Shown: positions 1 to 32,000 of the stretch, one piece after another
How the letters are laid out: the number at the start of each line of letters is the position of its first letter
Numbering within the stretch: the stretch's first letter is position 1
DNA from: Nitrosopumilus sp.
Lineage (GTDB): Archaea; Thermoproteota; Nitrososphaeria; Nitrososphaerales; Nitrosopumilaceae
Length of the DNA: 32,000 bases
Direction: 5' to 3'
Assembly: GCA_965238065.1 (NCBI GenBank)
Contig: OZ250170.1
Coordinates: 1,118,422 to 1,150,421 of the forward strand
Program-made: the position numbers and the translations under genes
Notes under the pieces: model-generated
The model's input: only the letters and a program-made list of their open reading frames with translations
Database searches by the model: none
Told to the model about the DNA's origin: nothing

Positions 1-487
1 CTTCATATTTTCCAATGATACTCTCAAGTGAGATGAAGTATTCTTGGAAATCAGGGGTCTCAATTGGCTCTATCTCCAATCGTCTATTTCTTCTTGATTG
101 AGGGTTTGCAATCGTACCTATGAGATTCTGAAGTAATCCCAGCAAGTCATCCAGTGAAACAGGATATGTCGATTCATGTCTGAATGGAATGTCGATTAAT
201 TCAATGTCTACATCTGTCCTCTGATGCATTGGTTTTTTCTCCATTGCCGCTCTCTGCAATGCAAAAATGCTTTCGACTTTCATCCTATAGATTAATGATG
301 AGGATAATGCCGCCATTCCTGCAACTTTGAGATCCTTTTTACCTGTTTTTTCCAGAATTTTATTCAATAAATTTAGGATTTGAATCAGATCAATATCCCA
401 GACATCTTTTTTGACAACAGATGATGGGTTGAACAGAATGCTTACCGGATCTTGAGAGATGCTACTAGGAGTTTGCGATTCATCCAT
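1..487 (-). CDS. ScpA/kleisin-like segregation-condensation protein, N-terminal part (C-terminus lies beyond window start)
   Basis: Not in ORF track (edge-truncated). Reverse-strand ATG at 485-487 opens MDESQTPSSISQDPVSILFNPSSVVKKDVWDIDLIQILNLLNKILEKTGKKDLKVAGMAALSSSLIYRMKVESIF..., open to position 1. Resemblance to archaeal ScpA N-terminal domain is from recall only. Confidence 0.45.
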   Translation of the reverse strand, partial: MDESQTPSSISQDPVSILFNPSSVVKKDVWDIDLIQILNLLNKILEKTGKKDLKVAGMAALSSSLIYRMKVESIFALQRAAMEKKPMHQRTDVDIELIDIPFRHESTYPVSLDDLLGLLQNLIGTIANPQSRRNRRLEIEPIETPDFQEYFISLESIIGKYE

Positions 488-563
488 GTAATATCTCGGT
501 TCGCATTCAATAATATCTAATAACTCTATTTTTTTACCACTTCCAGTCAACTCTTATATTGTT

Positions 564-1658
564 ATGACAGAAAATCAGCTTGTGAAATCTGCTCAAATCA
601 CAGGCCCTAACGAGCCCCTTGCAGTATTGGAATCAGAGACTCCAAAACCCAAAGGGAATGAGGTTCTAGTCAAGGTAGAATCCGTGGGTGTCTGTCACAG
701 TGATTTGCACTTGTGGGAAGGCGGTTATGACCTTGGAGACGGGCAGTTTATGAAAGTTACAGATCGTGGTGTAAAATATCCTGTAACTCCCGGACACGAG
801 ATTGCAGGTACCGTTGAAGAGATTGGTGATGCTGTCTCTGGAATATCAAAAGGAGACAGGGTTTTAGTTTTTCCCTGGATAGGCTGTGGAGAGTGTCCCG
901 CATGCAGGGTGGAGAATGAGAACCTGTGTGATGCTCCAAGATCAATGGGTGTTTTTCAAGATGGCGGGTATTCTGATTATGCTTTGGTTCCAAATTCCAA
1001 ATATTTAGCAAAACTTGATGGCGTTGATCCCGACTCTGCTACATCACTTGCTTGTTCTGGACTTACCGCATACAATGCTGTCAAAAAGGCAAATGTAAAT
1101 TCGCCAGAATTTTTGTTGATAATCGGAGCCGGCGGTTTAGGATTGATGGCAATTCAACTTGCAAAGGCAATAACTAACGCCAAGATTATCTGCATTGATA
1201 ATGACGACAAAAAATTTGAAACTGCAAAAAAGATGGGTGCAGATTATGTTGTAAATACCAATGTAACTGGTTCTATATCTTCTGGAACTGGTAGTCCTGT
1301 AGAAAAAATAATATCCATTTGTAACGGTAAAGGGGCAGACAGTGTCATAGACTTTGTAAATGCGCCACAAACTGTAAAAACAGCACTGGCAGTTTTGCGA
1401 AAAAGGGGAAACCTGGTACTTGTAGGACTTTTTGGAGGCTCTCTGGAACTATCCCTTGTAACAATTCCGCTCAAATCACTAACCATTCAAGGTGCCTATA
1501 CTGGCAATTACAATGACATGGTTGAGCTAGTTGGCTTGGCAAAAAAAGGCGTAATAAAACCAGTCATATCAAAGAGATATGCTCTTGATGAGGCAAACAC
1601 TGCCTTAAAAGATCTCAAGGCGCGAAAAATTATTGGTCGTGCTGTGATAAACCCCTAG
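564..1658 (+). CDS. Zn-dependent alcohol dehydrogenase (MDR superfamily)
   Basis: 364-aa ORF with GVCHSDLH, GHEIAG, structural-zinc CGECPAC and Rossmann GAGGLG motifs. Confidence 0.9.
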   Translation: MTENQLVKSAQITGPNEPLAVLESETPKPKGNEVLVKVESVGVCHSDLHLWEGGYDLGDGQFMKVTDRGVKYPVTPGHEIAGTVEEIGDAVSGISKGDRVLVFPWIGCGECPACRVENENLCDAPRSMGVFQDGGYSDYALVPNSKYLAKLDGVDPDSATSLACSGLTAYNAVKKANVNSPEFLLIIGAGGLGLMAIQLAKAITNAKIICIDNDDKKFETAKKMGADYVVNTNVTGSISSGTGSPVEKIISICNGKGADSVIDFVNAPQTVKTALAVLRKRGNLVLVGLFGGSLELSLVTIPLKSLTIQGAYTGNYNDMVELVGLAKKGVIKPVISKRYALDEANTALKDLKARKIIGRAVINP

Positions 1659-1865
1659 CTTGGTTAATCATCACGCAAGTCTTTGAAGATAAAAACATCA
1701 AATATGGTCATTCCCATAATGAACTAGATATGACAGATCACACTTGACACCAGTTATTTTAACTGGATGCGTATTGTTGTTTAAATTTCAGCATGATTTT
1801 TTCAGATACCGTATTTTGAGTTTGTACGGTAGTATACAGCATGTGTTCAGGTTTTATTTCAATAT

Positions 1866-2017
1866 CAGATACAGTATTGAAGATGGTTGCAAGGTTTCTT
1901 GATTTTTGCAGATTCTAATTTGTATCCATTAATTAGACATACAATATCGAAGATGGTTGCATGGTTTCTTGATTTTAGCAGATTCTAATTTGTATCCATT
2001 AATTAGACATACAGTAC
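1866..2017. repeat. 70-bp tandem repeat, about 2.2 copies, intergenic
   Basis: Units start at 1879 and 1949 (GAAGATGGTTGCA[A/T]GGTTTCTTGATTTT..TTAATTAGACATACA). A partial third copy of the AGA[C/T]ATACA[G/A]TA junction is present. Confidence 0.85.
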
Positions 2018-2110
2018 AGAAAAAACCATCATCATATTTGCTGCCACATCACATGCCATTTCTGAATATCTGGATTTTGGATGTATGATTGTTTCATGCC
2101 AGTATAACCG

Positions 2111-2209
2111 ATCAGAGAACTCAGAGTAGTCACTTTTTCAACAATAGTCCTGTCTTGAGGAATAGGGACAGGTTGTAATCAGAAAACTCAGAGTAGTCAC
2201 TTTTTCAAC
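2111..2209. repeat. 32-bp direct repeat pair flanking a small hairpin
   Basis: ATCAGA[G/A]AACTCAGAGTAGTCACTTTTTCAAC at 2111-2142 and 2178-2209. Between them lies CCTGTC-N12-GACAGG. Confidence 0.85.
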
Positions 2210-2365
2210 TGTAAGATTTTGACAATATTTTATAGGGTAATCACTGTTGATTTGAATTTTAAATGAAAACATCATGTCTTTGATTTAACGCCGGGCCAGA
2301 AACGTTCCTAGTTTGAAAGTGCGGGAAATCCTATCAGTTATATGTTTACAATACCGATTATGTTC

Positions 2366-2677
2366 ATGGGTAAGCGTCAAGTGAAAAATGAAAGTGCACT
2401 AAAAGAGATTCGTCTTCCTGAAGAAGGTGAGCTTTTTGGGCGCGTATTGAAAATGCTTGGAGGTGAGAATGTCATGATAAAATGTGCCGATAATGTCACC
2501 AGACGTGGCAGGATTAGAGGGAAACTGAAGAGGCGAGTTTGGATTAGAGATAATGATATCGTGATTATTGCACCGTGGGATTTTAAACACGATGAACGTG
2601 GCGACATTGTTTGGAGATTCACACTTCCACAAGTGACATGGCTAAAGGAGCAAAATCACATCCCCAAAGATTTCTAG
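2366..2677 (+). CDS. eif1A: translation initiation factor aIF-1A
   Basis: S1-like OB-fold protein (LPEEGELFGRVLKMLGGENVMIKCADNVTRRGRIRGKLKRRVWIRDNDIVIIAPWDF). ORF opens at 2342, but ATG 2366 (MGKRQVK) gives the typical length. Confidence 0.9.
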   Translation: MGKRQVKNESALKEIRLPEEGELFGRVLKMLGGENVMIKCADNVTRRGRIRGKLKRRVWIRDNDIVIIAPWDFKHDERGDIVWRFTLPQVTWLKEQNHIPKDF

Positions 2678-2716
2678 CCTATATTGACTCTGCCTTGACC
2701 GCTCTTGATACCTTAC

Positions 2717-2724
2717 TTAATATA
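2717..2724 (+). promoter_or_regulatory. TATA-like box upstream of csp
   Basis: TTAATATA begins 31 nt upstream of ATG 2748. Spacing fits a leaderless or short-leader archaeal promoter. Confidence 0.4.
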
Positions 2725-2747
2725 GTGATAAATTATTTGAAGAGTAA

Positions 2748-2939
2748 ATGGAACAAGGTACCGTAAAGTGGTTCAACCGTACTAAGGGCTTTGGTTTTAT
2801 CGAAAGAGAAGGTGGAGACGATCTGTTTGTTCACAAATCAGATGTTGAAGGATTCATCAATGAAGGCGATAAGGTAGAGTTCGAAGTAGGTGAAGGTCAA
2901 AAAGGGCCAGCAGCTCAAAAAGTCAAGAAATTAGAATAG
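2748..2939 (+). CDS. csp: cold-shock domain protein (CspA-like)
   Basis: 63 aa. Contains [15 protein letters not shown] (RNP1-like) and DLFVH (RNP2-like) motifs. Confidence 0.9.
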
Positions 2940-2947
2940 ACAATAAA

Positions 2948-2980
2948 TTTTTTAATTTAAGACGTCATCTATGTTTTTTT
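2948..2980 (+). terminator. oligo-T tracts downstream of csp
   Basis: T6 at 2948-2953 and T7 at 2974-2980. Archaeal termination commonly uses oligo-T. Confidence 0.4.
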
Positions 2981-3040
2981 AATTTAATCTATCATTTCAT
3001 TATCGTATGTATCAACCTCTATGCCTAAATCCAATAGAGT

Positions 3041-4436
3041 GGAAAGTAACTCAGATTACACATTCGGAAATATTTATCTTGGTTATTTCGAAAATAGTCT
3101 ATAACCATTTTTACAAAGAAACATGTGAGAATTTCAATTGATATTATCGGTTTGTAATTTTCCACACCTGACTCTGCTGAGATGGTTAAATTTGCAATAG
3201 TCCATGCGTTATACAAAACCATCGAATAGTAAAAATATAACAGTCTTGTGGATTGGTTTGGACTGGCAGTTCTTGGCCTGAATCTTTCAACACATGCATA
3301 ACCAGTTTCAATTCCTCAACGCATTTTTTAGTCTGCTGGAATGTTTTGTATGTTCTGTGAGATATCGCTTGGTGAAATGTTTGTTGCAAATGTATTGTAC
3401 TGGTTAATGATACCTGATTTTTTTGTATTTTTGTTTGGCAGAATCACAAGAGTAAATATCAGCATGTCCAGATGCTGATTTTATCGTGTATTTTGAAATT
3501 GATTCTCTTTCTCCATTGACGTACTGTACTATTGCCTTTTTAATCCCTAGTGTCTTTTTTGCAGGCATGTGAATTTTAGATTCATTCGTTTTATCACTGA
3601 AATTACTCCAGCAGTGAAAAACTCCCTGTCCACAGCACGAGGCTGATCTTGATGTTATTATTGATGCCATCTGATAGTAATTTACGCACAAAATCGGCAT
3701 TTGATTTGTTGTTATACGGTGTATAACAGCCTAATTGAGCCCTTGATTCTTTAGAGTACACATTGCATGGTGCAGTAGGCCTCAAAGAGATTGGTGCTAC
3801 TCTTGGATTTTGAATTGATCAGAAGAGGGTTTGTTGATTTGTTATATCGTGGTGTGAGGTGCTGTCAATTGCAACTATAACTGGTTGTTCAATACCCTCA
3901 TTTCTCTTAATTTTGATATGGTGCTATCCAATGATTGATGCAGTTTGAGTAGCATTGTTTTTTGCAATATCTTCCCAATACACTTTCTTAGCCATGAACC
4001 AGTTGGTGAACGATGTACTGATTCCATTGCCAGTTTTTTTAATCCTGATTCTGCACGAGTTTCCAATGCACAAGGACATTATGCAATTGTGTACATTAGC
4101 ACTGAAATCATGAGTTGGCTTTGGTAGAACATGGAAATGACAATATACGTAACTGTCTACAGTTTTGGAGTATTACGCACAAGATATGTCAAAACTGGTT
4201 ATTTTTTTGACACAAGCACGAAGCAACTTCAAAACTCTAGACAATCACCAATATACTGTTACATCATTTTAGAGATAATTCCAAATGCTTGTGATAATAT
4301 CACTCCTTGGTGTGTAAAGTCAGCAAACGACGTACGTCTCATGTTTGATAAATAACATACCAGTATCTAGCTTTTTCTATTTGAATGGTTTGATTCAGAT
4401 CTTAAAAAATTTCAGAGTAAATTTGAGTTACTTTCC
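3041..4436 (-). mobile_element. degraded IS (DDE-transposase-like wreck), family unassigned
   Basis: Imperfect TIRs: GGAAAGTAACTCAGATTAC (3041->) and GGAAAGTAACTCAAATTTAC (rc of ->4436). Only short broken minus-strand ORFs, with pieces such as EQPVIVAIDSTS. Carries a nested MITE-B. Confidence 0.45.
4149..4248 (+). repeat. MITE-B (100 bp) with 8-bp TSD CAATATAC
   Basis: TIRs are GTAACTGTCTACAGTTTT.. and ..AAAACTCTAGACAATCAC. CAATATAC occurs at 4141-4148 and 4249-4256. Confidence 0.85.
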
Positions 4437-4544
4437 CATCTGCTGAAATCCGCTAGAATGGTTGGACGTTATAGAGGCATAAAACATGTTCTTTGCTGAT
4501 TCATGCCATTATTTTTAAAATCAATTTTAACTCCTGAGAATTTG

Positions 4545-4671
4545 TGGTCCCAAGCGAAGGAATTGAACCTTCGACAACCCGGTTTCTGTATGCCTGATAT
4601 GCTGTTATTTGGTCAGCCATCTAAAGCCAACAACTACAGCCGGAAGCTCTACCAGGCTGAGCTAGCTTGGG
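4545..4671 (-). tRNA. tRNA-Tyr (GTA) with ~50-nt intron after position 37, CCA encoded
   Basis: Reverse strand reads CCCAAGC-TA-GCTC-AGCCTGGTA-GAGC-T-TCCGG-CT-GTA-G-[50 nt]-A-CCGGG-TTGTC-GAAGG-TTCAATT-CCTTC-GCTTGGG-A-CCA. All four stems pair. Confidence 0.8.
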
Positions 4672-4841
4672 ACAAAAAAACGAAGAATCGTACTATTAAA
4701 AAAACTATCGCAGAGGGCTTGCCAGGTGTGATTGTTTGTAGAATATACGCATAAATACTCTTTAAAGATTTTAAAAACTGGATGTCAGAACTAGCGTTAT
4801 CCTATTCAGGTTATGTTTGCGCTCCGTATTTGCACACGCAC

Positions 4842-5393
4842 ATGTCCACTAGTCTTAAAGAGACTTTGATCAATTCAAAAAACATTGAAAACCTATTTTT
4901 TGTTACCGGTACATTTTCTAGTGAAAGCAAGCCTTACTTTGCCGATTCCACCAACCACTATCTTCTAGCCAAGTTCAGTGATAGTGAACGGACATTAAAA
5001 GATCTTGCCATATTTAATCAGGAAAAGACTGCTTTTGTGTTTAAAATAAAAGACGATCTCTTCAAGAGAGAGGTTCAAGGTGAGACTAACTTTGTTTCCA
5101 TATATTACCTAGAGTTTGGTGAGGGTGATGAAGACCTGCAAGAGATCGCAAACCTCTTGCTAAAAAGAGAGAAAATTGAAAAAGCAGGATTTGGAAGTAT
5201 GAATACGCTTTGCCTCAATCCTTCAAAATTCACATTTCCGTATTCGGAGAGCATTGTAGTCATTGAAGTTGCAAGTGAAAAGAGTCATCAGAGTGTAAAG
5301 AAATACTGTGAGCAAACACGACGTGATGTCAACAGAAAAGGATTGACGATGACCAATTTGATGAGTCTCGCACTTCTTGATCAGTTAAAGTAG
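4842..5393 (+). CDS. hypothetical protein
   Basis: 203-aa ORF from 4782; ATG 4842 (MSTSLKE) is an alternative start. No motif I recognise. Codon usage resembles neighbouring genes. Confidence 0.55.
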   Translation: MSTSLKETLINSKNIENLFFVTGTFSSESKPYFADSTNHYLLAKFSDSERTLKDLAIFNQEKTAFVFKIKDDLFKREVQGETNFVSIYYLEFGEGDEDLQEIANLLLKREKIEKAGFGSMNTLCLNPSKFTFPYSESIVVIEVASEKSHQSVKKYCEQTRRDVNRKGLTMTNLMSLALLDQLK

Positions 5394-5459
5394 AAAAGTT
5401 AGGTTTCTACTTGCCAGACAAGTATACTAACACCGGGGATTGATTAACTGATAAATAAT

Positions 5460-5518
5460 CAGTAGACAGGAGAGTGCAGTACTTGGTGGAATTGCATAAC
5501 CTCGATCTAGCTTTTTCT
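5460..5518 (+). repeat. MITE-E, first ~59 nt only
   Basis: CAGTAGACAGGAGAGTGCAGTACTTGGTGGAATTGCATAACCTCGATCTAGCTTTTTCT aligns with the left half of full MITE-E at 15589-15707. Confidence 0.65.
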
Positions 5519-5592
5519 GTATGCATCAATCTCTCCATCCAAATCAACTGGAATAGATATAGACGTTATAGGCATAAAACGTGCTATTTGCT
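5519..5592 (+). repeat. MITE-A variant (A'), truncated at the IS110 insertion point
   Basis: GTATGCATCAATCTCTCCATCCAAATCAACTGGAATAGATATAGACGTTATAGGCATAAAACGTGCTATTTGCT, followed directly by the IS110 left end AACTATGTGTGAAG. Confidence 0.7.
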
Positions 5593-6171
5593 AACTATGT
5601 GTGAAGAAAAAGGCAAGGAATTCAGATAGCATAAAGAATGAATCGGGTAGATCAAAGATCCATAAATCGCCTTCAAAGAGAACAATTCCAAAGAAACAGA
5701 TTAGGGATAAACCAGAAAATATCATGTATGTTGGAATTGTTCTGCACAAGAAATTTCATAAAGTGGCAGTCATGAACAACAAGGGAAAGATAACACGGAA
5801 TGAAAAAATAGAAAATACACAACAGGCAATCAGACAAGTGCTCTCAAAGATACCACTTTCTGCCAGTGTCGTCATGGAATCATCATCAGTTTGGTATAGA
5901 GTGTACAGATTCATAACAGATGCACTGGGATACAAGGTAGTGTTGTCAAATCCTTATCTTACAAAGGCAATTATTCCATCAAAGAAAAAGACAGACAAGA
6001 TTGATGCAGGGGTACTGGCAGATCTCTTACGTGGAGGATATATTGCAACATGTTTGTTCAGAGTGATAAAATTGTAAAGGAACGTCAGCTTGTACGGCAT
6101 AGAAGAAAGTTGATCCAATGGAGGACATCTGCAAAGAACTGTATTCATGGTATTCTGTTACAAAATGGAAT
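5593..6171 (+). pseudogene. IS110-family element, 5' 579 bp only; transposase frameshifted and truncated
   Basis: Near-identical to 11181-11759. ORFs 5601-6077 and 6050-6268 are joined by an indel near 6050. The catalytic GIDLH motif reads GIVLH. Homology ends at 6171. Confidence 0.85.
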
Positions 6172-6317
6172 CGCTCTTAATGTCAAGTTTTGTTGCTCAC
6201 TTTGTAGCTGTTTTTCAAACGAAAAAATCAACATGATGAGCCATACTAGTTTTTGTGAATGTCTTTGAATTACTAGCAATAATACTTGACGAGGCAAGGC
6301 ATGTGCAAGCCTGTTCA

Positions 6318-6624
6318 GGAATAAAAGATGGAATGGGAACATTTCATGTCCACACTGCAAATCAAATGACATAAAAAAATATGGAAAATATGCGATTCAT
6401 CTTTAGAGGTATTTCTGTTACAGCTGCAACCACACATTCAACGACAAGGCCAGGACTATATTTCATTACTCTCACATGTCTCTATCCCAGTGGTTTTTTT
6501 TTATCTGGATGTACTGCATTGTCTCACCAGTATCTGGAATATCAGTCAGGGAGATTAGTAAAAAGATGGGGGGTGCAGTACAAGACATGCTATTACATGG
6601 CTCGCAAGGTTATGCAAAAGATTA
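6318..6624 (+). pseudogene. IS1595-family transposase N-terminal fragment (Zn-ribbon + HTH region)
   Basis: Reads RWNGNISCPHCKSNDIKKYGKYAIHL*RYFCYSCNHTFNDKARTIFHYSHMSLSQWFF.., then GVQYKTCYYMARKVMQKI after a frameshift at a G-run. In-frame stop present. Confidence 0.55.
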
Positions 6625-6684
6625 GTAAGAGTTTAGGTTGAGCGCAAATTTTAGATGTTCTAGTCAGGGGACCTAAACTCTTAC
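6625..6684. repeat. MITE-C (60 bp)
   Basis: GTAAGAGTTTAGGT...ACCTAAACTCTTAC with 14-bp perfect TIRs. No TSD here; the right flank is a MITE-D fragment. Confidence 0.8.
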
Positions 6685-6829
6685 CATAAAATTACACAAA
6701 ATATCGAATGTTGAAAAAAAATCATCCTAATTACGCAAAAGGTCTATTACCATCATATCAAATGTGAACAAGTTGATGCGCACAAGTCGATTGTTGTTTG
6801 TTATTTTGGTCAATTACGCATAAACTCTA
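6685..6829. repeat. MITE-D, right ~145 bp
   Basis: Aligns with 18659-18803 and ends in GTCAATTACGCATAAACTCTA. Confidence 0.7.
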
Positions 6830-6925
6830 CTATACAATACTGTCTTGTGTATACGGCCCAGAGTTTTTTAACCCAACAAGTAGAGATTTTCATCGCTTCT
6901 GCTTTCTCTTTTGTGGTGATTTTCG

Positions 6926-7174
6926 TAACTGTCTACAGTTTTGAAGTTGCTTTGTGTTTGTGTCAAAAAAATAACCTGTTTGGATAATTGTCTAGAGTTT
7001 TGAAGTTCCTTCGTGTTTGTGTCAAAAAAATAACCTGTTTTGACATATCTTGTGCGGTATGTATCAACCCCTGCGCCTAAATCCGCTAGAATAGTCAAGA
7101 TGCTATAGGCATAAAACATGTTCTTTGCTTGATTCATACCTTGTGCGTAATACTTCAAAACTGTAAACAGTTAC
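6926..7174 (-). repeat. MITE-B '1.5-mer' (57-bp partial copy + full copy) carrying a nested MITE-A
   Basis: A partial copy (6926-~6982) is followed by a full reverse-oriented copy ending ..CTGTAAACAGTTAC at 7174. The full copy is interrupted at 7057-7139. Confidence 0.75.
7057..7139 (+). repeat. MITE-A (83 bp) with perfect 8-bp TSD CTTGTGCG
   Basis: GTATGTATCAACC...TTGATTCATAC. CTTGTGCG occurs at 7049-7056 and 7140-7147. Removing the element and one TSD restores the MITE-B sequence. Confidence 0.9.
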
Positions 7175-7384
7175 AAAATTATTCATTTTACTTTAGATTC
7201 TAGTTTTTTCATCACTCGCAATCTACGTTTGTTTATATCCCTCCATACTCTGTTCATATTTGCAACCCCACACACACCATATCATTACCAGTGAGATTCT
7301 TGCACAATATCCTAGTGGCTTTGCGTGTTTGAAGGAGTGAATTACATTCTGGACAATACAATACTCTGATACTATGTGTAAACG

Positions 7385-7392
7385 TTAAATAT
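7385..7392 (+). promoter_or_regulatory. TATA-like box upstream of aIF-5A
   Basis: TTAAATAT begins 29 nt upstream of ATG 7414. Confidence 0.4.
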
Positions 7393-7413
7393 TCAACATT
7401 AAACTGATTTTGC

Positions 7414-7824
7414 ATGAGCAAACCATCAGATCTAGGTTCTTTGAAGATTGGTTCCTACATTTTATTGCCGCATTCTGATCAACCAAGCGGAGAGCCATGC
7501 AGAATTGTCGAATATGATACATCAAAACCAGGAAAACACGGTTCGGCAAAAGCAAGAATTGTAGGTCAGGGAATTTTTGACGGTCAAAAGAGACCCCATG
7601 TAGGACCTGTCAGCATGCAGATTCACATTCCATTGATTAACAAAAAAGTAGGTCAAATTATTTCAATTAACGGTGAAACCGTACAAGTAATGGATTCTGA
7701 GACATTTGAGACAATTGATGTAAGTATGATTGATGACGAGGTCAAGGGAAAATTGGAGAACGGGCAAAACGTAGAGTACTGGGTCGTCATGGATAAAACT
7801 AAAATCATGCGCATCAAGAACTGA
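7414..7824 (+). CDS. eif5A: translation initiation factor aIF-5A
   Basis: 136 aa. Hypusine-site motif SKPGKHGSAKA is present. Confidence 0.92.
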   Translation: MSKPSDLGSLKIGSYILLPHSDQPSGEPCRIVEYDTSKPGKHGSAKARIVGQGIFDGQKRPHVGPVSMQIHIPLINKKVGQIISINGETVQVMDSETFETIDVSMIDDEVKGKLENGQNVEYWVVMDKTKIMRIKN

Positions 7825-7828
7825 TGTG

Positions 7829-7891
7829 GATGCTGATGATGAGTGGAAAAGCCGTCTGAATTTTGATGAGGATTATGAGTAATGAGGCATC
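7829..7891 (+). ncRNA. candidate C/D-box sRNA
   Basis: GATGC-TG-ATGATGA (C, 7836-7842)-13 nt-CTGA (D', 7856-7859)-ATTT-TGATGA (C', 7864-7869)-12 nt-ATGA (D-like, 7882-7885)-G-GCATC. The 5-bp terminal stem is 7829-7833/7887-7891. Confidence 0.45.
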
Positions 7892-7936
7892 TATCTTCAA
7901 CAAATTTCCAAAGTTTGTCGGATTGAATATTGAACT

Positions 7937-8626
7937 ATGAATCTGGGTTCTCTTTTTTCAGGTGGAAAAGACAGTACTTGTGCCATCCATCTGGCACAAA
8001 AACAAGGACACAAAGTCACATGTCTTTTGAGCGTCTTTACAAAATCAGAAGAAAGCCATCTATTACATCATCCAAATTTGAGATGGACCAGATTGCAATC
8101 AGAATCCATGAAAATTCCACAATTAACCATTCATTCAAAGTCTGATGAGACAGACGATGAGTTGTTTGCACTAGAGAACCTGTTGCAAAATGCCAAAGAG
8201 CAGTTTCATATCAAGGGATTAGTTCATGGCGGAATCAAGAGTCGATTTCAAAAAGAAAAATTTGAAAATCTCTGCTCAAAATTAAACTTGGTTGCAGTTG
8301 CACCGCTGTGGAACACAGAACCAGAGCAATACATGAATGATTTACTGGATGCCGCTTTTGTTTTTATCATTACAACCGTATCTTCTGATGGTCTAGATGA
8401 CACTTGGCTAGGAAGACCAATATCAAGATCAGATATCATCACTTTGCGGCATTTATCTGACAAATTTGGATTCAACTTGAACTTTGAAGGTGGCGAGGCA
8501 GAAACATTTGTGATCAGTTGCCCTCTCTTTTCAAATTCGATCAAGATTATTCAGGCCAAAAAAACATGGGACGGATACAGGGGAAGGTTTGAAATAATGG
8601 ATGCTGGACTGAATTACAATGCTTGA
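7937..8626 (+). CDS. dph6: diphthine-ammonia ligase-like ATP-pyrophosphatase (MJ0570/Dph6 family)
   Basis: 229 aa. Contains the N-terminal SGGKDS PP-loop, PLW, and C-terminal EGGEAETFV motifs. Confidence 0.8.
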   Translation: MNLGSLFSGGKDSTCAIHLAQKQGHKVTCLLSVFTKSEESHLLHHPNLRWTRLQSESMKIPQLTIHSKSDETDDELFALENLLQNAKEQFHIKGLVHGGIKSRFQKEKFENLCSKLNLVAVAPLWNTEPEQYMNDLLDAAFVFIITTVSSDGLDDTWLGRPISRSDIITLRHLSDKFGFNLNFEGGEAETFVISCPLFSNSIKIIQAKKTWDGYRGRFEIMDAGLNYNA

Positions 8627-9944
8627 TGGGCTAAAGGACAGTTTGGGTGCGGCAATCAAAAAGATTGTAAGGTCTTCAGGTATAGATGATGAACTTATCA
8701 GGGAACTCTCTCAAAATGTTCAGAGGGCATTACTGCAATCCGATGTCAATGTCAGACTGGTTCTTGAAATTACAGAACGGCTAGAGAAACGTGCACTAAA
8801 TGAGACTCCTCCTCTTGGCCTTTCACGCAAAGACCACATTGTCAAGATACTATACAGTGAACTCTCAAAACTACTAGGAACAGAGTCTGATTTTGATTTC
8901 AAGCCTGGAAAACAAAACAAGCTGATTTTACTTGGAATTCAGGGTAGCGGCAAAACCACAGTTACATCAAAACTTGCCAAATTTTTAACCGGTCAGGGAT
9001 ACAAGGTCGGAGTTGTGGGTGCAGATACCTACAGACCCGGAGCACTAGTTCAGCTCAAAACGATGTGTGAAAAATCAAACGTGGAAGTGTATGGTGAGGA
9101 GAACAATAAAGACTCGCCTAGTATTGTAAAAAATGGTCTAAGACATTTTGGAGGAGAGTCATTGGATGTAATTCTAATTGATACTGCAGGACGTCACAAA
9201 GAAGAGAAAGGCCTGCTTGAAGAGATGAACAGAATTAACAAAGTTGCAGAGCCTGATTTGGTATTGCTTGTAATTGATGGAACCATTGGACAGGAATGTC
9301 ATGCCCAAGCAGAGGCATTTCACAAAACTATTCCGGTGGGGGGCGTAATCATTACAAAGCTTGACAGCTCTGCAAATGGTGGAGGTGCACTTGCAGCATC
9401 TGCTGCTACGGGTGCACAAATAATGTACATTGGTACTGGTGAACGGATTGATGATCTTGAAAAATTCTCCCCTACACGATTCGTTGGACGATTACTTGGG
9501 ATGGGTGATGTTCAGGCAGTATTGGATATGGCAAAACGATTGGAAAATGAAGGAGGTAGTGTAAGGATGAAGAGGATTGCTAGTGGAAAAATGAACATTG
9601 ATGATTTCTTTTACCAGCTAGAAGAGGTTACCAAGGTAGGCTCATTTACAGGATTCCTTGAGAACATACCTGGTTTTTCAGGAATGGTAAAAGATGATCA
9701 AATGGACAAGTTGGAAGACAAGGTATCAAAATGGAGATACATCATTCAGAGCATGAACAAGGATGAAAAAGCAGAGCCTGACTTGCTTAATTTATCGAGG
9801 ATTAAACGAGTTGCCCGCGGTTCCGGATGTTCTGAAGGCGATGTTAAAGAACTAGTAAAAAATTACAAAAACTCAAAAAATATAATGAAGGCATCCAAAG
9901 GACGTCAAATGCAAGGCACGCTTAGAAGAATGGGATTAGGATAA
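8619..9944 (+). CDS. srp54: signal recognition particle protein SRP54
   Basis: 441 aa. GTPase motifs GIQGSGKTT, DTAGR and TKLD, plus a Met/Lys-rich M domain. Overlaps the upstream gene by 8 nt. Confidence 0.95.
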   Translation: MLDGLKDSLGAAIKKIVRSSGIDDELIRELSQNVQRALLQSDVNVRLVLEITERLEKRALNETPPLGLSRKDHIVKILYSELSKLLGTESDFDFKPGKQNKLILLGIQGSGKTTVTSKLAKFLTGQGYKVGVVGADTYRPGALVQLKTMCEKSNVEVYGEENNKDSPSIVKNGLRHFGGESLDVILIDTAGRHKEEKGLLEEMNRINKVAEPDLVLLVIDGTIGQECHAQAEAFHKTIPVGGVIITKLDSSANGGGALAASAATGAQIMYIGTGERIDDLEKFSPTRFVGRLLGMGDVQAVLDMAKRLENEGGSVRMKRIASGKMNIDDFFYQLEEVTKVGSFTGFLENIPGFSGMVKDDQMDKLEDKVSKWRYIIQSMNKDEKAEPDLLNLSRIKRVARGSGCSEGDVKELVKNYKNSKNIMKASKGRQMQGTLRRMGLG

Positions 9945-9967
9945 TCCCACATAATGATTCTTCGGAC

Positions 9968-11110
9968 ATGTCTGATTATCAAAAAATCATCCCTATTGCA
10001 AACCAAATCCTAAAAAGATACGAACTGTGTGAGAACTGCCTGGGAAGGTTGTTCTCAAGACAATTACACCTTTCATCAAACAGGCTTCTTGGCAAAAGAC
10101 TGAAAAAAAATCCAGACTCTGCTCAAAAGTGCTATATCTGCAAGAATCTGTTTGAGAGACTAGATCGCTTTATAGGATTGATGCTTGATGCCTCAACAGA
10201 TTACTCATTTTCATCATTTAGTGTGGGAGTCATGATCAAACCGTCCATTATTGACAGGGATGATTACATTCGCTCAGAATACAGGCTGAAAGGGATAGAC
10301 GGCATAAAGACTGACGTATCAAGAGAGTTGAGAAAGTCATTCTCCAGAAAAACAAAAAAGACTGTAGATCTTTTAGACCCGGACGTGACTTTTACGATAA
10401 ACGCAAAGGATGAGTCCTGTCAGTTGCGTTCAAAATCAATATTCTTTTCTGGAAGATACCTCAAGACATCAAGAGGGATTCCACAAAAACAGTGGTCTTG
10501 TACGAATTGTTCAGGGAAAGGATGCCGAATGTGTAATTTCCACGGAATCTCAGAATTTGACAGTGTAGAGGGAATAATCTCGCAATTCTTTTTTAAAAAA
10601 TTTGGCGGAACTATTGCAAAATTTACATGGATTGGTAGTGAAGACAAATCCAGTCTGGTTTTGGGTACAGGAAGACCATTTTTTGTCAAGATTCAAAATC
10701 CCCTAAAAAGAGATTTGAGATTAACTTCGGTGACATTTGATTCTCTCAAGATGATTCATCCCAAGATCATACAAGAACCTCCAAAGAAACATCCCAAATT
10801 TAATTCATCAATAGAGATAAAAATTTCCACAGAGGATGAGGTTGATTTAAGAAATCTAAAAAAATTATCCAGCCTCCAAGAACAACCAATAGTAATTTAT
10901 GAAAAATCAGGAAAACGTTCTGAGAAGAGAGTGTTTTCTGCAAGATACAAAAAGAATTCCAGCAAGACCTTTACCCTGTTTATCAGAGTTCAAGGCGGCC
11001 TACCAGTAAAGAGATTTGTAACCAGTGATAATGTAGTGCCAGGAATTTCACAGATTCTCAACACACCATGTATTTGTCAAGAATTTGATTTTCTTGATAT
11101 CGAGGTATGA
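9968..11110 (+). CDS. pus10: tRNA pseudouridine synthase Pus10
   Basis: 380 aa. N-terminal CxxC pairs (CENC..CYIC), a second Zn cluster CTNCSGKGCRMC, and the catalytic region GSEDKSSLVLGTGRPFFV. Confidence 0.85.
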   Translation: MSDYQKIIPIANQILKRYELCENCLGRLFSRQLHLSSNRLLGKRLKKNPDSAQKCYICKNLFERLDRFIGLMLDASTDYSFSSFSVGVMIKPSIIDRDDYIRSEYRLKGIDGIKTDVSRELRKSFSRKTKKTVDLLDPDVTFTINAKDESCQLRSKSIFFSGRYLKTSRGIPQKQWSCTNCSGKGCRMCNFHGISEFDSVEGIISQFFFKKFGGTIAKFTWIGSEDKSSLVLGTGRPFFVKIQNPLKRDLRLTSVTFDSLKMIHPKIIQEPPKKHPKFNSSIEIKISTEDEVDLRNLKKLSSLQEQPIVIYEKSGKRSEKRVFSARYKKNSSKTFTLFIRVQGGLPVKRFVTSDNVVPGISQILNTPCICQEFDFLDIEV

Positions 11111-11188
11111 ATGGTTGTATCTACCTTTACGCCTAAACTGATTAGAATAGTTGGATTTACAGACATACATGTTATTTGCTAACTATAT

Positions 11189-12304
11189 GTGAAGAAAAAG
11201 GCAAGGAATTCAGATAGCATAAAGAATGAATCGGGTAGACCAAAGATCCGTAAATCGCCTTCAAAGAGAACAATTCCAAAGAAACAGATTAGGGATAAAG
11301 CAGAAAATATCATATATGTTGGAATTGATCTGCACAAGAAATTTCATCAAGTGGCCGTTATGAATAACAAGGGAAAGATAACACGAAATGAAAGAATAGA
11401 AAACACACAACAGGCAATCAGACAAATGTTCTCAAAGATACCTCTTTCTGCCAGTATCGTCATGGAATCATCATCAGTTTGGTATGGAGTGTACAGATTC
11501 ATGACAGATGTACTGGGATACAAGGTAGTGTTGTCAAATCCTTATCTTACAAAGGCAATTGCAGCATCAAAGAAAAAGACAGACAAGATTGATGCAGCGG
11601 TACTGGCAGATCTCTTACGTGGAGGATATATTGCAACATGCTTTGTTCCAAGTGATAAAATTGTAAAGGCACGTCAGCTTGTACGGTATAGAAGAAAGTT
11701 GATCCAATGGAGGACATCTGCAAAGAACTGTATTCATGGAATTCTGTTACAAAATGGAATAAAGATTCCTGGAGCAACATTCACAGGATTATACATGAAA
11801 AGACTCTGTGCCCTAGGGGATTACCGTATTGATGGCTTTATACGACAGATAGAATCACTAAATGATATGATTTCAGACATTAATGCAAAGATATATGCCA
11901 CAGTTAAAACCAATTCTGATGCAATGCTACTAAAGACAATACCTGGAGTAGGTGATTACACAGCACTGGTGATTGCATCTGAAATAGGAGGAATCTCTAG
12001 ATTTAATGACTCTCACAAGCTTGCAGCATATGCAGGAGTGGTCCCATCAGTTAGAAACTCTGCAGATACAATACATCATGGACGTATAACAAAGAAAGGC
12101 AGCATGACATTGAGATGGGTCTTGATTGAAGCTGCACATTCTCATGCATTACATGCACCAAATAGTAATATTACACAATTTTACAATCGTATCAAGAAAA
12201 AGAGAGGCAGTTCCAAAGCTGCAGTAGCTACAGGATCAAAAATGTTGCGAGTCATATACTGGATGTTAAAAGAGAAGAGAGAGTTTGTACAAAATTATAG
12301 TTAG
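11189..12304 (+). CDS. IS110-family (DEDD) transposase/recombinase
   Basis: 371 aa from GTG. Motifs: YVGIDLHK, VMESSSVWY, KTDKIDAAVLADL, C-terminal IPGVGDYTALVIASEIGGISRF and ITKKGSMTLRW. The canonical ATG seen in copy 5724-5726 is ATA here (11312-11314). Confidence 0.9.
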   Translation: MKKKARNSDSIKNESGRPKIRKSPSKRTIPKKQIRDKAENIIYVGIDLHKKFHQVAVMNNKGKITRNERIENTQQAIRQMFSKIPLSASIVMESSSVWYGVYRFMTDVLGYKVVLSNPYLTKAIAASKKKTDKIDAAVLADLLRGGYIATCFVPSDKIVKARQLVRYRRKLIQWRTSAKNCIHGILLQNGIKIPGATFTGLYMKRLCALGDYRIDGFIRQIESLNDMISDINAKIYATVKTNSDAMLLKTIPGVGDYTALVIASEIGGISRFNDSHKLAAYAGVVPSVRNSADTIHHGRITKKGSMTLRWVLIEAAHSHALHAPNSNITQFYNRIKKKRGSSKAAVATGSKMLRVIYWMLKEKREFVQNYS

Positions 12305-12511
12305 GACCATAGGTCGCGTTATGAATCATGAGGGTAAAGACCTCGCTTGCTAATTGCGGTTGATCCTAACTCAGGGATGAAGATAGCATTGAGGATCAAA
12401 ACCTCGTATAGATAATTATCCGCGTCCTGTATCATTTGAAACATATCTCTAGCGTATGCTATACTACACATGCTGAAAAAGGATAAAATGCTTAAAAAGG
12501 TCTCACATAGA
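12305..12511 (+). ncRNA. 3' non-coding tail of IS110 element; candidate guide (bridge/seek-like) RNA region
   Basis: No ORF. Hairpins at 12330-12344 (GAGG/CCTC) and 12360-12399 (TTGATCC/GGATCAA). TATGAATCA (12320-12328) is complementary to the target right flank TGATTCATA. Function is inferred only. Confidence 0.3.
12491..12498 (+). promoter_or_regulatory. TATA-like box near IS110 right end (candidate circle-junction promoter)
   Basis: CTTAAAAA lies 13 nt from the right end. After end-to-end joining it would lie at -29..-22 relative to GTG 11189. Confidence 0.3.
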
Positions 12512-12669
12512 TGATTCATACCTTTTTTCTCTTCAATTGCTCTAACAAATTAATCGGTTAATCATTGAAAATTAACCAAGTTTTTTTGACAAGATTTTGT
12601 TCGATATTGATCTCAAAAAAAAAATAGAACAAATTCATTCAGTATGATTGTAAAATAGATCAAATATTT

Positions 12670-13047
12670 GTATGTATCAACCTCTACGCCTAAATCCGCT
12701 AGAATAGTCAAGACGTTATAGGCATAAAACATGTTCTTTGCTTGATTCATACGATAAAACGATACCGGCGTGGTGATGATATTATGAAAAAGTTTGGAAT
12801 AAAGCTGAAAAACGCACGAAATGACCTGTTCACATTTGTGATGTGTCTTGGCGTGCCATCAACTAACAATGATGCGGAAAACTCTATTCGAAAATGTGTG
12901 ATGCTGAGAAATGTACGGGGTCAGCTGAAAAGTGAAAATAGGATGAAGATACTTTCAGTATTTCTAACATGTTTTGAAATATGAAGAATTAAAAATTAGA
13001 ACGGCCTAGTTGAGATAGGAAAATACATTTAGATGCATGATTCATAC
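12670..13047 (+). mobile_element. MITE-A copy fused to the last ~295 bp of an IS66-type element
   Basis: 12670-12752 is a full MITE-A. 12753-13047 matches the 3' end of IS66 copy 20324-20620 (rc), ending ..TAGATGCATGATTCATAC. Flanks AAATATTT and CTATTTGT do not match. Confidence 0.75.
12742..12984 (+). pseudogene. IS66-family transposase C-terminal fragment
   Basis: The 80-aa ORF is near-identical to the C-terminus of the 20339-21700 product (IKRYRRGDDIMKKFGIKLKNARNDLFTFVMC.GVPSTNNDAENSIRKCVM). Confidence 0.9.
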
Positions 13048-13085
13048 CTATTTGTTTTTGAAAAATTGAAAAGACTTATGCTATG

Positions 13086-13150
13086 GGGTACACCGTATGT
13101 TTTTTGATGTGTTTGATAAAACACATTATTTCATGTGTTAAAGTGTACCC
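13086..13150. other. nested inverted repeats (possible bidirectional terminator or structured RNA)
   Basis: Outer arms are GGGTACAC (13086-13093) and GTGTACCC (13143-13150). The inner perfect hairpin is ATGTGTTT-GATA-AAACACAT (13107-13126). Confidence 0.4.
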
Positions 13151-13224
13151 TTGTTTTTAATACCGCTTTTTTACTTGAATATTTACAAAATAATTCATTT
13201 CAACAACATCATTAGCTTCCAAAA

Positions 13225-13884
13225 TTACTTTACTTTTCTAGCACTATCAATTCTTTCTACAAATTGATCCACAGCATTCTCATCAATTAAAGATAAAACT
13301 TTAAGGTCATCAACAGTGTTTAGTTGCTTTTTTGCTATCAATAGTATTTTATCTCTTTCTTTTTTTACATCAGAACGAAATTTGTTAGAAAATAAACAAT
13401 GCCAATTTTCTGCAAGTTTCATCTTTTTTTCACATATTAGGACAAAAGATGCCAAATAAAGTTGATATTGAAACTTTGATAGTGTTTCATATTCTAATTT
13501 CAAACAAGTATAATCAGCTATAGCAAGCCTAAAGTCCTGAAGACATGTCACAGATTGAATGTGTTCAGATAACCAGTCATCAAACAAAGAGTAAGAAATG
13601 AAATATTCGTTACACAGTAATAGTGCAGATATCACAATTACTACAATTATGATAGTAATAAAATACTCAAACACAATATATTCTGACAGGTACGTTGGTA
13701 AAAGAACAGATATACAGGCAATAAGAGACATCATGCCAACTATCTGCAGATGTAATCCACGTCGAGTTTGATTATCACGCGCAATAAACAATATTCGTAT
13801 TCGAGAATCCAACAGCTCACGATATGCCTGATTTCTATCTCGTAATGATTCTATATCCACTATAATGAAGTAAAAAAGAATCAA
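13225..13884 (-). CDS. orphan membrane protein (2 predicted TM helices), very AT-rich
   Basis: 219-aa ORF from TTG 13884; the first in-frame ATG is at 13734. Hydrophobic stretches MMSLIACISVLLPTYL and FITIIIVVIVISALLL. No motif I recognise. Confidence 0.5.
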   Translation of the reverse strand: MILFYFIIVDIESLRDRNQAYRELLDSRIRILFIARDNQTRRGLHLQIVGMMSLIACISVLLPTYLSEYIVFEYFITIIIVVIVISALLLCNEYFISYSLFDDWLSEHIQSVTCLQDFRLAIADYTCLKLEYETLSKFQYQLYLASFVLICEKKMKLAENWHCLFSNKFRSDVKKERDKILLIAKKQLNTVDDLKVLSLIDENAVDQFVERIDSARKVK

Positions 13885-14091
13885 GTTAAATCTTTGCCTG
13901 ATTTGCCTAAACCCAAGTATAGAATATTAGCAAAATTTGGGATTTTTCCGTGTAGATCAAATTTCACACTGTTCAGAATTTGGGACATTTGGTAAGATTC
14001 ATTCCTGAAAAAATACAGTAACCTCAGTTAGAATTGCGTTTTTGACCACAAATATGATAACAATTAACTAGAACTGGAATTGTAAAACAGT

Positions 14092-14190
14092 ATGCCAATA
14101 AGAAAGAAAGGTAAACACAAGAGACATGCTGATCAAAGGGCCGACACACGTAGAAGAAAAAAGGCTAAATCAGGTAAAGCCAGATCCTAA
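14092..14190 (+). CDS. possible 32-aa highly basic peptide
   Basis: MPIRKKGKHKRHADQRADTRRRKKAKSGKARS*. Below the ORF-track cutoff. The stop lies 2 nt before the IS110-delta left end. Confidence 0.25.
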   Translation: MPIRKKGKHKRHADQRADTRRRKKAKSGKARS

Positions 14191-14192
14191 CT

Positions 14193-14743
14193 AACTATAT
14201 GTGAATAAGGGGCAAGGAACTCGGATAGCATAGAGAATGAATCTGGCGAATCAGAGATCCGTAAATCGCCTTCAAAGAGAACAGGTTCAAAGAAGCAGAT
14301 TATGGATAAACCAAAAAATATCATATATTGGGTATTGATCTACACATGTAGCCTCTTCAAGTGGCAGTCATGAATAACAAGGAAAAGAGGACACAGAACA
14401 AAAAAAATAGAAAATACACAACTGTAGATAGGAGAGTGTTTCATTTGGAGCAAAAAATACTAATCAATCAAATAAATTAGATGGGAAAAGCTAGAATGAG
14501 ATTGTGTAATTCCATCAAATGTGGCACTTTTCTGTCTACTGCACAACAGACAATCGCAGTTATTCTCAATGATGTCACTTTCTACCAGTATCGTCATGTA
14601 ATCATCAGTTTGGTATGATATATTGGGGATCAAACCATGTATGGATAAATGTCCGCATCTTTTATCATTTGAAACATATTTCTAGTAAAAGATATACTCC
14701 ACATACTGAAAAAAGATGAAATACTTGAAAAGATTCACATGGA
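14193..14743 (+). mobile_element. IS110-type element, internally deleted and degenerate
   Basis: 5' ~230 bp (AACTATATGTGAATAAGG.. with stops) is joined to the last ~125 bp of the 3' tail (..GATTCACATGGA). Carries a nested MITE-E. Flanks are CCTAACT | TAAATCAACC, not MITE-A. Confidence 0.75.
14422..14540 (-). repeat. MITE-E (119 bp) nested in IS110-delta, 5-bp TSD CACAA
   Basis: CACAA occurs at 14417-14421 and 14541-14545. Removing the element restores the IS110 sequence ..AATACACAACAGACAATC... Confidence 0.8.
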
Positions 14744-14784
14744 TAAATCAACCTTTTTACATTCAAAATTCTCGATGAGGGACA

Positions 14785-15492
14785 ATGGATCCGCTAGTAC
14801 GCCTGAGAGATGCGCATGCCAAAGGAATGATTCCTGATGACGTGTATGATCTTACAGTAAGACGTTTTCCCATTACTGTTTCAGGAATAAACAGGATTGA
14901 AAAAGCATCTGGAATTAAATTTCCTATTGCATATGTAGAGCCATCTCTTGTAATATCATCTCCTGACCCAAATTCCTACGAGTATGGAATCTTGTTTGCA
15001 AGAACAATCCCGGTATTGTATGAGGAAAAGTTTCAAGTCGTAATCCAGATTTCCGCACCGCTGGTTGCCTATGGACTGAAAGGGGCAATTCATGCAATTT
15101 TGGCGCACGAGTTCTTACATTTTCTGGAACTAATAAAAAAGATTTCAAAGATGGAGTTACTCTCAGATGAAATTTCCGGGAATTTATTTGAAAACGTTTA
15201 CAGTGATGAGACCAGGTTGTTTGAACCAAGAGTGGTATTCAAAGATCGTACTTTGTTAGATCACATCACAAGAAAATTTCCAGTAGGTTTTCGTGATTTT
15301 AAACTTGAAGACAAGACCATAAAATTTTGGGCCGACAGGGATCTTCCTAGAACAAACATCTCTTTGGATACCAACACTGTAAAGTTATCCGTAGAATCTC
15401 TCTCAAAAATCAAACTAGATCCCGCATTTATTTCAAAAATCGAGCAATTACAAGAAAAAAGTTCCAAAATTCGCAAGAAAAAATTGTACTAA
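14785..15492 (+). CDS. hypothetical protein with HExxH metallopeptidase-like motif
   Basis: 235 aa. Contains AILAHEFLHF, with a Lys-rich C-terminus. Confidence 0.6.
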   Translation: MDPLVRLRDAHAKGMIPDDVYDLTVRRFPITVSGINRIEKASGIKFPIAYVEPSLVISSPDPNSYEYGILFARTIPVLYEEKFQVVIQISAPLVAYGLKGAIHAILAHEFLHFLELIKKISKMELLSDEISGNLFENVYSDETRLFEPRVVFKDRTLLDHITRKFPVGFRDFKLEDKTIKFWADRDLPRTNISLDTNTVKLSVESLSKIKLDPAFISKIEQLQEKSSKIRKKKLY

Positions 15493-15588
15493 ACCGGCAA
15501 TGTCTCAAAAATCAAGTTCGCAATATACGAACAAGAACCAGAGATTCAACGATCATACAGGCAGATATGAATAACAGTACCCGTATAT

Positions 15589-15707
15589 CAGTAGATAAAA
15601 AGTGCCACATTTGATGGAATTACACAATCTCGTTCTAGCTTTTCCTATCTAATTTATTTGATTGATTGGTATTTTTTGCTCCAAATGAAACACTTTTCTA
15701 TTTACTG
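15589..15707 (+). repeat. MITE-E (119 bp)
   Basis: TIRs are CAGTAGATAAAAAGTG and, as reverse complement, CAGTAAATAGAAAAGTG. Inverted relative to copy 14422-14540. Confidence 0.75.
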
Positions 15708-15792
15708 GCATATCCTGAGGATATCACACGGACTTTGGCATGCATGTGTGTCTTTGAAAAGAACGGTAGGGTTGTGAAATAATTTAAAATTT

Positions 15793-15874
15793 GTATGAAT
15801 CAAGTAAAGAACATGTTTTATGCCTATAACGTCCAACTGTTCTAATGGATTTAGGCGTAGAGATTAATACATAC
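15793..15874 (-). repeat. MITE-A (82 bp) with perfect 8-bp TSD TAAAATTT
   Basis: GTATGAATCAAG...TTAATACATAC. TAAAATTT occurs at 15785-15792 and 15875-15882. Confidence 0.9.
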
Positions 15875-15918
15875 TAAAATTTCATGAATTAAATTCTGCC
15901 AGTCTACGATTCCAGAGT

Positions 15919-16479
15919 TTAATCGTAAATCATCAGGTCTTTTTCTTCAAGCATGTTATGAAGATTGTTCACTGAGCGGTACACATTTTTCTCAGTTTTA
16001 GCTCCGGTACAGACCAATTTGCCTGATGCGAAGATCAGAATCACCGTTTTTGGATCAAGCATTCTGTGGATTACACCCGGAAATTGTTCAGGTTCATACA
16101 TGCTTCTTGGCAACATTCTTGCTGCTTTTTCTATGTGAATTTTTCCATCAAGGTTTATTGAGGATACTATATTTTGGACTGTTACAACAGCATCTTTTTT
16201 AATTTTAATTCCCTCTTTTCTGAGTTTTTGTACCACTATTTTCACTGCTTTTCTCGCCATCTCTTCTGATTTTGAACCGGTACAGACCATCTTTCCCGTA
16301 CTGAAAAGCAGTGTAGCGGTTTTGGGGTTTTTAATTCGAAATACCGCTCCTGGGAATTGCTCAGGATTGTACTCTACTCCTGGGAATTTTTTTTGAATCT
16401 TGTAGAGATCTAATTTCTGGTCTATTGTAGCTGATGCTACAACATTTACTATTTCAATTATGGGTTTACTGATTGGCAT
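15919..16479 (-). CDS. tbp: TATA-box binding protein
   Basis: 186 aa with two TBP repeats (NVVASATIDQKLDL.. and NIVSSINLDGKIHI..; LLFSTGKMVCTGSKS and LIFASGKLVCTGAKT). Confidence 0.95.
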   Translation of the reverse strand: MPISKPIIEIVNVVASATIDQKLDLYKIQKKFPGVEYNPEQFPGAVFRIKNPKTATLLFSTGKMVCTGSKSEEMARKAVKIVVQKLRKEGIKIKKDAVVTVQNIVSSINLDGKIHIEKAARMLPRSMYEPEQFPGVIHRMLDPKTVILIFASGKLVCTGAKTEKNVYRSVNNLHNMLEEKDLMIYD

Positions 16480-16503
16480 TAAACATCAACTCAAAGAGCC
16501 TAC

Positions 16504-16511
16504 ATTTAAAG
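16504..16511 (-). promoter_or_regulatory. TATA-like box upstream of tbp
   Basis: The reverse strand reads CTTTAAAT, beginning 32 nt upstream of the ATG at 16479. Confidence 0.4.
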
Positions 16512-16722
16512 AGATTTAATATGTATTCATTACAGTGTGTCAAATATTACCCACATGGATTGGAATTGCATGTAGGGATTCTGCAAGAACGGTTTTGTAT
16601 GAATCAGCAAATAACGTAACTGTCTACAGTTTTAAAGTATAATTTTTCAAATATTCCAAAGCATAATCATGGAAATTCAATCCCCTTGTCCTGCATGTCT
16701 CCTTTATACTCATCAATATCTT

Positions 16723-16915
16723 GTGAGAATCAGCTCCGACCTTTGAGCGATGACCGTTTGTGAGATTTCTAATTATGACATTTGGTCGTATTGCCCTCTG
16801 CAGTATTGTTGTGAGAATCAGCTCCGACCTTTGAGCGATGACCGTTTGTGAGATTTCTAATTATGACATTTGGTCGTATTGCCCTCTGCAGTATTGTTGT
16901 GAGAATCAGTTCCAG
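16723..16915. repeat. 88-bp tandem duplication (2.2 copies) inside the transposase wreck
   Basis: Units start at 16723, 16811 and 16899. The first two are identical. Confidence 0.9.
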
Positions 16916-16993
16916 TCTACAAAAACGTAGAGTATTCTTTCACGTTTCAATCTTTACAAACCTGATGCAGTTCTTTTCGCTGTATTTTTTGGG

Positions 16994-17146
16994 TATCATT
17001 AGACGGATTGCATAATTATTTCTAGGTACGATTTTTAGAAGGTAATTTTTCAGATTATTCTGAAATTTTGAATTTTTAGGCACAAAATTATGCAAAACAT
17101 AGATTGTTGAAAAAAAAATCACTCTAATTACGCAAAAGTCTATTGC
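16994..17146. repeat. MITE-D internal fragment
   Basis: Aligns with 18575-18722 (..CATTAGACG.ATTGC.TAATTATT.CTAG...AATTACGCAAAAG.TCTATT). Confidence 0.65.
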
Positions 17147-17652
17147 AGATATTCTTCTCTCAAGATTCTTTTTTACTTGTAGTCTTGTGCTCCATTGGTG
17201 ATTTTTGCCGCATCATGAGAGGCAGACAATATTCTCTTTAGGCGTGCTGCAAATGCTGTGAATTCTTTTCCGGGATTCTTGTATTGTCTCTTTTAATTCT
17301 CTGATATAGTGAATGTGGCATTTTTGGTGGGGGTTGTACCCACGTGATTCCATGCAGGATACGAGTCACTTGTAATGTTGGCCATATACCCGTCAAGGAT
17401 TCTCTTTGACATAGTTCATACTGCAAGTCTGGTCAATCTTGTATATGACAACCCATTTCCCAACATACGTCTACAGCCAGTAATTTTTTCCGTTCAGCCT
17501 CCAGCTCGTCTCGTCGCCGCATATGTTTGCCTCTTTTTTTAGCTCTGAGAACATTTCTTGATATCTTTTGCCAAATGCCTTTGCAATCTTTGTTACTACA
17601 TTGTTTATTGTTGATTCTGTAAGATTTAATGAGAATAGTGTTTGTAACAACT

Positions 17653-17712
17653 GTAAGAGTTTAGGTTGAGCACGAATTTTAGATGTTCTAGTCAGTAGAC
17701 CTAAACTCTTAC
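17653..17712. repeat. MITE-C (60 bp) with perfect 8-bp TSD TAACAACT
   Basis: TAACAACT occurs at 17645-17652 and 17713-17720. 14-bp perfect TIRs. Confidence 0.9.
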
Positions 17713-18421
17713 TAACAACTCTGATATCTTATCATAGGAGTCCCTGTGTTTTTAGTGATACGGCTAGTAGCATTAGTTGGGTTCCAAATTGTTCATTTGG
17801 CAGTGTGTAGGTACCCTTTCAGATACCTGTTTTTTGCAATGCTTGCAGTATCGTCTGGTTATGATGTATCGTGTAATGACCATTTTTGCAGGAACTATAT
17901 CCTCCACTGTTATATAGTATGTATCAGTTGGCTCTGAGAGTTCTTTGTCGCATACGTTACAATCTTTCTGGACAATACAATAGGGTGATTGTCAATTAAA
18001 CGCCACCAACATATAATCTAGTAATAATGAGAAAATATATCCGTCTCTATTGTTATATCTCCGTTCTATCTCTTTGATGTACAGCAGAAACTTTTCAGAA
18101 CTTACTCCGTGATGTTTGGCCATTCTCTCTTTTGCAAAACTCCGAAATCCGTCTATTCCGTTAATGTAGACATTGCCTTTACCAAACATTCTGCTATGAT
18201 CAATTGACAAATGACGATAACCATGAAACATCAAAGAATCATATCCTTTCCACTTGTCAGTGTACACGACACTGCCTTTCTTTACTTTCTTGATTGTTCC
18301 TGCAAGCAATGTATCAGATTTCACACTAGTAATGATCTTAACATGTACCTTGCCTTTTCTTTCCAGTAGCCAAAGATAATTGTCTTGTTTTTGGCACCAC
18401 GACCCCAATTTCCTTTCCTTT

Positions 18422-18453
18422 CCACCCCCCCCCCCTCCTCCCCCAAAAAAAAA
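18422..18453. repeat. homopolymer-rich tract (C11..C4 A9) inside the transposase pseudogene
   Basis: CCACCCCCCCCCCCTCCTCCCCCAAAAAAAAA. Corresponds to the FGG-RKGKRGRG-coding region on the minus strand. Confidence 0.9.
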
Positions 18454-18515
18454 TACGCCTCGTCAGCCTCAATTTTCCCCTTTAGTTTATCGTCTGATTT
18501 TGCCAGATGATACAG

Positions 18516-18803
18516 TAGAGTTTATGCGTAATTGACTAAAACCACGTCGACTATTACAACAATACTCAAACAAAATCATTAGACGTATTGCGTAATTATT
18601 CCTAGACGTAGTTTTAGAAGATAATTTCTCGGATTATTCTGAAATTTTGGATTTTTAGGCATAAAATTACACAAAATATCGAATGTTGAAAAAAATCACC
18701 CTAATTACGCAAAAGGTCTATTATCATCATATCAAATGTGAACAAGTTGATACGTACAAGTTGAATGTTGTTTGTTATTTTGGTCAATTACGCATAAACT
18801 CTA
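18516..18803. repeat. MITE-D (~288 bp) with 21-bp TIRs
   Basis: TAGAGTTTATGCGTAATTGAC ... GTCAATTACGCATAAACTCTA. The interior carries further TTACGCA/TGCGTAA motifs. No ORF. Confidence 0.8.
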
Positions 18804-18830
18804 GTATGAAATATCTGATACAATCAAAAG

Positions 18831-18891
18831 GTAAGAGTTTAGGTCCCCCTGACTAGAACATCTAAAATTCGTGCTCAACCTAAACTCTTAC
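18831..18891. repeat. MITE-C (61 bp) with perfect 8-bp TSD ATCAAAAG
   Basis: ATCAAAAG occurs at 18823-18830 and 18892-18899. Confidence 0.9.
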
Positions 18892-19762
18892 ATCAAAAGC
18901 ATTCAATGCCGCAGGATAACTAACGTCTGCTTCCTTGGCTCCACATCTTGCGCTTGTTCCAAGATCAAACAGTTTGATTAAAACCAACCATTTTGTAAAA
19001 TCAATGCGGATGATATCAAACCATGTTCCGCTAAATGGCCTGTAATCTGTTTTGCAGTATTTGCATCATAGTTTTCCTCTTGAGATTATATAGTAATTTT
19101 TGGAATCACATCTAGTACAATAAATTGTATTTTTCTTTTGGAATTGTTTACACACGAATTCCAATGCAGTTGACTTGTTGTCGATTATTTTGGATAACTC
19201 GATTAGGTTGATTATTTTCTCAATAATTATGTAAAACTAGTTGGCGGTAATAGGTTTACAATCACCACAATAGATAATGGTTGGCGTGGTTTAGTGGATC
19301 ACGCATAATCTCTTATGAATAATCTGAGTTGTTTGTTTTCTCTTTTTAATTCTGAATTAATTTTGTCAGACTTGCTCATATCAAAAGATGGATGAGGTTA
19401 CTCAAATCTTTTGGTTTAATTTTGTTGATCTAGACGTGAAGGTTGATTCATACTCAGTTTGTATAATCATCGTGCAATCAGGCTTTGCAATTACTGCATC
19501 GACAACTGATTATATGAAAATGTTTTTTGATGCCAATACAACAAACACAACTAAAATCCGTCTTTGCTTAAATGTAAAGTACGATACAGCAGTAACGCAC
19601 GGCGTCAATTCCATCAGATATGAAGAATATCGGTCTGCCACAAGTCTACCAATCTTTTGGAATGTAAGATACAAGTTACTTTTCCAGTTACTTTTTAGGA
19701 TATACCTCAAAGAGTGTAATCACATATTGATGTTGAATGAAAATTTAACCATTTAGCAAGAC

Positions 19763-19936
19763 CTAGTGGATAAATTCTGTTAATCCACATTTTCCGCATG
19801 TATGTCTGTCTTTGTGTTCTGACATAAATACGCCTTTTCCACATCTTGAACAAATCTTTTTAATTCTTGTTACTTTGTCACCAGTCACTTTGAAATATTT
19901 GTAGACACTTGGACTAGAGCCTTTCTTGCCGGCCAT
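19763..19936 (-). CDS. rps27ae: ribosomal protein eS31 (S27ae), Zn-ribbon
   Basis: Not in the ORF track (57 aa): MAGKKGSSPSVYKYFKVTGDKVTRIKKICSRCGKGVFMSEHKDRHTCGKCGLTEFIH*. Its ATG overlaps the rps24e stop (TAATG). Confidence 0.85.
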   Translation of the reverse strand: MAGKKGSSPSVYKYFKVTGDKVTRIKKICSRCGKGVFMSEHKDRHTCGKCGLTEFIH

Positions 19937-20286
19937 TATTCAGACTTTGCCTCTTTATTTACTTCAGATGGTTTCTCTTCTGCTTTGTCTTCAGCTAATT
20001 TCGCCTTTGTTTTTTCCAGTCTTGAGAAGATTGTTGGGTTGATATGTTTTTTTGCCAATCCCTCATCATCATAAACATAAAAAATTCCCGTAATCAGTGA
20101 TTTTCCTACATGATTTTTCAACCCCATTGGAATTACAATCTTGCCATCTAGTTTGAATTCTCTAGTAATCATGTCCACAGATTCAAGTTTTTTGAGTCTG
20201 CCTCCCAACCCTAGGAAATTACATGTTATCTCTCTTCTAGATAGAAGGGTGTTATCTACGTCTGCGACAGTCTCGATGAGTGACAT
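19936..20286 (-). CDS. rps24e: ribosomal protein eS24 (S24e)
   Basis: MSLIETVADVDNTLLSRREITCNFLGLGGRLKK.. The ORF-track start at 20361 runs into the IS66 terminus. ATG 20286 gives a typical length of about 116 aa. Confidence 0.85.
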   Translation of the reverse strand: MSLIETVADVDNTLLSRREITCNFLGLGGRLKKLESVDMITREFKLDGKIVIPMGLKNHVGKSLITGIFYVYDDEGLAKKHINPTIFSRLEKTKAKLAEDKAEEKPSEVNKEAKSE

Positions 20287-20310
20287 GTATCCATAACCCT
20301 CCAGATATTT

Positions 20311-20318
20311 CATATAAA
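20311..20318 (-). promoter_or_regulatory. TATA-like box upstream of rps24e
   Basis: The reverse strand reads TTTATATG, beginning 32 nt upstream of the ATG at 20286. It lies between the gene and the IS66 terminus. Confidence 0.4.
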
Positions 20319-20323
20319 TCTTA

Positions 20324-21776
20324 GTATGAATCAAGCATCTAAATGTATTTTCCCATCTCAACTAGGCTGTTCTGATTCCTGATTCTCCATGTTTCAAAAC
20401 ATGTCAGAAATACTGAAAGCATCTTCATTCCCTTTTCACTTTTCAGCTGACCCCGGACATTTCTCTGCATCACACATTTTCGAATAGAGTTTTCCGCATC
20501 ATTGTTAGTTGATGGCACGCCAGGACACATCACAAATGTAAACAGGTCATTTCGTGCGTTTTTCAGCTTTATTCCAAACTTTTTCATAATATCATCACCA
20601 CGCCGGTATCGTTTTATTATGTGATCAATCTGCTCAAACAGATAATCCGTATATTTGATCCGTTCTATCTTTTTGTGTTTTGATTTTGAATATTTCCTAG
20701 CATTATCCAATATTTTTGAGAATTCCTTGTGCAAAATGACAGCTGATAGTTTTTCTGATTTATCTGCCACATCTCTTGACTCTCTTTGCAGATGTGCAGT
20801 GCATCTCTGTCTCTTGTTTTTGGTAAATATTGCAACATATGATTTCCATCCATCAGAAACTACAATTCCTCTAAAATCAATCCAGTATTTTTTTATAACA
20901 ACTGCACCTCTGCTAAAATCTAAAACATAGTACGCTTCGGTGTTGGTTCTTGCAATCCACGCCCATCCATGTTTACCCTCAATTGGATATCCAGTCTCAT
21001 CAAATCCTACAATCTCTGATTTGTTGATTTCGTGCCCAATTTTATCATAAAATGGCTCTAAAAGCGTCTGACCTGTCTGCAAAATTGACCGTACTGTCGT
21101 ATTGCTGATTTGTAATCCATATTGTTCTTGCAATGATTCTCTGATTGTGTTGTATGGCATTCTTTTTGAAAACATGCTCACTACACTTTTGATTACAGTG
21201 GCGTCAAATTGTCCTCTAGGTGGAAGTTTACCATCATTTTCAAATGTCTTTTTGCATGATTTACAGGTATATTTGTGTAAAATATGCTCAGTTACGTTAT
21301 ACTCTTGTGGTGGTGGAATACCCACCATGTTGCGTTTTTTTGTGTCAATCTGAGTAATGTCTGTGCTTTTACATTTTGGACAAGCTGTTGAATCGTGATG
21401 TGTAGTTTTTTGTGGTATGAATGTCTGTGTTTTCCCCTTGTGTCCAAAGACACCTCCTCGGTTTGACTCGGTATCTTTTTTCTCGTTCTTGTCCTTTTCC
21501 ACTTGCAAGAGCTTGCGAGATGGTGGCGTATGTGGATTATCATAATAGAATAATTTATGTTTCAATTCATCATTTGATTTTGTTAAACTGTTAATTGTTC
21601 TTGTCAGACTTTTATTGTGTTTTTTTAGATCAACTATGACTAATCTGAGTTGTTTGTTTTCTCGTCTTAATTCTGAATCAATTTTGTGAGTCTTGCTCAT
21701 ATCAGAAGGTGGATGAGGTTACTTTTAGATCTTTTGGTTTAATTTTATTGATCTAGGCGTGAAGGTTGATTCATAC
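20324..21776 (-). mobile_element. IS66-family insertion sequence (single-ORF type), intact, perfect 8-bp TSD AAATCTTA
   Basis: Termini are GTATGAATCAAGC.. (20324->) and ..GGTTGATTCATAC (->21776). AAATCTTA occurs at 20316-20323 and 21777-21784. Confidence 0.9.
20339..21700 (-). CDS. IS66-family DDE transposase
   Basis: 453 aa. N-terminal coiled coil, Zn finger CPKCKS..CKSCKK, then GFDETGYPIEGKHGWAWI, VVSDGWKSY and CTAHLQRE. Confidence 0.9.
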   Translation of the reverse strand: MSKTHKIDSELRRENKQLRLVIVDLKKHNKSLTRTINSLTKSNDELKHKLFYYDNPHTPPSRKLLQVEKDKNEKKDTESNRGGVFGHKGKTQTFIPQKTTHHDSTACPKCKSTDITQIDTKKRNMVGIPPPQEYNVTEHILHKYTCKSCKKTFENDGKLPPRGQFDATVIKSVVSMFSKRMPYNTIRESLQEQYGLQISNTTVRSILQTGQTLLEPFYDKIGHEINKSEIVGFDETGYPIEGKHGWAWIARTNTEAYYVLDFSRGAVVIKKYWIDFRGIVVSDGWKSYVAIFTKNKRQRCTAHLQRESRDVADKSEKLSAVILHKEFSKILDNARKYSKSKHKKIERIKYTDYLFEQIDHIIKRYRRGDDIMKKFGIKLKNARNDLFTFVMCPGVPSTNNDAENSIRKCVMQRNVRGQLKSEKGMKMLSVFLTCFETWRIRNQNSLVEMGKYI

Positions 21777-21798
21777 AAATCTTAAACAAAGGAACAAG

Positions 21799-21896
21799 GT
21801 AGCGGTTTACAGTTTTAAAGTATTACGCACAAGATATGTCAAAACTGGTTATTTTTTTGACACAAACACAAAGAAACTTTAAAACTTGACAATTAC
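21799..21896 (+). repeat. MITE-B (98 bp), TSD GGAACAA[G/T]
   Basis: GGAACAAG at 21791-21798 and GGAACAAT at 21897-21904. Confidence 0.8.
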
Positions 21897-21911
21897 GGAA
21901 CAATCTGTTTC

Positions 21912-22060
21912 GTAGTATCAACGTAAGAGTTTAGGTTGAGCACGAATTTTAGATGTTCTAGTCAGGAGACCTAAACTCTTACGTATCAACCGCAATATCT
22001 CAATCAAATGGAATAGTCAGACATTATAGGCATAAAACATGTTATTTGCCTGATTCATAC
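21912..22060 (+). repeat. MITE-A copy carrying a nested MITE-C
   Basis: GTAGTATCAAC[MITE-C]GTATCAACCGCAATATCTC...CATGTTATTTGCCTGATTCATAC. Confidence 0.75.
21923..21982. repeat. MITE-C (60 bp) with perfect 8-bp TSD GTATCAAC
   Basis: GTATCAAC occurs at 21915-21922 and 21983-21990, inside the MITE-A terminus. Confidence 0.9.
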
Positions 22061-22208
22061 GCAGAATTAGTCATATCGTGTCTCAAGTGGTTTGTTTGAA
22101 CGCGAATTACTGTTTGAAATGTCCCTTGATCTGTTTGCATTTTTAACCGGTTTTGAGTACAAGTGATAATTAGAAAAGAGATTTAAGAAATTCCTGCAGA
22201 TTGGTATC

Positions 22209-22769
22209 ATGGAACGCTACATGCTACACTTCAAAAATATGGGCTATGGTCCTGAGCATTCACGTGAAATAATCAACAGGGCCAGAGATATTACATCAGA
22301 CATGAATGTGTCTGCAAGAGTTGCCAGAATTTCCAGAAAATTCGTAGAGATCGATGTAGGAGTTGAAAAGAAATATCTTGATAGGCTCGTTGAAAGGCTA
22401 GCCCCGATTGGACCCATAGACAATATCAGACATGTCATAGAAGAGAACATCAGTAAAGAACAGGGCATCAAGGACGGAATTTTCTACTTTAACAATGAAA
22501 GATTTTGGGAATGTCATGAGGCACTTGAGGGAGTCTGGAAACAGTGTTTTGGACGAGAAAAAGAGATTGTCAATGGAATCATTTTGTTTGCAGTTGCATT
22601 TGCTCATGCTCAAGAGGATGAACTCTGCATAGGTATTGGAATGCTGCATAGAGTTTTGAAAAAATTAGGCACATCGCCTTCCATGTACCATTCAATAGAC
22701 GTGGATAGGATTAGAAACAAGGCAATTCAAATGCAACAAGCAAACAATCTGACTATTTTTGAGATTTGA
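22209..22769 (+). CDS. DUF309-like protein with N-terminal extension
   Basis: 186 aa. The central ERFWECHEALEGVWK matches the DUF309 signature as I recall it. Confidence 0.65.
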   Translation: MERYMLHFKNMGYGPEHSREIINRARDITSDMNVSARVARISRKFVEIDVGVEKKYLDRLVERLAPIGPIDNIRHVIEENISKEQGIKDGIFYFNNERFWECHEALEGVWKQCFGREKEIVNGIILFAVAFAHAQEDELCIGIGMLHRVLKKLGTSPSMYHSIDVDRIRNKAIQMQQANNLTIFEI

Positions 22770-24015
22770 TCAGTTCCAGAGATTTTGGGAGTACCTCTGC
22801 ACCTTGAAGCAGACCGATACTTCCTTTCCTGGCTTGCTCTTCAGTCATTCTAGTTGTTCCGTCATTTTTAATAAAGTTACCTGAAACCAAAACCGGAACG
22901 GGATCATCACTGTGGCCTTTGTTAATGCAGGGTGTAGAATGATCCGCGGAAATAATAATTGCAACTTTGCTTGAATCAATGTGTTCAACAAGAGTTTTGA
23001 AGAATCTCCGGTCAATCTCTTCGATGTTTTTTTTCTTCCCAATTGCATCCCCGTCATGACCAAACTCGTCTGGCCCCTTGAGATGAACGTATATGGCATT
23101 TTGAGTCTCCATGGCCTTGGCAGCTACTCTTGCTTTTTCCTCATAATCTGTCAGCCCGCCTGCCTCAAATGCTTTCATCTGGAGGACTAGAGAAATTCCC
23201 TGCTCCACTGGCATGTCAACTATGCATGAGAATTTCATAGAGTATCTCTCATTAATTGGAACCACGTCCGGATATCTGTTACCTGCATCTCGAAGTAGGA
23301 TACAGCTAAGTTGTTTTTTGTTCTGCTCTTCTCGTTTCTTGTTAATTTTACTCTCTTTTAGGATCTTTATTGTTTGTTCTGAGAACTCGTTTACCAGATT
23401 TGCAGTAAATTTAGAGTCCTCAGTTCCCTCCAGCGGTAGGCATTTTTCAATTTTCATGAAATCTCCAACGGCTTTTGCCACTCCCATGCCGCCAATATTG
23501 CTGTATGCAGGGTCGGTGTTGGTAATTCTTGCAGACAGTTTTTGGGATTGCGCTCTAATTTTCACTGTTACCCTGTGTCCAATTGTAGGAGAGATTACAA
23601 CTGTTGTGTCAGGATGTGAAAATTTGATCTTTTCTTCAATTTCTTTTGCCACCCCATTTGCATCTTCTTTTTCAACATGTCTTCCAGCCCTCCGGTCTAT
23701 GATTACATCTTTATGTAGTGTGGAATAATTCCCTCGTAGTGCCAGATCTCCATTCCTAAAGTCAATTCCAATTCCTATGGCCTCGATCACCCCTCTACCA
23801 ACATAATCCGTATGGTTGAATTTGTATCCCAACATGTTAAAAACAGCAATGTCTGATTCTGGTGCTATTCCTTTTCCAACAGAAATTACCTCACCCATTG
23901 CACCATTGCTGGCAATCTTATCCAAAGTAGGCGTACTTGCAGCCTCTAATGGTGTTTTTCCATCCAGATCCGGATGTGGAAGATCTCCAACTCCATCCAA
24001 CAGGACATAAACCAT
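22753..24015 (-). CDS. apgM: cofactor-independent phosphoglycerate mutase, archaeal type (ApgM)
   Basis: MVYVLLDGVGDLPHP.., TPTLDKIASNGAMG, SDIAVFNMLGY and ISADHSTPCINKGHSDDPVPV. The ORF-track start at 24159 adds 48 implausible residues. Confidence 0.88.
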   Translation of the reverse strand: MVYVLLDGVGDLPHPDLDGKTPLEAASTPTLDKIASNGAMGEVISVGKGIAPESDIAVFNMLGYKFNHTDYVGRGVIEAIGIGIDFRNGDLALRGNYSTLHKDVIIDRRAGRHVEKEDANGVAKEIEEKIKFSHPDTTVVISPTIGHRVTVKIRAQSQKLSARITNTDPAYSNIGGMGVAKAVGDFMKIEKCLPLEGTEDSKFTANLVNEFSEQTIKILKESKINKKREEQNKKQLSCILLRDAGNRYPDVVPINERYSMKFSCIVDMPVEQGISLVLQMKAFEAGGLTDYEEKARVAAKAMETQNAIYVHLKGPDEFGHDGDAIGKKKNIEEIDRRFFKTLVEHIDSSKVAIIISADHSTPCINKGHSDDPVPVLVSGNFIKNDGTTRMTEEQARKGSIGLLQGAEVLPKSLELIKSQK

Positions 24016-24264
24016 GTGAATATCCGAATTATCCAATCCCTGTCTATCCAAGTTCAGATGCTTGCCTTTAAAGTTTGCATCAAAATATACGATCAAAATG
24101 AGACATTGGAATAAATTTCCAACAGTTTTTTGATCTTTAAGGATATTTGCAAACATCAAGTTTCCGGGATTTTTTTATCAGTATTTTTCTGATGGGATAG
24201 TTTGTGTTGTAATTGTTACAGTACTGTTTTGCAAATTCGACATGATAAAAAAACGCCAAGCATG

Positions 24265-24364
24265 GTAACTGTTTACCATTTTAAAGTATTACGCACAAGA
24301 TATGTCAAAACCGGTTATTTTTTTGACACAAACACGAAGGAACTTTAAAACTCTAGACGATTAC
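24265..24364 (+). repeat. MITE-B (100 bp), TSD CAAG[C/T]ATG
   Basis: CAAGCATG at 24257-24264 and CAAGTATG at 24365-24372. Confidence 0.8.
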
Positions 24365-24451
24365 CAAGTATGCTTTCAGAGAACGGATGGTGGCAATCAC
24401 AAAGAACGAGAGGTTAGAATCCAAGAGATATCCAAAATCTTGTCAGAATCA

Positions 24452-24775
24452 TCATTTGTTATCTTCTCTTCTGCCCGGACCTGCCATGTCTTCTGCTTTG
24501 ACCTTGCTGTCCCAGTCTCCTCTTACCACTTTTACTAAAGCAATGATTCCTGCACCGATAAATCCGATAACCAGTGCAAAGAACAGTGTTTGTTCAAGTG
24601 TCTTGACTGAGCAGTCGATCTCAACTGGGGCCTTTTCATCAGAGTACACATAACATGTTTCAAATTCATTTGATTCCAGAGTTGCCGCCTGATAATCATG
24701 CCCGGACACTGCAAGAATAATAATTCCCACAAAGATTAGCGCAACACCGATTATGATAAATCGCGTATCACTCAT
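24452..24775 (-). CDS. small membrane protein (2 TM)
   Basis: 107 aa. Hydrophobic segments FIIIGVALIFVGIIILAV and LFFALVIGFIGAGIIALV. Confidence 0.6.
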   Translation of the reverse strand: MSDTRFIIIGVALIFVGIIILAVSGHDYQAATLESNEFETCYVYSDEKAPVEIDCSVKTLEQTLFFALVIGFIGAGIIALVKVVRGDWDSKVKAEDMAGPGRREDNK

Positions 24776-24816
24776 ACTGTGTTCTTTGATTTATCGTATT
24801 TACACTTTGACTTGTC

Positions 24817-25278
24817 CTATTTTTCAAGTAATGTCCTGAGATTCTCAAGTGATACTTTATAAAATGAGCTCATAAAGGTAAGAAATTCCAAGAATTGTTT
24901 TTCAGACATTTTGTCACTGATAAGATAGGATTGCCATGTCAGTTGAATGAGCTTTTTGGACTTTACTTTAATTGAGATTGTTGCAACATACTCCCTTAGG
25001 GGCAGGCCTTTAGTTGCAATGTATGTAAAAGATTCCTCGTCTTTCCACGCAACAATGTGCTCTTCAATTTTATTTCCATCTGTGAATGTGATTAATCTTA
25101 TTGCACCCACATTTCTTTTCTTTTTAGAGAGGTATACGGTCTTTTTTACATCCACAGCCCAGGTCGGAAGCCCCACAATGTTGCTAATCTTTCTCCAGAC
25201 TTTATTTTTTGGTGCCTTGATTGTAATTATTTTTTTCACAGAGCCTGTATGAAATGATTTTTTTGTGGTTTTTGCCAT
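24817..25278 (-). CDS. SRPBCC/START-like (polyketide-cyclase fold) protein
   Basis: 153 aa. The pattern ITIKAPKNKVWRKISNIVGLPTW...IEEHIVAWKDEESFTYI is typical of SRPBCC ligand-binding domains (from recall). Confidence 0.6.
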   Translation of the reverse strand: MAKTTKKSFHTGSVKKIITIKAPKNKVWRKISNIVGLPTWAVDVKKTVYLSKKKRNVGAIRLITFTDGNKIEEHIVAWKDEESFTYIATKGLPLREYVATISIKVKSKKLIQLTWQSYLISDKMSEKQFLEFLTFMSSFYKVSLENLRTLLEK

Positions 25279-25357
25279 GTAATATGACCTGAAATTTGAT
25301 GAATTTTAAATTTTAGTTGTATAATCATTTTTAATCCCCAAAAAACAACAGTATCAA

Positions 25358-26638
25358 ATGGTATTTGGATGGGGAAAGAAGAGACATGAGAAAAATCCAG
25401 CAGATGGGGCCAGTCAGGAAAGAAAAGTACAACTGCCCGAAGTCCACAGTATCATATCTGACCTGAATCAAGCACATACATTGCAGACCGTCTCTGAGAT
25501 ACAGCACCTAAGAGACAGTACTGTACCACTGATAGATGATCTAATAAAGGTAGGAAACGTTCTTGCAAGAGACAGTCTAAATGTTGATGATATTGACAAA
25601 CATCTTGCAATTATCGTAGTCAGGGGTAAAAGGCAGGTAATTGATGTCATCAAAAAAGACGTTGTACAGCTGCCTGAAATTTCATCAATTGATGATGCAA
25701 AGAAACTAGACACTTTTCTAAACCAAATTCTTAAAAAAGTTGGTTATGTCTTGGGAAGACAGACCAAAGTAATTCACATATTTGCAAAAAAATATGCAGC
25801 CCAGTTAAAAGAAAATCTGGTAGTAATGAACGAGAATCAGTCTGTGATTAATAAATTACTAAAAAAGCATGATTCTGTAAAATCATCATTGAATGAGATA
25901 ATAGATGTGCTAGACCAGATCGAGATACTAAAAATGGAACTAGTTGTAAAAAATCAAAAGATCAAAGATACAAATCAGGTTGCTCAGTCATTAGATGAAA
26001 AGATCCTGTCAATGCAGAGTTCAATCAAAGAACTAAAGTCCTCAGACGACTATAAAAGATATGTTGGCTTGAAAGATGCATTGGACGTATTTAGTACTCA
26101 AAAATCAAAGATAAAAAACGAGATTGACGCGCAGTTTACAAAAATTTCCCGTCCTCTTTGCAGATACGAGTATGGATCGTCTCTAGACAAAGAACAAAAG
26201 TACATCCTATCCAAACTAGTCAAAGAACCATTTGATGTGCTTTTTCCTCAAAACATGGATTCCATCATTATAATCTTGGAGAACGTTAGAAAAGGAATCT
26301 CTTCTGGCTCTATCTCTGTAAAAGATATCGATAAATCTTTATCCCAGATTACTGAGACAGAGGAAACACTTGACAAATTTGTAAGACAGATTTCAGAACA
26401 TTCAAATGTATACGAGACCATGAAAGATGAACTAAACTCTCTTAATCCTGATGAACTTTTATCCTTAGAGCATGAGATGAACAAGAACATCTCACTTAGA
26501 GAGGACTCGCAGTTAAAATTCAAGACGCTTCAAGGAGAGATGGACGAGATGGATTTAAAGATTCCAAAACTCTTGTCTGAAATTGAAGAGAGATTGAGAG
26601 GATTTTCAGATACAAGATATAGCATATTGCCCCCATGA
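25358..26638 (+). CDS. large coiled-coil protein, function unknown
   Basis: 426 aa, rich in K/E/L/I/D/S, with heptad-like stretches throughout. Confidence 0.7.
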   Translation: MVFGWGKKRHEKNPADGASQERKVQLPEVHSIISDLNQAHTLQTVSEIQHLRDSTVPLIDDLIKVGNVLARDSLNVDDIDKHLAIIVVRGKRQVIDVIKKDVVQLPEISSIDDAKKLDTFLNQILKKVGYVLGRQTKVIHIFAKKYAAQLKENLVVMNENQSVINKLLKKHDSVKSSLNEIIDVLDQIEILKMELVVKNQKIKDTNQVAQSLDEKILSMQSSIKELKSSDDYKRYVGLKDALDVFSTQKSKIKNEIDAQFTKISRPLCRYEYGSSLDKEQKYILSKLVKEPFDVLFPQNMDSIIIILENVRKGISSGSISVKDIDKSLSQITETEETLDKFVRQISEHSNVYETMKDELNSLNPDELLSLEHEMNKNISLREDSQLKFKTLQGEMDEMDLKIPKLLSEIEERLRGFSDTRYSILPP

Positions 26639-26642
26639 AATT

Positions 26643-26724
26643 GTATGAATCAGCAAAGAACATGTTTTATGCCTATAACATCTTGACTATTCTAGCGGAT
26701 TTAGGCGTAGAGGTTGATACATAC
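26643..26724 (-). repeat. MITE-A (82 bp) with perfect 8-bp TSD ATGAAATT
   Basis: ATGAAATT occurs at 26635-26642 and 26725-26732. The first copy contains the TGA stop (26636-26638) of the upstream gene. Confidence 0.9.
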
Positions 26725-26759
26725 ATGAAATTAAATTGCTTCAAAACTAGAGTGGTTTC

Positions 26760-27158
26760 ATGATTTTTAAAAAGAAAAAGTTTGAGCGCAGGGTGCTGTT
26801 GCAAAAGGATGTGCTGGATAGCATTCTGTCTTTTTGTCAAATGAAGCATCCAAATGAGGGAATTTTGATACTAAGGGGGAAATCAAAGGATGGTGCAATG
26901 AAGATAAACGGACTAGTAATCCCTCCTTTCAGCGAGACTGGGCCCACATTTGCCGGATTTCCTCACTCGTTTCTTCCTTTTGATACGAGTTATCTTGGAA
27001 TTGTTCATTCCCATCCAAGCGGTTCTGCAGAACCCTCTGTTACTGACCTGCACAACTTTTTTGGTTTGGTATCCATAATTGTGAAATCCCCGTATAATGA
27101 TGATTCAATTTTTGCATGGGACAGAAATGGAGACCCGATTCCGCTTTCAATTGTATGA
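26760..27158 (+). CDS. JAB1/MPN/Mov34 (JAMM) metalloprotease
   Basis: 132 aa. Exact JAMM motif HSHPSGSAEPSVTD (HxHx7SxxD), plus an upstream Glu (HPNEGIL). Confidence 0.85.
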   Translation: MIFKKKKFERRVLLQKDVLDSILSFCQMKHPNEGILILRGKSKDGAMKINGLVIPPFSETGPTFAGFPHSFLPFDTSYLGIVHSHPSGSAEPSVTDLHNFFGLVSIIVKSPYNDDSIFAWDRNGDPIPLSIV

Positions 27159-27244
27159 GATTTACGACACGTAATGAAAAATCTAAAGACTTGGGTGTTG
27201 TAAAGTTATCGATAGCTAGACATAACATGAAATATGGATCTTTT

Positions 27245-27376
27245 GTAATTGTCTAGAGTTTTGTAGTTCCTTCGTGTTTGTGTCAAAAAAATAACCTGTT
27301 TTGGTAATTGTCTAGAGTTTTGTAGTTCCTTCGTGTTTGTGTCAAAAAAATAACCTGTTTTGACATATCTTGTGCG
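27245..27376 (-). repeat. MITE-B '1.5-mer', truncated after CTTGTGCG
   Basis: Same partial+full arrangement as 6926-7056. The second unit starts at 27304. The element ends at ..GACATATCTTGTGCG (27376). Confidence 0.75.
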
Positions 27377-27464
27377 GACACTAACGTTATGAGGTGGTAA
27401 ATGATGATCTTTTCTGGATTGAAAGAATTAACCTAAAATTTAATAAATTCAAAAAAGAATTATG

Positions 27465-27563
27465 GTAACTGTCTACAGTTTTAAAGTATTACGCACAAGA
27501 TATATCAAAACAGGTTATTTTTTCGACACAAACACGAAGGAACTTTAAAACTCTAGACAATTA
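27465..27563 (+). repeat. MITE-B copy
   Basis: GTAACTGTCTACAGTTTTAAAGTATTACGCACAAGATATATC...CTCTAGACAATTAT. No clear TSD. Confidence 0.7.
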
Positions 27564-27569
27564 TCAAAA

Positions 27570-27975
27570 AAGGTCGTCATACGATACATCATAACCAGAC
27601 GATACTGCAAGCATTGTAAAAAACAGATATCTGCAAGGGTACCTGACGCACTGCCAAATGAGCGATTTGGAATCAGAGTGATGATACTAATCGTAATACT
27701 AGAGTTTATGCGTAATTGACTAAATCACGTCAACCATCTGAATTCCTTGCATTTTTCTTCACATATAGTTAGCAAATAGCACGTTTTATGCCTTAATGTC
27801 TATATCTGCTCTAGTTGATTTGGATGGAGAGGTTGGTGCGTCAAAAAAAGATAGAACGAGGTATGCAATTCCATCAAGTACCGCACTTTCCCATCTACTG
27901 TGTTTTGAAACATGGAGAATGAATAATCAGAGCAGTCTAGTTGGGATGGCAAAATACATTTGGAGGCTTGATTCA
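27570..27975. mobile_element. mosaic of IS/MITE fragments
   Basis: Components: 27570-27699, IS66-type-2 Zn-finger fragment (RRYCKHCKKQISARVPDALPNERFG). 27700-27735, MITE-D end. 27738-27770, IS110 left end (rc). 27771-27838, MITE-A' (rc). 27841-27900, MITE-E half (rc). 27901-27975, IS66 right-end fragment (CFETWRMNNQSSLVGMAKYI). Confidence 0.7.
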
Positions 27976-27977
27976 CC

Positions 27978-28532
27978 CTAGTCTGTTATTTCAAATGTAT
28001 GTTTTGAAAAAAATGATATTGGTATGGCAGTGTTACTAAAATCATTTGGAGGCACACTATATTCTACAGAAATCTCATAGATATCCCCTAGTTGAGACAG
28101 ATCATCTTTTGGAATTAGGAATTTATCACTATATTCGGTTCCTGGTTCGAATGGAAATATCGCATCTGACACTAATCCACCAAAATGATTGCCAGATGTG
28201 AGCGAAACAATACTCATACCACCAATATTACGAAGCACGACAAGCACATCACCCGAATTTCGTACCGTTATATGTACGATATCACCTGGATGATATTTGT
28301 ATTTATCTGTAGTTATGTCAATCTGATGAACAGGAGGTAAATCAGGCTTGCTGACCACTGTAATTTGAGGATCATTATCTTGTATTGTTACTACATCAGT
28401 TCCACTAGATAAATCAGGCTTGCTGACCACTGGAATTTGAGGTAAAGAAATTACTAGCAACAAAACCAGTACAATTGATGCAGAAATGAAAATTAAACTT
28501 TTAGAATTTAATTTAATCAATCTTTCCTCCAT
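27978..28532 (-). CDS. secreted/membrane-anchored protein with short internal repeat
   Basis: 184 aa. N-terminal hydrophobic anchor LIFISASIVLVLLLVI. Repeat P[QI][IP][TV]VVSKPDL occurs twice. Overlaps the upstream subtilase fragment by 20 nt. Confidence 0.6.
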   Translation of the reverse strand: MEERLIKLNSKSLIFISASIVLVLLLVISLPQIPVVSKPDLSSGTDVVTIQDNDPQITVVSKPDLPPVHQIDITTDKYKYHPGDIVHITVRNSGDVLVVLRNIGGMSIVSLTSGNHFGGLVSDAIFPFEPGTEYSDKFLIPKDDLSQLGDIYEISVEYSVPPNDFSNTAIPISFFSKHTFEITD

Positions 28533-29529
28533 TTTTAATTAGCAATTTTCCACCATCTTTAATCAAGACATGTTTGTTTATAAAGTCAACATCTAATAAA
28601 AGACCGTTTGGGATGGTTAGTGATGAGTCATTATTGATTATTACATTTCCGTTTGTTTTACTATCTGTATCTAGAATGCAATCATTATCTATAATCCAAT
28701 CGTACGGTGTAGAATCAAAAGGCATACATTCAATCCCCTGGCTAGGAGTTATTGGTTTGTTGCTTGAGATAACAAATGTGATAAATGTGTCAGGGGGACT
28801 AGAATTAGGTTCAGCTGTAACAATTAATTTATAGTCAGTTATTCGTTGTACAGGAAATGTAATAAATTCAGTATTTTGAACGGTTGAATTACTGATTATA
28901 ATAGGGTCACCGTTTTCAAATCTTAATTCCAATGTTAAATCTCCTTTAATAGACTGAACAGGATTATGAATTGTACCATTAGGATTAATAAACCAAGTAA
29001 GGAAAACTTTTGTATGTTTACCATATTGATCAGAAAGCGCATACTCTTTTGTAACTGTGCCATCACTGTTAATTACATCTTGGATTAGTTTATCTCCATC
29101 AGATACAAATTCCAAAGACTGTTCTACATTTAATCTTCCAAATCCCCAATCATGGAGTTGTTCAGATTCAGATTTTCTTGCTTCATACGAGTTTGCAGCA
29201 AAAAAATATCCATCAGGTCCTTGCCAATCAGCACCTGTAATTAATGCACTTTTAACACCCAACGCAGTCAATTCTGGGTGTGCTTTTAATAATAATGCAG
29301 ATGCTCCAGACACATGTGGTGCTGCAAAACTAGTTCCATTAACTTGGTAATAACCTCCCAGTTTACTTGCAGTAATAACATTAAAGCCAGGTGCTACAAG
29401 GTCAGGTTTAATACGTCCATCATCAAGAGGGCCTCTACTACTGAAAGGCGCAATTGTGTCATCAGTTAAATTTGAAATTGTATTGGGATTTAATGCTCCA
29501 ACTGTAATCACGTTATAACCACTGCCTGG
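28513..29529 (-). pseudogene. subtilisin-like serine protease, C-terminal part only
   Basis: Contains the GTSFAAPHVSGASALLLKAHPEL catalytic-Ser motif. The frame stays open upstream (..PGSGYNVITVGA) until the MITE-F terminus at 29531. No Asp/His half found in the window. Confidence 0.75.
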
Positions 29530-29530
29530 A

Positions 29531-29641
29531 CAGTTAACCCAGATGTGCTCACAATCATGACCAATCCGGAGGTGGAATAGGAGGTGGTTTTGACTAGATC
29601 TTTACATTTTTAGCCGATTTTGAGCACATCTGGGTTAACTG
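29531..29641. repeat. MITE-F (111 bp)
   Basis: CAGTTAACCCAGATGTGCTC ... GAGCACATCTGGGTTAACTG (20-bp TIRs). Confidence 0.7.
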
Positions 29642-29648
29642 CTCTTAC

Positions 29649-29811
29649 GTCAAAACTGGTTATTTTTTCGACACAAACACGAACGAACTTTAAAACTCTA
29701 GACAATTACATTCCTTGCCTTTTTCTTCACATATAGTTAGCAAATAACATGTTTTATGCCTATAACGTCTTGACTAATCTAGTCGATTCAGGCGTGAAGG
29801 TTGATACATAC
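29649..29811 (-). repeat. fragment mosaic: MITE-B right part, IS110 left end, MITE-A left part
   Basis: Components: 29649-29709, MITE-B (..GACAATTAC). 29710-29738, rc of AACTATATGTGAAGAAAAAGGCAAGGAAT. 29739-29811, rc of GTATGTATCAACCTTCACGCC...CATGTTATTTGCT. Confidence 0.75.
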
Positions 29812-29896
29812 CATAAAAATTATGATGGTTCATCATATTGATTTTTTCGTTTGAAAAACAGTTACAAAGTGAGCAGCAAGACTTGACATTAAGAGG

Positions 29897-30480
29897 GATG
29901 CAGAAACATCAATCATATTGCCAGCCGATATACATGTAGAAAATGCAGATACAAGTTTGATAATTTTACTGGAACGTATCTTGCCAAAATCAGAATTCCT
30001 CTAAACACATTACGCATCTTTTCTACTTGTTCTCACTTGGAGTTCCAGCATACAGAATACGATTCTATGCAAGAACAAGCCTCAAAACAAGAGCACACAT
30101 TTAGAATATTTCGAGAAGCAATCTACGATTCATCAATGGTTAATCTCAGACTAGCTGGCAAGCTGGAACTTGATGAAGCCATGTTTGGCGGACATCATAA
30201 GGGAAAACGTGGATAGGGTGCCGAAGGCAAGACATTGGTGTTTGGAATATACAAGAGAAGCGGACATGTAATGACGTTTCCAGTACCTGGCAGAAAATAG
30301 GATACACTTGAAATTAATTAAAAAGCACACAAGAAAAGGCTCGCTGTACTATACAGATGACTATACATATATGCTTCTTTGGTAATGAGAGGTAAACACA
30401 AAGTTGTATCTCATGAAATTAACAGTATGTCAGAGGCGATGCTCACATCAACGGAATGGAGCTTGCAATGGATGGATAGT
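29897..30480 (+). pseudogene. second IS1595-like transposase, degenerate
   Basis: Reads CRNINHIASRYTCRKCRYKFDNFTGTYLAKIRIPL..LELDEAMFGGHHKGKRG*GAEGKTLVFGIYKRSGHVMTFPVPGRK*.. with several in-frame stops. Confidence 0.65.
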
Positions 30481-30482
30481 TG

Positions 30483-30542
30483 AAACCGCCTCCTGTTCCA
30501 CCTCCAGATTAGTCATGATTGTAAGCACATCTGGGTTAACTG
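30483..30542. repeat. 60-bp inverted copy of the MITE-F left arm
   Basis: Reverse complement of 29531-29590 with a few mismatches. Together they bracket 29531-30542. Confidence 0.75.
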
Positions 30543-30585
30543 AAGACTGGTAAAACTTTATAACCTTTTTGAGGATGTTTTTAGT

Positions 30586-30909
30586 GTGTTTAATTTCAAA
30601 TCATACCTGATCTTCCTATTTATATCACTAGCAATCAGTATCGGATTACAGTTGATGCTTCCATTCCCATACGGTTTGGCAGCTGCACTAGGTATTTTTG
30701 TTGCATTTCCCTTATTACTAAAAAGACGATACACGAGCCGCATGCGCAATTATGGCGGTGACTCTGAGACAAGTGGTGGAGGATTCTTTGGAATGGGTTC
30801 ACAGGGAGGCTCTGCTAGAGTTAACTATGTCTGCCTTGTATGTAACAACAAACACAAAGGCGGTACTTGTCCTCGATGCGGATCAAAGATGCAACGGGCG
30901 GATTTTTAA
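30586..30909 (+). CDS. membrane protein with C-terminal zinc ribbon
   Basis: 107 aa from GTG. Two hydrophobic helices, a Gly-rich linker, then CLVCNNKHKGGTCPRCG (CxxC-x9-CxxC). Confidence 0.55.
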   Translation: MFNFKSYLIFLFISLAISIGLQLMLPFPYGLAAALGIFVAFPLLLKRRYTSRMRNYGGDSETSGGGFFGMGSQGGSARVNYVCLVCNNKHKGGTCPRCGSKMQRADF

Positions 30910-30915
30910 CAGGGT

Positions 30916-31236
30916 ATGTCACTAGATGAGATTCGAAAAAAGGTGATCTTTCACAATTCCGTTGATGTCTGGATTGCAGCATGCTATGAGAAAAATACCA
31001 AATGGACAAACACTCTGGACTATAAAAGATTCATTTCTTACTTGCTTGAGAAGAATCTGAATCTCAAGGCGTTTAATCTGTGTGCGCATGAAGCCGGAGC
31101 CACCGAGGAAGAAAAGACAAAGTTTACTGACGTCCTGGCTGAAACAAAAGATGATCCAAACTCATTGACATACACAATCAAGCTAAACGACGCTGCCTTG
31201 AGTGTCATTAGAAGTTATGACATGTTCATCTCTTGA
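30916..31236 (+). CDS. hypothetical protein
   Basis: 106-aa ORF starting 7 nt after the previous gene. No motif I recognise. Confidence 0.5.
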   Translation: MSLDEIRKKVIFHNSVDVWIAACYEKNTKWTNTLDYKRFISYLLEKNLNLKAFNLCAHEAGATEEEKTKFTDVLAETKDDPNSLTYTIKLNDAALSVIRSYDMFIS

Positions 31237-32000
31237 GCTTTGGATTAACTATAACATCAAGTGCATTTCCAATAAAGACAAATGCGAGACCGGTTATGGC
31301 AATCATTATTCCCGGCGGCATTATCCACCACCATAATCCTCTTGGTGCCGCACCAAACGTATTTGCATCGTGTAAAATCTGTCCCCATGTCGGAAATGAA
31401 GGATCACCTAGTCCAAGAAAACTCAGACCAGCCTCAGTGGTAATAGCTGCTGGAACAGATATTGCAATGCTTGCAAATGCATAAGGCAGTAATTGTGGCA
31501 AGATGTGCTTGAGAATTATTTTGGAATCTTTTTGACCCATCATGTTTGCAGCATCCACAAACCCCCGGGTCTTTATCTGAAGCGACATGCTTCTTGATAC
31601 TTTTGCAATTCCTACCCAACCGAACATCATCAAAAACCCCACCATTAGAAATATACTGTTGCTGATTGTCACTGAGAGAATGATGAGAAACGGAAGTACG
31701 GGCAATGCATAGATTACGTCATTGAATCGCATCATCGTCTCATCAGTCTTTTTGCCCCTAAATCCAGCATAGATACCATAAAACAATCCCATTGTCACGG
31801 ATGCAATTGCAACAACAATGCCAATGAACAGTGCGAGTGGGGTTCCCCACAATAATCCTATTGCCAAGTCGCGTCTCAGCTCATCGGTTCCCATTATCCC
31901 AAACGCTTTGCCGCCAATGATTAGTTTTGATTCTGGGATTTTGACTAAAGAATCTACTGAATACAAATCCACTAAAAAGACGTAATTTCCCTTTAGAGGC
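31226..32000 (-). CDS. ABC transporter permease, peptide/nickel (DppC/OppC-like); N-terminus beyond window end
   Basis: Contains LSFLGLGDPSFPTWGQIL (EAA-loop region) and multiple TM segments. The frame stays open upstream of the listed GTG (31972) to position 32000. Confidence 0.85.
   Translation of the reverse strand, partial: PLKGNYVFLVDLYSVDSLVKIPESKLIIGGKAFGIMGTDELRRDLAIGLLWGTPLALFIGIVVAIASVTMGLFYGIYAGFRGKKTDETMMRFNDVIYALPVLPFLIILSVTISNSIFLMVGFLMMFGWVGIAKVSRSMSLQIKTRGFVDAANMMGQKDSKIILKHILPQLLPYAFASIAISVPAAITTEAGLSFLGLGDPSFPTWGQILHDANTFGAAPRGLWWWIMPPGIMIAITGLAFVFIGNALDVIVNPKLKR

Follow-up and report, generated by a model that had tools for sequence, protein, structure and literature searches.

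Insertion into the terminal repeat of another transposon, always at the same position and in the same orientation and without target duplication, is known from IS4321/IS5075, whose hosts are enterobacterial and whose targets are of the Tn3 family. In the 32,000-nucleotide stretch of Nitrosopumilus DNA analysed here (the window), an element with the same habit shares with IS4321/IS5075 a DEDD transposase and subterminal inverted repeats, but its host belongs to the Nitrosopumilaceae and its targets are an IS66-family terminus and an 83-bp MITE. A sequence-only reading of the window had drawn the analogy to the targeting of Tn21-family ends by IS4321/IS5075, and by the pattern of insertion the analogy is apt. 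Short multicopy repeats also serve as safe landing sites for the REP-targeting IS110 elements ISPa11, ISPpu9/ISPpu10 and IS621 (PMC12288879, PMC11187229), although these enter a REP hairpin whereas the window element enters a transposon terminus. Relatives of the window element in the CBDFGF genome sit in a palindromic repeat, GGTTCTGGTAAATTTTGGTGATC.

The seekRNA-guided IS1111-family elements ISEc11, ISPa11, ISKpn4 and ISPst6 (Siddiquee et al., 2024, PMC11187229) resemble the window element in the non-coding region downstream of tnp, the order of the guides and the overlap of the guides at the crossover. Furthermore, they have 7/3-nt extensions, repeated targets (REP, attC) and guides that are reprogrammed among close relatives. 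They differ in transposase length (330-350 aa versus 371 aa here, including a 43-aa N-terminal extension), in a Ser/Thr-Gly motif that reads Ser-Ala here, and in the subterminal inverted repeat, which in the IS1111 group is typically 11-13 bp (PMC11187229) or 7-17 bp (PMC11208160) versus 6-8 bp here; moreover, the RNA of the window element is predicted, and any promoter would be of the archaeal type. IS621 with its bridge RNA (Durrant et al., 2024, PMC11208160; Hiraizumi et al., 2024, PMC11208158) has in common with the window element a two-loop RNA, a donor loop matching the element ends, and aligned DEDD and Ser residues. However, IS621 encodes its RNA in the left end, with the guides in reversed order, its core is the dinucleotide CT rather than the single shared T seen here, and the two proteins are distant, with a partial alignment at E = 1.9e-11.

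Architecture of the element and its transposase

The full-length element occupies positions 11180-12511 on the forward strand (1332 bp with the boundary T, TAACTAT...CATAGA). We set its ends by comparing occupied with empty MITE-A copies and by end-to-end alignment with relatives of about 73% identity. A single T flanks every copy on both sides, and the limits can equally be written as 11181-12512 with this T placed on the other side. In the relatives with readable empty sites the T is single, and we therefore assign it to the element: four empty GGTTGATACATAC sites compare with occupied GGTTGAT^IS^TACATAC (carets mark junctions), and five empty GGTTCTGGTAAATTTTGG sites with occupied ...CTGGT^IS^TAAATTTT. 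With the T so assigned from these empty sites, the extensions are 7 nt on the left and 3 nt on the right.

The left end (11180-11194, +; end sequence TAACTATRTGTGAAG) consists of the extension TAACTAT followed by the subterminal inverted repeat ATGTGAAG, and the right end (12491-12511, +; end sequence TCTCACATAGA) consists of an A/T-rich, TATA-like octamer CTTAAAAA (12491-12498), the subterminal repeat TCTCACAT and the extension AGA. Such asymmetric extensions, TAACTAT on the left and AGA or GGA on the right, agree with the 7-or-6/3 bp of the IS1111 group. The inverted repeat, ATGTGAAT/ATTCACAT, measures 8 bp in relatives, and the window copy retains 6 perfect bp; among the lengths published for the group, this is a short repeat. 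Non-coding DNA amounts to 207 nt (12305-12511) 3' of the gene versus 8-9 nt 5' of the start codon, which is again the IS1111-group layout as described in PMC11187229, our source for the architecture of the group. The GTG start codon (11189) lies inside the left end, and the junction creates an in-frame TAA at 11180-11182. A promoter for tnp borne by MITE-A, made up of TTATAGG and CATAAAAC upstream of the junction, was considered and rejected, its spacing fitting poorly.

The transposase/recombinase gene (11189-12304, +) encodes 371 aa: after the basic 43-aa extension at the N-terminus comes a DEDD RuvC-like domain, then a Tnp domain in which a Ser is conserved. The protein matches PF01548 (99.3 bits, 2.4e-28), PF02371 (83.4 bits, 1.5e-23) and, over profile positions 1-342 of 343, NCBIfam NF033542, 'IS110 family RNA-guided transposase' (250.9 bits, cutoff 140), matches that bear out the proposed membership of the IS110 family. 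Its motifs GIDLHK, MESSS, KTDKIDA and VRNSA align with D11, E60, D102/D105 and S241 of IS621, whose catalytic roles are described in PMC11208158, so that the catalytic residues are conserved. The catalytic Ser is followed by Ala where Gly is usual, and the C-terminal motif reads GVVPSVRNSA versus GL-P----S(T)G in the IS1111 group. Judged by its sequence, the element is an archaeal (Nitrosopumilus-like), IS1111-type member of the IS110 family. We call copies of this type W-type and examined five of them; the source genome holds at least 21 transposase variants, and the 26-nt left end found no match in JGI metagenomes.

Repeated insertion at one position in MITE-A

Four left ends had been reported to abut the same MITE-A sequence, and we could confirm all of them. 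The junction TTTGCT^AACTAT(A/G)TGTGAAG is present at 5593 and 11181 and, as reverse complement, at 27770 and 29738, and the 20-mer TTTGCTAACTATRTGTGAAG occurs exactly four times (5587-5606 and 11175-11194, +; 27757-27776 and 29725-29744, -) versus not once in 100 dinucleotide-preserving shuffles. The sole W-type right end in the window (...TCTCACATAGA, ending at 12511) is followed, as the sequence-only reading had it, by the remainder of the MITE-A terminus. The MITE-A copy hosting the full element is a diverged one, whose left part lies at 11106-11179 (+) and whose terminal 10 nt (TGATTCATAC, the tip of the 83-bp MITE-A) have been split off by the element to 12512-12521 (+). A further W-type copy, on contig L055, which was located via an exact match to transposase variant P0122, occupies the same site in yet another MITE-A. 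All five W-type copies have the same position and orientation in MITE-A and share only a T with it, which is the insertion mode of the IS110 family; the right junctions differ by one T (...AGA^TGATTC in the window versus ...AGA^TTGATTC on L055). The claim that no target duplication is present thus holds in the IS1111 sense, with the refinement that one T stands on both sides of every copy and is assigned to the element.

Among the other copies, a 3'-truncated one (5593-6171, +), 94% identical to the full element in an alignment spanning 5579-6171, lies in MITE-A' (5518-5592). A 35-nt left-end stub (27736-27770, -) adjoining MITE-A' (27771-27843) is a duplicate of the same ancestral event, and a 29-nt left-end stub (29710-29738, -) adjoining MITE-A (29739-29811) and cut off by another repeat of about 100 bp is an independent one. 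The left end AACTATRTGTGAA recurs at 14193 in a fifth window copy (14193-14743, +), a degenerate member of a second subfamily that aligns at about 80% identity in three blocks (14191-14758) and has the right end CATGGA, as in relatives. This copy has lost its guide loops to an internal deletion and has received a foreign insert of 118 bp (14424-14541). It sits outside MITE-A, at CCTAACT^...^TAAATCAACC; the window holds no empty counterpart of its site. Part of its left flank, GATCCTAACT, is also found at 12362-12371, an observation that prompted the idea of a guide-RNA-gene remnant in that flank (GGTAAAGCC..GATCCTAACT); the idea was rejected on a local alignment score of 23 versus 22.3 +/- 3.1 for shuffles.

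Empty MITE-A copies, reading TTTGC(T/TT/CT)GATTCATAC, were confirmed at the five places where they had been listed. They lie at 7057-7139 (+; TT-type site TTTGCTTGATTCATAC, 8-bp TSD CTTGTGCG), at 12670-12752 (+; TT-type, adjoining an IS66 3' fragment at 12754-13047), at 15793-15874 (-; TTTACTTGATTCATAC, TSD AAATTTTA) and at 26643-26724 (-; single-T site TTTGCTGATTCATAC, TSD AATTTCAT), along with a diverged MITE-A-like copy at 21980-22060 (+; TTTGCCTGATTCATAC). To these we add an isolated right-tip remnant with an empty single-T site at 16597-16611 (-). MITE-A has the characters of an IS66-derived MITE, being short (83 bp), non-coding and present in at least nine copies in the window and two on L055, with 8-bp TSDs at 7057, 15793, 26643 and on L055. 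An intact IS66-family element of 1453 bp (20324-21776, -; PF03050/PF13005, NF033517), flanked by an 8-bp TSD AAATCTTA, has the termini GTATGAATCAAGC.../...GGTTGATTCATAC and a single ORF without tnpA/tnpB accessory genes. Its transposase scores 138.8 bits against PF03050 and 223.4 bits against NF033517 (cutoff 180), in line with the IS66 family. MITE-A descends from this element, which also supplied the targeted terminal repeat, and the earlier identification of the target as an IS66-type terminal repeat is supported by the matches of MITE-A to the IS66 ends (23/27 over the 5' ~27 nt and 14/14 over the 3' 14 nt).

Identical junctions would be uninformative on target choice if a single ancestral MITE-A::IS insertion had spread by segmental duplication or recombination, and the region is rich in rearranged repeats (for example, 6170-6257 matches the reverse complement of 29812-29899). 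Such copying does account for one pair: 5593 and 27770 share both the MITE (89%) and the outer flank (78%) and, as the sequence-only reading had counted them, represent one event. For every other pair of occupied sites, identity is 64-84% in the MITE bodies and, in the outer flanks, 52-66%, no higher than between unrelated sequences, whereas the IS left ends are 97-100% identical. Extended identical flanks, which had been named as the observation that would speak for duplication if found at all occupied sites, were therefore seen for the 5593/27770 pair only. Because identity jumps to 97-100% exactly at the junction, up from 64-84% in the MITE and about 55% in the outer flank, the insertions are, as far as sequence comparison goes, independent, three of them in the window (at least three had been proposed) and a fourth on L055. 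The L055 copy, moreover, has its own 8-bp MITE TSD (CAAAATTT), and the predicted guide RNA independently points to this site. Spread by duplication is already largely refuted and, in our estimate, extremely improbable.

A composite MITE-A::IS of about 1.4 kb with IS66-type terminal repeats might, alternatively, have been moved in trans by the IS66 transposase from a single insertion. The IS66 transposase gene (20339-21700) is apparently intact, and the composite on L055 has a flanking 8-bp direct repeat typical of IS66-type insertion, but prior insertion of the MITE would leave such a repeat just as well. A unit moving as a whole should show equal divergence throughout, whereas divergence is 16-36% in the MITE parts and 0-3% in the IS parts, and the occupied MITEs are of different subtypes (A, A' and the diverged form). 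We give this scenario only a minute chance compared with repeated insertion of the element into MITE-A.

A predicted guide RNA 3' of the transposase gene

The 207-nt region 3' of the gene contains two predicted loops that resemble those of a seekRNA or bridge RNA. The putative target-binding loop (12314-12359, +) was predicted from alignments, guide-flank covariation and a consensus fold. Its closing stem pairs 12314-12320 with 12352-12359 and encloses a right-target guide AUGAAUCA (12321-12328), complementary to TGATTCAT, a hairpin (12329-12345) and a left-target guide CUUGCU (12346-12351), which matches the left flank and is followed by AAUU, the counterpart of left-end AACU. In the window element, the right guide matches its flank at 8/8 positions and the left guide at 5/6. 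The top-strand complement lies 5' of the bottom-strand match and the two overlap at the T, the order of the IS1111 group as far as a predicted RNA can be classed, and the strand logic is that of RTG/LTG of IS621.

The putative donor-binding loop (12379-12436, +), predicted from end covariation and the consensus fold, comprises GAUAGCAU (12382-12389), partly complementary to left-end CTAT, a hairpin (12390-12406) and UAUAGAU (12407-12413), identical to right-end ATAGA plus the core T. Two positions of this loop change along with the ends of the element. Where the window has ATAGAT and the right end CATAGA, relatives have ATGGAT and CATGGA; likewise, GAUAGC goes with the left end AACTAT, and GAAUGGU (in L034/L046) with AACCAT. 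Pairing between the putative right-donor guide and the left end extends over just 4-5 nt.

The correspondence between guides and flanks was examined in 35 related copies at 32 distinct sites from other Nitrosopumilus genomes, which fall into 16 guide classes. The 8 nt after GUCGCGUU correspond to the reverse complement of the right flank, with 103/128 matches to the own flank, a value reached by 0/20000 permutations, and the 6 nt after CCUCG correspond to the left flank, with 53/66 matches, reached by 1/20000. Metagenomic relatives obey the same rule. Some relatives sit at sites that match only 5/8 or 3/6 guide positions, and the register of the right guide relative to the shared T is -1, 0 or +1 among lineages.

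The structure was taken from the alignment-based fold and not from single-sequence folding, whose minimum-free-energy fold does not reach significance (z = -1.79) and departs from the consensus. In the consensus two-loop fold, 97.5% of cells are paired versus 39-45% with the partners slid; five pairs have compensatory changes. Since most stems do not vary, covariation lends the fold itself little support. Rfam returned a single tRNA at the gathering threshold over the whole window and nothing at E <= 10 on 12250-12560.

The recombinase could, in principle, recognise the IS66-type terminal repeat by protein alone, the matching 3' segments being coincidental or captured target. The guide RNA of this organism is predicted from sequence, and the unusual basic N-terminal extension of 43 aa could bind DNA. 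However, proteins 70-98% identical enter unrelated sequences while the two RNA segments change in step, over 16 classes, and the same arrangement is experimentally essential and reprogrammable in IS1111/IS110 elements (PMC11187229, PMC11208160). Recognition by protein alone is very unlikely on these grounds. That the 3' non-coding region encodes a guide RNA specifying the insertion site is, by contrast, highly probable from the co-variation of guides and flanks.

Proposed mechanism and its meaning

The sequence presents identical junctions, independent events, the protein family and guide-like segments that co-vary with the flanks, and an RNA-guided, IS1111-type element targeting MITE-A/IS66 ends is in all likelihood the best explanation of the locus as a whole. 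By analogy with the published mechanism of the family, an RNA from the 207-nt region would be made, bound by the DEDD/Ser recombinase and direct it to its target. One internal loop would carry the two short guides, and a second would match the element's own ends (ATAGA-T on the right, CTAT on the left). Recombination at the shared T between the excised circle (right end - T - left end; predicted junction ...TCTCACATAGA-T-AACTATATGTG...) and TTTGC-T-(T)GATTCATAC would then follow, by the strand-exchange chemistry of the family, in one orientation and without true duplication. The same site would be hit repeatedly because MITE-A and IS66 ends are multicopy.

The TATA-like octamer CTTAAAAA in the right end could conceivably act as a promoter. 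Three guide solutions are seen, namely the window type (TTTGC-T-(T)GATTCATAC), the OZ252243 type (GGTTGA-T-ACATAC; guides UGGUAUGU and GUUGAU) and a metagenomic variant, L059. A bolder reading, which we regard as unlikely, is that the clade has repeatedly re-aimed its guides at co-resident IS66 termini, its members acting as hyperparasites that split and disable the terminal repeat. Linked to this reading is a possible archaeal junction promoter, whose TATA-like box, 21 nt from the right end, may start a leaderless tnp mRNA at the left-end GTG only when the ends are joined. If true, the re-aiming would amount to a natural RNA-guided interaction of transposon against transposon in IS-swamped archaeal genomes.

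The sequence-only reading knew of no archaeal or IS66-directed counterpart. Our literature searches likewise found none, but archaeal IS1111-type elements and the targeting of repeats and transposon ends are already known (PMC11187229), and the novelty is therefore modest: the window element is a clear archaeal case of a known mechanism and not a new mechanism. It would bring ammonia-oxidising archaea into the range of seekRNA/bridge-RNA-guided transposition, whose workings have so far been established in bacteria, with guide and genomic targets readable side by side in one window. Its relatives form a natural reprogramming series of 16 guide classes with recombinases 44-98% identical, which is useful as evidence for programmability and can supply recombinase engineering with archaeal orthologues. 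The highest IS content on record for archaea, about 15%, is that of a related MAG (PMC13343696). The use of one mobile element's terminal repeat by another as a multicopy landing pad helps explain the nested element 'graveyards' in IS-laden Nitrosopumilus genomes.

Repeated insertion into one position of MITE-A

Five copies of the IS110-family element (the IS) emerged from self-comparison of the window. The one at about 11181-12511 is full, and that at 5593-6171 (94% identical) is truncated at its 3' end. Two stubs of the left end lie on the minus strand, at 27736-27770 and 29710-29738. The fifth copy, at 14193-14743, is degenerate: it is about 80% identical, has an internal deletion and carries 118 bp of foreign sequence. 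The sequence-only reading had placed four left ends at the same MITE sequence, and this was borne out by the 20-mer TTTGCTAACTATRTGTGAAG, which spans the junction four times and is absent from shuffled sequence. The sole W-type right end, that of the full copy's subfamily, indeed precedes TGATTCATAC, the remainder of the MITE.

The targeted MITE-A is 83 bp long with the termini GTATGTATCAACC...TTGCTTGATTCATAC. Its first ~27 nt match the 5' end of the IS66-family element at 20324-21776 (1453 bp; NF033517, 223 bits; target duplication AAATCTTA) at 23 of 27 positions, and its last 14 nt are identical to the 3' end. Judged by these ends, MITE-A is a deletion derivative of this element, so the label "IS66-derived MITE" was correct. 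Empty copies start at 7057, 12670, 15793 (minus strand), 26643 (minus strand) and 21980, several of them bearing 8-bp target duplications, and an empty tip remnant lies at 16597-16611 (minus strand); seven empty sites were seen in all. Insertion of the IS separates the MITE tip (10-11 bp) from its body, which probably immobilises the copy.

The occupied sites are not copies of a single duplicated insertion, as their flanks show. Between occupied sites, the IS is 97-100% identical over its initial 29 nt, whereas the MITE bodies share 64-84% and the 77 nt past them 52-66%, no more than unrelated AT-rich sequence would, so that identity changes abruptly at the junction. The sole pair resembling each other in both the MITE (89%) and the outer flank (78%) is 5593/27770; these two represent one event, as had already been suspected. 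Exact-protein look-up led to contig L055 (ENA ERZ25766962), whose source is the same organism or a very close one; it carries a 98%-identical full copy within another MITE-A with its own 8-bp duplication, CAAAATTT. Counting L055, the flank comparisons give four independent insertions at one position and in one orientation, in keeping with the earlier estimate of at least three.

An 88-bp segment (6170-6257) follows the truncated copy. It recurs in reverse complement, 89% identical, at 29812-29899, where the arrangement is opposite and the segment stands ahead of the MITE-A of site 29738, which points to recombination among IS copies or to a further small mobile element.

Transposase and element boundaries

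The DNA of the window is archaeal; the genes flanking the IS encode Pus10 with an archaeal THUMP domain, SRP54 and diphthamide synthase, and the nearest relatives of the transposase all come from Nitrosopumilus or Nitrosopumilaceae MAGs. The transposase ORF (11189-12304, 371 aa, GTG start) contains PF01548 and PF02371; against the NCBIfam model NF033542, "IS110 family RNA-guided transposase", it reaches 250.9 bits, where the cutoff is 140. The catalytic residues of IS621, whose roles have been described (PMC11208158), align with D, E, D, D and Ser of this protein. A Lys/Arg-rich extension of 43 aa (11189-11317) precedes the DEDD domain, and matches to the family profiles begin only at residue 43-44; the 371-aa relatives have this extension, and many homologues of 330-350 aa do not. 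The GTG start falls within the left inverted repeat, and the boundary T together with AA creates an in-frame TAA at the left end.

In this clade, a T ends every left flank and begins every right flank. In the lineage represented by genome OZ252243, four empty sites read GGTTGATACATAC as opposed to the occupied GGTTGAT-IS-TACATAC, and in other relatives five empty sites read GGTTCTGGTAAATTTTGG as opposed to ...CTGGT-IS-TAAATTTT. Because the T is single in these readable empty sites, one boundary T is part of the element. With one T so assigned, the extensions outside the inverted repeats are TAACTAT on the left (7 nt) and AGA/GGA on the right (3 nt), exactly the asymmetric 7/3 extensions characteristic of the IS1111 family (PMC11187229). 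The full copy in the window points to a target with a single T, TTTGCTGATTCATAC, which is found empty at 26643-26724, at 16597-16611 and in L055, and the L055 insertion (...AGA followed by TTGATTCATAC) implies the commoner TT form. The use of both forms indicates that the right-side pairing tolerates an offset of one base. The right guide-to-crossover register differs by one base among lineages.

With 8 nt ahead of the start codon, 207 nt past the stop and inverted repeats in subterminal position, the element has the layout of the IS1111 group. Four of the five IS1111 features testable by sequence were found in the IS; the exception is the C-terminal motif, in which Ala and not Gly comes after Ser.

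A predicted guide RNA matching the insertion site

Scanning genome contigs yielded 54 loci with relatives of about 73% nucleotide identity, which have conserved ends (AACTATATGTGAAT...ATTCACATGGA) and different flanks. Alignment of their 3' regions reveals two hypervariable stretches, the putative guides, set in a conserved scaffold. The right flank has its reverse complement in the 8 nt that follow GUCGCGUU. The left flank recurs unchanged in the 6 nt that follow the hairpin UGAGGG...CCUCG, and next to these stands AACU, with which the left end begins. In the window, the right guide AUGAAUCA (12321-12328) complements TGATTCAT at 8/8 positions, and the left guide CUUGCU (12346-12351) agrees with TTTGCT at 5/6. 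We examined 35 copies at 32 distinct sites in 16 guide classes, shuffling flanks among classes: the right guides matched their own flanks at 103 of 128 positions (reached in 0 of 20000 shuffles) and the left guides at 53 of 66 (1 of 20000). Metagenomic relatives obey the same rule, and the alignments show guide segments and flanks changing together across relatives. The strand logic is that of LTG and RTG in IS621, where the left guide addresses the bottom strand and the right guide the top strand with an overlap at the crossover; the order, top-strand complement first, is that of IS1111-type seekRNAs.

RNAalifold predicted a two-loop structure with a UGAGG...CCUCG hairpin in each loop and 97.5% of cells paired, as opposed to 39-45% with the partners slid. 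Five pairs show compensatory changes; as most stems are invariant, the covariation support is modest. The second loop matches the ends of the IS itself: UAUAGAU (window) versus UAUGGAU (relatives) tracks the right end CATAGA versus CATGGA, and GAUAGC versus GAAUGGU (loci L034 and L046) tracks the left end AACTAT versus AACCAT. All 16 aligned relatives have a TATA-like A/T-rich octamer at a constant distance of 21 nt from the right end, CTTAAAAA in the window (within 12491-12511) and TATAAAAA or TTTATTA(A/G) in relatives. In the joined circle, its centre would lie ~26.5 nt from the GTG start. This spacing may, speculatively, reflect archaeal promoter geometry for a leaderless mRNA, an archaeal equivalent of the circle-junction promoter.

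The sequences themselves show where the element joins its targets, that the events were independent, which family the protein belongs to and that guides and flanks co-vary. By analogy with the family mechanism established by experiment (PMC11187229, PMC11208160, PMC11208158), the 3' region would be transcribed together with tnp and processed, and the recombinase would bind the RNA. The IS would be excised as a circle with a joined right end-T-left end, the target loop would pair with both strands of TTTGC-T-(T)GATTCAT, and serine-mediated strand exchange at the shared T would lead to integration in one orientation.

Neighbouring repeats and recurrent targets of the clade

The fifth copy (14193-14743) belongs to an older subfamily and lies outside MITE-A, between CCTAACT and TAAATCAACC; its guide loops are deleted. 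Its 118-bp insert (14424-14541), 93% identical to 15589-15705 (reverse complement) near the MITE-A at 15793, is one more small repeat family. The 10-mer GATCCTAACT directly left of this copy (14184-14192) equals 12362-12371, the 5' half of the inter-loop hairpin of the predicted guide RNA, without significant wider similarity around the match; the junction also reads AACT/AACT.

A second abundant repeat of ~100 bp occurs at 4149-4251, 6920-7056, 21795-21896, 24262-24367, 27241-27376, 27462-27574 and 29646-29709, and in L055 at 4264-4361; at 6926-7040 and 27241-27362 it contains tandem units of 59 bp. This repeat often adjoins MITE-A (7056/7057) and cuts off an IS stub at 29709/29710. An IS66 3' fragment (12754-13047, 94% identical to 20324-20617) starts one base past the empty MITE-A at 12670-12752, and a 5'-end fragment lies at 19314-19453; the region of these fragments is a nest of decayed mobile elements. 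Near-perfect tandem repeats lie at 16721-16913 (88 bp, 2.2 copies, 99% matches) and 1869-2013 (70 bp, 2.1 copies, 94% matches). The match of the ORF at 28513-29511 (minus strand) to the subtilase domain is confined to the C-terminal part (profile positions 174-274 of 288), and the ORF is probably a gene truncated by the adjoining MITE/IS insertions. An Rfam tRNA match at 4548-4671 (minus strand; 47.4 bits, full model 1-71) spreads over 124 nt and is probably an archaeal tRNA gene with an intron; ARAGORN reported no tRNA over the whole window.

Archaeal IS1111 relatives and natural guide reprogramming have already been reported; our literature search turned up neither a described IS110-family element of Nitrosopumilus nor one directed at IS66. 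In functional terms the case is that of IS4321/IS5075, IS1111-group elements within the terminal repeat of another transposon. The sequence-only reading had drawn this analogy, which holds at the functional level, with the seekRNA/bridge-RNA mechanism as its likely explanation. In OZ252243, a related lineage has GUUGAU and (complement) ACATAC(C/A)A as its guides. Its insertion site, GGTTGA-T-ACATAC, lies 6-7 nt from the tip of an IS66-type element (53% identical transposase), in the other of the two terminal repeats. A similar guide occurs in L059, a variant from a marine metagenome. For IS copies of the CBDFGF lineage, the preferred landing site in related Nitrosopumilus genomes is a REP-like palindrome, GGTTCTGGTAAATTTTGGTGATC(N)GATCACC... 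(L006 9860, L007 11467 on the minus strand, L010 13960, L019 6439, L028 909). Multicopy repeats, and IS66 termini especially, are therefore recurrent targets of the clade.

Follow-up and report, generated by a model that had tools for sequence, protein, structure and literature searches.

The window, by which we mean the whole 32,000-nucleotide stretch of archaeal DNA analysed here, holds an insertion sequence (IS) at positions 11181-12511, at a locus whose neighbours are Pus10, TBP, and SRP54. These neighbours, and all related loci (in Nitrosopumilus and Cenarchaeum assemblies), place the element in Nitrosopumilaceae-like archaea. The transposase gene (tnp; Table 1) was read from a GTG whose frame is conserved; an ATG at 11227 was considered as a start and rejected, being out of frame. 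The encoded protein matches PF01548 (E 2.4e-28) and PF02371 (E 1.5e-23) and scores 250.9 bits, against a cut-off of 140, with the NCBIfam model NF033542 'IS110 family RNA-guided transposase'; an exact-protein look-up returned no matching record. Its closest solved structures are ISCro4 (9t56) and IS621 (8wt6). When aligned with ISCro4, the Asp/Glu/Asp/Asp motifs of the RuvC-like domain and the Ser motif of the C-terminal domain coincide (GIDlh/GIDvs, ME/ME, TDkiDA/TDavDA, and P....S), and the catalytic role of these columns rests on published IS621 work. The Ser motif reads GVVPSVRNSA, i.e., SA rather than SG or TG.

The two ends of the element carry a 7-bp subterminal inverted repeat (sTIR), the left copy TATGTGA (IRL) being the reverse complement of TCACATA in the right end, TCACATA-GA. 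Relatives have an 8-bp sTIR (ATGTGAAT with ATTCACAT). Outside the repeats lie short terminal extensions, which measure 5-6 nt at the left end and 2-3 nt at the right. IRL also contains the GTG at which tnp starts. Upstream of this GTG there are 8-9 nt of non-coding DNA, and downstream of tnp there are 207 nt.

The element interrupts a MITE-like repeat of ~83 bp with the terminal repeats GTATG(A/T)ATCAA / TTGATTCATAC, five uninterrupted copies of which lie in the window, and it is inserted 10 nt inside the right tip. Its target sequence is TTATTTGCTGATTCATAC. The filled site reads TTATTTGC-T-AACTAT...CACATAGA-T-GATTCATAC, and the empty alleles at 16598-16607 and 26644-26653, both on the minus strand, read TT(A/C)TTTGC-T-GATTCATAC. 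Because filled and empty MITE alleles can be compared directly, we conclude that one T (T11180, the last nucleotide of the left target TTGC-T at 11176-11180) is common to both junctions and that nothing is duplicated; the boundaries of the element are 11180/11181 and 12511/12512. We also considered a blunt insertion, TTTGCT|TGATTCATA, modelled on the neighbouring paralogous MITE at 12738-12751. This model was rejected for one common T because TTTGC-T-GATTCATA alleles exist in the window and because all other filled/empty pairs share 1-3 nt.

Those other pairs come from further genomes, so that uninterrupted sites are known for three classes of target, namely the MITE termini in the window, REP-like palindromes (empty site GGTTCTGG-TAA-ATTTTGGTGATC), and the intact left end of a sibling IS. 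The junctions share T, TAA, and TA, respectively, and none of the three target types shows a target-site duplication. T is the shared nucleotide throughout, extended to TA in most targets; where the target has TG, 6/6 such insertions read TA at the left junction and TG at the right. Since the comparisons share T, TA, or TAA, the donor junction can be written as ..GGA-TA-ACTAT.., with crossover at or beside the T. The existence of uninterrupted copies also means that the flanks are target DNA and not part of the element.

Table 1. Features of the element, its predicted RNA, and its target in the window (all on the plus strand)
Feature	Position	Strand	Sequence or basis
Left part of interrupted ~83-bp MITE-like repeat	11105-11180	+	Alignment with five uninterrupted window copies
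IS left end	11180-11194	+	T-AACTA-TATGTGA-AG; IRL TATGTGA 11186-11192
Transposase, 371 aa, IS110-family DEDD type	11189-12304	+	Pfam, NCBIfam
Predicted bridge/seek RNA core, ~130 nt, two modules	12296-12425	+	Covariance model, consensus structure, minimum-free-energy (MFE) fold
Predicted helix P1, GUUAGG/CCUAAC	12300-12305 with 12365-12370	+	Encloses target module; overlaps tnp stop TAG 12302-12304
Predicted helix P2, UCGCG/UGCGG	12314-12318 with 12355-12359	+	Closes target-binding loop
Predicted target loop, 5' side: right-target guide UUAUGAAUCA	12319-12328	+	12320-12328 pair with top strand of TG-ATTCATA
Predicted hairpin P3, UGAGG-GUAAAGA-CCUCG	12329-12345	+	Lies between the two target guides
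Predicted target loop, 3' side: left-target guide CUUGC-UA-AU	12346-12354	+	Same sense as left-flank TTGC-T
Predicted donor module	12375-12421	+	P4, 5' loop AAGAUAGCAU 12380-12389, P5, 3' loop UAUAGAUAAU 12407-12416
Predicted helix P4, GGAUG/UAUCC	12375-12379 with 12417-12421	+	Donor module
Predicted hairpin P5	12390-12406	+	Donor module; 8 + 5 compensatory cells
Predicted donor loop, 3' side: left-donor guide AUAGA-UA	12407-12416	+	Same sense as right end CATAGA + core T(A)
Tail remainder	12422-12511	+	T run 12435-12437, CTTAAAAA 12491-12498, IRR TCACATA 12503-12509, tip GA 12510-12511
Right target T-GATTCATAC	12512-12521	+	Final 10 nt (terminal inverted repeat) of the MITE-like repeat
Degenerate copy 2	14192-14743	+	Left end, ~95 codons, ~120-nt insertion; donor-loop 3' side and right end kept

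The 207-nt tail occupies 12305-12511, exactly as an earlier sequence-only reading of this DNA had placed it. That reading described the tail as free of open reading frames. A minus-strand antisense frame of 66 aa does exist (12319-12519), so the description does not hold to the letter; coding is nevertheless argued against because the ATG of this frame lies in the flank and because the relatives' tails align with indels of 1-3 nt. The observation that the last ~125 nt recur in a degenerate copy was borne out (14612-14743, with a tool-reported column identity of 86%). This second copy has lost the remainder of tnp and the entire target loop.

To place the tail among its relatives, we ran a protein-guided scan of one genome per species, which returned 59 loci. 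The tail aligns over its full length in ~30 relatives at ~70% identity, their transposases being 52-74% identical. A covariance model (R1) built from 18 sequences finds 52 full-length modules in Nitrosopumilus, Cenarchaeum, and Bathyarchaeia assemblies, always just 3' of tnp, and modules also occur in lineages with transposases that are 44-61% identical (L024, L033, L038 from Cenarchaeum, and L044 from Bathyarchaeia). On the window, the model scores 129.9 bits (E 1e-28) over 12294-12439; copy 2 gives a weak match only, at 14563-14672 (E 0.007). Rfam 15, searched with the window and with 11000-15000, gave no match to the tail, whether at gathering score or with E relaxed to 10, and Rfam may lack an IS1111-type model.

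Five helices (P1-P5) are supported by RNAalifold on two alignments and by pair counts. In the consensus structure, 99.4% of cells are paired and 12/25 pairs are altered on both sides, versus 34-46% paired when partners are slid; because the pair-count alignment was fitted to a model that already included P1-P5, the paired fraction is overstated, whereas the compensatory changes are not. P1 is 100% paired and has compensatory changes in 4/6 pairs, and the outer pair of P2 exchanges UA for CG (9 versus 10 occurrences). Many conserved pairs are G:U, e.g., U12329:G12345, G12379:U12417, and U12390:G12406, and since these would be A:C on the opposite strand, the predicted structure is specific to the tnp-sense strand. 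The MFE fold of the 130-nt core alone recovers the consensus structure. Folding of the full 207-nt tail is unexceptional (z = -1.38 on the plus strand and z = +0.40 on the minus strand), and its MFE structure, which hides the guides, differs from the model, and finds no support in relatives, was set aside. These results support an RNA core that would begin in the tnp stop region and end near 12425 rather than at 12511. The RNA may have its end at a T run 3' of P4, which is CATCTTTTG (T4) in relatives and TTT here. The two modules are near-duplicates: in each, a UGAGG..CCUCG hairpin stands between a 5' loop of 10 nt and a 3' loop of 9-10 nt, and in both 3' loops UA stands at the third and fourth positions from the 3' end.

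The first module contains the sequence that had originally drawn attention to the tail. As reported, TATGAATCA at 12320-12328 (RNA UAUGAAUCA) is reverse-complementary to TGATTCATA, the right flank at 12512-12520. Adding 12329 and 12511 lengthens the complementarity to 10 nt, but 12511 is the final base of the IS. The earlier estimate of a chance probability of order 10^-3 agrees with our figures: when the 207-nt tail was shuffled 200,000 times, complementarity of at least 9 nt to the junction 10-mer arose with P=0.0033 and complementarity over 10 nt with P=0.0004. The hairpin GAGG-GTAAAGA-CCTC (12330-12344) is present and is lengthened by the U:G pair 12329:12345. Behind it, GCTTGCT stands at 12345-12351 as described, and its 5-nt match to the left flank, weak as it is, turned out to be real, in that the left guide covaries with the left flank. 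The left-target guide has the sense of that flank and would hence pair with the bottom strand. The constant UAAC/UAAU of its loop equals the core plus the first bases of the left end.

The sequence-only reading had taken the segments around the stem-loop for the guides of a target-binding loop and had proposed testing whether they covary with their flanks; comparison of the 52 related elements shows that both do. Relatives share the constant frame GCGU-[~10 nt]-UGAGG..CCUCG-[~5 nt]-UAACUGCG, in which both bracketed segments are variable. Segment 1 complements the DNA directly right of the element, and segment 2 is identical to the DNA directly left of it (Table 2). For the right guide (18 guide classes, 37 insertions), the mean longest match to the flank was 5.29, versus a null of 3.37 (sd 0.23), and for the left guide (16 classes, 38 insertions) the score was 3.7 of 5 versus 1.7 (sd 0.25), with 0/20,000 label permutations reaching the observed value on either side. 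Metagenome contigs hold further guide classes, including UAAGAUUG/CAATCTTA; an exact search of these contigs for the window's own guide module returned no match. The window's own class provides one informative insertion only, copy 2 being without a target loop.

Table 2. Target guides and the flanks that they match
Element	Right guide	Right flank	Left guide	Left flank
Window	UAUGAAUCA	TGATTCATA	UUGC	TTGC
L001, L017	UGUAAUUAU	ATAATTACA	UCUAA	TCTAA
L003, L007	AAAAUUUAU	ATAAATTTT	CCUGU or UCUGG	CTGT or TCTGG
L009	GGUAUGU	ACATACC	GUUGA	GTTGA
L012	UUAUGAUUGU	ACAATCATAA		
L029, L031, L036, L051	UUUAUGCGU	A(C/T)GCATAAA		
L025	AAACACAU	ATGTGTTT		
L038			GACGCA	CACGCA
L044			AUUUCA	CTTTCA

Seven loci provide a natural control with an independent and sharply different guide/target pair. 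At each of these, the left end of a first element houses a second one (junctions ..TAACTA|TAACCATATGTGCC ... TTCACATGGA|TATGTGAATAAG), which has a transposase and an RNA module of its own and whose flanks are target DNA. The guides of the nested element, UUCACAU and AAACUA, predict exactly its insertion site in the sibling IS. The fit is not uniformly good. Only 4-6 nt of the left guide are variable, and guides fit poorly at some insertions (L002, L015, L022, L043, L004, and L011). We noted that one poorly fitting flank, TGCATTCTAGTGATC, perfectly matches another guide class and that the pairing register of the right guide moves by ~1 nt either way between classes.

For the donor loop, the sequence-only reading had pointed to the stem TTGATCC/GGATCAA (12360-12366 / 12393-12399). 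Here we disagree: these strands are complementary in the window copy only, and in relatives the same bases fall in two conserved helices, as the 3' strand of P1 and in the P5 loop. Our alignments instead support the second module as the predicted donor loop. Its 3' loop has the consensus (U)AU[G/A]G[A/G]-UA, which in all usable copies repeats the sequence of right end and core, with none discordant. ATGGA occurs with CATGGA, ATAGA with CATAGA (window copy 1, the L024 group, one nested element, and L038), and ATGGG with CATGGG (L044); even the two copies in the window differ in loop and right end together (A/A in copy 1 and G/G in copy 2). On the 5' side, AUAG goes with a left-end CTAT and AUGG with CCAT in the same register, a right-donor match of 4-5 nt that amounts essentially to one covarying switch, with two imperfect cases. 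An alternative donor pairing (P4a + P6) was also evaluated, in which GGAUG pairs with CAUCU (91%) and GGAUA/UGUCC form a hairpin (93.5% paired). We preferred GGAUG/UGUCC, i.e., P4, because it is 100% paired, keeps its pairing through four substituted positions in L044, and is unbroken by a G-to-A change in the window. As a separate observation, a motif of 6-10 nt recurs in the same sense in the donor 5' loop and in the first tnp codons, and it shifts in step between lineages (AGATAGCAT, ATGGTACT, and AGGAAACG); in the window, AGATAGCAT stands at 11212-11220, and the loop bases concerned lie at 12381-12389.

The element fits the IS110 family and, by its architecture, the IS1111 subgroup rather than the IS621-like IS110 subgroup, because it has a 3' non-coding region, 7-bp sTIRs, no target duplication, and the guide order of that subgroup, with the segment at 12319-12328 preceding that at 12346-12354. 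IS1111 seekRNA elements (ISEc11, ISKpn4, ISPa11, and ISPst6; Siddiquee et al. 2024, PMC11187229) likewise combine a DEDD transposase with a long non-coding region (NCR) 3' of tnp, sTIRs with short extensions, site-specific insertion without duplication, and a segment complementary to the top strand that lies 5' of one for the bottom strand and overlaps it at the crossover. A longer NCR downstream of tnp is the rule for IS1111 (PMC11187229, PMC11208160), and for 93% of IS1111 entries Durrant et al., who also noted multi-loop donor sites, predicted a bridge RNA in the right end (PMC11208160). The window element differs from these elements in being archaeal and in several details. Its sTIR (7-9 bp) is at the short end of the reported 7-17 bp; its transposase has 371 aa, counted from a GTG within the sTIR, versus 330-350 aa; its Ser motif is G..P....SA, whereas GL-P----S(T)G, with TA occasional, is reported (PMC11187229); and its predicted RNA would start at the stop codon.

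The bridge RNAs of IS621 and ISCro4 (Durrant et al. 2024, PMC11208160; PDB 8wt6, 9t56) resemble the predicted RNA in having a target loop and a donor loop, and the protein motifs align. In those systems, the left guides (LTG and LDG) pair with bottom strands and the right guides (RTG and RDG) with top strands, with the core included in each (PMC11208160), and the same arrangement is predicted here. In IS621, however, the RNA lies in the left end upstream of tnp rather than 3' of it, the order is LTG then RTG rather than RTG then LTG, the core is CT rather than a shared T (TA in most targets), and a sigma-70 promoter forms at the junction, whereas a promoter in the window element must be archaeal. 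Insertion at a fixed position within a terminal inverted repeat that belongs to another mobile element recalls IS4321/IS5075 of the IS1111 family (Partridge & Hall 2003, as cited in PMC11208160); according to that citation, their targets are 38-bp repeats of bacterial Tn21-family transposons, unlike the MITE-like terminus, REP-like palindromes, and sibling IS left end found here. By its description, ISPpu9 of Pseudomonas putida, with the Ssr9 small RNA (PMC12288879), is also similar, being an IS110-family element in REP sequences with a small RNA gene 3' of the transposase, although its host is bacterial.

We conclude that the tail very probably encodes an IS1111-type bridge/seek guide RNA that base-pairs with the insertion site as well as with the ends of the element itself, so that the guide-RNA interpretation of the sequence-only reading is upheld with corrected boundaries and a different donor loop. 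In the mechanism we propose, an RNA of ~130 nt would be made in the tnp sense from ~12296 to 12425, either as a separate transcript or as the 3' part of the tnp transcript. It would fold as two similar modules, each combining a stem with an internal loop and a UGAGG...CCUCG hairpin. Module 1 would be the target-binding loop, and module 2 would be the donor-binding loop, the 5' side of the latter carrying AUAG, which is complementary to the left-end CTAT. Together with this RNA, the DEDD/Ser transposase would recombine the junction of an excised circle (..CACATAGA-TA-ACTATATG..) with the target at the common T, and the outcome would be a precise insertion without target duplication, here 10 nt inside the MITE-like terminal repeat.

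Other explanations were weighed against this one. The complementarity might have arisen by chance in AT-rich DNA, the tail being a 3' UTR or terminator plus transposase-binding ends. A single 9-nt match at P ~0.003 per tail is indeed not negligible over a genome scan, and the tail as a whole has a weak fold z-score, but the same two RNA positions match their flanks in ~20 guide classes at 0/20,000 permutations on each side, the helices show compensatory changes, and empty sites show that the flanks lie outside the element; we therefore regard coincidence as almost certainly not the answer. A captured fragment of an IS66/MITE terminus, with homology in place of function, would suit a target that forms the terminus of a multicopy repeat (14 near-matches in the window, 6.7 expected), and the sequence-only reading had itself named such a capture as the finding that would overturn it. 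Yet the homology is confined to 9-10 nt in inverted orientation, no similarity to the MITE was seen in 12305-12360 beyond the 10-mer, and relatives at unrelated targets carry different 9-mers, which match their own flanks, at the identical position in a conserved stem-loop frame. Capture is excluded on these grounds, with barely any probability left to it.

Two further readings were considered. Covariation on its own would look alike for an RNA and for a same-sense DNA strand, so the pairing could be real while the guide is single-stranded element DNA, or the target could be read by protein. We consider this very improbable, given that the conserved helices depend on many G:U pairs, which are typical of RNA, that the protein matches an RNA-guided family model, and that the RNA of homologous bacterial systems co-purifies with transposase (PMC11187229, PMC11208160). 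Scarcely less improbable is a small RNA that regulates transposase expression and does not guide recombination, a role once proposed for the small RNAs of ISPpu9, as PMC11208160 notes. The same-sense motif shared by the donor 5' loop and the first tnp codons could reflect mimicry or autoregulation, and an outward-facing TATA-like box suggests regulated expression; a same-sense motif, however, cannot pair with the mRNA, and regulation would leave unexplained why two loop segments track the flanks and a third tracks the right end. The roles of regulator and guide are mutually compatible.

The outward-facing box just mentioned is a BRE/TATA-like GGAAATGTATAAAAAC that is conserved in relatives and reads CTTAAAAA in the window, 21 nt from the right tip. 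We infer that it could serve as a promoter and the T run as a terminator. At a circle junction, the start site, judged by the spacing of the box, would fall on the GTG at left-end position 10-12, and a leaderless tnp mRNA would then arise only after excision, as an archaeal counterpart of the bacterial junction promoters. A broader proposal is that these elements form a diversified archaeal RNA-guided IS lineage with guides reprogrammed in nature to at least ~20 targets among close relatives, an archaeal form of excision-dependent leaderless expression, and a third RNA-matching site in the left end. Taken as a whole, this proposal is speculative and rather doubtful. If it is true, targets span MITE terminal repeats, REP-like palindromes, and sibling IS left ends, with ISs parasitising their relatives, and the RNA-matching site inside the left end would be one without description for bacterial bridge RNAs.

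RNA-guided ISs of this kind are already known from bacteria, and the window element is well supported, as a prediction, as a new archaeal IS1111-type bridge/seek RNA system. Surveys had tallied archaeal IS110 recombinases and predicted their RNAs in bulk, Vaysset et al. counting 662 archaeal IS110 recombinases; in the literature that we searched, we found no loop-by-loop analysis of any archaeal bridge RNA or of this lineage. The mechanism would thereby extend to archaea, in a lineage found in abundant ammonia-oxidising archaea. The many guide/target pairs on a near-constant scaffold form a natural reprogramming series that helps in learning the mismatch and register rules of IS1111-type guides. 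The compact recombinase and RNA pair is also a candidate tool from an archaeal, low-G+C background, and, for the link that has been proposed between IS110 recombinases and Nop5 (bioRxiv 10.1101/2024.06.21.599552), it offers a concrete example from the TACK archaea. The hosts apparently include sponge symbionts with many IS copies.

In the related loci L016, L019, L020, L021, L046, L034, and L041, the left end (LE) of the first element is interrupted at TAACTA^TA^TGTGAA by another IS from the same family, called IS-B. IS-B has its own transposase gene (tnp) and its own RNA module, the latter at about 2770-2916 of each locus. Because its guides, UUCACAU and AAACUA, agree with this LE site, IS-B is, judged from sequence, an IS that targets the ends of sibling IS copies. 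The insertion targets of L003-L014, L022, L048, and L049 (for example, L010:6933-7000) are REP-like palindromic repeats (GGTTCTGGTAAATTTTGGTGATCnGATCAC..CCAGAACC) in some Nitrosopumilus genomes, where uninterrupted palindromes of this kind are numerous. A further observation concerns L004 (both copies) and L011, and with them L060, L061, and L064: the resident guide agrees with the right flank TGCATTCTAGTGATC at no more than 6-7 of 10 positions. This flank fits perfectly a different guide class, UAGAAUGCUU, known from metagenome contigs. Either the element may have inserted off target, in a near-cognate variant of the repeat, or its guide may have been replaced.

The ~83-bp MITE-like repeats of the window have the terminal repeats GTATG(A/T)ATCAA / TTGATTCATAC, and IS66-type remnants finish in the same terminus. 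The pattern xTGATTCATA occurs 14 times in the window versus 6.7 expected. The right flank of the degenerate copy 2, TAAATCAACC, resembles the left terminus of the MITE. Copy 2 carries a ~120-nt insertion and has lost the target loop and the remainder of tnp; its donor-loop/right-end pair is G/G, versus A/A in copy 1, the IS110-family element. The left junction of copy 2 coincides exactly with the end of a small, very basic ORF, whose final 9 nt, GATCCTAAC, are those of the 3' strand of P1 (12362-12370), the helix around the target module of the RNA.

Features in the window and, for IS-B, in related loci
Feature	Location	Strand	Remarks
IS-B	about 1650-3000 of each locus (L016, L019, L020, L021, L046, L034, L041)		
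tRNA gene	4548-4671	-	124-nt span; Rfam RF00005, 47.4 bits
MITE-like repeat	7056-7138, 12669-12751, 21977-22059	+	uninterrupted
MITE-like repeat	15794-15876, 26644-26725	-	uninterrupted
MITE-like repeat	11105-11180 plus 12512-12521		interrupted copy
Antisense ORF	12319-12519	-	66 aa; ATG in flank, within target sequence
DDE_Tnp_IS66 fragment	12742-12984		
Further IS66-type remnants	13037 and 20334		MITE-like terminus
Basic ORF	14096-14191	+	MPIRKKGKHKRHADQRADTRRRKKAKSGKARS
Degenerate copy 2	14192-14743		LE and about 95 codons kept

One motif, AGATAGCAT, is present in the same sense in the donor loop, on its 5' side (12381-12389), and in the first tnp codons (11212-11220). Other lineages have ATGGTACT, AGATGGTACT, or AGGAAACG at the equivalent positions, and the two occurrences vary in step from lineage to lineage, with two partial exceptions. 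The shared motif may be a third DNA contact or may reflect mimicry on the part of the mRNA.

A conserved BRE/TATA-like box at 12491-12498 faces outward; in relatives it reads GGAAATGTATAAAAAC, with about 21 nt separating it from the right tip. Were the ends joined in a circle or in tandem, the start site would, by the spacing of this box, fall on the GTG start codon within the left subterminal repeat, which suggests a leaderless, excision-dependent tnp mRNA.

The sequence-only reading held that the tail of copy 1 has no ORF. Taken literally, this is contradicted by the antisense ORF, which is itself unlikely to be coding because the tail alignment of relatives carries indels. The tRNA gene presumably contains an intron.
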